From the NCBI RefSeq assembly GCF_026571515.1, contig NW_026854124.1, positions 558,001 through 622,000 of the forward strand: a stretch of DNA of 64,000 bases, read 5' to 3'. Shown here piece by piece: positions 1-64,000 of this stretch (position 1 is its first letter; each line of letters starts with the position of its first letter). The notes under the pieces were generated by a model. The model was given only the letters and a program-made list of their open reading frames with translations. It had not been told where the DNA came from and ran no database searches. A program made the translations under genes and the position numbers. Origin of the DNA: Ruditapes philippinarum (lineage: Eukaryota).

Positions 1-3000
1 AGATTATACTATGCTCGAATTAGATATAAGAAAATATTGGTAATTGCTACACAGTCTCTTTGTAAATATACAATAAACATGTTTGGGTTCACACATGTTT
101 AAGCATACTATAGAAGGTCACACCATGAATATAAAGTGTCATAAAAAGACTGGCAGTTTTTTTAAAGAAAAGACCAAATTTACTGGACCTGTGATAGGGA
201 ACTTAGCTTCCCATACATAGTTTATGTATTCTTTTATTCAAATTAGACATCATAGATTTCAATAACCTTCAGTGATTAAAATATTTTACTCTAGGATGAG
301 CATAGTATATATTTAACTAAAATAATGATTATACAACTAACAAAACAAAACATTGTAATATACAAAACATTGTGAAATTTATAGTTTTGAAAATTATCAT
401 TCTGGTGAAATGCTTGTTTCGGATGAACAATTACAAGCAACAAGTTTTAAGGTTAGGGAAAACAAATACAAATCAAAAAGAAATTTTACTGCAATTGGAA
501 ATAGAATACTTAATCAAAAATCTTAACACAACAATTATGATAATTTTTCTATCAATATTACCTACTTAATATAACAATCAAGCGAAGGGTGTTAAAAATA
601 TATAGATTCTGTCTTCAATGTGTTAAAGTCGCTTTATAGGCAGCATGTTTTTTAAAAAAAAAATAGGGTTTTCTTCACTTTTAAAAATCAAAGTAAATAA
701 ATAATAAACAGTAATATTATTTATTCTGTTAGGCCTGCGTTATAAAAAGCATAATTTGAACTATTATTAATTTACTTTGCATTTTCAGGTCGAAATTCAT
801 AGAATGAAAGTCATTTAGGAATTTCAAGCATTATTTCTACCGCTATTTAATTTGATTGAAACTTAAATGTTATGTTTGAAGATCGTTTCATTTTTCAATT
901 GTTTATATTTAATCTATTACGATATGTTTTAAATAAAATTGCAATAGAAACAATAAAAGTCACTTAATTCGTATTTTCTGTTTTAAATTCAGATGAAATG
1001 TTCTTTATATAATAATGTTTGGCATGTAAAGATGTACAGAGCTTTCTTTTTTCAACGGAAAAAATCGTATTTTCCCTTTAACATAAGGATGCTAATATTC
1101 ATTTTCTTTTTAACAAGAGAAATAAAAAAATCTTGTAAAAAATGCAAATATTTATGGCTGTTTAGATGCAAACATTTAGCAGTCACTTTAAAGAAATATT
1201 TGATCAATCATTCGCGATTCTTGAATCATTTATTACCTTAACTTATCCCTTGGAAATGTCTTGTCTCACCAGCGTCAAATTCAAGATACTGTCTGACGTC
1301 CGATTATCACTGAAACATTTTGATTGGTCTCTGTGATTGATGAATATTCACGGTGCTTGTATGAGACATGACCCCGAGAAAAACAGGGGAAACATTGTTT
1401 CTGCCACTGTTAAATATTAATGGCAAAGCAAACTTTTTGTCTTCCATTTTTGATTTAAATTATGGCTTTAACAAATCATATGATCATATTTTCCAATGTA
1501 ATTTCAGGTTAATGTTAAAATGGATCGATAAAATGTGTCTAACAACTAGAATCTTGCGTTATTTGTTTACACAATCGTTGCAGAATGAGAAAAAATCCAG
1601 GTCGGTAAATAATTGTTAAAGATATCTTTATTTGAATGATCCAGTTGTTAAATAAATCAGTAGAAATTAATGTGAAAAGAAATCAACGGCATCAAAATCA
1701 AATAAAACATCATTTACGGATTGTTGGTTTATAAACAATATCAAAGAAACATGTCGGAAAATAATCCATTTAACAATGATAATACATGTGTTATAAATAA
1801 AATATCAATTTAATATTCAGATTCTTCCATAAACTGGACTGATGAAAATGTTATTTTTATCCATTCAACGTAATAGATAAATATCTCATAGATGAAGTAT
1901 CCCTAAAATTGTGTGTTAATGACACATAGCAAATATAAGAAATGTAATAGAGAAAGCACCACAATTGTTTTCATCAAACAAGCTTTGCTTGTGTCGCAAT
2001 TCTAAAAATCTTTATATTATCGTCAATCAAAAACTTAATATAAATTGTTTGAATTCTCTTTAGATTAGTACATGTTTTGTGCGTTTTCAGTATGGTTTTG
2101 TTATTTTTTACCTTTCATGTGCACATTCCCATTGTTACAAAAAAGAATTTACCGTTTTTCCTTTCATCGGCAGAAATATTTCGTGTTTTATTTGATGTGT
2201 TTGGACTGTCACTCGCAAAGTATTCCGTGACGCCTACCAATGGATTGTTCTTTTTTGGGTTTCTTTTCATCTTCAACAGCCTTTTTATTTTACTTTTACT
2301 TCAATAAAAACACAAGGGACAACTGAAATAACAGAGGCAGAATTCGTTAAATGACATGGTTTCAGTCCAACGTGTCAGCGGGCCTTGTGATAAAGCTAAA
2401 ATTAATGAACGCGTGTTCAAACAAAAACACTATCATCAAAAAGTGACCGCTGTTCGCCGCTTTCTGAAATTTATTTTCATCGCGATGTCTGAATAGTAGG
2501 TATTATGCAATGTCACACGTTTAGAGGACCACCGACATTCATACATTATAGAAAAGAAATTTCACTTTAGTTTTTAAAATAATCAAGTATCAAAACAAAC
2601 AGATCAAAACTGCTATTGTTAACTTTCTATCTTAAAATATGTTCTGTCAAATTATTATTTAAAAGAATGTTAAGCAGAGTTATGCAGAACGAAATTATTA
2701 TTTATTTTTATGAATATAGTAATTCCAGTGCAAAACGGGTGTTTTTTGTCTTTCTTTGCAATAAAAATGCAGAAATATATCATTAGGTTTGGTTCTTAAA
2801 GGGAAGTTGATTGCCCTTTTTACATTAAAACAAAAACAATATTGATACAGAAAAAATAAATGAAATAATATGAATGCAATCTAATGTTTATTTATAGTGG
2901 ATACTGATGCATGATATTTATTTTACAATTTATATTATTGGCTGTCTAGTGTCTACATATCATTTATCAGCAATATAGAGACTTTTAGCTGTATTGTTGA

Positions 3001-6000
3001 TAAAATAAAGAAGTTTCATTGGTGGGGAATATTTCTGTCTTCTTTGATCATCTTTAACATCTGAACTACTTTTGATGTATGAATATTTGAATAAATTGGA
3101 AAAGTATTATAGGAAAAATAATTTAATACCTTTCAATTATTTAAAGCAACAGCACAGTTCGTCTGCGACAGTATTTATGATTGGTATTTATTGTTAGTTA
3201 TAATTATATTAATTTTCAGTTGTTGATTTCAGTCGATATAGAACAGAACAAATATAGATATACAATGTTTCTGTAGATATGAATTCATCATTCATATTGA
3301 ATGACTAAATACATAATATAAATACAAAATATTTTTCATATTTCTGTTTATATTGTTTTAAATACCTTTATATAAATATATGTTAATCTGTTCGGTTACA
3401 ACAGCAAGTATTTTTATCTAATAGTATCCATTTTGAAAGATATATCATTTCTAATTTTGTATAAGATGTCGAAATTATTTTTACATTTTACTGCAGACAA
3501 AGGTGTTAACTATATTCCGGTGTATAAAATCAAAACCTGTATCAAAAAAATTCTTATTCTAGAATTATATTTAATCATAAAAATAAAAATATCCTCGCAT
3601 TCACGATGACACTGACTTTATATTTTGTTTAATAGCATTCTGAACATTTCAATAAAAAATTCTGAACATTTCAATAAAATAAGACATGTCTGTCTGTGTC
3701 AATATTTTACCCTAAGGCTTCTTTAATTTTTCTCATTCAAAAATTGCATAAATTGATATATAAATAACATGATATAGTTTATGCTCTGATTTTACTCCTT
3801 AACATAACAACACTAACAAAATCAACTACAATAACGCAAAGTAGTAGTACTATATCGAATAATTTTCTTTGATATGTTACAAACTCAGCTGTGTGTTTTG
3901 TTTAAATGATAGGAACTCTAAAATGTCATAATATTTTAAATTCTTTTCTTTTCGACACTCAGATTTGATTTGAAAATTTTAAATCAACGGCACACTACCA
4001 ACATTTGAACAAACAAAACATTAGCTCTCTCTTCTTCTTTAGAAGCATGTCGATGAAGCCAACTTGACGCAACGTTTTAAAAGTCGGCACATATAAGAGC
4101 CAAAGAATACTCTAAAAACAAAGTGAACGACGTTCGCAGTTTTCATTTTACAACCCCTTCATTTCAAATGATTTCGGATCTCATCAATTGTACTAACTTT
4201 GACTCATATATGTCCAATGAATCTGGCAGCGACTTCACCATCACACTTCTAGAGCGAAGGAAACGTCTAAAGATTGCGTATGATAACAAGCAAAGCGTTT
4301 GGCCAATACAAGATCTTGCCCCCCGTCAGGGACGCTTTGACTTGATCACTAAAGACTGTCTATTGTCTTGTGTAATACAAAACGTGTCCATGATTTCTTT
4401 AATAGGGGATGAATAATGAGCCTAAGGCCACCTTTAGTGCAAGCCAGTCGTCCATCATACTTGAAATGTAGAAAAAAAGTAATGCGACCACAAAAACCTG
4501 CTCAATACAAAACCAACTTTGTAGTTTCTTTAACTAATTGTGACTGGCTTAAACAGTTCTCAAAGACTGCAGTATCATTACAAATCAAGAAATGCATCTC
4601 GATTGCTTATTTTCCTGTTCTAATTACTGATCTAATTTGGCACATTCGGATTCCTTTTCCATATCATATTCATCATCTACAGACAAAAAATATGATAATT
4701 GTGGATATGTCTTTTAGTCATGCATATTATGCTTGTAAACGAAGATTGTAAATCTGACAAGGGTATTCTACTAATAATTTAATGACAATTAGTTTGAGAG
4801 ATCATTAGTTAAAATGATAGTATTGATTTTAAAATAAGTCACGATCGCTCATAAGCTTTGTCATTCAACCAAATTTATATTAAACTTAAAAAAGGATCAA
4901 TCTTTCTGATTACATTTTGCAAATTAAACATTTTTTATCAGTGCAATTTGCTTATTAAAGTTTTTTTTGCTAACCCATATTTCTGTACAAAATGTACACT
5001 GCAGAGAAAAGTTTAACCTATTGATGAAAAAGCACATTTGATATCATTCTTTTTTTCCAGATGTATTACATTGTACAGTACAACTTTGTAATCAATCTTA
5101 TTAGTAGGTAAAGTTTGTTTTTGGTTTAACTGTGACACTGCCAGGTATTTATATAGGAACATTGTAAATAATGTGTTCGTTGTTTGTTTGTTTTGATATG
5201 TAAAATATTTTTATAGAAACATCTCAATTTATTCATACTCCGGTAATTGTTTTTTTGTATTCGTGTTTTGTATGTAACCTATACACATTATTTTGATTAA
5301 ACATAAAAGATGACTTTTAGTTTAAACATATTTTATTGCAGCACACACATGTAAAATAATACATGTAAAAAAGTATACAAATGATATGTATAACAAAAAG
5401 CAAATGGGTTGTGCAGCAAGTTCTAGGAACATTAAATTAAGCCATTCCTAGATAAAAAAAAAACTAAATTTAATATGGTGAAGATTATTATTAACTGACA
5501 CAATTGAAATTTATTCGTTTTATCAAATATGTTGATGTGTATTTATTTGTGTATGTTTTAAACATATATTTCAAGTAAATACTGAATACTAGTGATACTG
5601 GAAAGCGGGTTTCGTGATTGGAATCGAATATCTTCAAATTTATTTTAAAAAATTCATTCTGTTATATCTTACTTGCATTCATTTGCTTTGAAGTTAATAT
5701 TACTACTGTATAAGAAAACCTTGATATAAGCATTGTTGAAAATTCAATATATGAATAGTTTGTAAATTTATACTAAGTTCAAGGTCAATCATATTATAGC
5801 TTCCCGGTTTCAACTCAGATTTGTTTGAGAAAGTCGCACTCAATAAATTGTAATTTCCGTATTTAGAAGAAGAAAAAAGGAACAAGATGGAACAAACTAT
5901 GTACATGCTTTCTCATTCCTACAAATTGGTTGAGAACATTCTTTTCATTGCAGTGTTGTATTTCGTATTAGAGATGGAAATTGGTAGTTTTACTGATACA

Positions 6001-6009
6001 GATTTCCTA

Positions 6010-6340
6010 CCATCCGTCTTCGTCAAGCCGTCAAATTGACATCCCCGTAGTTCATCTTTATTCCAACATATCCTTTTACTTAAAATACAAAAGGACTATT
6101 TCATTCCCGCAGCGTGGCGGATATTTTCATAGGAAAACCATGGGTCTCATTCTTATGCATCAGATTGTTTTAATTAGTCGCAGTGTCTTCCGGTTCGCGG
6201 CGAATTGCCGCCGAATTACTACGCGTGACGTTTACACAATATTGTGCAACGGTCTCTAAAGATTGAATATCGAGAACGGGTTAATTAAGTGGAACTGGGC
6301 AAACAATGTCTTGGACCAATAAGAGCCTTTGGCTCATTTA
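6010..6340. promoter_or_regulatory. CpG-rich non-coding island, candidate enhancer
   Basis: GCGGCGAATTGCCGC inverted repeat, CACAATATTGTG palindrome, TTAATTAA, AACAAT and CCAAT within about 150 bp. Confidence 0.3.
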
Positions 6341-9008
6341 TCATCATCATGTCAAGTTTTTTCATTCTAATATTCTAAATTTTCAAGCTCAGTCCCTTCA
6401 CATGAGATATCTGCATTCATTTTGTTCACTTCATTGACTATAGGCTGATTGGATTTTCCGGCGACTGTTCATTCTGTAAGAATTGAGACATCCATGATCT
6501 TTCTACGGGAATAATTCAATATTCAATCCACGTGCCCTCAATTAAAACCAAATCTTTAAACTTAAAAGACATAATTCCTATTAACCTTCAGATTGCCTTC
6601 GTCCGAGGATAATAGAATTTAGTGTTTGTACTTTGCTACAGTTAGTTGAGCATTGCAGATAAGCTTGTTTCACTACCTTTGAAGTGTTTGGGTGAAAAAT
6701 ATCTTGGAAAAAATTCCTTACAATCCTGGATACATTTTATCATTGACGGTTGGAACTTTAATTATCGTTACAGATAACGAGATAAACGTTTTCTTTTGTA
6801 GCATCAAATTATTTGAAATCGGTTGAGTTCATGTCTTTGAGTACAATAGTAAACAACCGGCGTTGTTATCATTGCCAGTATTGTTGTATTTATCGTTGTT
6901 ATCGTCAATATTATTATGTAACCACTGCAATTCGTGAAGTATCTATTTAAATTTTTGATTTTAATTGTCGGTATAAAATAAATTATTTTTATCAATATTG
7001 CAATAAAATGGATTGGTTCACAATGGGCTCATTTTAAATAAGTGTTTCAAATATTGTTAAAATTATATAGAAATGTATCATTTGTGTATTATGACAAAAT
7101 ATTTCTTGAACAAAAACTGTTGATTAAGCGATTTAGTATGAACATTTATATGATGAATAATCATATTTTGTTCTAGAACAATTCATTATCTGCTATATAT
7201 AAATATGTAATATCAACAGTAACAAACAACATCCCCCATACATTGCAGTTTGCTGTCAATATGAAACTAAATACTACCAACATGGTTATTTACAACATTA
7301 TATACACCTAAATTGTAGACCAATTCTTAATAATTTAATCAAATGCAAGATATTCTGTATATCATTAAAGTTTTGATTATGTTTTATAATTCATATTTAC
7401 TTAAATGAATTATGTGAAACTTCTATATAATTACAGTATTTAACATACAATGTATGCGATAAGTATTTCAAGCAAATAATAATAAAAACATGATGATTTG
7501 CAAGCAAGAGCGATGTCATAATAGGCTAATATTTTGATGACCTTATTTGGTTGATATTCAATGTTTGTATTCAAATTCCTTTCATTCAAAGACAATCTAA
7601 TCACTAATGAAAAACAAACAATTAAGAATGATATGCTAAGCGTACCTTTTCCGTTTTCAATGAAGCACTAACAATTGTTCCTTACTTGCATATTTGTAAA
7701 GTTCGTCGCCATGTTGTTAAGGGTCTGTATTCGTTTTCTTAATATGGGTTTTCCTGTCTTCGATAAATCAAACCATTTCTTTTACTTATCATATCTATGT
7801 TTGGGTTTTCTTGGTTAAAATTCTGCTTTATGTGGTGCAAGGAGGCGTGGGCAGTGGCATTTGTTTACAACTATCGCCAATTTACAGGCTCCATCAAACC
7901 GACCTTGCAATGTTTTCATTTGTTTGTGTTTTGACCGTTCTTTTAGGTTTCCATTTTACTAACAAAATGTTTAATTATATTTATTGTGTCATAGTCGTCA
8001 TCATACGGTAATGTAATTCTTTCATAGAAATTTCTGTATCAACTTCTATATCAACGGGACATAGCTTTATATGCAGTGTACACATACATGATTCAATGAA
8101 AACTCGACACAAATCATTATGTGCACTAATTATAGCAAATTCTTAAATGATTTTTATCCAATTCCTTTTGGCATGAACCAATACTCCCAACCTACTATTC
8201 TGTTCAGCTTGCCTTAGTTAATACCTAAGATAACTTATATTTCAACACGTTAGTAGCTAGAAATAATGGTTAGCTGTGAAAAGTCATTATTAGTTTTCTC
8301 GACACTTGATTGCTTTGATGTCTTACAGACTTTCAAGAAAAAACAATTCTGCATTAATTATTGCTTCATTTAGCAATTTATAAGTTCTCTGCAAAAAATT
8401 ACAATCCTTCAGATAGTTTTGATATAAACAGTCTTCTTCACTCAACCACTTATTTTTGGCAGATGTTAATCATTTTTGCTTTTAAACATCAGAGAGCAAT
8501 TTGGAGAAAAAATACATATTTTCTAAGAGTATCAAGTCTCAGCTGATGATAAGTAGGAATTTTCCGGGGATGTCTTGAAGTGTTTCACCACATTCTGTAA
8601 TCAAATGATTGACAGGGAAACAGTACTCCCGCTGATTGCAAAGGAACAAAAACACGAGATTATTTCTCGACGTGAAATGAATATGATGTATATGTCAAAA
8701 CAAAAGTAACTCTGATATTCTTGATGCACAACGCATGTAATGAGATGGGAGAAAAGGAGGAAACAAATATATGTTTTGTGTACATAATAGTTTGTTATCC
8801 TGAAAAAATTTGGTTTTAAGATCGTAAGATAAGTTCTTGGAGACTTATTTTTATTTTTCTTGCATTCGATTTTATTTTGTATTCAAATTCATTTACACTG
8901 TATATTTAAGTTTCACTCAAGGGATGTATTCATAATTTTCTTTTCGTTAAAGATTACAGTTCATGAAGCAAATGATAATAAGCATTTCTGAAATAGAGTA
9001 AATGTTAT

Positions 9009-9048
9009 ACCTAAATAACGTCCAAAACACCTAAATAACGTCCAAAAC
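9009..9048. repeat. Perfect 20-bp tandem duplication
   Basis: ACCTAAATAACGTCCAAAAC x2. Similar short duplications at 3637-3679 (period 22), 51038-51075 (period 19) and 55873-55910 (period 18). Confidence 0.9.
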
Positions 9049-9148
9049 GACAAATTAAAAAATGTTGCAGACTCGGTTTGATTGAGCCTGTTCATGGACG
9101 GCACTGCAAAATGCAAGTTACCGTCTTGGCCCCGTAGCACCGGTTGAA
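9043..9148 (+). repeat. Dispersed repeat family A (transposon end), copy 1
   Basis: AAAATGTTGCAG.CTCGGTTTGATTGAGCCTGTTCATGGAC..., ending CCC.TAGCACCGG; homologous to the copies at 11299 and 60505. Confidence 0.85.
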
Positions 9149-9487
9149 GTGTTAAGCATGATTTTAACCTTGCATTAAGATGAATATTAATTAAGCTGGG
9201 TTTCTTTTTGTAATTTTGCTTGTGGTATTCATCACATTTTGAACTTCAAGTTGTTTCATTGTAATTCGTTAACCACATATCAATATTCTCATTCTTAGCT
9301 AGCTCATTAATGTCAAAACATCGGTATCATTTATTCATTCAACGTCAGTATCTTTGTAATAACTCGACAGTAACAGTACTATTCTTCTAAAAATTATCGT
9401 GATCTCACAAACATCACTTCCGCCCGAAGATGACGTAAGCAAAGCATAGTGAAGTTGGGCTGAAATGAAACACCTTTTCTCACTATG

Positions 9488-9554
9488 TCAGACTGTTTTA
9501 CCTGTATATCAAACTTTGGAAGGAAGTGTAGAATAAAACAGGTAATCAGTTGGA
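9488..9554 (+). ncRNA. Imperfect hairpin with miR-10-family-like arms
   Basis: GACTG..TTACCTGT pairs with ACAGGTAA..CAGTT. The 5' arm TTACCTGTATATCAAACTTTGG matches 15/22 of miR-10-5p. The terminal loop is short for a canonical pre-miRNA. Confidence 0.2.
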
Positions 9555-11298
9555 GGCTGGTTATACTGTATCTTGAGTTACTTACAGTAATTCAGTTATG
9601 TAACTAACGTTTATAAATATTAAAGGCACGTCTAGATGCATTTGGTAAATTCCCAAAGATATGTAAAAAAAACTAGGCTAGCTGAATTTAGAGGAATTAA
9701 GGTTTTTGCATGACAGACAGCGTACAGATGTAAGTGATTGCAATTCAACGCAAAATATTTGAGATTCTCTTTTTTTCTTCAACTTCAGTGAATGCGTGGG
9801 TACAAAGTTAGGTTGTATGAAAGAGAAGTATATCTTTGCAATTGATCTTCATATAAATATCGTATTTTATTTGATAACATTTTCCTTTAATCAAAATGTT
9901 AATGATAACGATGACTTAATATGTTAGAAGGAAATGAAAACAGACACGCATTTTAACCGATGTTTCCATGTTTTTAACCAATAATAATTAATAATAACTT
10001 TTATTTCACCTATCAATTATTAGCTTCTGATATTTTCATTGGATAAAAAGGGTCACATGGTGACTAACTACTTTTATATAGTCGGTTAGTAGTAGCTGAA
10101 ACATATTCTTCGCTGGAACAATATGGCAAGGATTCAACAAAAATGTCTTTTTAGTTCAATATTTCCCTCCATAAAATTGCCATTTTTTTGAAATATTCAC
10201 TTTTGTCTTTCTGCTTTTCATCAAACTTTTCTTTGTGATAACAAGAGTTATTTCCGTGGTCACCTTTCATTTTGCAGACAATTTCATATATATCATTATC
10301 GCAATCATGTTAATATGATATGATATGATTATGCTGATTGTGATTTCTTTTAGTATAAATAAAAAATAAAAACTTTTATAGCTAGTACTTCGGGATGTTG
10401 GAGATGCCAAGCCTGCCATTTTCACTAATTGTTTTCATAATTTAAAAGTCACCTTTTTTAGAGTTGATAAAAAGTTGTTATACTTTAATCAAATGATAAT
10501 ATGTAAATGGCATCAACTTGTAAGAACATAATGTAAGGTTTATGCTCCTTCCACACGTGCAGATGAAAACGAATGACTGGATAAAATGCCACTGCAATTT
10601 ATTTTCTTTACTAAATTTCTCTCTTTATACCATTGTACAAAAAAAGCTAAAGCTGGGCTTATCTTTCATATCAATGCTATCAATTTAAACCATTGTTTTG
10701 AAGCTGTTGGAACCATCTTCTGAGTAGACAATTTATCATCTAATGATGCGCCTAATCAGCTACACGCTCCTTCACAATGATCTTTAAAGATTTTTTCTTC
10801 CAGTTTATCGATGCCGTTTCACCTTAAGAGAGATAAGAATGTTTCTTAAAAGATAAATGTCTGATTATGTAAACAAAAATAGAGAAATAAAAACAAAATA
10901 CTACTAGATACGAGTTGTACATCGTGTTACGTCCTTTATGTGGTAATATTTGAAATCCTTAGGAGAAGATTGTGAGAATGTTACGTATGAAAAAAAAATT
11001 AAAGGAACTCCACTGAGTTTCAAAATCATAAAAATAACATTTTAAAATTGTACATAGATCAAGTGAGGTACTCAATATTGAGCTATTAGGGAAATATACT
11101 CAGACATGAATTGAAAATCGTATTTTTGTGCTATTCGTAGCCACGTTTGAGTGGAAAGAGTTGCAGTGCTGTTCATTTTTTAGTCATTATACATGAAAAA
11201 TAACTATTCGGAAAAATGGAGCGAGTGAGTGAATGAATAAACCAAAGTTATTGGTCAACTAGAGAAAATATGAATCCCTAAAGAAAGCCCAACAAGGC

Positions 11299-11376
11299 AA
11301 AATTGAAAATGTTGCAGGCTCGGTTTGATTGAGCCTGTTCATGGACGGTACTGTCAAGTGCAAACTACCGCCCATG
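11299..11376 (+). repeat. Dispersed repeat family A, copy 2 (terminus missing)
   Basis: Near-identical over about 75 bp to copies 1 and 3. Confidence 0.85.
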
Positions 11377-13921
11377 ACTTTATATCAAATGGAACATAAA
11401 TCTCGTAAAATATATTTCTAGTCACGTAATGTCATATAACGTCAGTGGAGTCCTATTAACTGAAGCAATATATCAGAAAATGCTCTTGTATGTTACATCG
11501 TAATATCGGACAATTGTATCAAAGCAATATATACGTCTGTGCTAAATGAGGTACAATGTGATCTGTTTATGATCTTTGAAAAAACATGTATGTGCAGCTG
11601 TTACTTATCGTATGTCCTTGCTTTGAGAATTCCATCGGTGTTTTAAACAGGTATAAAAGTAGCATGGTAACACATTTGCTGTGCAACATTTAAGGTCACA
11701 AACAGAAGAAACACGTTAAGGTATTCCAAGATTAAAGCAAAATCAAGCAATATTTTGACATTGATATTATAAATAAAATTTTATATCAACCTCATGCGTA
11801 CCAAACTGAGTTTTAAAAACTAAGAAAATCACCGAATGTTCTAATCAAAAAGATCATTTGTTAACATGATATCAAAAAGTGTTCGTATTGTTGGGGAAAA
11901 AAGATGGACACTGATTTAGACAGGCCTTTGAGAATTCTAAATTTGGTCGCAAATATTAAAGCACCTTCTACAACTGTTTCAGAATTCACTTGGTAATTGT
12001 TCATATTGTTTCTTTCATCCAATGAGATCAACCGGTGTCATAGCCGTCGTTTCATTTAGAATGAAATCGGTTCTGTTTTGGTTAACATCTTTGACATTGT
12101 CAAGTTCTTCATTTGTTTATCATCATCTTACTTATGTTTACCTTGGCATATCACGAAAATCTCGTGCAAGAATCCAATATACAAGGAATGCAATTAATAT
12201 TTATTGTGCGTTTCAAAGAATTGGTGTAAGTGTTTCATCTTGTTGAAACAGATTAAAAATGCCCGATCCTAATGCGCTTTTGAAATGCACATTTTCACAT
12301 AAGCTGTTTCGTAAGGATTTGTTTCCGTTAATTGTGCAAGAAGCTTATTTGTGCCGGTGTTTTTATATAAAGTCTTTGTCTTAATGGGATATATGAATTG
12401 TTTTCAGGTGTTAGAAATATGACAATGATTATTGTAATAATATTCTTGTATATTCCACTTCTCGATAAAAAATATACATTTAGATATGTACTTCATTTTT
12501 GAATGGTAGTTGGTAGAATAGACACGAACAAGACAACATGTAATCAATGTAAGAGATAACTTAATCAATATATATGCAAAAACATTGAAAAATAAATGAA
12601 GGGAACGAAAGACTAAAAATTATTTTAAGTTCTAATAAATGCCATTCTATATGTAGACAAAATATAAGCGCAAAGTTTTGTATTTGCTACTATTAAAAGT
12701 TGTAATTTGTTCACAAGAGCACACCTTTAAAAGCCGGTGCTTGTGAAGAATGAGAACAAAGCTTCATGAGGAAAGGCGGTATTTAACAACCGCAGCCCCC
12801 AACAAAACCTAGTTACAACTTAACACCGATACGGAACCCAGCAGGACCCATTTTGAGCGGTTCTCTTGTCAATGCCCCTTATAAGTACAAAATAGTTATT
12901 TCGATATTTAGATGCAAACATATGTAAATGCCAAAATTATACAATTTGCGGGCATATTCCAAATTTGAATGTTTTGTCAGGCTTTCTATGACAAATATTA
13001 GAAGTTCATTTGGCGGGGAATCGCTTTATTTTCACTGTCTCGTATCACAGAATATGTTAGGACTGAGAATGAGGTTTGGTCACCATTCTCCAGTAGTGTT
13101 TTAACTATTGCTGTTTTTTATAGTGCGTCTCACCTTGCTCCTTTGTCATGTCTTGACTAAAAATGTTCGTTTGCTATTTGCGTTTCTGTTTATTTTCTAC
13201 TTCGCCGTTACTTTTCTCCCACCTTTCATTTTTTTCCTTCAAATTTTTTCACTGATAATTAAACTAAAGCCCCGTTTTGGTTCGTAACTGGTCCATCATT
13301 CGACCAGTTTGTCTGCCCCTTCCCATTTGGATCCTGTTAATCTTTATTCTTAACAACTTTTCAATATTGGTGACAAGGAAAAGAAATTAACTTAGAGAAC
13401 AATCGAAGAGAAGCTTTTGATATTTCTGATAATTTTAGCGATTAAAATTGCAAATGAACAAAATAAAAAAAGTAAAACATCTTTCCTTGTTTGATTAACG
13501 CTTACTTGACATTTAAATGTTAACCCTTTTATATGTAAGAAATTGGTGTCCGTTTTCCAATCAATGCGGAAAGTCTCCGTCTCGTCTCCTCTTTCTGAAT
13601 ATCGTATGTTTAGCACTCATTTATTTTCGACAATCACGTTTTACATTTTGTCTTACGATACGTAAGAGCCAAGAAAGTAGATAATACAATTGAAGAAATG
13701 TAAATGCCGCTCTAAAATAGTTTTTTTGTTATTTTGACTTTGGAAATGTTATCCAGATCGTACTATGTTTGCCGAATACGTTCGCATTCTTTGAGTTTGA
13801 TTATTACTTTTGTGTGAGGTTATGGATTAAGATTATTCAAACATCTATATGCATTCATGCTTACAACTATTTAATTCCGGGAATCCTCGATTGTTCATGT
13901 TCTGAGGACTGTTAATATCGG

Positions 13922-13992
13922 AGGTTAGCCCAAATCATCTATCCTGTTTCGGCGACATATGACCTATACTGTGTTGGTTCCAGACAAACAAA
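13922..13992 (+). mobile_element. 3' fragment of the same retroposon family as 28287-28624
   Basis: AGGTTAGCCCAAATCATCTATCCTGTTTCGGCGACATATGACCTATACTGTGTTGG aligns without gaps to the reverse complement of 28311-28370. Confidence 0.75.
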
Positions 13993-14009
13993 TTTTGATG
14001 TTTTGAGTG

Positions 14010-14132
14010 TGTGTTCAGAATTTCCCTTCGTGTTTTCAGGTTTCCCTGTGTTTTTTAGAACTTCCTTACGTGTTTTGAGAATTTTCTTTCGTGTTTTCAA
14101 AATTTCTCTACGTATTTTGAGAATTCCCTTAC
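14010..14132. repeat. ~21-bp minisatellite, about 6 copies
   Basis: Recurring GAATTTCCCTTCGTGTTTTCA. Confidence 0.85.
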
Positions 14133-17032
14133 TTCTTACTTAAAGGTTGGCCACAGCTTTATATTGACTCTTTCATGCTTTAATCTGTTGTATCATATTT
14201 GACAGCGATAGTGTCATCTCTATGCTCATCGCCGTGTTGCGCTTGTTCTGCATGCTTGAATTTGGGTTATTATTTATCAAAATTGTTTCTATTTTGCCCT
14301 ATTAGTTTTAATTGTCATGTCGAAAAAGTCTTATTAAAGGCGATTTTATTAAACTGAAGCTTATAGTTTTATTTAGTTCGTTAGGCTTTAGCCTTATATA
14401 GGTCATATATAAGAAGAAAATCAACAAAGCTATACAGGTTTATCATGATAGTTACAAGTCTGCTTCTTTAAAATTACGAGTACAAGACATTCTTTAGCCC
14501 ATTTGTGCATCTTTTTTTTGTGTCATTAATCGACGATGTCAACAATCAATTGTATATTGCACCATCTTCACCTTTATGGTGTGTATTAATGAAAAGCTTA
14601 CTAAGTCTTATAGGCAAGACATTTTAAAAATGACTATGATCTATTTTTAATTTTAGATAAAATAATTTGACGTACATTGGAGAAAATGAATTAACCCAAC
14701 CTTTCTTAAGTTGTTGAACAAGGTACATGCCAAAACAGAAAATTGAACATAACTGCGTTTTATTAAAATATTTAAGCTTTGAATAACAGTTCAAGAACGA
14801 AGTTGTTATTTCTGAAACAAGTGTTTATTTCTTTAGGAATCCAAATATCAACCTTAGGTACGTATCAAAAATAACTTAATATCCGTGGTTAACATTTTAT
14901 CTGTATATATGTATACGCAACATGGGGTTTCTGAAACTCAATACGGCCCACATCAATCGTTTTTTTGAATAAAATGTTTTTACATACATTTTATATTGCC
15001 AATCCCTTTAAAAGCGGGCATGGCCTGCTCATTTTTAGGTTTTTAACTGCCAAGTGTTACTCTACACGGGAACTCGATATTATATTAACTGTAATAGAGC
15101 TATTTGTCTTCCTAGTTCTTTCGTCGTTCAACAATAATGTACAAAAATAGACTCGCAGACGTGAAACAACTACATTTACACGTGCCACCAATACTATCTA
15201 TACTTTTAATGTTGGAATAACGTCGATTAATACAAATGTGAGTAAATAATATTTATTTTATTTGGCTGATTTTAAGTTTTTTAAATCTTTTACTATCAGC
15301 TTAACACGGAACAGTTATTTGAATACCTTCGCTCAGTATTTAAAATATTATTCTTATTAGTATTATAAGATACTCGTATAACTATTGTTTCAGTGGAAAA
15401 ACTTTCTTTTGTTGAATGTATTTTTTTGTTCATTACGTTCAGTAAATACCATTATTTCAAGTATTTATACAGTTGTGCTTACTTGTATAATTTATTTATT
15501 TTAAGTTAATTGAACATTTCATATTACAAAGTTTTGATTTAACCGTAAAATAAAAGTTCTGATCTAAACTAAAATGAAATGTTTAAAAAAGTTTCAAACA
15601 CTTGTTTTTACTGTTTTCTTTTCTTTTTATTTCATGCATTTTGTTTGTTACGTAACGGCGTTAATAAACTTTTCATAATCTCATTTTCGTAAATGTTATG
15701 TATTGCCTAAAACAATCATAGCATAATTTCATCAGTTTATCATATAAAAGAGATTGTAGTAAAATACGGTTTCAAAATGGAACACTTCCTTTGAAATAAT
15801 CTGAAAGTTATGAGAATATTGGGGTTATGTGAAGTAACATGATATGTTATGTTGCAACCAAATTAATATGACGTAAAACATTTAATATCTCGGTAAAACT
15901 TCATTACGATATAATTTCCTAACATTATAAATCGATTTTATGATTTAATTTAGCAAGCGCGTCATTGTATCAAATGTTAAATCATTTTATCTTAATGAAT
16001 TACGCACAATAATTACGTAATATTGCTCTTCGTTTCGTCGATACAGCAAATTCAAGAGACTACTGTTTGTTGACTTTTCGTGTTTTTCTGTAGTTTGTAC
16101 AGCATTGACAAAAATACACACACACAAAAATAGAAAGTAAAAAAAAACTATTGTAGTGTTTTCGTGCAAATTGACGAAATATTAGAAGCACGAACAGACG
16201 ACATGTTAATGTTTGTCGTGCATTTGCCTTTTCGCCTCGAAAACGGCCTGATATCGTACAATATGGAATCAGTCACAATGAATAAATGCCACAAGTTCTA
16301 ACTTCAGAGTACCATCACTGTATGTAATGTTATTCATTATAAGATCAAAAGTGCTGTTATAACCTTACTATAATAGCAAGGCAACTGTAACGTTTTAAAG
16401 GATATAAATTTCATCAGATATTAAACTGTTCAAAATAATCCCCTAATAATATTTAACACAGCTATAAAATGTCAAATATAATATTTACTGCTTTTTTGTG
16501 TGCTTTAGAAATTTCATTTGCGACATATAATGTTTCCATTCATATAAAACTGCTATCAAGAGCCCCATATCCCGAATTCTGAATGAAACGTTCTAAAATT
16601 ACACCGAGTGACTTTAATTGACTTTTTACTACTCTTTTATGACCAATTTTCATAATTTTGCAGCGTTTCATGGCTGTTTTACTACCTAAGCGTTGCAATG
16701 CTCTATTGTTCTGGCTTGTCATTTGTCAGATTGGAACGTTATTTTCGTGGGTTGGTATATAGTATTCCTTTATTTTCAAGTTTTATTAAACGTTTCAGAA
16801 ATAAAAACTTATGAATGAAAAATTATTAAGTAAAATGCAAAAAAGTGATGAAATTGAAAAACGTATATTTATTGATTTGATTTTAACTTTTTATTATTTC
16901 ATAAAACTAACGTCTGTCTCCGGCGAAAATACGCAAAATTTCAATATATCAAATATGAGTGAAATCTTTATAAACATACGCTATATTAACATAGGAAACA
17001 TAACGTTTTGAAAACACAACATTTTATTGACT

Positions 17033-17592
17033 TTAACACTTAACCTGCTAAATTTCATTTCTAGGCTTCTATTTGTGAATTGTACATTATAAAGTCAAGT
17101 CAAGTCATGTCAAAAACTTTTATATCTCTCATTCCATGTACAAACATAGAAACAATGAGGTCAACATGAATAAAAGGTACAATGAGGCTCAAATAACAAT
17201 TATTTAACATAAGATCAGGCTATACTTACAAACAAACAAAACAATCTGACATTAAATACGAGATATGTATATTTTCAAGGACCAAGTATGTGGAGAGCCA
17301 TACTTTGCTGTATGTTTATAAAACATATGTGTAAAAAATTAATACTAGTACCCTAATCAGGAATCAGCTATATCAAAGTGCTTAACATACAGTATTTTGT
17401 ATTACTATTTAGAAATTAATAATACACGTCATAATAATATATTTTTTTAATGCGCAAAAAGAAGATGTTCGTTTTGTATACAGTAGATAGAAATAACACC
17501 TTTTTCTGTTAGTTATCCAACAGTATAGGGCAGTGACTGACTGCATGGGCGTGCAGAGTGCCCTTGCTCTTAACTAATGGCAAAGACTGATC
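17033..17592. mobile_element. Copy of the same MITE family split by a ~400-bp insertion (possible LINE 3' end on the minus strand)
   Basis: Left TIR TTAACACTTAACCTGC matches 42298 at 15/16. Internal MITE motifs resume at about 17510 (AACAGTATAG..GCGTGCAG..TGGCAAAG). The insert begins with (TCAAG)-type tandem units at 17095-17112. Confidence 0.4.
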
Positions 17593-20500
17593 GATTTTTT
17601 GAACCGATTGGAATCAATTTTAAAGTTTAAATTGTCAGTAACATTGTTACATATTACATATATTATGTTTACTATTAAAGTTTACTATCTATATTGCATC
17701 CTGAAAACAATCTACCATTCTTGTCAAACAATTAATGAAAGCTTGTGAGAATTATTAGGATATTGACTTAACATAACATTTACATGTATCATAAACATTT
17801 TCATATGATAATTTGTTTGATGTAAGTAAATTATATATTTAATGACCATACATATTTTTAATATCATAATTCAACTTAATTTCAGTTGTGTAGATTATCA
17901 TTAGATAATGAACAGAGAATTTTCACAAAACATATTTCAATTAATTTAATGCTTGTTGACTATGAACTTTTAAAGTTTTTATCAAATATTAATTGCTGCT
18001 TACAAATTGTCATTTTTTCTTTGAAAAGAGAAATCTTCTTAGAGCAAGGAAAACAAAAACTAAATAAATTGGTAAAAAATGGCAAGTCGGTAAGATAGTC
18101 TTCACGTGAGAAATATTGTAAACTGCTACATCTTCTATGCTCCCTAGCACCGGCTTAAAGAGTATTCGGTTTTCTACTTTAAAACTATCGCAATCATGCC
18201 AGCTCTAAAAAAATGTAGCTGATAACTGGGATTTGTCTCTGTTTGGTGGCCATTTTGCAAAGCCCACGTGAACTTCTCTACAAAAAATTACAGAAAAAAT
18301 AAAATGCAACATAAATTCAAATGAGTAATTTAGAAAATTGCGTGTTCGTGTATTTGTTTATTTATTTATTTATTTATTGAGTTCTTTATAATTGTTGATA
18401 GTAGTTTGTCTGTGTATTGTTTTGTTTTTGTATTTTCTTGTGGTAAAAAACGAAATCTTGAAAAACGAAAAAAATCTAAACTTTCTTTTATAACAGCTGT
18501 GATTTCTATTTTAATATAATATGAAATAAAAACAAACGCATAAAAAAGTAAACTTTGGCACATATTTTATATCGCAATTTATTTTTGGAAAACAGAATCG
18601 TGCAAGTCAAATTTACATGCTAGAACATGATATTGCTAACGACTCATTCCAGATTTTTGCGAAACAAAAATTCAGAACCTTTTCACAGAATATTTACTTC
18701 AATTCAGTTTGAAATAACTAAATAAGAAACTGGTATTATTTTAATTTTTATTAAGATGCTTTTGTCAATACGTCAACACACAAAACAAGAATTATGTATC
18801 TCCGTGTCCATGGGTTAAATGTTAATATATAGACGTATAACTACATGCAGAAATATGATATATTAATAAATGTTTTTGATAAGACTAATAAACTATTTGT
18901 ATAAACCACATGGTCAATAGAGTGACGTCCAACACAAAAACACGTCTTATCACAGCAATAGGGAAGAGATGTTACTCTAGATGTTGTCAATTGAACAAAT
19001 ACATGGCATTCAGATTGAAATTATCGTAGGAAATCATCGATGTAAAGTTCTTGATCCTTTGGAGATGTGTCTGGCACGGTAAATAGAGACAACATGGGCT
19101 ATAAATCATTGGATGCCATGTTGTCTAGAACGCGCTTGTGTCCATACGATCTGCAAATGAAAATAAATTGATTATTTTAGAAGCTTGCAGTGCGCATGAC
19201 AAAAGAATAATTGACGCAGACCGATAAACCTTTATTGAACTGTAGGGTCCACGCAGTTTTGGGAAACCATTGGATCGAAAATAGCATGTACGTTTTAGCT
19301 GGATACGAATATCGACGTCTCGAATCACTGATTTTCTTATTCTATTAAATATTTATATTTATTTTCCATTATTTGAGATCATGGGTCTCCAAAAAAACAA
19401 ACATAGAGTAATTTTAGAATAAAGGACTTAATACGGGCGACTGTAACCTGAAACCACTGTTCTAGAGACTGTAATTGGCTATACGTATAATGTTATGTAT
19501 ATATTTGTAATTTACTGGTAAGCGGTCCTCAAAAGGCAAACAATACTAATATAATTAATATTTGTACAGGTGCTTAGAAAAGCAAGAAATTATTATGCCT
19601 GTGTTGTATAACCACGTATGGGGTCTATGAAGACGTCAAATTCGAAGGCAGCTTTCAACAATTCTGAATAATATTTCTCGCAACTTGTTTAATTGATATT
19701 CAAATTGTTTTGCTGCCTGGGTTTTATTTTAGCATTTAATGCAAAGAAACAACTATTATGATAGAAAATGAAAGTCTAAATAATGTTTTAGAAATAGTCC
19801 ACATGTGATTATTGTAAAGCTTAACTCAAATAAATAACGAATACAGTTGGAAATATTTCCCGACACAATATGTTTATGAACATAAAAAATTATCAGTTTT
19901 GTAAAAACACCGAAACCTAACTGAAGCTTGACAACGGATTCAATTTGTTTGTTCTCAGACATTATTTTGTAATGATTTTAGTTTGTTTTTTTCAACTCGG
20001 AACCCTTTGAACTTTCGTAATGAGTAAAAACATTGCAGTAAATAGGATGCAGATGCAAGAACTGAAGTGAAATAAAAACAACAGAGAATATTTTGTATTG
20101 AATGTTAGTCATTTATATCATTTTGTTCGGCAATATGTATTGTTTTGAATACATAAGTCATCAAACCCTCAACTAGATTCCTTATGTCAACTTTTTTTTG
20201 CTTTCTTGGCTATGTTTTTTCTGTTTTGTTTTTCCTCAATACTTAGTCATTCGTACGAGAAAAGAGATCCGAAATCATGCCCAATTATCCATATTGATCG
20301 ATTCAGAAATTCTAGAGGACCAAAGAAAAGCAATGCAATCCTTTCGACTTCTTACTATCGTTCAATGTCACAACAACCTACTTTGCTTCTTAGGTATATT
20401 TTTTACACAGATTGAGTAAATTAGTTTTATTTAAAATACTTTATTTGTTCCGATACGTATTCTTTATTTTGACATTTGCTCGTGACAATTTCTCCGGTGT

Positions 20501-20604
20501 ATAGTACACGCTAGTTTTCACAGCACACCCGCGTTATTCTATACCCATCAATTTAATATGTTCGTGCAATGTTGCTTCAGGTATCTATATAATTCTGTTT
20601 TCAG

Positions 20605-20698
20605 ATTTGAGTGACAGGGCTAGACAGTCGTTCTCCGCTCTTACAGCCCAACGTCGTCGTTTTGACAGGCGAACCTGAGTCCTGAATACCGATAATTC
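20605..20698 (+). other. Candidate non-coding exon
   Basis: Acceptor TTCTGTTTTCAG| at 20604 (alternative TTCTCCGCTCTTACAG| at 20646), donor C|GTGAGT at 20699; locally GC/CpG-rich. Confidence 0.3.
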
Positions 20699-20745
20699 GT
20701 GAGTATTGTCATGTCTTCGTCATCTAGGGGGAAACCTGAATAAAA

Positions 20746-20815
20746 GGCCCTCGACCTGTAAATACAAGCTTATATTAATTCATGAAGCTTCGAGTTCTCG
20801 CAAGAGAGTTCTGCC
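20746..20815 (+). ncRNA. Degenerate miR-993-like (miR-10 family) hairpin, possibly a relic
   Basis: 5' arm CGACCTGTAAATACAAGCTTAT matches 14/22 of the miR-993-5p sequence as I recall it (TACCCTGTAGATCCGGGCTTTT). After a 10-nt loop the 3' arm starts GAAGCTTCG (miR-993-3p starts GAAGCTCG). The position upstream of Hox3 fits; pairing is poor. Confidence 0.3.
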
Positions 20816-23800
20816 CAAAATCGGCTTTTAATTGAGACACGACGAAACCTCTGTAACAAAAAGAAACCTCGCCCGTGAATATTTTAAATCGTATTTTTTA
20901 AAAGAAACATACAATACGAAATTGTTAGTCATACAAAAATGCTTTAATTTATTCAAATCCGTTTGTTAAATAACAACATTCCTTTAGTGCGCATAACAAT
21001 CCGTCACACAAACGGTGTGTAATGTATAAAAAGGATTAAACTGAACAATTCATTTTTAGACTTTTTCCGTTGACACTTTAAGTGTCCGTCCTTAAAAAGG
21101 CGTGTTTCTACAGATTTTACAAAACATGTCGGAACTAAACCCTTGTAAGTTTGACGCAAATCTTAAAGTTTGATTCTTAATATATTAGTTGATATTACCG
21201 TCGAGGGAGGGGGGAAGGTGTAAAAAGTCATTGATCACGTCGTGCCAGATTTGTCTGTTCTTTGTCATATCTGATTTTGAAAATGGGTACCAAAATTAAA
21301 TTTATTGCAAAAAGGCCAGTTGAATTTTGTATAAAGCACTCCGTTTATCAACTGGCTTCAACAATTTTGTAAATATTATCGTCGCCATTGATCGATGCGT
21401 AAGAAAGAATATAGAATCAGTTTTCGCAAGTTTCTGGCTGTATTGGTCAAAATGCAGTAGTGAAATTCTCCCTTCTTTTTCGTATATTCTTTGAATTGCA
21501 TTCTTTCATATAGCCTTAAATTAACTTGACAGAATACAAATTATATGATATTGTTCATTTCTTTGGAATATATCTTCATTGAAAAAAGTCGCGTAAAAAA
21601 CTTCAAATTTCAAATTGATAAAAAATTAATAGGAACTGATCCGTCTAAATAAATACCTTTGCATTTCCATCATTATTGATTATAGGATTATTTTTTTTAT
21701 TAAGAAAAAGAACAACATTTCTATTCCATATTTATATTTAATTTTTTTCCGAAGCATGTATTGTATTGCAGTGAATTATATATTTTTATTTTTCTGTGAT
21801 ATATGAACGAACATTTAATATATTCAAATAAAAATGAAGAAATGTAATTCAGCACTGCTCGAACGGGAAAAACACGATATATTTAAAACATGTATTAAAT
21901 ACTATTATTGTATCGGTTTAAGGTTTTAGACTTTTCCTGAATTTCAGAATGGAAATGTAATATGGAAAAAATGATTGGCAAGAAATCGGGAATTTTCACA
22001 TTTTTCACTTTTCTACTATTGTTTGGCTTAAAATGATTTCCTAAATTTATTGTATCATTTGGTGTTTGATTTTTGTTTCTAACCAGTTTAAGTTGTACAA
22101 AAAAGTACACTATGTTTATTAAAGATATCAAAATTCTACTGTTTTTCCTCCGTAAAACAAGTATTTATTTGTATTTGCAGTCTCCAAAAATACAGTAATA
22201 AAAAAAAATTCTTCGTGTAACATTGTAGTTTTTTAAATCATTTGTGTTTTGTTTTATGATTTTAGATATGTTTGGATATTAATTTTTCGTATCAGTGTCA
22301 ATTAATAATTTAAGCGGAAAATACCAACTATTTGTTGCAATAAAATAATTTAAAAAATATGCAAACATTTAAAATATTGTTGTTTATTTGTTTGACATTT
22401 GTAGATTTAAAAACAAAGTTTAATTTAAAATTAAATATAAATAAAGTAACATTATCAGATGATACGACTTTTTTTCAAAAAAGAAAAAACTACACATTTT
22501 TTTAAGTAAAAGTATTTCTACAATTAAAACACTCATATTATCTTCCATTAATAATTATTGAGGAAACATCATTCAATATTTAAATGATTTTGAAAGGGGG
22601 AAAATTGATGTTTGTCCAATACGGCCCATTAATGAAAATAAGCCCTATGTTAAAGTGTTTTAAGTTATATGTTAGAATATATATATTCTATTGTACTTGT
22701 AAAAAAAGCTTAGAACATATATACTTTCAAATAGGCTTTTATACATGCAACAGAATAACATTATTATTTAAACTACTACTAGTTAAAGGCAGATGAATAT
22801 TTTGTTCCTCGCATCTTGAGATATTTTAGTATACAGTATTATAGTAAAAAAAACAATAACTTTAAGAGCGGTGTTGGGGGGATGTTGGATACTACAATGT
22901 AACGCATATATCATTTACATCATGATGCATTGAAGTTTGTCGTAAATTAATGATGACATTATTTCCAATATGTAAGTAGTGAAGTGAGATCCATCAACAA
23001 TCTTATCTAGCTGTCAAAATAATAATGTAATGATGTTTTGATATTTCTTGTAAAATACATCATCATAATTATTCATCTTATAATGACTTATTGAAGGCGA
23101 CAGTTTATGGGGACATCTGAAATAGTTATTTGTAGGTCGTAGCATACATTTCTTTTTCAAAATGCCAATACGGAACAACATAGTTCCAAGCGTCAGTAAA
23201 TGATGTGACTAGTTTGCTTGATTAGTTTACCAATGTAATGATTATGTTTAATCGTTCTATTCTTGATACTTTCTTGTATAATCAAATGTTTTCTAAAGGT
23301 ATAAATTAAGCCATTTTCTTGTGCTGTACAAACTGAAATCCTTGGACGGAAAATGGAAGAACACAGCAAAAAAAACGTGCATTCACTTTTTACACGTCTC
23401 TGTTTATTCCAATAACACAATTAAAACTTAACTAATTTATTCGCACTTTGTATTCAAATTTTATTTTCATTTCTATTCCATTGAAATTATTCGTTACCTG
23501 ACACTATAAAATATACAGTGAATTTTATATCCAAAATAATATATTCCACGAGTTATCTCATTAAAATTGCGCTTTCCACGTATTTATCAAACATTAAAAC
23601 ACATTATAAGAATATGAAACTCACAGGGTAAAAGCACAGGTTTTATAATTCTTAGATACATATCCTGACTGCCTGAGATCTTAACCTGAAATAAACATCG
23701 TTACTGGTACATACATTAAATGGATGACAGTTATTTTATTAATAGGCTCTGTCCGTCTATGCTTTATAGCGTAATTTATCAAACATTGTTTTCCTATCAG

Positions 23801-25059
23801 GGGAGTTCAGATTTGTACGCTTGTGAACTGAGACAAAAAAGAACGAAATGGAGAACTAACATTAAGAAAGACTCAAAAAGTTTGCAAACTCCTATTGGAA
23901 AAAATGGGAACAAGGGTCATTAATTTCTAATTTTCAGCTATTTCTACTTGTATTTGTATTAGCATTCGTTTTTGATGGATGTTGAGATATTGTTTACCAT
24001 ATGCAGATGAGCTGAGCACAGACCTATCAATCATTAACAACAAAACGACCGTTCACATTTTAAATTTTAAGTTATTCTTGGTCTTTACCTTCAACCCTTT
24101 TTTTTCTTTTGGATGAATTTGCAGCCAAGTTCAATCCGTAGCCAATGTAAAAAATCTACAACGTTTGTATCTCTGTTTGAAAATAAATATTCCGGATAAA
24201 AATAAATTCGCTATCATTTATTTACAATGTTATGATTTAATTGTCTGCGATATAAAAGTTTGTATTTGTCTCAGAAATTTGTTTCATTATTTTTTATATT
24301 TAAATATCATATGTTTAAAATCTTTAATTACCTTTTTGGCAATCATCTTATAATATAAATGATATATATTAATATAAAAATAAATATCAATGTTGTATTT
24401 TTTAAATTAATAACACTTATTTTATATCAAATCTAAAACATGTGCTTTATTACTTGAATTAAAGTATTTGTTGATATGTTTTGCTTTCACTCATTCAATC
24501 ATTCTTTACGCTGTTGACGCTTAAGACGAAACAAAGAATGTATCAGAAGATAGAGTATAAAGGCTTTGTATAGTAATTTACATTTTCATTACAAGATTGT
24601 TTAAATTATGGATAGATCTTTTACTTCAATTATGCTACAATTTCAAATCAAAGGAACTTAATTTCAGAAATTATGCTTTTTGCCAGAAGCTATTAATACA
24701 AAATACCAGACATCAACAAAAATGCCTTTAGTGAAGACTAAAAAGGAATCAACACATATCAACTTTTATAAGCATATATGACGTCATATTAAAAGAGAGA
24801 TTTTCTGTAAGTGATTTTGAAAAATATAATATATTTCTTAAGGCCAAGCATCTTTCTCCCAAGTTATTCGCCAAATGTTACAGTATAAAAAGGCTTAAGT
24901 CATCGCTTCTAGTTTAAAAAAAATCTTCTTTTAATTGGAAACGTTTCTATTTTTAAATACTGACTATTTAAAAGCATAAAAATACTTTTGAAAGCAATAA
25001 CATTTTAGATATTCAAAGAACAAAGTTAAGCATTTCATCTTAAGTCTTTTAAAACTACA

Positions 25060-25277
25060 CGGTAAGAGAGTCTTAAGATCGTTGACTTCAAACCACTTGC
25101 CCCTGACTGCCGTGGATTCAAATCAGTTACCCGTTCGTACCTGAAAGAATGCACGAAGGAGCACCTGATGTTTTCCTCCAGCTGTAAAACTAGAAAGTCG
25201 CCATATGACCTTTACTTTGTCTGGGCAACGTAAAAACCCGACAAATAGATATCAAAACAAAACAAAAAGAAACAAAA
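25060..25277 (+). mobile_element. tRNA-derived SINE, degenerate, probably with an internal deletion
   Basis: tRNA-like head (GTTGACTTCAAACC, B-box-like GGATTCAAATC); core GCACGAAGGAGCACCTG..TTCCTCCA; tail TCGCCATATGACC followed by A/C-rich (CAAAA)n. Tail motif shared with the elements at 13.9 kb and 28.3 kb. Confidence 0.7.
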
Positions 25278-27965
25278 CTAGCATGAAGTAAGAAAGTCAC
25301 TTGTTTTACACCCATCCAGTCTAAATTGTTTAACGTAATGGAATAGAACAATATTCAGTCTTTGGAATTCAAATCACCTAAATAACAATGGGCACTTTTA
25401 GATTCAAGTCAGAACAAGTTAGGTTAATAATTGTACGGCCGTTAGCATCAAGACTTAGCCTTAGCAAGATATAGGAATATTTCTTGTAAAACACTATAAT
25501 ATACTATGAGAAAAGCTTAAATGCTTTGAAATTAGTTTGACTGTGTAATTTAATTTATGTTCCTTCGGGCATGTTACGCAATACTAATGTATTTTATTCG
25601 GACTTTCGATTTCTTGTTCTTCTAAAACACTCCTTTGTTTGATTAATTTCCAACCTTCATAAAGAGGGGGGAAATGTAATACACATGTACTAAGACGTAT
25701 CAGACAATGGTTCATTTGATTAAAAGTGTGTGTTGCTCCTGTTTGGATGAAGGTTACTAACCTGCATATTTACTTAGTTTATTAGCAACACGTCATTATA
25801 TTTCTGTTGTGTGCTGTCCCGAATCATTCCAAGTTCTGTGTTCTGTCACTGTTTAATATATTTAATATATAATGTTTAAGATATTTCTTGCATGACACTT
25901 TTGCCCATAGAGAGTGCAGACTTCATCTTGGCTCTTCTTCTTTTATAGATAGTGTCTTAAATATTCTCCAGTTTTGTACAGTCAATAAATGGTTAAAACT
26001 TGCAAGCATAACATCTTCGCAATCAATTTAAGACCATCGAACATTTCCTCTAAAACGTCTCCAATTTGTAAGTTGATATTGCGACATATTATTGCGGCAC
26101 CGCCATCGTGATTTTAAAATATTCTTTGTGAACACTATCCCTTATTGTTAAATCAACAACTTAAAATTATTTATCAAATAGTAACACCCCGCCTGCTTGC
26201 TTTTGGCTGAATTCACTTAAGTGATTATTCAAGATATATTTTGTTTCATTCTGTAAAGAAATAAATAATATGTTGATACATATCTAAATAGTAAAGGTGC
26301 ATCAAACGCCAATTTGCTTTATGTTTTGAAGGGTTGATATAGATAGGGTATGAGCGATTCTACAGCCGTTGCAAAATCACTTTGACATCACTCCCGAGGG
26401 TAAAGTATTTTCAAACCATGCAATAACATGTAGAAATTCTATTTCGACGTTGCAACGATATTGCTATACAAAGTTTTTGCAATGGGAGTTAGCAAAGACC
26501 TTTGGCTTGTTTTAATTACTTTGATGTAAATCTCTCGTGGATCAATGTGTTGCGCAATAGAAAAGCATAAAGGGCTTGTTATTAGAAAAAGATAAGTTTA
26601 AGATAAATCAGAGAAAAACTTCTTGATTTTCTTTTTCATTTAGATCGTTTGGTGTCTGATGCAAGCCGATTATATACTGTATGTTTGAATGAAACTTGCA
26701 AACATGTTTCCGAAGAAAGCGATAGGTATGAGAAAGTATACGATATTTTATAGAAGAACTTTATTTAACACACTTTAAAAACTTGTATGTTAATTTGTAA
26801 AAGATTTTATTTTAATACAGTACTTTTTTAATTTATACTTATAATCAATCGTAGATCTACGTATACTTTACTGGCCATTTAATGCTTAACATTTTCTGTA
26901 AAAAAAAACAATATAAATTTCGCGAAAAGCCACTTATTTCACAAATTAGAAGAAATGTTAATGGAGTCATAGCCCAATGAAGTTTTAAAGTATTAAAAGC
27001 AAAACTGGCATGAATAGGAAACTCTGTTCATTAAAGAAAGTAAATTTTTGAAACACAGACTCTTCATAAATCAGGCACATGTAGAAGTTTATGAGTCTGT
27101 CAGATTGGTCCAGACGTATAATGTAAATCAAGTAAGACTAATTTCACGAGATTTCACGAGATTCTTAAGTGCGATAATCTGTTATTTGCTCATAAAAAGA
27201 TAAAATTCAAGTGAGCGTGAATTGGCTAGAAATAAAACTTTCGATAAAGACTGATTTATGGGAATGTTTGCAATACAATACATGAATTATTGGCTCATCT
27301 TAAGAAAATGTTAAGAATTTCTAATAAAGTGTTTCTTCTTTATTTGTCATGGCAGAAAATAAAAAGTGATCATGTCACATTTTGTTCTGGGATTTGTTTC
27401 ATTTATTACATTTTAGCATCTTTTAAATTCTGTCATTAAGATATTTGGTTTATTTTTTCAAAAAAGTAGGAAAAAGGATATATTTGAATTAAATCTACAT
27501 AGTAAAATATCGGTGCATCAAAACGTTTCTAACGATATCTTCTAATACAAATAACACATTCAAACCAATATACAAAAATCATAAACTATTAGAATATATC
27601 CTATCGCGGTATCGTTAAATGAATAACGCATTGCATATGATTATTAATAGTTATATATAAAAATGATTTGAAAACTAGCATACTAATTTATATAAAAAAA
27701 GACAAGCTTATGAATATTTGACACCGTGAGGGGTTTTATATGATATATATGTCACTGTCTGTCATGTTTTGTGAAGATTGCTGAAAAACATTGTCAAGTT
27801 TCTCATAGCTAGCAAAATAAAGTGATATTTTGAGAGTTAATGCGTTACAAAGCATGATACAATTTTAAGGGAAAAACGGACAGCACAAATCTTCAAATTG
27901 TGTTTTTAACTTAAGTCAAGCTAGACTTTCTCATTATGTTCCCTTTATCTTATAAGATCTTTATC

Positions 27966-27985
27966 AGCCGGTGCTAGGGGGCGTG
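27966..27985 (-). repeat. Family A terminus, opposite orientation
   Basis: AGCCGGTGCTAGGGGGCGTG. Related termini at 18137-18158, 49619-49633, 50859-50908 and (degenerate, reversed) about 12731. Confidence 0.7.
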
Positions 27986-28286
27986 AGAGATTTTGCATAT
28001 CCCGAATATCTCTCGTGAACAAACTAAATAAAAACGAGTCTGCAATTGTCAACTATATTCGTTTTTGTTGCCATTGCTCTCGAACGACAAATCTTAAAGC
28101 ATGAAATTTAATATCAGTTTTTGTAAATTCAAATAAATAACATACAAAACCTGAAGGTGATATGATCGTCAAAACTTGTCCATATTAGACAGTAATTTTG
28201 AAATATTTTGAATAATTATTACTGATAAATTCGAATGGACATTTTTTGCTTTGTGATATTGTTATTCATGGTGCATTTAGGTGTAT

Positions 28287-28624
28287 GGTTTGTTTGGTTT
28301 GGTTTTACTGCGCACCAACACAATTTAGGTCATATGGCGCCGAAACAGACACGATGATTTTGGCTAACCTGTTATAAACTTAAAGCAACAAAAGGGGTCA
28401 AAACCATCTCACCTGCTGGAGCTCATCGTCGATTGCCCACGGTATACTCGTATATTCCGTATATACTAGATAATGAAGTATGAACGGAATAACCGTAACC
28501 ATCGTAGGTAACCGTCGATGGCTGGAGCTAAGAGATGCTTAGACTCCAGTAATTCGAACCCATTTAGTCGTCTCTTATGCTCACGCAGGGATAATCGTTG
28601 ACTGCAATTATGGTGCCCCAACCC
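28287..28624 (-). mobile_element. SINE-like retroposon with a non-tRNA head, interrupted by a 97-bp insertion
   Basis: Minus-strand tail AGGTTAGCCAAAATCATC..CTGTTTCGGCGCCATATGACCTAAATTGTGTTGGTGCG + (CAAA)-type repeats, closely matching 13922-13992. Confidence 0.7.
28424..28520. mobile_element. 97-bp fold-back MITE with 9-bp target-site duplication
   Basis: Termini CATCG...CGATG; outer arms match 15/20; inner arms TATTCCGT/ACGGAATA and ATACT/AGTAT; flanked by the perfect direct repeat GCTGGAGCT (28415-28423, 28521-28529). Confidence 0.8.
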
Positions 28625-30056
28625 TTTAAGGCACCCTCAGCCACCAGAGAATCTAAAAGTATGCTGTGTTACATATAAAGAAATTATTAGTGAAAGTGTA
28701 CATATCTCATGAAGAAAGACACTCTATTCAATACTACCTACACATTCGAAACAAATTCTGCCTTATGCAAAAGTCGAAAATTAGCAAATTCTTTAATATT
28801 TATGTAAACTAAGATTGCCTGGTCTTAGATGTATATTGTGAAAACAGATTAAATTTTAGTATACATGACAGATATGAATATTTAGTAATGTATTATTACT
28901 ACCAAGAAGTCACTTCCAATAAAGCTGGAATGTTGCCATAAATAGTATAACTATTACAGTATTTGTGTAATTTAAAACTAAACAGAAAAATACCAAGATA
29001 TTTCAACATACAAGAAATGTAAATCTTCTCCGTCGTTTCAATTCTGATTGTATGTGTATGTTATTCACTGTCTTGCCATGAAACCTTTTGAAATTTGACA
29101 AAAATAAACTTATGAAATTATCAAGCTTAATATTATGATTATATGTAAGTAAGCTTGATTTCACATAAAGGATTATCTTTCTTAACAATATTTTTTTTAA
29201 ATCACTTATTTTTTTTAATTTTATATATAAACCTTCTTTATCAATGTGCATGAAATTGTACATCAGAATTAGCTGAAAAACTGTTTTTTTCACTGCTTTT
29301 AAAATCTTGTGATATTGAAATGAATGATTTATTATAGAACTATTTATACAATCATGTTCATACAAATTGATTAAATATACCTCGTATGTCTTGGTCTCTC
29401 TTTGGTAACATCTTATGCTGAATTCAGAATATTTTACTCTTCTTATCCAATATTAGGGCGTTTTTCTTTTCGTTTTTGCTGATAATAAATGAAATATTCA
29501 CAAGTGTAATAGCTAATTTTTTATACAAGTATTAAAAATAAAGATTTTATGTGGCTTCTATCAATTATTTCCTCATTAACGAAATAGATGAGAATATTGA
29601 CAAATGTGTTGCTGTAAAAACACAAAGTGGTTTAGTTTGTAATAAGTTACAAGTTTATATTTAAAATGTCAAAGTTTCTTTATGCGACAATCTTTCCTTT
29701 CGTGTTTTCTTTTCATATGATAAAATATCATTCTAAAATAAACTTCTTTTTTCTTAAATACTAACCATGTCGTTTACATGTGCGGCACTGGATAATATGT
29801 TTTTAAAAATGACTTTGTTTCAAAATAATGTACACAATAATATCAAACGGGACTCTTTAATATTATATTACACTTTATTTCCCATTTTCATAGATTTTAA
29901 CATAATAGAAGAAAAAACATATATATATAAATGTACAATCACAATCATTACAAGTTATACAATAATTCAACATAGCAAATATAGGTCATGGTGTAAACAT
30001 AGGTTAAGCACATAAATTTATATGCATCATAATATAATTTATACATATTTACATTT

Positions 30057-30201
30057 NNNNNNNNNNNNNNNNNNNNNNNNNNNNNNNNNNNNNNNNNNNN
30101 NNNNNNNNNNNNNNNNNNNNNNNNNNNNNNNNNNNNNNNNNNNNNNNNNNNNNNNNNNNNNNNNNNNNNNNNNNNNNNNNNNNNNNNNNNNNNNNNNNNN
30201 N
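30057..30201. other. Assembly gap (145 N)
   Basis: Run of N. Confidence 1.
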
Positions 30202-31999
30202 TAAAATTAGTGCTTAAACGAAACGAAAACAAAAACACTAAAAATGGATTAACATCTAAGTACGCTTATTGTTTGATATCAAGGAATTATATAAGCTTAA
30301 TAACAGCAGAGTACCAATAATGTTATGTATGTATTTGTCGACTCGCCGTAAAGCACAACTCAAATGTCTGGTATCTTGATTGTAAAAAAGAGTGCAGAAG
30401 TACGTATGTTTGTCAAATAATTCATAAATACTATTGGACGTAATGTATACTTTTTCTGGTTCATTATCTACATTATTGTACAAAGTGTAATTCATCATAT
30501 TGCAATATGTACAATGTGTATGTACTGGTATGTCACGAGCGAGAAATATATAAATATATTATAAAAACCATTACCATACGTGTGGGTTTTTTTTAAACCT
30601 GTAAATGGTATACTTAGAATTTTGACACCATTGAACAAACACAACTCTATTTTTCTTGTGTTTTTTATCGTATGTGTCTGAACAATTATTGTCTGGAAGG
30701 GATAAAAAACTAGAGAGGGAAGAAATTGGACCGAACTAAAACTGACAAAATCAACATCGGAAAAGAATCATTTCAAAAAGTCAAGGCGTCGAAAATCGCG
30801 CCAAGTTCGGTAAATTTGGTTTGTAAGATTGATTTTACTTCAGAAATGATTTATGACCGGTTCTGACACAACTGTTCGGCTCGTGTTACGCATCTAATTG
30901 GCCGATATCAAAAATGCATATGATCCTCGGATGAGGCTGTTGAAAATATAGCTCGTGCAATCAGAAATGTCGTTTCCCTGTGGGGATGCCTGGGAATCTA
31001 GTCTGAACCATATGGAATATGTAAATACAATCGAAAATAGTTCGCAATGATAAAAAACAATATCATTGTCTCCTATTACATCTTGTTTTTTTTCATATGT
31101 TTGGAAAGAAACGAAAATGAATCATCATATGTTTTAATATACTTATTTCTATATTTGTGCTGTGTATGAGAGATCTAGTTATTTTATTATTTGCATATTA
31201 TCACTAATGCGTAAAATCTAAAGACTTAAATTTCATTCACACACACTTGTTTGCGTCGTGTTGGTTTCTAGAGAGCTATTTTAGTTTTTAATTTTCGTGC
31301 ATGATATAAATTTTTACAGAGTTAATGCATGATTTGATGTCATTGATTTCAAATGTTTTATTCATTGCGCGACACCCCAATGTGTCCATACTTTACAAAG
31401 CACAATAGTTCAGTGTCCCTACAAATATTATAATTAAATTTACTGATAATTTTAGCACGGAAACAAACAATGCATTAACGATTTGATATGCATCATTAAA
31501 AACGGTAAAATAGTCCCATGTTCTTACTTTCTTGTTTATAAATCAAAATAATAAAAACAAACATTTCTTCTAAGTTGTTCTCGATATATTCCCTCAAATA
31601 ATTTGTATGGAACAAAACAGAATAAACGTAACATTTTATAATATTTAGCACAAGGGAATAGTGATAAAAAATAAATACAGTCACATTTATCCTTCACATT
31701 GTCCATATACTATAAGTTGTTTTTTTTTAAAGATTATTTAAACATTGTGAAATTATTTGTTGTCATTTCATGTCAAATATTTTATTGATACATTTGCACA
31801 TTACAAACAATTAAACAAATAATTATTATTTAAAATAAAAAACCATTGTCATCAATAATAAGTAAGTGTACATCTGTTATTTGTAATTTTATTTCGCTTA
31901 ACAAAATGTGATTATGACGTACATTTAACGTAGAAAGTGTGAGAATGCAAATTGCAATAACTCGCAACGTTTGTTCTATAAAAGTAACTGCATCACATA

Positions 32000-32182
32000 A
32001 TAAAACATAACCTACTGTCTTAAATGGACATGACAAGTTTTCATTTTGTTCATATTTTTGAATATCAAGATGAATATGTTCGTCAGCCAATAGTATTGAG
32101 TTTGGTCAGATGTGCAGGTTGACGTGGCTCAATACTTGTGGCAAAGGCTTGTCATTTTTGGGTTGAGCCGATTAAGGGCTAA
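32000..32182. mobile_element. Degenerate copy of the same MITE family
   Basis: CTTAAATGGACA, GATGTGCAGGTTGA, internal hairpin AGTATTGAG/CTCAATACT, terminus GATTAAGGGCTAA. Confidence 0.55.
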
Positions 32183-33759
32183 GAATATATTGCAATACTT
32201 TTCAAAAGATATATTTATATCAAATAGATAATTAAGTAAAAACGCTATTTACTTACCATCGTTTCTTATATTTTAATGTGAAAGAAGACATAAAAATTCA
32301 TTTTTTATGTACGTACATACATTTATTTTAAGTAATGGTATGTTAATCACGATGAAAATTTTAACATTAGCCTTTTTTATTTTGCCTTCCCTTTATTTTC
32401 AACATGAGTATATTCCTGATGCAATTCTTCAACCTGAATAATTTTTCAACTTTTTTGTTTTACTGTATTCTTCCGAATCGGATTAAAATGAAAAATTATT
32501 TCAGCTGTAATGTTCCTTCAATCATAAACAGATTTAAAAATAGTTATTTAAAAATACTGAAAGTTAAACGCTTATTTTTCTTCAAAAGTTTATTCACATT
32601 TACGTTAAAGAACTACACACCAAATCACAGAAAAATACAAGTTCTTGGTAGCTTTTTGTCGGCGACCTCATAGACAATAGGAGATCGCTTTCCAAAAGTC
32701 TATTACACGGGATCGACAATAGAATCTTTAGGGAATTAGAGAATTTGATTCTTCAATTAGAATTTGAACATTTTCCATGGCATTTAAATCATCCTTTTGC
32801 ACTCTGCCTGTATTGTTTCATTTAACATCGATGAATTATTCATACTAATGTTACAGATACAACACAAAAGGCGATAATTCTGTCACCGAAATGATAAATG
32901 AGTTGTTTAGACTGTGTTTCAGCGACACTTAAATTATAACTAGTATGTGTCTGTACAAATACAATAAGGATTTTAAAGTCCATTTGAATATCTTGTACAC
33001 CGATTTTCGTTCTTAGCGGAACACGGCTATATCTCCTTTTAATGGAATTATTTATCCGTGGCAGGGATTTCTGAAAAATAAAGAATTAGAAAATTAAGTC
33101 GGGCGATGTAATGTGGGTAATGAGGTAGAAAGGACTAAACGGTCTCCTGCTAGGATGCCTAACGTATGAAAATAAATAACAATTACCGGTGTAAAAATGA
33201 ATTGAAATAATGCTAATTTGCTAGTTATTGCAAACACGGGGGAGGTATTTCAGTACATTGTTGACGACTGAAATAAGGCGTTTTAACTTTTCGAACAATT
33301 ATTACGTGTTGTACATTATCAGTTGCATATTCTGTGCATTTGTTTTGTATCTTTTATTTGAAAGGCCTGAAAAATGATTGCTGAAAGAAAAAGGAAATTA
33401 AGTTAAAATAAAAATGCTTTACTTTACAAACGGAACATATACTTTTGTTTTAAAACATGAAATTAATTTATAAGATCTTTTGTATTGCAGATGACAAAAT
33501 CAGAGAGTTCAATTTAATTTTTTAAGCGAAATATACGACATCATTGAGAAGGCATTGCGTACAAGGATTGATGTAAACACTTTAATAAAATTTTAGTTAA
33601 AAACGATAGCAACGCAATTTTCTTTTAGAATAATCAGTCAATAAGAGATCTCTTCCTATTGAGACATTTCCGCGACACAAACAGTTTGGCGTCTCTAATT
33701 TCCAGAAAATACTACCATTCCACGAAACATGGAAATCAATTTATCGCTGGCTCTATTCG

Positions 33760-34140
33760 TGATCTGATCAGTAAACTCGATTAGCTTGTCGCCAAGCCTA
33801 ATGGACAGATGACGCGCTTGACTTTTCTACCGATGTAGCAGTATGCTTTGATCTTTACCGCTCTATGGCATCAGAATGACAATAAGCGATAAATCAAATT
33901 TGCTCCACTCGAAATGGCAGCGACGTTTCTAACTCGAATACGCACGTGCCGTAGACGCAGGCCACTCATTGATGTCGTCAGGGCAACGCACGCGCAGCAA
34001 ACAACGTATTGTTTATATATCCGTGAGGTAAAAACTCGCGCCAATTTGCATATTAATTCAAACAAGGTCAGTTCCCTGTGAAAAGTGATGTTTCCGATGA
34101 CTTGCTCGTTTCAAAGCGTAATTGGTGTTTCGCGTTTACT
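33760..34140. promoter_or_regulatory. CpG-dense island; candidate distal promoter or enhancer
   Basis: Appears to be the highest CpG density outside the exon (GACGCGC, CGCACGTGCCG, CGCACGCGC, TCGCGCC). Contains E-box CACGTG, CCAAT overlapping octamer ATTTGCAT, and donor-like GAG|GTAAAA and AAG|GTCAGT. Confidence 0.4.
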
Positions 34141-35631
34141 TTTTCCTTGTTGCAACTCGTAGCTTATGCCAGAGTGGATACAATATGTTGTGCACTAAAC
34201 AAGACCCCTACACCTGTGAATTAATTAGTTAAATTGTTACACGCGTTCAAAATACTGGCGTGAATTTGAACAGATTGTTTGAATGCTTGTTAAATTCATT
34301 TTTATTGTGTATTCTAAAAACAATATTCATTTAAAACATCTGACAGTAGTGTGGCACGGTTTTACTCAATCTGAATTTTTGAAACTATTTATATGTCAAT
34401 TATATGACAAATGTTTGCATGTTAGTTTTGTATCTCATTTGTCCATTTGAATTGATATATTGTTTATTTGATCTAGTGATTTCTTCGTTCTGTTTTCAAC
34501 CGAACTCTAAATCACACGGTATAACTCTATATCCCAAGAAACAAAACTGAACTTATTGCCAATGACCAAAAACGTTCCGCCTTTCATGATCTGCCAGAGG
34601 TAGACAGAAGTCAAGCCAAACATTCAGACATGTGTCAGTCTGGTTTACGGAATTTGTGTTGTTTTGCATTGTTCTCTGTACCGAGTAACACGTGGATTTT
34701 TAAACCAGTCTGATTGTTATTCAAAGGGGGCTATCCTTTGTATAAAAGCTCAACATTAGTCTGTTTCTTGTTTCGAAAGTGTAAAATTGGAATGCGCGTA
34801 GATAAGATAGTCAACAAAAGTGGCACCCGAGTCTCGAGTCATCAATCAATGTGTGGCATAATTTGCTATTGACCTGGACATTTACTGGTTTATAAGTACT
34901 TAGTAATCACACTGGCTATTATTGCAAGTCGAGCAAATCGAATCCGTTCAGCTTTCACGGCAAGCGGCCTTTATAAACATTACATCTAGAATGCTCACAC
35001 TTCTTGGAAACCTGTTCCAATCGGCAATTTGCTTACATAAGCGGGCGCAGCTGTCTGCTTGTATCATGTAAAATGTTTTGTTACATCATAGATAATTATG
35101 TATAGTACAAATAAACATTTAGTTTTGTTGAGAATCAACATGTACGTATCAGTCATGTTATTAGAAACATGTTTTTGTGACATGATGTACATTTTGTAGT
35201 CTCAGTTTCTTCAAATATAATTATTATAATATATTTATCAATGATTTTTTTTAAAAAAATATAATATAACGGGATAGATTTAAAAAATATAATAACATTA
35301 AAATAAATATGGGAAATTTAAATAAGAGGTGGGATAAATAAAAAACATACAAGTAACTAAATACAATTAAATTAATCTTTTAAAGAGAATAGACGTATTT
35401 ATCTCTCTAAACATATTAGGAAAATTTGTAGTAAGAATTCAGTTCGATAATGCACTTCGTCTATTTTTTTAAGTATAAAATGTTAGTTTTGTATTGAGAG
35501 TTTGTATTGCTTCTCAAAAGATGCACGATTTGACTTGGCGCGATAAGTAAGCTAATAGCAAATGAACGACTCAAACATCGCACTGTTTTTGTTTTATGAT
35601 TTTGTTAATGTTTTGTTTTATTATTAATATA

Positions 35632-35667
<36 letters not shown>
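35632..35667. repeat. (ATT)12 microsatellite
   Basis: Direct reading. Confidence 0.95.
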
Positions 35668-38600
35668 TTTATTTGTTAGTGTAAGTAATAACTCTTTTGT
35701 TATATGTAATATACGTCCCCCATCCAATTAATATTTATGGTAACATAACAAATTTACGATTACCGACATATAAGTCGTTTTATAAGTTTGTCAGTAATAT
35801 ATCAAACTTACATACGGTTTACTAACTTATAACTTATACAATATTTTGACACTTATGATTTTCAGTATGTAAGACTATATCTTAAAATATACGATGATAA
35901 TACATAGATAATTGAAATAGTAATTTGATCATTATTTTATGATTCAGTATAATAATTACTTAATACTGTAGGTTAATAGACGCCGAGCAACTAGCATACA
36001 TGGAAGTCTAAAAAGAGTAAAACTTGTCGGCAATGTATGTCAATATTTCTGAGAGTTACCGTAGAGTATATGTTTACTTAACTATATTACAAAACACTTT
36101 CATACATAATAGATAAGTAATAAGTCAAGCGACTGTATCATTTCTATTTCCAGCAGAACCAATCACTTAATTGATTTAGTAGATCTATTTTTAGAAAACA
36201 TACAATCTATTGTTATTTTGAATGTTTTCGCTGTCGATAGTCTATAAAAAATATGTTTTCTAGACAAACAAGTAGATTTGCTTTAAAGTGGAGTTGCAAC
36301 ACTTGTGTATATTGTGCTCTTCCAGTAATCGGTGGTCAGTACTTTAGAGTTTATTAAGTTCTTGTATCGATAGAAGAGTTTAAATAGTTGCTGTTTTACA
36401 AGTCTGCTTAAAACATGGTCATGTAATTAATGAAACAGTTCACTATTAAATCAATGATGTAAAGTTTATATACGCAGTAAACTTTGAAAATGTGCTTTCT
36501 GTTGGCCTCGTTTTGCATACTTTTGCAGTGCAATGAAAGACTAGAGGTAGGCGCAAAAATAAAGGGTTCAATTATATAACTTATAATAATCAAACACTTT
36601 CTTTGGTCGTCTAATTATGTTCTTTACTAACATGTCACATTAAAATAAAAAGTATGAGCTTTATTCATATTTGAATCATAAACTATTTAGTCTAAAACCT
36701 GTCGTCACTCAAACCATTCCTAGAATGTCATGGGAATTGATACGCCATAAACATAATAACGTCAAGGAAAATGCTGAAGTAACGTTGAATGATTCACCGT
36801 CGTATCAGCCATGCTGAAATAATTCTTAAGATACAATAACAAAAGAACCTATTGCAATGCCATTTAAAATTATTTTGGTGTGTGACTGACCATACCACTG
36901 GTGTCCTTTTGGTTACTTATTTATGAATTAATTAATCTAGTCTTAGATATTGATTGAGAAGTAAGTTCAAAACGTACTGGCTTTCTTGGCCTGGCACAGA
37001 AAACAGCAATCTATCTCTCTTTTTTCTTGAGAATATCAGATAACAGATTGTTTTAAAACCACACTTTACATGACAGCAATACTCTTGTATTTGTAAATGT
37101 TGGTTTGAATTGTATCTGGAATGTTTCTGTTAATCACCACTGAGTACGCAAATATTTGCAGCGAAAGATAAGTAAACATTTTAACACGGTGTGTTTGAAA
37201 ACAATGTGAGTTATTTGCTTTAGGAGGAACAACTTTCTGACAATCAAACGTACGTATGTTCAACGGTTTAAAACACATGTGTCTAATTCGTGGGTTTTAG
37301 ATCTTCCCTTTAGTCATTTTGCAATGGCTCAGATTATCATAAAAATTTAGTTTAAATTACCACGCTTAAACACAAAATTAATACATTATATTATTTTGAC
37401 ATGTATAATATTATTATTGGAAGTATCGGCCTCTAATATGTTATCTTTATAAAAATAAATGTTATCTTAAATATTCCACGAAAGTAGTATTAGTAAAATG
37501 ATTGCTTTAGTAAATGTATCCTTTGAAATTCGTTTGATCAATTAACGGCAAAAATGTCAGAGCCAATATCGGTCACGGTTGTTTATCACAGGTTTTTAAT
37601 TATAGAATATTTCATGTTTTCGAAATAAAGATAAAAGTACAATTGATGGAAATGGTTTGTTATGAAACAGAAATGCCTGCTTAAATAAATGCCTGGTCTG
37701 AATAAAGAAAGTTAGTGTATATAAATAATGCATGGAAATACTTATATACATTTAGGGCCAACACACCAAACGGAATATTAGTTCGTTAAATGATTATTGA
37801 CGAAATAAGTCTACATCTTCCGAATGTTTAAACATTCAATTGATCATTATATACGTGCTTGATGTTTGACAATAATCTTAACTACTAGATTAGGATGATC
37901 ACATCAAAGAATGGCTTGAAATAAGTGCCGTAATGGAGTGGTACCTTAAACAATGTATACATCTGCATTATACAGGAATACGAACAGGTTCTAGAAAGGA
38001 AGTTAACTTCCGATGTATATAAAGTGGGCACCACAAACTTGTTTGACTGTTATGTTTTTATCAAAGGAATTCGGTTTTTACAATATATGCATAACGTTAT
38101 GTAAATGATTGATTACTTTTAGAAATGATGTTATGATAATAATATCTTTCAAGCTTATTTGAGCATGCTTTTATGTTATATCTTTGTAAAATATTTCGCT
38201 ATAAATTGACAATACTTATGATAGTTACCATAAATTATAACAATTAGTTAGTAACATGTTCACAAGTTTGGGATGTTTAGACGACGAAATACATTGTAAA
38301 ACATTGACGAATATTCTTATACATAAAACAAGATCCCCCTTTTCCGTATGTATTTATATCTATCCTTTTAACTTTTTCGATAAGGGGCGGTGTATGACAG
38401 GCCAATATAAGCAAGAGATATAACTATTATAAATACACAACATGTCTCTTCTGTACTGATTCATTACACATTTATCACATATACAAATTAACGCATGTAA
38501 ATTGTTTTGCTACAATTCAAGCAATTTCTTTTGAATCGGACACTTATAATTTAAACCACCTTACTTAAAACTTTCATTGCCTAAAGAACGTTTATTAATA

Positions 38601-41539
38601 TAATAATATACTAAGTATATCTGAAAGATAAAACGTATAATAAGTACTTAAGTCTTTGACTTCTTTGAAGGTCATCTGCGTCTGTAAATAATTACTTTTT
38701 AATTCCATAAAACCAGTTTTATATTTTTCATTTCCGATGTTCTCGCGTATCAAATCAATAGGTTGGCGCTCAAAGTTCTTAAGGTAAGCTGTACTTCGGT
38801 GAGTTTTTATTCATTTTTGCGGTCACATATCAATGAAAAATTGCTGTTTTTGTAATTTTCATATATAACCTGGCTATTAAAGACTGAGTACAAAATATAT
38901 CAATTTTCTTTGATACATGTTTAGAGATAAATTTTAATCGTAACTTGAAACATTTGACATAACTACCTTAGTTATTTCTAAATGTTGATCAGTTATGATA
39001 AAATATGATATATTTTCATTAAAATCCTGTCGTATAAAGTTAACTGATATATTGATGTAATTTACGTTACGTGGAGAATCGTTTAAAATCTTATATATTT
39101 CTCAAGCTTATCAAAGTATATGAAAGAGAAAAAAATAAATGAAAATGTATCGGGTTTCGTTTTAATTTTTCGCTTGACATTTTCATGACGAGCTGTCGAG
39201 TGTTATCAGAAAAGTGTTTTCTGTTCAAACGATGTGACAAAATTGTCACAATTTTAGTGATGGGCGTCAATATGGTAAAGTAAATCGCTTTTGATCGTTA
39301 GAGCGCATGAAATTTTGTAAATGTCGCGAACAACGTGTTGCTCCCCGAAATATATAAAGATCCTAAACTGTTTAATAGAGATGGGCTATGCCATGCGTGA
39401 AGGGGGTTGGAGATGTATATTTGAATTATCATGTGTTTCACTTTGTAAAAGAATGCCTGAATTATAATGTACAGGTCGAAAATAACATCATATAAAGAAA
39501 TGGGCTTTCAACACACATTTGATTGAAGTTGGTTCAAAAAAAGGATGCAGACCTCAAAGACGATATATGCATATATTTTACATCAAATTTTCAATATTCG
39601 AAAATGGGTGTTTTTTCTGTTTATTATTAAAACAGCTGTTTATGTTAAATATTTGTTGATTTGTGCGATATATGTTGCTTTTTTTAAATTTCCGATTAGA
39701 CTGATTTCGATCACTAGAATTCGAGTTAGAGGATATATCTATTCTACGATCTAATAAATGTTACATTAAATGAGAAGACTTTATTTCATGTCTTCAATGG
39801 CATACTGATATCAAACGATATATTAAAGTTTTCAGACTTACATAGAATTAGTGACTGTGCTTTAGGGATGAGGAGAAAAAATGGTAATATTGACAAACAA
39901 CTTAACTACTTAAAATAAACATATATTATAAAATGATACATTGTTTTACACTGTTACATTTTAGACTGTTTTTGTAAAATAACATTTTTTGATAAATTAA
40001 GACTTCTGCACTGACCATAAGATTATCCATTTGAAATCGAAATACCGCATTTATTAAACAAAACATAATGACATCTGTTTGTTTCAATTTCTATATTAGG
40101 ACAAATGTATGTACTGCATATGAATTATGTTTATTTTTTATGACAGAGCAACCGGCCATTATTCAAAATTTTATAGAGTAAGATTTTAAAAGGTGACTCA
40201 TGTTGAGTAAGAAAATAAAAAAAGTAATTGAAACTTTGCGATCGAAACTGTTAAGTGTGAACAAAAATTCATACTGCAACCGAGAATATTATGCAGTTTA
40301 AATAAAACAAAGTTATATGATCAACAATTTGTTAAGGAACAATACCAGTCGTTGTTTTGATGTGTTTTGTCAAATGAAACGTGCTTCTCCTATAGAGTCT
40401 TATCTCCCTATTCAAAAGTTATAGAAAACTAGCATAATTTTCAAATTTAACTGTTTTTGTAAACAGCTTCAAAACAGGTTTTTGCAAGATTATTTCAGTA
40501 GACAAACATTACTAGATTAGAAACCGGTTTTACTTTAAAGGAATCATTTAGAATATGATTTTGGTTTGGGCAGCGAATATATCTTTGAAAATTTCAAATA
40601 ACTCACACAATTCAAAGTAATGAAGTGAACGTTTCCAAAGCTCCTATTTCACCAGCTTAAACCAAGTGACCACTTGCTCAGTACTTTTACAAAGACGCAT
40701 TTACACCAGGGTCCAGACAGCATTGTCTGCAGAATTATGCGTTTTACCACAACAAAAGAAAGAGTGTATAATTATAATAACAACATTATCAAGGCTTTTA
40801 AGTATAACTAGTTGATTTGGCGAGAAACCAACCAATGGCCATTACGTTTGACTCCCCAGTCTCTGCTTTGTTGACCAAAGTACTTTAATTAATATTTCAG
40901 GACTCAGAAAATCTCGGTATGGCCAGGGACTCACTTGAGAATTAGGCGATAAATTATTGAAATATTGAGATTACAGATAACTTCATTACAATAGCAACAT
41001 TTATTGTCTTCACACCATTGTCTTTGCCACAGGACATGGACTATTATCAACGGAATTATCTAATACACTTACACATGGCTATTATATATGGAAAGTACTT
41101 AAATATGTAATGCAAAAGGAGACACGCCGATCAATTGCGATACAGTGGCTTTTCGTTTTATCTTCAAATTTCGTTATTGCAATAAGTTTAAGAAAACTGT
41201 TAGTTTTAGTATTGTAAATTTGAAAAAATACTTATAAGTGATTTTTGAAGCACCAGTATCACGTGGGACATAACAATTTGCAGAATACATAGAGAAAAAA
41301 TAAAATAGTTTACATACTTTCGGTTATTTTTATTTGCAATGTCATCCTACTTATAAACATGTATATCCTACGTAAAACATATTTAACATGTCGCCATTTA
41401 TCTTTAAGGGTAATATAAATTTAAAAGAATAACAGCAATCGCAATTGCCTTTATAGCAATTACCTAACAAAAGGCAGCTCATCCTATTGCTTCTTTTAAG
41501 AATTCATAGTATTTTCGCATGACGACCAAATACCTTTTA

Positions 41540-41770
41540 ACATAAAATAGTTTTCGCCTCGTGTTAGCGGTCCATAAAACATAACGACTTCAACAATAGC
41601 TCACAACAAGCGTGGAGTATTTAGCGAACATAAAAATTAATTTCACATTACACTAATTATTATTAAGGCAATAAAGCGGTGCTATACCACCAAATTCGCT
41701 GACTCTTCCATAAATCAGTCGGCACGTGAACGAATGTATCAAATAGCACAAGCAACTTCATGGCGGTGAT
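41540..41770. promoter_or_regulatory. Candidate Cdx/Hox-Pbx enhancer about 3.2 kb upstream of Hox3
   Basis: CCATAAAA (41572), CATAAAA (41629), GCAATAAA (41668), CCATAAATCA (41708-41717) and CACGTG (41723-41728), co-oriented, in CpG-retaining sequence. Confidence 0.4.
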
Positions 41771-42297
41771 ACAACCTTAAATTGCGAACAAAATTTATTA
41801 GGAGAAAAGAGATGAAGCAGAAGATATATGTTTAAAATTTCGACCGAGGCTTCGTTTGAAAGATATAGTTTTATATTTGGATACAGAGAGTGTAACGAGA
41901 TTGTACAGAGATGTCTCGCTTGCCTTAATTCAGATAGGTTAAATGTTTGGTGAAATTGGATATGCGTAGCATTAAAATGTCAAGATTTGATTTTATTACA
42001 GTACATAGGAAGTGAACAAAATAACCTAAAATGTATTTAATCCAAAAGACATAAATAAGTGTTTAAGGTACTTTAATCAAGTCGTTTTTTAAAAATATTA
42101 TCTACATACTGATTCTATGATATTATTCATCAATAAAAAAGGAGTTGATAAGTGTTGACAAAATAGTGCTATAGATAAGTTTCGGTGAGTTATTTGTATA
42201 TATTTGTGTGCGTTTTACACATGATATGTGCAGTTTCAAAAACATGAAGATGTATTGCAAGCTAAATGAGGACTTGATGTTTTATTATATATTGTCT

Positions 42298-42462
42298 TTA
42301 ACACTTAATCTGCCGATGCAAGCTAAATATCTTAAATGGACAAAACCATTCATCATTATTTGGAAATTTTCGAAAAGTACTTAGTGAACAGCGAACGGAC
42401 GTGCCGGCTGATCTTGGCCTAGCAGCACTGATCGCGCGGTTATACAGCAGATTAAGAGTTTA
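42298..42462. mobile_element. MITE, about 165 bp, with ~16-bp TIRs
   Basis: Left TTAACACTTAATCTGC, right GCAGATTAAGAGTTTA. Internal AAATGGAC and GTGC.GG.TGA motifs are shared with the 32.0-kb copy. Confidence 0.7.
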
Positions 42463-44847
42463 TCTATTTGAACTAACATTTCTTATGTTGTAATTACATA
42501 AATTATAAATACATGAATATATGTAGTCATATCTACTCCTTCAGTAAGTTGTAATTTGACATCTTGCTACAAGTTGAGTCGATACTATAATGAATGATCT
42601 TAATATTTTAGTTAAACATATAAAAAAAAACATTGTGATGTCCCTATCTTTACTTACATATAAGATCATCTTTTATTTTTGTAACTACTTTTTCTATGTT
42701 AACAATTGTTAGGAAAAAATTGTAAGCTAAATATAAGTAATTTACAATAATAAAAATACAATGTACGTATGTTGCATTTTGTACATGCATTGATTGATTA
42801 TTTCTGTAACTTCTCTGATTTTCGGTAACTGGAAACAAATATAGGCTAAACATACTTTTATTCCAGGCATCATTGCATTTTATAAAAGTAACAATACACA
42901 TTTGTTGATACATTTTGCACGTGTCTTGATTGATTGGTTTTACTCAGAAATATGTGTTATTGCACTAGAGAATCACAAAGACAAACATTTTTGTTGTTTT
43001 TTTCTGACGCATATTGAAATATAATTTACATGGTAAATATAAAATTCACTATTGTAAATGATTATGAAAACCTTACCAATTACTTTTTTGCATGTACTAG
43101 ATTTGTTTTTGTTTTAATTAAATCTTTGATCTTCCAATATTAATTTAGTTGCCATTGGATACGGAATATGAATCACATATCAAACATTGTACTTTTAGAA
43201 AATAAAATAGAGTATTTGATATTTTAACCATAAATACATTTTTCAAACAAAGATGGTTGAATACATATAAAAGTGCACATTAAGCCGTGTTCAAACGAAA
43301 CCATTTCTGGGTTCACTATTTTTTAAAAAAAAAAGAAAATTCGAAAAGAAATCTTAATTTAAAACCGGATCAAACGCTGAAATTATGGCATATTTTCCAA
43401 CCACAATTTCTTTTCCAGTACACCACACCATAAAAATAAATCAGATCCTTAAACCCAAAAAAGTATACAAGTACTCATTCACAAAACCACTTTAATGACA
43501 TTTGTTAACCATTTGTGATCGCAAATATAAAAGTGCATGTACATTTGATTATCAAGTACGGAAATAATAAGAAACGTCTTTTTTGTATCAATTAAAGAGT
43601 AGTTCCTTTTCCAACTCGTTATAATCATTTCGATTGCGTAATGAACATTTCTAGTAAATGTTGGTGTTTTTTCTATGTTATCGGAAGTTGCATTTGCAAT
43701 ACTAAATAGACAAAAATCAATTTGATGGAGGGAACGAAATTAATTGATGAACAGTAACTAGCCACCGTTTCATCTAAGGATCACGCGATCACGGGCACTC
43801 ACATTGCATGCTACCTAAAAAGTACATTTAAAAACATTATTTACTGCTGTGCACATGAACATTTTTGCAAATGCCTTTTTCGAAAGAGGATGTGAATAAC
43901 GGACGAAAAACAAATCATGTAAAGGAAATTAAACATGATTCTATTTCCTACCGAGGAACATGTTAAAACGAAAGGTTGATTCGAAATTGCAAAAAAAATA
44001 CTTTTAAAAATATTTATTTAATCTTACTCTAACATGAAATTGTTGATAACTTTTTTAATGTCTTTTTTCTGTACGAATATTTGAATAACAAATGTTTGAA
44101 CACGGTTTACGGTGCACTTTTATATGCATTCATCTATGCTTTAAAAAAATATGGTTAAAATATTAAATACTCTTAATTTCTTTCTAAAAGTACAAATGTT
44201 AAAATTGCAGGCTAGTAAACATTTACAGGCATTAATTTCGAACAAAATGGTATTGAAAAGAACAGAAAGAAATATATACACATATACATATATATTTAAA
44301 TACTTTTCATTTGATATTGTAACGCAAGACGTATTCATTTAAAATGAGCACATTTTTTGATGTTACAATTTTCAACTATTATTATAGATTATTTTTGAAA
44401 AATAAGTTTAATATATATATTTTTAAATACCTGTTAAGTTACATTTACGTTTTTTCACCTCTGTATTCATTTTGATGGTCGCATTTGATTAACAAGTCTA
44501 TCGTTCACATGTTACTTGATTACGGAAAGTTACATGATATCAATTCAGCAGTCAAATCTGGTAGCTAATTCACCGCGAAAAAAACGCTTTTGTTGTGATA
44601 GCCGAACGAAAGGTGGGTTTTCATCGTATACGCATGCCGAATTGAAAACATCAAGCGACTTCTTTTATATACGAGTTGTCTCTTCAACGTAAACCTAGTT
44701 TCACTTCTGTTCTCGAGTGCTTAAGAGATTTGTTTATGTGTCAAAGAATTCAGTTATTTATGCGAATAGAATAGCTGGGAGAAAATTGATGCGAAAATCA
44801 TTGCTTTCGTTTTGCGGTGTGTATAATGTATAAACTCTAGACGTGTA

Positions 44848-44870
44848 TTTCTCTCTCTTCTTTTTTACAG
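44848..44870 (+). other. Splice acceptor (polypyrimidine tract + CAG) upstream of the Hox3 coding exon
   Basis: TTTCTCTCTCTTCTTTTTTACAG|CG, 105 nt before the first ATG; implies at least one upstream non-coding exon. Confidence 0.7.
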
Positions 44871-44906
44871 CGATCGGTAGAAAAGAGAGAAGCTGTGTTC
44901 CGGTCT

Positions 44907-44933
44907 CTGATTGGATAACCATTAATCACGTGA
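44907..44933 (+). promoter_or_regulatory. Hox3 proximal module: reverse CCAAT box, Pbx/Exd-Hox site, E-box
   Basis: CTGATTGG (44907-44914); CCATTAATCA = reverse complement of TGATTAATGG (44919-44928); overlapping palindrome TCACGTGA (44926-44933). Confidence 0.6.
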
Positions 44934-44936
44934 GTG

Positions 44937-44966
44937 ATGGGGAATAGAACAGTGGCAATGGATTGA
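44937..44966 (+). other. Upstream ORF MGNRTVAMD* in the Hox3 leader
   Basis: ATG 44937 (GTGATGG) and in-frame ATG 44958 (GCAATGG); TGA at 44964-44966; out of frame with Hox3. Confidence 0.5.
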
Positions 44967-44974
44967 GGGATAAT

Positions 44975-45470
44975 ATGTCAGTTTGTGAACAGAATGAAAT
45001 AAATTTTGGCAATCGAGACATGCAGAAAACAGGCTTCTATTATAGCCAACAACAACCGTTTAATTCTTATTATCCGTCAGAAAATGGATATTGTTATGAA
45101 AATATTCCAGCGAACGGTGGAAGTTACGGGGAGCCGAGTCCCTCGCCCCCGGGCGGAGATTACTTTCCCCAGGGGCAGTGTAATATACCCCCGGGCAGCA
45201 ATGCTGCTCCGAATGGTGACTTAAGTCCGAGTCGGTACGTGGATCAGTATTCTTCGAGATGTTTACAAAACATGAATTGTAACCAAAATTTGGACTCAAC
45301 AAGTCCAACGAATGGTGTTATGAAAAAGGAAATATACCCGTGGATGAAAGAGTCTCGACAGAACACTAAACGACAACAACAACAACAACAATCGCAGCAA
45401 CAGACGCAACAACAACAGCAACAGCCACAACAACCGCCTCAAAACTCACAACAACAACAAAATCTTGGAG
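44975..45470 (+). CDS. Hox3: Hox paralog group 3 protein, first coding exon (N-terminus, hexapeptide, Gln-rich linker); partial CDS, homeobox exon not found in window
   Basis: Translation MSVCEQNEINFGNRD-MQKTGFYY...KKEIYPWMKESRQNTKR-QQQ. MQK..YY and (F/Y)PWMKESRQN are PG3 signatures (vertebrate HOX3: MQKATYY, IFPWMKESRQN). First in-frame ATG is at 44975 and the conserved MQK ATG at 45020; the ORF-track start at 44963 is a TTG. Donor GAG|GTAAGG follows 45470 (496 nt from 44975, phase 1). Confidence 0.93.
45374..45460 (+). repeat. CAA/CAG-rich coding repeat (22 Gln in 29 residues)
   Basis: QQQQQQSQQQTQQQQQQPQQPPQNSQQQQ directly after YPWMKESRQNTKR. Confidence 0.95.
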
Positions 45471-46537
45471 GTAAGGCTTTTTTAATTTTGAATACTCATA
45501 TTTCTTCCTTGCTTGATGTTCAGCTATAAATCACTTTTCTTCGCCAGTAGCAGTTTAATTTAGGTTAGATCTATCACCTTTTATATTTATTTTACCGACT
45601 ATTAATGTCAAAAACGATGTATGCGGAAAATTTATAGCCGAGAGAAGCTTTTGTTAAAAATTAGGATATGTCTTAAAGCTTGACTGAAAACTGTTGTTCA
45701 GCGGCATATTAGTTACAATTTTATTTTCCTTCTTGCGTTGTTTATGTACAAGCGAGATTTATTTGTCCGACGAACGTTGGTCGCAAAAATTTGTCATTAA
45801 AGTAAATATTAAGAACATGTTGCAATTTTGCATTACAAATAATATAATGCATAATCATATTTAGGTAAATAACTTGTACATTTATTACATGTAAAATAAT
45901 TGTTCACAAAAAACATAGGATAATATATGTTGTCGTCTCCTAGGTATTGAAACCTAATTCTCGGATTAAGTCGCGGTAAAATGAAACTTAATTGCCGCTA
46001 TAAAAGAGAGGTCAAAAAATAAACAATCTTCATATGTATGATTTCGTAATTTAAGTACGGTCAACGCATAAATATATTACGATTAAGGATATTTTATCAT
46101 TTGATATGACGTACTCTAACTAAAGATAAAAAAATTTGATACCTATAATTTCATATTTTTATGAGTTAAAATTTTCTAAAAATATTACTTTAAATTGATA
46201 TAGTATTTTTCTTTTCTTTTTATAAACATTTATGTGTAATTGGTAAGTCCTTTGATTAATGTATAATTGTTAAACTTATCATTTATATATAATTTGTTAT
46301 TCTCTTAATGTATAATCATTAAACTTTATGATAATACTTTTTAATTCAAATTTAATTATTAATTTTTAACATTAAAAAATATATATAATTAGGTAATTAT
46401 CATTAATTATTTTTTACATGATTTTGTCATTTGCATTGTTGTCTTATTTATAGAAACTACTTTTATATACCATGATATTTATTATCAGGTAATATTTGAA
46501 AAGAGAACGGAGCTTAAAATGCATGATGATAATGTAA

Positions 46538-46573
46538 ATGATGATGATGATGATGATGATGCTGATGATGATG
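46538..46573. repeat. (ATG)n microsatellite, one interruption
   Basis: Direct reading. Confidence 0.9.
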
Positions 46574-49500
46574 AATAAAATAATACTGATTTGAATACTA
46601 CATTATTTAAAATGTACAAAAAACATGTTCTATAGTAAATGGCTTAAGTATTATTTTATTAATGCATTAAATACATAAAAAATATGTTAATGTCTGCGTT
46701 GTGGTACAAAGATGATAATGATAATGATGACGATTTTTACAACGGGAATATTTTTTTAATTCGTGAAATTATAGTGATTATATATTATTAAAAAAAACAA
46801 TGCAATTAATCATAATGATGTTTTCAAAATCATTTTATTAGATATATTTAAACTTTTTAAATGATAATTAGTAATTAAATCAATATAGAATAAATATGAT
46901 TAATATAATAACGCTATCCCCATCATTGAAAGCTGCATCCACGTTATCACATCGTTTTGAAAGATAATTAAAAAAATAAATTATCATAATATCAATACTT
47001 TGTATAATTTATGAAAATAAGCTGCGTCATAAATGATTTCACATTCGTAAAACTTTCAACACGCCAGCAAAAAAATAAAATAAAAACAGAGATAACCTCT
47101 GTGATAAATCCATCTTGAAAGAATTTCAATGTGTTTTAAATGGCGTTAAAAATCGCAACTCTAAAGAAAAACTAATGGCAATTACGTTTACACACAAATT
47201 TAAAATTGCATAAATTGCATTTTACAGCGAAAGCGTTGCGAATAAATACATTTGAAATTTGTAAAATTTGAACCATCTTTAGGGAGAAGAAAAAAACGCG
47301 CAATTTGGCACTTTTATGACATACTGAATTAGCAGACGACTTTGTTTCGGTTCTTTACATCACAGACCTTTTTTTCGGAGAATCCCATCACTTCTGGTAA
47401 ACGCATTTGGACTTTCATAAAGAGTAGTTTAACGCGTAATAATCTGAAAAAGAAAGAGAATATACCCAGTTGTTATATATTATAAGAAAATTTTGAAAAT
47501 TTATGAATTAGCGGAAAATTGAATTTCAAGAAATTTGGCATATGATTGAAACAGAACTTGTTTCTTTTTTAATATAAATTCTAAACCGTAAATATGATTT
47601 AAAAACATTGATTCCGAATTGTATTGAAATAGTATTATATTAAAATTAATTTAACACAATTAAACAAGAACATTATTTTTCTAACAAATGAAAGTGTGTC
47701 TTACGCCAACACTCGGATGTCTGGACTAATACAATTATTTGAATTCAATTCAATTTTAAGGCATGGAAAAAAACTCAGAAAGTATATCACATTCCTAAAG
47801 CGGACCATTTTCATGCCCTGGAAAACAGTACATCTTGTTCGAGACTTGTACAATATATAATAATGTATACGAAAACATAAATAAAATATATATATTTCAA
47901 GTCGCAATGATATACTTTCATAAAACAAAAGATGAATTTTACATGTATTTAATCTGTTTTCGGACAAATGAATTTTCTACAACCTGAAGAAAACGACAGA
48001 AATAACTTTCTTAAAAGTATTATTCTTTAATATAGTTTTAATAAATTAAGTTAGTTATAATTGTGAAGCAAGAGTATGCCCAATATTGTTTGAAGTAATG
48101 TTTAATTTCTACTGTCAGTCATGTTTACTAATATGTCTTTAGCATGTTGTTGTTTTTGTTTCTAGTTTAATCTGAATGATTTATAGCTTTTATAATGAAA
48201 CCACTTAAGATATCAAAATCAAGTATTGTTCATTCTCTTAGGCATCTATCTAATTAATGCATTTTACTCGTTGCGAACCTGAACGTAGCAAAAGGAAATT
48301 AAATTTGTATCTCGGTGATAGATATTTTTAAAGTTCCTTTAAGATTGTCTTCTTCAATGAAAATATGCTGATAATTGAATGTTGCAAGCGAATTATTTGG
48401 TACCTTTAATTGTTATGTATTTTAAATCGTGTTCTAATTGAAATTTAAACGTTTAATCGTTAAAATCTAATAAACATTTTGAACAAATGATTTTTTTGAT
48501 AATGTGCACAATTAAGAAAAAAAATTAAATACTAGAACATTTAAGTTATTTATAACCATGTTATGAAATGAGTTTAACGAATTACAACAGCTCGAAGTAA
48601 TCTTCATATTTTTTTCACACCCAGTTATGAAAACATAACGAAAAAAATATCATTTGTCATGCGTATCACATTACAACTTTTCAATCTGATATTTTGAAAA
48701 TACAAATTTCGAACATGGCACCAGAGATATTGAGTCGCCACTAGACCTCTTTGTCTAGCATACCGGAATATTTCTTTTGATCGCTGTCTACCATTTACCT
48801 TATTCATATCCGAGCTGTCGACCCGACTGAAGCTTATATTAAACTACCGAAGCTAGATTTATGTGAAAATTATTCAAGGTTTTTATTCGCCATCAACCAA
48901 ATATTTGGAGTTGTTAATGAGAAAAAATGTTATCAAATGCTCGTTTCTCCGTGTATTGGGGGAGGCTTTGCCAAGTCACCGAGAAATCAAACAACTCGCT
49001 CTTTTCCGGACTAAATATCTTTACGTTGAATCAACAAACGAATAATTTCTTATATTTCATATATGATGAATACGGAAAAAGCCGCAAAAATACAACGATA
49101 TTTGATATGTCAGACCTTTTAGATTTTTGCTAGATAAATAGAGAATTAATCAATGATCACACAATGATAGGTCTCTTATCAAATTCAAGTCGTCAGATCT
49201 GCCAAAATTTTCACTGTCAAATATATGAAAGAAACAACAATGATTGCCATTTTATAAAAATGCGATTGGCGACATCGAGACATCCGCATTAAGACAAAGT
49301 CTGTGTAGAGAATGGGCCCGTGATCTGATATGCAAATTAGCAAAAATTAACATACGACGTTTTTCTATGTAACAAGCGGTGTTAAAAAAATAAACATTGC
49401 CAACACCTCAACGGTTATCTCCCTTAAATGTTGATATATTATATATGTTTAAAATATTTGAATTATTTTGAATTATTATTAATGATTTAAGAGGAAATAA

Positions 49501-51147
49501 TAAGAATTAGAAGATGGATCATCAGCAATGTGAAGAGCCTTAAATAGTTGAAAATTGCACACTCAATTTTATACAGTCATGTTCCTGAGTGACAATAACA
49601 TATGCAATATCTTTAAAGCACCCTAGCACCGTCTCGAGCAATATTTAGTCTTTAACGATACAATATTATGTAATAATATATCTATGCATTTGATCAGTTA
49701 TAGAAAATGAAAAACGAAAATTTGAATGTTAATATAAGGGACATAATTGAGTTCATGGGCTCTAAATTTAACCAACAATGTGCAGCATGGGTGATAAGTT
49801 ATAGGACCCTCTTGGAGATGCCCAGGAAAATCATTATCAAGAGTTATATTTTCAAACTTCCAAACTAAGATGAGCTATACAATTTGATTAACTTGACAAA
49901 ACAAAGGAATGAAATAGAAAGAACAAAAAAAAATTAAACTTCGTCACATAAAACAAAGCTTGGTGTATTTTTTCTAATACTGTTTAACATATACCTTTTT
50001 ATTCTCCATGAAACTTTTGAATATCTTTATATTTATCACTGCATACTTTAAAATTGTGACTTCAAAATGTCATTGTTAAACAAATGAAGAAAATAAACTA
50101 ATATAAAAAATAAAAACAACTTTTAACCGACGAGGATGAATTTCATTTGAAGCCTTATAAATAGATAACTTTTAAGTCTGCATATAACAAATATATATAT
50201 ATATATATCATTTCACCTACAGCCTAATAGAATACGAACAAATTAAATATGCGATAAAGGTATAGATTGTTTGACAATGTACCTAGAAATAATGAATGCA
50301 TGCATCATCGTATACTGTTTTAGTGATCAAAAAATGCATACAATTTCTAGTTCGACATTAAATTTTAATAGATGAATAAGCAATGCAATCTTTACTGAAC
50401 TTATAGCTTATAAGTATGAGTTATTAAAGTTACATTATTACTTGGAAACGAATATATTCTTTTTTTATCGTTTAAATAATGGATTTAGAGCCTATAAGAT
50501 ACTTGTTACCCGAAGAAAGTTGCACTGAATGTGAAATAATTTGTCATAAAAGTTGCAAAAATGTAAACAAAGTAACGTTTTGACTTCTATACAGAATATT
50601 AAACAGTACTAAATGTAAAAATGCAACAGAAGGAAAAGATGGTTCAGTTAATTGACCAATGAGTAACTTTTTGAAAACTATAACAGTATTAAAAAGTTTG
50701 TATGAAATAGAAATAAATTTTCTTTTCTGAGGTATAACGGCTGTTTAATGTAAGTTTAACAGTATTTTGTTTTTATCTCTATGTAGCTATTGTACCAATT
50801 TAATGTTCGAAAGCAAAGACAACGATGTCATCAGTGAAATATACTAACTCAGTATAATTGGATGAACTGAAAAATGCAGGGCAGCCCATACCCCCTGGCA
50901 CCGGTTAAAACATAACTCAATTTGTATAAATATCTCGGTATTTATGAGATATCACACAAAATTAATATACAATTCTGAATATATAACTGTTAAAGTGTCT
51001 GGATTTGTGATATTTCATATGCTAAAGTCTGTATAATAATATTATTTTGATAGTGAAATATTATTTTGATAGTGACAATATCAAAGTTGCATGTATTTTG
51101 TTTTTATTATGTAAAGTTAAATTGTAAACTTAATACAGTCAAGTAAT

Positions 51148-51342
51148 CAGTTTCGGTACAGGACCAGTTCCGGTTTCTTTAATGCCGTTTTCATTAAAAT
51201 AGTTCTGACATTTGATTTTTTGTTGATAATATACTGCAATATATGTCTAACCATTTGTTGGCAGCTCATTTCAGTATGTATTGCTGGTTTTCTAGGGAAA
51301 AAAGACATTGAATGAGTCGGAACAGGTCCGGTGCCGAAACTG
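51148..51342. mobile_element. MITE-like element with 24-bp GC-rich inverted repeats, in the Hox3 intron
   Basis: CAGTTTCGGTACAGGACCAGTTCC (51148-51171) versus the reverse complement of 51319-51342, CAGTTTCGGCACCGGACCTGTTCC: 21/24 identical. Confidence 0.7.
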
Positions 51343-53258
51343 GACCACTGATAGTAATACAGTCTAATTGATATATTGTATTTTAAGATAAGTTGTTTAT
51401 TTAAGTTTAGGTAAACTCTCGTCCAATATATACACACATTTATATTCTACTATATATTTGTTCGGGTATAATACAAAAATGAGAAGAGCAAAGTTTCTGG
51501 AGCAATGGCGTATCTCACGCATATTTTAACTGTTAAACCGTGCCATTAAAGTATATGAACGCTGTAATATAATTTATGATATTGCAAATGACAATTTGAA
51601 AGCTGGGGTATCTTAGATATTGACACAAGCTAACTATGTGTCTTTGTCGAGCTAATTATATGACATTTTAACAGCAAATAAAACATTATAAAGGGAAGTT
51701 TATTTACTGATACATCATTGCATGCATAACACAATGTACATGTAATGATTGTTAGAAACATAAATAATTGACTATTTTGATGTGTTTGTTTGTATATGTG
51801 AATACTGTAAATGTCTATTGATCTTGATGTGCGTGTGTTTGTATATTTGATCATAAAGGTTCTTGGCAAGACTACACAAACAAACAAAAACCATACGAAA
51901 ATAAGAATATTTTAATTCCTCTTTGAATTGGACCATGACAAATACTAATTAAGTCACACTTTACAGCTCCATTATCGAAAGTGTAGCCGCCATGAACGAC
52001 AACACGACATTTACCTGGACCAAAACACGACTGAAAATCTGGTCACGTGCGGTCTTTGATAAAAACTGAATTAGTATTTCAATATCTTCTGCAGGGTTTT
52101 TGACGTCAGTTTGTTTAAGAATTATCCAGAGAATATGTATGTTTAGTAATATATGTTCGTTATGGAGAAGATTTCGCATTTTAAACGTAATATCTTCATG
52201 TGTGACCACAAGGGTATAGCATTTTCGCTATTTGCAACGTTAAAGGTAAAATCTTCGATTTGAATATATTCCAATAATAATATGAAACAACAGATGAATT
52301 AAAACAATCAAATTTTCTTTTATCTAACCTTTTAGTAAATTACTGTTTTCCCTTTTTGCAAATAAATAACATAACATTTGGCATGTAAAAGGAAGGATCT
52401 TTTAATCTTCTAAGTTGAATCGCACGATATTAATAAAAGCACGTGTTTTTCTTAAATATCAGTAGAAAATCAGAATGAATGCATATTTTAAAATTTCCTT
52501 GCTTCGATGAACGATACTAGAGTGTCTAAATAAAACATTAATAACATATTTCTTTGTCATTAATATCTGAGTTCTGTTTCATTAGTAACATATCTGTAAA
52601 GGAAGAGAGTATAACAAAGAGCGTTCATTAAAACAAATCACGGAAATATCACGTGCTATCTTTAAAGGCTATGACGAAATGACACTTCTGACTATTAGTA
52701 CAATACGCGCGATATGGTTTTTATTGCCAAGATAGCGAATTTATTTCATTCGTATTAGGTAAAAGTTTTGTCTTGGATAACAGCAAAATCTTATAGAATA
52801 CTCATGTGCCTTTCATACTTTACAGCTCTTTTAAAATAATATCCCAAATTTTCATTCCATATTCTTACAAGCATAAACAAATAATGGTCCATTGTCCTAT
52901 TGTATCATCGTCTATTTCTATTTCTGATTTTGCAAAATTTTAATATCTGCTTCCAAAGTGATGTTAACTATCAATTTATGTTGTATATTGCCCCCCCCCC
53001 CCCCTACAAAGCAGCATTAATTGTTTATATTGGGAACGACAGAGTCAAATTATTTGCCTATGTTAATCATTTAAAATTTTTAATTTGCAGTACCTTTTTC
53101 TCTTTCAACTACAAGTAATTTTGGGTTGGTACATATTGTTAGAAACAGGTGTACTGTATGTTACCAATGTATGCATGTTAGGCGGGTTACGAAAAAAGCA
53201 TATCGCACTTAAATAATATTTTTTTAATCTAATGTCGCATGAGTTAATTATTATGGAC

Positions 53259-53508
53259 TTGCAATGCTATAAAATCTGTGTAAGATATTGCAATGCTTGG
53301 AAATTCTGTGTAAGCCAATGCAATGCTTAAAAATTCTCTGTAGGACATTGCAATATTTGAAAATTCTGTGTAAGCCATTGCAATACTTGTAAATTATGTG
53401 TGTGTTACTTGAAAATCCTGAGTAAGCCATTGCAATACTTAAAAGTTCTCTGTAAGACATTTCAATGCTTAAAAAGTCTGTGTACGACATGAAAATGCTG
53501 TAAGCCAT
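53259..53508. repeat. 30-bp minisatellite, about 8 copies
   Basis: Consensus approximately TTGCAATGCTTGAAAATTCTGTGTAAGCCA. Confidence 0.9.
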
Positions 53509-53784
53509 GTTTTGCAGATGTATACATTGAAAATAGTTAAATGAAATTAATATATATTTAATGAAGGTCATTTTTATGAATATATGAATTTTAAGATCAT
53601 ATTGCATTGTTCTATTCTTACTAAATGTTACTTGGTATGATCAAGTTAATTTGAATATATGTGATTCTTTTAAATAAGAAAGACTTATTTGTGCAATGGA
53701 GATTGAGGAAAATGTTGTCATCTCATTTATATTTTACAATCCATGTCACGGTTATATATATATAAATAAATATATAATGTATAT

Positions 53785-53968
53785 ATAGTTCACACCCTAT
53801 GTGACAGTATTTCAAATATTCATATTTCACAATTTTTGTTACAGTATTTCAACTATTTATAGTTCACAAATCTATGTTATAGCATTATAACTATTTCAAG
53901 TTTTAAAATCAATGTTAATATAATTCATTCATTTAGAATTCACAATCCAAGTTACAGTTTCAATTTTT
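53785..53968. repeat. Degenerate ~37-bp minisatellite, about 5 copies
   Basis: Recurring TTCACA...TGTTACAG..TTTCAA.TATT units. Confidence 0.65.
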
Positions 53969-56467
53969 ATAGCATTAAGATTTTATTGTTAAGTATCACT
54001 TTAATATTTGCAAATTCAGATGCACTTTTATTAGCATTAATTATGCGGAGTTGTATTTCAGGTGCTACTTGTACCTTTTTGTATAAATGAAATTCAAAAC
54101 TGGAGAACACAGAAAAAATTACCACCTTAACATAATGTCAAGTGACACTGCGTTCATTACCCTGCCAAAAATGCATATCGAATGAAACAATATACATATT
54201 GTGTAGCGAAAATATCTACAGTAAAATACCCGAAACAATACGATAACCAAAAAACTTTAAACAATAACACAATGTTATGTAACGTAAGCACGAACAGTTG
54301 AGCTCTAAAAATAACTGATAACATTTGCGTAAAGATAAATGCAAAGTGAATTAACCTTTTCAAAGCGGTGTTTAATACTTATATTTATATGTATCATAAT
54401 TTCAAAATATTTTTCCGGTATAAACGTCTTTGTCATTATTTAAGTAAAAGTTTAATTATGCAAAGTGACCAAAAATATATAACAAATACAACATTTTACT
54501 GTTTGAAATAGATCATAAGATAGTCAAAAGTTTGCTATTTTAAGGATACGTCATGCTGCTTAATTGCTTACATGTAACACGTTTAATATACATTTTTTAT
54601 CTTTCAAGCCTTTTTTTATAGCCGCGTTCCGTGTTTGTATACATATAAGTCCTCTGGACTTAACTGAAATAAACTGTTAAAATGTCATACAAGGCGGTAC
54701 TCATTTGCACCTATAATGTGATTTTTTTTTAAATACGGTCGACGGAACCCACGGGAACGTAACGAGGGCGCATGGATTACCGAGAATAAGAAAATCTTGC
54801 ATTTGTTATAAGCATTGAATTATGCTTTAAGCAAACATAATAATTGTTGATACATTTTTAGTTTCTTGTTAGACAACAACAGAATGTCCATATTGAAACA
54901 TTTGTGATTGTATGACATATCTTGTTAACTGTATTGTCGGAAAATGGACAAAGCTATTAAACATGTAATAGGCATAAAACAACCAAGTATAACTATGATT
55001 TTCTTGTCAAGACAAAGACAATCAGTTTTTCACTATTACAATTCGTATTTCTTTGACATCAATGTAGTAAGAACAATGGCTCCAACTCAATCTATTCTTA
55101 GAATAAAAATTGTTCCAAAACATTGAGAATATTACTGTAAGGACGCTACCAAATCTTTGTTACCTTTTATAAGTGTTTTAGCAAGAAAGCCATTTGCAAA
55201 GAGTTTAAGCAACCTTTGTCATATTTGCAAGGAACGTTACTTTATAGGTACTGTTTACAGCAAACGTTGTCAGGCCCTACACTTAACTTCCCTTAAGAAA
55301 CCTACGAATTTATGGTCTCCATTTTCTGTTGCAATGTTATCAAATAAATGGCTTATTTTGCACAGAAAAAAAGTGAGCAGAAAAACATTATCACTTCTCA
55401 ATGGTATATTTTTCTGTTGTGTTTTTTAACTTTTTGCAAGAGCAATTGACACAAGAGGGTACATGGGAAGATAAACCTGTCACAACCTTGATGTCCAAAA
55501 TGGATGGAAAATCATCTGGGACCTTATCATTTTATGAAATATAAATGTTCCAAAAGGGTGCATTATCCCTGCATACCAGCATATTATGAAACATTTGCTA
55601 TGTGATATGACCTCGGCGGAATTCTAATATCCCTATAGTAATATTTAATGAAATCATGTTTTTTGCAAAGTTGATTAACCCCCGATTTAATACTGACAAA
55701 TTTGTGTGGGTACTAATGATTAATGATGGGCTGAACTTAATTAAATGTGACATGAACGTGTCAATGGAATACCCGCCCATGTTTGGTATGATCCTTAAAT
55801 GCAATTTCATGTAAAAGCGAAGACTCAATTAAGATCGGATTTATTCGGGACATTCTACAGAATGCTCCATCAAAACCTGCTTAAATTGACAAACCTGTTT
55901 AAATTGACAAGTAAAAATGTTATTATATATTTTTAAAGTTATTGCAAACTGCGCATGCCGTAGAAATCGTCGGCAACTTCTGTTTGCTTTTTGTTTGTTT
56001 TCTTATGGGTTTTTTTTTCTTTGTTTTGTTTTGTGTTGTTGTTGTTGATGCTGTTCTTGTTGCTTCGGGAAGTTGGATTTGTTTGCTTGTTTGTAGTTTT
56101 TAGGTTTTTTGTTGTAGTTGTTTTCAAATACTTACGTTTTATTTGTCTGAACGATATTCTTACCATTACTAAACATTTAGGATTTGGATGATGGAAGTAT
56201 TTAAGTAATAATAATAATGCAATCAATGTAATATTTTATTTGTCAGAAATGAATCAAATATGAAATCAGTTAACTCTAATCGAGTGGGTTTTCTGAGATT
56301 AATCTGTGAGAAATACATAATATATTGATATTAATATCCAATCAAGATTTTAGATTTAAATTGACAATTTAATTTGTTAATATCTACTCAAGCACACATG
56401 CATCATTTAAATGATTTGTTAAACGTATTGTAATGCTAATAATTTGTTATGTTGGTGTTTGGAATGA

Positions 56468-56872
56468 TAAACGTTTTGTTATGCAGGCGTTCTTTAAAGT
56501 AATCGATTTATTACGTTAGCGTTCTGTAAAGCTATCGATGTTTAGTAATGTTAACGTTTTGTTACGTTAGCGTTCTGCAGGGTTAACATTTTGTTACGTT
56601 TGTGTTCTTGAAGGTTAACGTTTTGTTATTTGAGCGTTTAGTTATGTTCACGTTTTGATATGTGTAAGCGTTCTGTTAGGTTCACGTTTTGTTACGTTAG
56701 CGTTCTGTAAGGTTTACGTTTTGCTATGTTAATGTTTGGTAAAATTTAACCTTTTGTTATGATATAGTTTTTGTGGTGTAAACGTTTAGTAACGTAAACG
56801 TTTTGTTATGAGACCATTTTGTTTTATAAGCGTTTTGTTATATTAGTGTTTTGTTATATTAACGTTTTGTCA
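56468..56872. repeat. Degenerate ~31-bp (15/16-bp subunit) minisatellite
   Basis: Recurring AACGTTTTGTTACGTTAGCGTTCTG. Confidence 0.85.
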
Positions 56873-58591
56873 TGATACATGATGTAATGTTTGTGTTTTA
56901 TGTATATTAAGATATAATTGTCTTCAAACTACTTTTAAGTATAAACCCAGCTTTTAATACACCTCCTTATGTCATTCAACCGCTTACATGTTAGCTAATA
57001 AAAAAGAAAGAAAATGAAAGATGAGTAATTTTTTAATGTCTTGAAGTATTATCAATTATAGTTTTAATCATGAAGAAAAGTTGTTCCCTGTTATCTCTTA
57101 AAAGGTTTACCTTCCATTAACACTTATCTTTAGATTGCTTTCTTTCTTTTCTTTCATGGAAATTCAATGATTAGATGATTTTATGCCTTAACAATATTTA
57201 TTACTTCTTCACCGTTGTTCATTCTGTTTTAGGAAACATCTATGTTTCTAAAGTTGTATATATGCAAAAACAGTATATACGCAATTGGACAAGCAAACAA
57301 TGTAGATAACAGACAGGTTATCCTAAATTACCATGGTTTGTTTTCGAGCTTCCTAACGTCTGTTTGTCACACACGTGCAATGTAACATAATAAAACTACA
57401 GAAAATCTGGCAAAGTTAACAGGACCAGATTTTTAAAATAAAAGTTTGTTTTGGATGTATCTAGTGAAGGGATGAAACATTTTCAAGTTATATAAGTGTT
57501 ATATTGTGGGATTATCTAAAACGTGGTACTAAAGCAAAACAATATCATTATGCTTCCTTTTGAACTAAAGCGTTCAACAATTTAAAATTAATGTTATTTC
57601 AAGAAGTAACATATATGCCTTTCAATAAAGGCTTGGGTCATTATAACCCCTGGCAAATATCAGTGTACTTTTACAGCCACAAGCCGTATTCAAATCATCT
57701 TGAAAATGAAAGTGCAATGGAACAAAAAACAGAAGCATTGCTCGGCTTCCAATTCCTTGCAGAGATGGTTTTAGTCCCCATGTCACGTATGAAAATTGCC
57801 TTCCGAACTTTTATACGGAAATAGATCCAACAATTAAGCTGTGAGTTTATTGAGTATTCAAGAAACGTAAAGAAGCAAATCTCTGCAGAGACTCTGATTA
57901 AAATGCAAGCCTCTGGTGATACGCATGCCTGCTTTACATGTACATGCACGTTGTTCACAAAAATTCAAGAGTGAGAAAAAAAACTAGCTTTTCAAAACAG
58001 ACCCGTTTGTTTCTGAAATCAGACCCAAAGCCCTGACATCATATGTGAAAAAATGATAATTTCTCTCCATGCTGGAAGAGATCAAAGGCACCATACTGTT
58101 TGCCTTTTTGTGGGTTTCCGTTCATATGAAAGAAACACATTAAGATCGCTTACACAAGCGGAAAGAATGAATGAAAATGTTTATATGCACCTATGGTATT
58201 TTTTTTTTTAAAATGTTTGTTTTTTCTTCAGTTTGAAATATCAAATTGAACGACAAAAAGGTCAACGGTATTAATGAAAAAAAAGATACTGCAAAAAAAT
58301 AAATAAACAGTTTATGCCTGTTGACACGAAGATAATTTTTGTATGTTTAGATACAAGTGATAAATAAGTAATAAATGTCTAACCTTAATATACTTTTTAC
58401 TTTGTACATTGTACAACTTTTACATTGTAATTATTATTCTTTACCCTTAAGAAACCCCGTTCGAAATCACTTTTGAGTATATGTATACTTATTCAACATA
58501 TACATGTAGTTTATAAGGAATCACCCTAAAAATGCAACTATTTTCTTTCTCAGTGTGATTAGTCAGAAAATACCACACAGTCCACCTCTAC

Positions 58592-58849
58592 CCCTCCCTA
58601 ACACCGGCAAAAGCTGTATTCCAATAAAGAAAACAAATGGCGGATAATCTGTGCATACTTTACATAAAAATTATCCCCATCCCTCCCTAACACCGGCAGA
58701 AGCTGTATTCAAATATAGGAAACAAATGGCGGATAATTTGTGCATACTTTACATAAAAATTCTCCCCATCCCTCCCTAACACCGGCAGAAGCTGTATTCA
58801 AATATAGAAAACAAATGGCGGATAATTTGTGCATACTTTACATAAAAAT
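58592..58849. repeat. 89-bp tandem repeat, about 3 copies
   Basis: Units start at 58592, 58681 and 58770 (CCCTCCCTAACACCGGC...); copies 2 and 3 are nearly identical. Confidence 0.95.
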
Positions 58850-60504
58850 ACTTCATGATACATTGAAATTGTGAGTTACTTAGTATGAAGTCAAGGGAAA
58901 TCCTAGCCAATAAAAACAAATCGTCCTGCTGCAGTTAATCCCTCAAAGAGAGGGATTATATTGGATAAGAGATCATAGGAAACGAACCGGCGAATCATCT
59001 AAGACTAGGAAAGCTTCAATGAATTCCTCCAATTGAATAATCATAAATAAATCATTTATACTCGGTTCTGTATTTTTTAAAGAAAGCTTTGATGATGTGG
59101 CGAAACTCAAATGTCTTATTAAATGAAAGGTGTCTTTGTGATCTGAACGACTATGTATACTAGTTTGTGTTTATCTTCTTAAGTACTCTTTATAGACTTG
59201 TAATGTTTTGAATTTGTTACTGTCCGTTTTCCATTGAATGGTGTGGCTCTTGAGTGTGTTGGCAATTTGTGCAGATTTTGTATTTCTTTTAAATATTAAA
59301 TCATCTTTGCTTTTAGACAATTTATGATTTGATTGTGTTTTTTTTTTTTCTGATTAGTATTGCTCAAAAGGGCTTTTTGCAGTTGATAGAGATTTTGTAT
59401 TACATGTATTTCTTTGTTTGTGATTTAATTAATTTTTATATTTTTACACTCATTTGTTTTTAGTGTAATGAAATTTAATTGCCTGATTTCAAATACTGAA
59501 AATTAACAAATACACGGCATCTAACACTTACAGAAGTACAATGTAAATCAAGTGTTCATATTGATAATGAAATTGCAATGATGCAGTATTGATACGGATA
59601 AATGTTGGGTTGTTTTTACTTTAGAAAATGGATGTCATTACCATCACATTGTACATACATTGCTAGCTTATAAATACCTTCTTTTAATGAATAGAAAACG
59701 GATGAAACCGAATCTGTGTATGATTTGGAATGATAGAACGCAGTGAATAGACGTTAATTTGGCGTAGATATTCCAAACAGATCATATAAGTTACCGACCA
59801 TTAACTGATTAACGATCTTTGTTGATCCATATCCCAGGCAAGATTTCTCAAACCATATTTTCCTGAGAAGAAGCCATCACTACATGATAAGTTGCTTAGA
59901 TAATGTTCAGCTCGATTTGCTGGATATTTTATTTCATTTCGTCGTATTGGGTGTCCATTATGAACCGTTCTTGTAAAGCATCAACAGCTTTTTAGGATGG
60001 TTTTATTATTTTAAAATTGTTTTGAGCTCCCCTTTTCAAAGCACTGGCTTTATCAACAAATCGTATGATTTTTTTACTCTTTCTTTGGTTATCCTTGAAC
60101 AGTTGGTAAACATTTGTTCTGTTCCAATATATATGAAAGGTAATGTCAAATTGTCAAAAGGAAACAATTTGTTATGGAATAGTTTTATTTGTAAAGAAAA
60201 TGATATATAATTAAGAAACCTGTCCATTTATATTATGCATTAAATTGAAGATCAAGGATTTAAGGAATAAATGAATTTGTAATGAATTGGTAAAAAAATT
60301 TCTCGAGTGAAGTTTGTTTTGTATATTTCAAATTGCGGATACATGTAAAAAATATAGTCTTAGATCCATACCAAAAGTATGCTTGCAGAAAGTTTGTAGT
60401 TATATTCTTATTGGTAATCAGGAAGGGCACACTATAACAATCGACACGTTTGTGTGTTGTAACTTTATAAAAAAAATAGTGAAACACAGAATCCCAAACA
60501 CCAA

Positions 60505-60609
60505 AAAACGACCAAATTGAAAATGTTGCAGGTTCGGTTTTATTGAGCCTGTTCATGGACTGTACTGAAAAGTGCAAGTAACCGTCCACGCCCCCTAGCA
60601 CCGGCTTAA
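60505..60609 (+). repeat. Dispersed repeat family A, copy 3
   Basis: Same core, ending CACGCCCCCTAGCACCGGCTTAA; 60587-60606 is the exact reverse complement of 27966-27985. Confidence 0.85.
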
Positions 60610-61032
60610 GTAGAATTCAACATTTAAACATGGAACAAGACATGTATAATATATAAAGATATCGTTTTCAAAACTTATCTATAATTTTCAAAAAGAAACA
60701 TGCTCAAGTATAAATAAATGTATTAGAATAGCTGTTACACTTTCTTCTTGGCCGACTTTTTCATCTTTTCATCACCTGAAGTCAGATTTTCCGCAAGATA
60801 AGCAAATGACACAAGCGGGAAATTTTTAATCTTAAACATTGATTCTTATAGCACAGTAGGTATTGTTATTTGACAAAGCGATGTAACATACTTTTCCTTA
60901 TTCTTATTCGCCCTTTCATTATATTGATCTGATCTATATTTACATGTATAATCATATCATATTTCATACAATATGTACATATATACATATCCATATGTAT
61001 TTTGTCCAAGAATAGTGCAAAGTAAAGTAACA

Positions 61033-61166
61033 GAAGACCGGTGGTTCTTCTCATGTTCCTGTGGCGGAAATTAACCACAGGGATGGCACCTAAAGTCTGC
61101 CACCACATACCTAAAATTTGATATAAGACCCTTACACTGTCGACTGCAAAACTTTATTAACCAAAC
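61033..61166 (+). mobile_element. Old SINE core/tail fragment related to 25060-25277
   Basis: GGTGGTTCT...GGCACCT..GTCT.CC.CCAC...ATA.GACC..TGTCG pattern. Confidence 0.4.
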
Positions 61167-63168
61167 GTGGTGCTAAACGAGTATAAAACACTTAAAAACT
61201 TTTTTCAAGTCTATCCAATAGTCCCGATTTTGGGACCTTCAAAAAGTGTTGTAGTAATAACAGTATTTTTACATTATAATTGGCGTGTTTCCTGAAGTGA
61301 AAACATCTATTAAATTGTCAGAAGGAAAAGTAACACTGTGTTAAGGAAAAGTTACACACTCTTACAACCTTATAAGTGAAATGGTATAACTTTATGCATT
61401 TCTTACTGATTGGACCGTTGATTTCTTATTATATATCTTTGATATTGAGAACCATGGGTCAAAGTAAAAATAACAGCACATGTCAACAACAGTATAATTA
61501 TGTATATACATTATATACATGTATTAATCAGGTTCGTTTCAATGCCTGTACCGTTGAAGCCATTCATATGTATGTTTCATCTCAGGGTGTCTGTGTGATT
61601 ACAAATATCCAACATATAATTGTTATTTCGCTTTCGTTTTGAAGGAAAAGAAATACATTTAAATTAAGTTCCGGGTAGTGCTCCATAGTTTATGAATCAC
61701 CGTATATAAAGATATCAAGTCGGTCATGAAAGAGAGGCGGCAGAAACGGAAGGATGTGATATAGGCAGAAGTTTTTTAAGTCGTCTGCTTGAAATTCAGA
61801 CCAAAAACTTAGAAATTCTTGAAATAATTCAAATAACAAAATGTATACAAACCACTGAAAACACTTAGAACGCGTTGAAGTCTGGGGTACTTCCTACCGA
61901 ATATTCGTCCATTGCCAAAAGAAAAAGGAGGAAAATAGAAATACAGAAACAAACATTTTTCTACGAATATAAATCATTCGTCTGCGGAAAATGATGCAAA
62001 ACTTCGACAGACTTCAAAAACTGGGACATTTCTCATATTTTCATTTCTTTAGATTTATTGAATGCTTACTCTATGGGCCGTGACGTTAGATTCTAAGAAC
62101 ATGAAAGAAATTTAAGTGTTTTTCCAAGTCTGTTTTTCCTGTCAAAATCCATCAGCAAAATATAGTTCCAGAGCGCAAGAAAACCAGCTGTATCTGTAAC
62201 TAAATTAACGTCAGTTTCAAATGAAATCCCACAGGGACCTGTGTCCATCAAATCATACGTGAAAAGCGTGCAGATTCGCCGCTATTTCCCTTTGATATTC
62301 AACTATAACAAGCATCATCATACAAGTTTTTACTAGTGTCGTTATCACGTCAAAACTATGCACAGTCAATTTTAAAATGTAATTTATGAACTGTTATAAA
62401 ACATAAAACGCACACAGATGAAACGCCAAAGCTTAGATAAAAGGCCTGACATCCAACCTCTAGTTTTATATACCTCAATCAGACTCCTTTTTTCTGAGTG
62501 TGTGAAATCTGTTTAACTGTTTCTGTGCTTTTTTACTTTATTATCTGATCGGTTTGTATTTCATTATGCATTCTTAGTCTAAAAATAGAATATGACGTCA
62601 TTGCGATTGAAATTGTTCCTTTGCTTTTGCCTCTTTCCTGAAATAGTTTATCAAGTAAAATACGTTGTCAAAATGGATTTGTAAGTAAAATAAACGTTTC
62701 TTTAATAATTGGTAGATCAATAGTAAATAACAATGAATAAAAGACAATCAGACTATTATTTAATTAGCCCTAGATTTATTTTACAAACTTATAATTTGCT
62801 GAGTTTACTTTGTCTCATATTACATTTTACATACATACATACATACATGCATTCCTTAAATAAACATGTAACATAGTGCATTAAAATTAACTTTTTAATG
62901 GAAGTTGTTTTTAAAGCATTTTTGGTTTTTTGTTGATTTTGAAAATTTGTTTTTATTTTAATTATATTAAAATGATCACAAAAGAAAATCCTGATAATTA
63001 TGCCCACTCATTTCAGAATTGGCAGCTCTTATTGTAAAATAGTTAAAGAATCTTTTACAGTAGTAATCATCACTATAGTTATAACAAAGGCGGAGAAAAT
63101 AAATAAATAAATAATTAAATAAATAAATATCCTTATCCATTTAAAGTTTCAATGTGACATGTGGTGTT

Positions 63169-63262
63169 TTTGTTGTTGTCTGGTTGTTGTTGTTGTTGTT
63201 GTCATTTTTTGATTATTGTTGTTGTTTTGTTTAATTGTTGTTGGCTTTTGTTGTTGTTGTTG
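63169..63262. repeat. (GTT)n-rich low-complexity tract
   Basis: Direct reading; a similar T/G-rich tract lies at about 55980-56125. Confidence 0.85.
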
Positions 63263-64000
63263 TGTTTTGGGTTTTTTGTTTGACTTTTTCTTTTCTTTTA
63301 TTTTTTCTTTTACTGTTAAAGGACCAGATGTTCACCCTTGATAATATATTTCACAAAAAATATATATATTCTTTCTGGGAGAAAAAAAGCAAAAAACACG
63401 CATCTAACCAGGTGAATTTTTTTTTGGATAGAAACATATATCCTGGAAGTTTAAGAATCATTGTCAGTCGCTAATTGTTACAAGAATCTAAATATAAAAA
63501 AAGAGTCTTCCTCAAGTTTTCCCTGTAAAATGGCAGATGCTCGTTGCCGACAAGGTAGGGTGGTTAGGACATATGCGTGCTTTTAATTGAAATTAGACGC
63601 GTGATTCTTTCTTCATTTATAATTTATAATCAGTATTGCGTAAGAACTTGTAGTTTCCATTAGGTGAATGGCCGTACGGCGATGAATAATCGATAACGTG
63701 GATCGATTATAAATCACGTGCCTTATATCGATATGCTTCGCCGATAATTTTGTTTATTTTTCTAACATTGATGAATAAATATGAAAAAAATAATCGTTTA
63801 TAATTTCAATTAATTGGTAGTTAACAGAAAAAAATGTCAAATAATTTGATGAATTGGCTGAAATGATGTAAAACAAAATAATTGTTATAAATATTTTGAA
63901 TAAAATAAATAGTATGTATACATGTATATACATGTACAAAAATTATGTTAAGTGTGTTTCTATTTGTCAAACACTCTAAACTGTACAATGCACAATTTCT

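Follow-up and report, generated by a model that had tools for sequence, protein, structure and literature searches.

Three short motifs, a reverse CCAAT box, a Pbx/Hox site and a palindromic E-box, are crowded into 27 nucleotides just ahead of the Hox3 coding sequence of the clam Ruditapes philippinarum, and the locus raises the question of whether they form a promoter grammar that the clam shares with vertebrate Hox genes. An earlier note on the window (the whole stretch of 64,000 nucleotides of contig C2611 that was analysed) had proposed such a grammar, with Hox auto- and cross-regulation built into it, and had suggested that the same DNA serves as exon of a long isoform and as promoter of a short one.

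The Hox3 module and its transcripts

Contig C2611 carries nine homeoboxes, all on one strand, which from their signatures and order we take to be Lox2, Lox4, Antp, Lox5, Hox5, Hox4, Hox3, Hox2 and Hox1; Hox3 is the only label backed by a named search, the other eight being assigned from signatures and order. The gene has a Hox3-type homeodomain, a YPWM hexapeptide and a place between Hox4 and Hox2, and the protein of its coding exon is 88% identical to Mercenaria HOX3-like. The coding part of this exon (44975..45470, plus strand) begins with the first ATG at 44975 and contains a second in-frame ATG at 45020, which corresponds to the vertebrate start, and the YPWM at 45335; the homeobox exons, encoding the Hox3 homeodomain and C-terminus, lie 19.5 kb downstream (locus L001). 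Introns split the homeoboxes of both Hox3 and Hox4 (G000:C2611:622481-622627 and 623751 onwards, L001).

The letters of the window confirm the three motifs and their distance of 42 nucleotides from the end of the module (44933) to the first in-frame Hox3 ATG. The CCAAT box CCAATCAG, a predicted NF-Y site, occupies 44907..44914 on the minus strand with its core at 44910-44914, and the E-box TCACGTGA, a palindrome without strand that is a predicted site for bHLH-ZIP proteins of the USF/TFE/Max class, occupies 44926..44933. In the spacer, and at this gene only, lies the Pbx/Hox 10-mer TGATTAATGG (44919..44928, minus strand), which shares three nucleotides with the E-box. Read on the CCAAT strand, the E-box core is located 12 nucleotides 5' of CCAAT. 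Taken singly, none of the motifs goes beyond chance: when the 64 kb window was shuffled 100 times, their observed counts were reached 22, 13 and 9 times. NF-Y prefers a purine as the 5' flank of CCAAT; at Hox3 this flank is a T. A genome search with 44800-45100 returns a single match; the segment is thus single copy, on which ground an origin from a repeat was dismissed. By eye, the E-box sits within an imperfect 22-nucleotide palindrome (44918-44940), the right arm of which, apart from one mismatch, approximates another Pbx/Hox-like site.

Upstream of the module, a polypyrimidine tract ending in an AG (44846..44870, plus strand) had been read as a splice acceptor, and it is indeed used in four of four runs. 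The module is thus exonic in the long Hox3 mRNA, as had been suggested: contig ends in all four runs delimit a first coding exon (44871..45470, plus strand) whose leader of 104 nucleotides contains it. The runs carried no RNA label; five were presumed to be RNA and showed spliced joints, and their assembled contigs do not reveal where transcripts start. The upstream letters of the contigs, again in four of four runs, match a non-coding exon of 94 nucleotides (20605..20698, plus strand), which an X19 contig joins on both sides. Its upstream partner ends at G000:C2611:554254-5, outside the window and 48.6 kb above the coding exon. This distal first exon (G000:C2611:553290-554255; L002 5290-6255) lies between Hox4 and Hox3, and upstream of it are four CCAAT/ATTGG boxes and two TATAAAT words, reminiscent of the long-range Hox3 promoters of vertebrates. 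A longer unspliced form of the 94-nucleotide exon (18622..20698, plus strand), seen in two of the four runs (X3 contig 18622-20698, X18 contig 18736-20698), is either an alternative first exon or a retained intron. A minor alternative upstream exon (41531..42184, plus strand, end approximate) is joined to the coding exon in one contig of one run, with the joint at 42177>44869 and a GT donor at 42185.

The leader of the long mRNA measures at least 467 nucleotides and holds nine upstream ATGs, at least seven of which are contributed by the distal exon. Close to the main start, a predicted out-of-frame uORF of nine codons (44937..44966, plus strand), with ATGs at 44937 and 44958 that are both in strong context, ends 8 nucleotides ahead of the main ATG. 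Each of the Hox1-5 leaders of the clam has an ATG 27-37 nucleotides past the start of the TTGG box and ahead of the main ATG, and a common uORF layout in these leaders is possible. The fold of the Hox3 leader is unremarkable (z -0.11) and yields no Rfam match, on which basis a structured leader RNA element (IRES/TIE) is unsupported.

The CCAAT/E-box pair in the clam cluster and genome

As a cluster-wide pattern, the combination of CCAAT box and E-box exceeds chance. The 500 nucleotides above the ATG of each of the nine cluster genes were inspected, with a spacing window of 10-12 bp and the E-box 5' of CCAAT, both taken from published geometry and not fitted to the clam data. Five of the nine genes carry the pair, always in one orientation and no more than 320 nucleotides from the ATG. 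It is exact in Hox1 (ATTGG-N11-CACGTG at -170), Hox2 (ATTGG-N10-CACGTG at -312), Hox3 (ATTGG-N12-CACGTG at -65) and Hox5 (ATTGG-N10-CACGTG at -161), and takes the GTTGG form in Hox4 (GTTGG-N11-CACGTG at -133). The other four genes are without a pair near the ATG: in Lox5 the boxes stand in the opposite order and 19 nucleotides apart, Lox4 and Lox2 have ATTGG alone and Antp has neither box nearby, and relaxing the scan to CATGTG/CACATG added no gene among these four.

The scan of the contig covered 451,855 of its 822,156 bases and gave five exact coding-strand sites and none on the opposite strand, against an expectation of 0.22 per strand, and over the same bases gaps of 0-9 and 14-28 nucleotides give no coding-strand site at all; another 40 kb of the contig was scanned and contained no pair. 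With Hox3 left aside, the three exact sites among eight genes have a chance probability of 3e-10 at the genome rate, or 3e-4 if promoters are allowed a 100-fold enrichment, both figures treating the paralogues as independent, which they are not; their relatedness is the very point of the ancestry reading. Homeobox loci outside the cluster served as controls and gave one site in 40 loci of 10 kb (39 valid, L117 covering the wrong side), a set in which a first coding exon is recognisable by eye in only about half. Genome-wide, 1461 sites have the 10-12 nucleotide spacing, compared with 726 at 15-17 nucleotides and 615 in the reversed control; this twofold enrichment marks the pair as a general element of the clam genome too, although repeats make up part of the excess. 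A 52-nucleotide tandem repeat (G000:C1085:59666-60801) has the pair in most of its units and swells the genome-wide count. As for the proteins that might bind, NF-YA and Max genes are present in the clam genome, and USF was unrecognised among 40 of 46 HLH matches, its bHLH possibly being split by an intron.

The fifth exact site of the contig, a sense-strand ATTGG-N11-CACGTG at G000:C2611:222736 (L014), lies 4.7 kb above an Antp-like ATG, which itself has an acceptor-like AG at -136, and is a candidate distal Antp promoter. Similarly, a sense-strand ATTGG-N10-CACGTG at G000:C819:61258-61278 (L144), followed about 230 nucleotides downstream by a GTAAGT donor, is a candidate promoter of a non-coding first exon; this site had been predicted to adjoin the Post2 ATG, a prediction that failed, the real distance being 5.25 kb upstream of the Post2-like ATG. 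The Post1 homeobox has no pair in the 40 kb upstream of it, and an Xlox-like homeobox has none in 20 kb. Downstream of Hox3, ATTGG is followed by three E-box-like words within 40 nucleotides (G000:C2611:628810-628850; L001 8810-8850).

Counterparts in vertebrates and other invertebrates

The published comparisons are drawn from the available portions of the cited articles. NF-Y is found with USF1/2, MAX and MITF where an E-box lies 10-12 bp 5' of CCAAT (PMC4889920, PMC7793273). The 12-nucleotide spacing of clam Hox3 falls inside this window of the NF-Y/USF composite, which is known from human ChIP-seq, whereas the clam site is known from its letters and has a non-purine 5' flank (PMC4889920, PMC7793273, PMC3730095). 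NF-Y and USF1 are also described to co-bind at enhancers and in closed chromatin.

The orthologous mouse gene, Hoxa3, has a comparable arrangement. The primers for mutagenesis of its E-box (changed to CACTAT; PMC9456764, supplement file 3) contain ATTGG, 11 nucleotides and the E-box in the orientation seen in the clam. The Hoxa3 leader, an annotated leader formerly regarded as an 'IRES', powers a promoterless reporter, and its activity falls when the E-box is mutated (PMC9456764). The two genes are thus alike in orientation and nearly so in spacing (11 versus 12 nucleotides), and differ in that the mouse element is backed by promoter and mutation data and its spacer is without the Pbx/Hox 10-mer. 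TFE3 and ARNTL bind the mouse leader, and knock-down of USF1/2 does not lower the reporter (PMC9456764), which makes USF uncertain as the E-box factor. According to the same source, Hoxa9 of mouse and human has the pair in the opposite orientation, with a start site about 60 nucleotides away, which may be compared with the distance from CCAAT core to ATG in the clam, and in its primer table Hoxa5 and Hoxa11 have no ATTGG in that slot; in the portions available, invertebrates are unmentioned and a CAAT box is remarked upon for Hoxa9 only (PMC9456764). The promoters of HOXB4 and HOXB7 are bound by NF-Y and USF (PMC5223348; Zhu et al. 2003 as cited there). HOXB4 resembles the clam gene in having a proximal CCAAT box and E-box, 10 bp apart, whereas both human genes belong to other paralogue groups, were studied in human cells and, in the case of HOXB7, have a spacing of 21 bp (PMC5223348). 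The pair is therefore a known promoter element of vertebrate Hox genes (PMC9456764; PMC5223348).

Twenty metagenome loci with a Hox3 hexapeptide were also compared, four of them vertebrate-looking and fifteen forming one divergent invertebrate group, in addition to L050. The pair occurs in its GTTGG form in two of the four fish-type loci and CACGTG in three of four, L053 having the E-box only and L051 a CATGTG variant. In L058, which is teleost hoxd3a, and in L059, an acceptor-like AG is followed by GTTGG, 11 nucleotides and CACGTG, with the start codon 68 and 87 nucleotides later. An unguided alignment places the clam boxes on the fish boxes, and no flanks outside the boxes can be aligned between clam and fish. 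All four fish-type loci (L051, L053, L058, L059) have a ATTCATGTC block 40-70 nucleotides above the acceptor-like AG.

The fifteen invertebrate-type loci include three near-identical pairs, and five of them show a Hox3-like homeobox; none has a pair at 10-12 nucleotides, and L050 is without the E-box. A pair at 13 nucleotides in four of the fifteen lies just past an ATG that is in frame in 14 of 15, and probably falls within coding sequence; it was discarded as support since changes in that segment occur where codons are degenerate and all but one of the fifteen preserve the frame. Among the metagenome matches there is no recognisable mollusc locus, and scans for the Hox3 locus returned one chance match from prokaryote genomes and none from viral contigs.

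Within the bivalves, a leader segment of 45 nucleotides (44930..44974, plus strand), which contains an in-frame stop in the clam, aligns without gaps to the annotated N-terminal 15 residues of Nucula Hox3 (P0004), a score reached by nine of 100,000 random window stretches. The alignment indicates that the Hox3 leader is conserved across bivalves. In it the first methionine of Nucula is matched with the clam E-box GTG, which implies an ATG in Nucula at this place and thus the loss of the perfect palindrome. CACATGAC is a known E-box variant; going by the protein alignment, the Nucula position would at best be a CACATG variant, to which CACATGAC would fit. The Hox3 proteins of Nucula, scallop and oyster start with Met-Thr, so that the other bivalves, too, are expected to have ATG in place of the clam GTG, and three bivalve proteins start with Met-Thr-His/Gln-Arg. 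Residues after the first clam Hox3 ATG are conserved as far as a polychaete, which implies that any short mRNA must either begin no more than about 40 nucleotides past the E-box or rely on the second ATG, at 45020.

Regulatory DNA is seldom shared between protostomes and vertebrates. A published list of such DNA gives 25 bilaterian segments in which CCAAT boxes and E-boxes abound, and in its available portions it names no Hox cluster gene (PMC10735318). These segments resemble the clam module in their CCAAT and E-box content at developmental genes of vertebrates and molluscs and differ in being alignable, whereas the clam Hox genes keep the boxes and their spacing only; 'Hox' occurs there once, in the title of a reference (PMC10735318).

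Function and origin of the pair

The recurrence of the pair in five clam Hox genes with one orientation and a spacing of 10-12 nucleotides, its exonic place and the matching arrangements of mouse Hoxa3 and fish hoxd3a are, with reasonable probability, explained by a composite site for NF-Y and a CACGTG-binding bHLH-ZIP protein that likely drives an internal promoter and was probably inherited from a bilaterian Hox cluster. The vertebrate-like grammar put forward by the earlier note stands as far as the CCAAT box and E-box are concerned, given five of nine clam genes, mouse Hoxa3 and fish hoxd3a, and is unsupported as far as the Pbx/Hox site is concerned. It is proposed that NF-Y and a bHLH-ZIP dimer would sit side by side on the pair and that the co-occupied pair would seed an internal promoter within the Hox3 leader exon. 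A start site between 44934 and 44974 would then give a short mRNA that escapes the seven or more upstream ATGs contributed by the distal exon, and perhaps the uORF too. In the long mRNA, initiated at a promoter 48.6 kb upstream, the module would be read through as exon. The distribution of the pair would reflect common descent, not recurrent gain, and the pair may be older than the mollusc-vertebrate split. Against a promoter, the conserved first ATG lies 61 nucleotides past the CCAAT core, which leaves little room for a start site, and what the contigs assemble in four of four runs is the long, spliced form; against conservation, the fish boxes are GTTGG or degraded. Just short of an even chance is given to a fuller scheme. 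In it, a stereo-spaced NF-Y/E-box promoter unit would already have belonged to the ancestral Hox gene, would have multiplied together with this gene as the cluster grew ahead of the protostome-deuterostome split, and would persist in a single orientation at clam Hox1-5 and at distal Antp and Post2 starts; Hox3 would in addition retain an ancient two-promoter design, the unit serving as exon of a long mRNA that is poorly translated and as promoter of a short one.

A literature search, with most subscription journals outside its coverage, returned no report of the pair in mollusc or other invertebrate Hox clusters, and the available portions of PMC8892498 treat neither Hox3 nor E-boxes. If the proposal is true, a unit common to five adjacent mollusc Hox genes and mouse Hoxa3 would offer a candidate core for colinear activation that can be mutated, and the view that the disputed Hox 'IRES' elements are promoters would reach an invertebrate.

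An unlikely alternative, though the most probable of the rivals, is that NF-Y and the bHLH-ZIP protein bind the pair without giving rise to a transcript of its own, the site acting as an exonic enhancer or opening the chromatin on behalf of the distal Hox3 promoter or of the cluster. This would fit the assembly, in all four runs, of a form spliced from exons 24 and 48.6 kb upstream, the CCAAT boxes that the distal exon has upstream of it, the scant room for a start site before 44975 and the co-binding of NF-Y and USF1 at enhancers and in closed chromatin. Against this reading, four sister genes carry the pair at a promoter-like distance from the ATG in a single orientation, and the corresponding segment of mouse Hoxa3 is active in a promoterless reporter; an internal start would in any case be invisible in the contigs.

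TGATNNAT is the Pbx/Hox consensus, and the spacer 10-mer TGATTAATGG fits it perfectly, which could mean that Pbx/Hox dimers on the spacer subject Hox3 to auto- or cross-regulation beside NF-Y and USF. Next to an E-box, whose flank supplies part of the motif, a degenerate match would turn up by chance on a given side in about 0.5% of cases, and one of 65 cluster E-box flanks has one. However, the motif was picked post hoc among many candidates and three of its ten bases belong to the E-box flank. It is missing from the spacers of the four sister clam modules and of mouse Hoxa3, and none of the 20 metagenome Hox3-type loci has it at the aligned position, L050 having one non-aligned match. Pbx/Hox autoregulatory elements typically have a Meis/Prep site nearby, and no such site occurs within 500 nucleotides above the Hox3 ATG. 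With these elements the clam shares a TALE-type 10-mer near a CCAAT box. The same is true of the DECA-CCAAT rule, which places GAnnGAC 11 bp 5' of CCAAT (bioRxiv 10.64898/2026.02.16.706105, in its available portions); clam Hox3 departs from this rule, as the E-box occupies that slot and the 10-mer is 4 rather than 11 nucleotides from CCAAT, has no GAnnGAC or Meis/Prep partner and is unconserved. NF-Y covers about 30 bp, which would make joint binding sterically unlikely. A triple module is accordingly judged improbable, and the built-in Hox regulation claimed for the conserved grammar is not upheld. The 10-mer is most likely lineage-specific spacer sequence, possibly a clam- or bivalve-specific competing site; within the proposed composite it would, if bound, compete with the pair instead of joining it.

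Slightly less probable again is that the pair is a generic functional promoter element gained separately in clam and vertebrate Hox genes. Parallel gain is possible because the pair occurs 1461 times in the genome, one copy standing before a non-Hox promoter-like stretch (C819:164861), and it would suit a pair of only 11 informative bases with unalignable flanks, the second invertebrate group without it and the opposite orientation in mouse and human Hoxa9. Inheritance is nevertheless favoured by the agreement of clam and vertebrate Hox3 in orientation, spacing and place, past an acceptor and ahead of the start, and by five adjacent paralogues set against one site in 40 other homeobox loci.

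It is highly improbable that the DNA motifs are by-products, either of an N-terminal coding extension that has decayed or of a uORF for translational control. In favour are the alignment of 45 nucleotides, E-box GTG to ATG, to annotated Nucula Hox3 coding sequence, the shared Met-Thr-His/Gln-Arg beginnings, the two strong-context uORF ATGs and the repression of translation by the mouse Hoxa3 uORF (PMC8172242, in part). This reading leaves unexplained why four paralogues have the pair as well, in different frames and at different distances, and why the CCAAT box lies upstream of the aligned part, and the leader shows no RNA structure or Rfam match; it is compatible with the internal promoter, the two not being mutually exclusive.

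Elsewhere in the window, a second TCACGTGA at 18102 lies beside one copy of a dispersed repeat, which is highly transcribed and is found at 11260-11380, 9050-9130 and 18100-18160.
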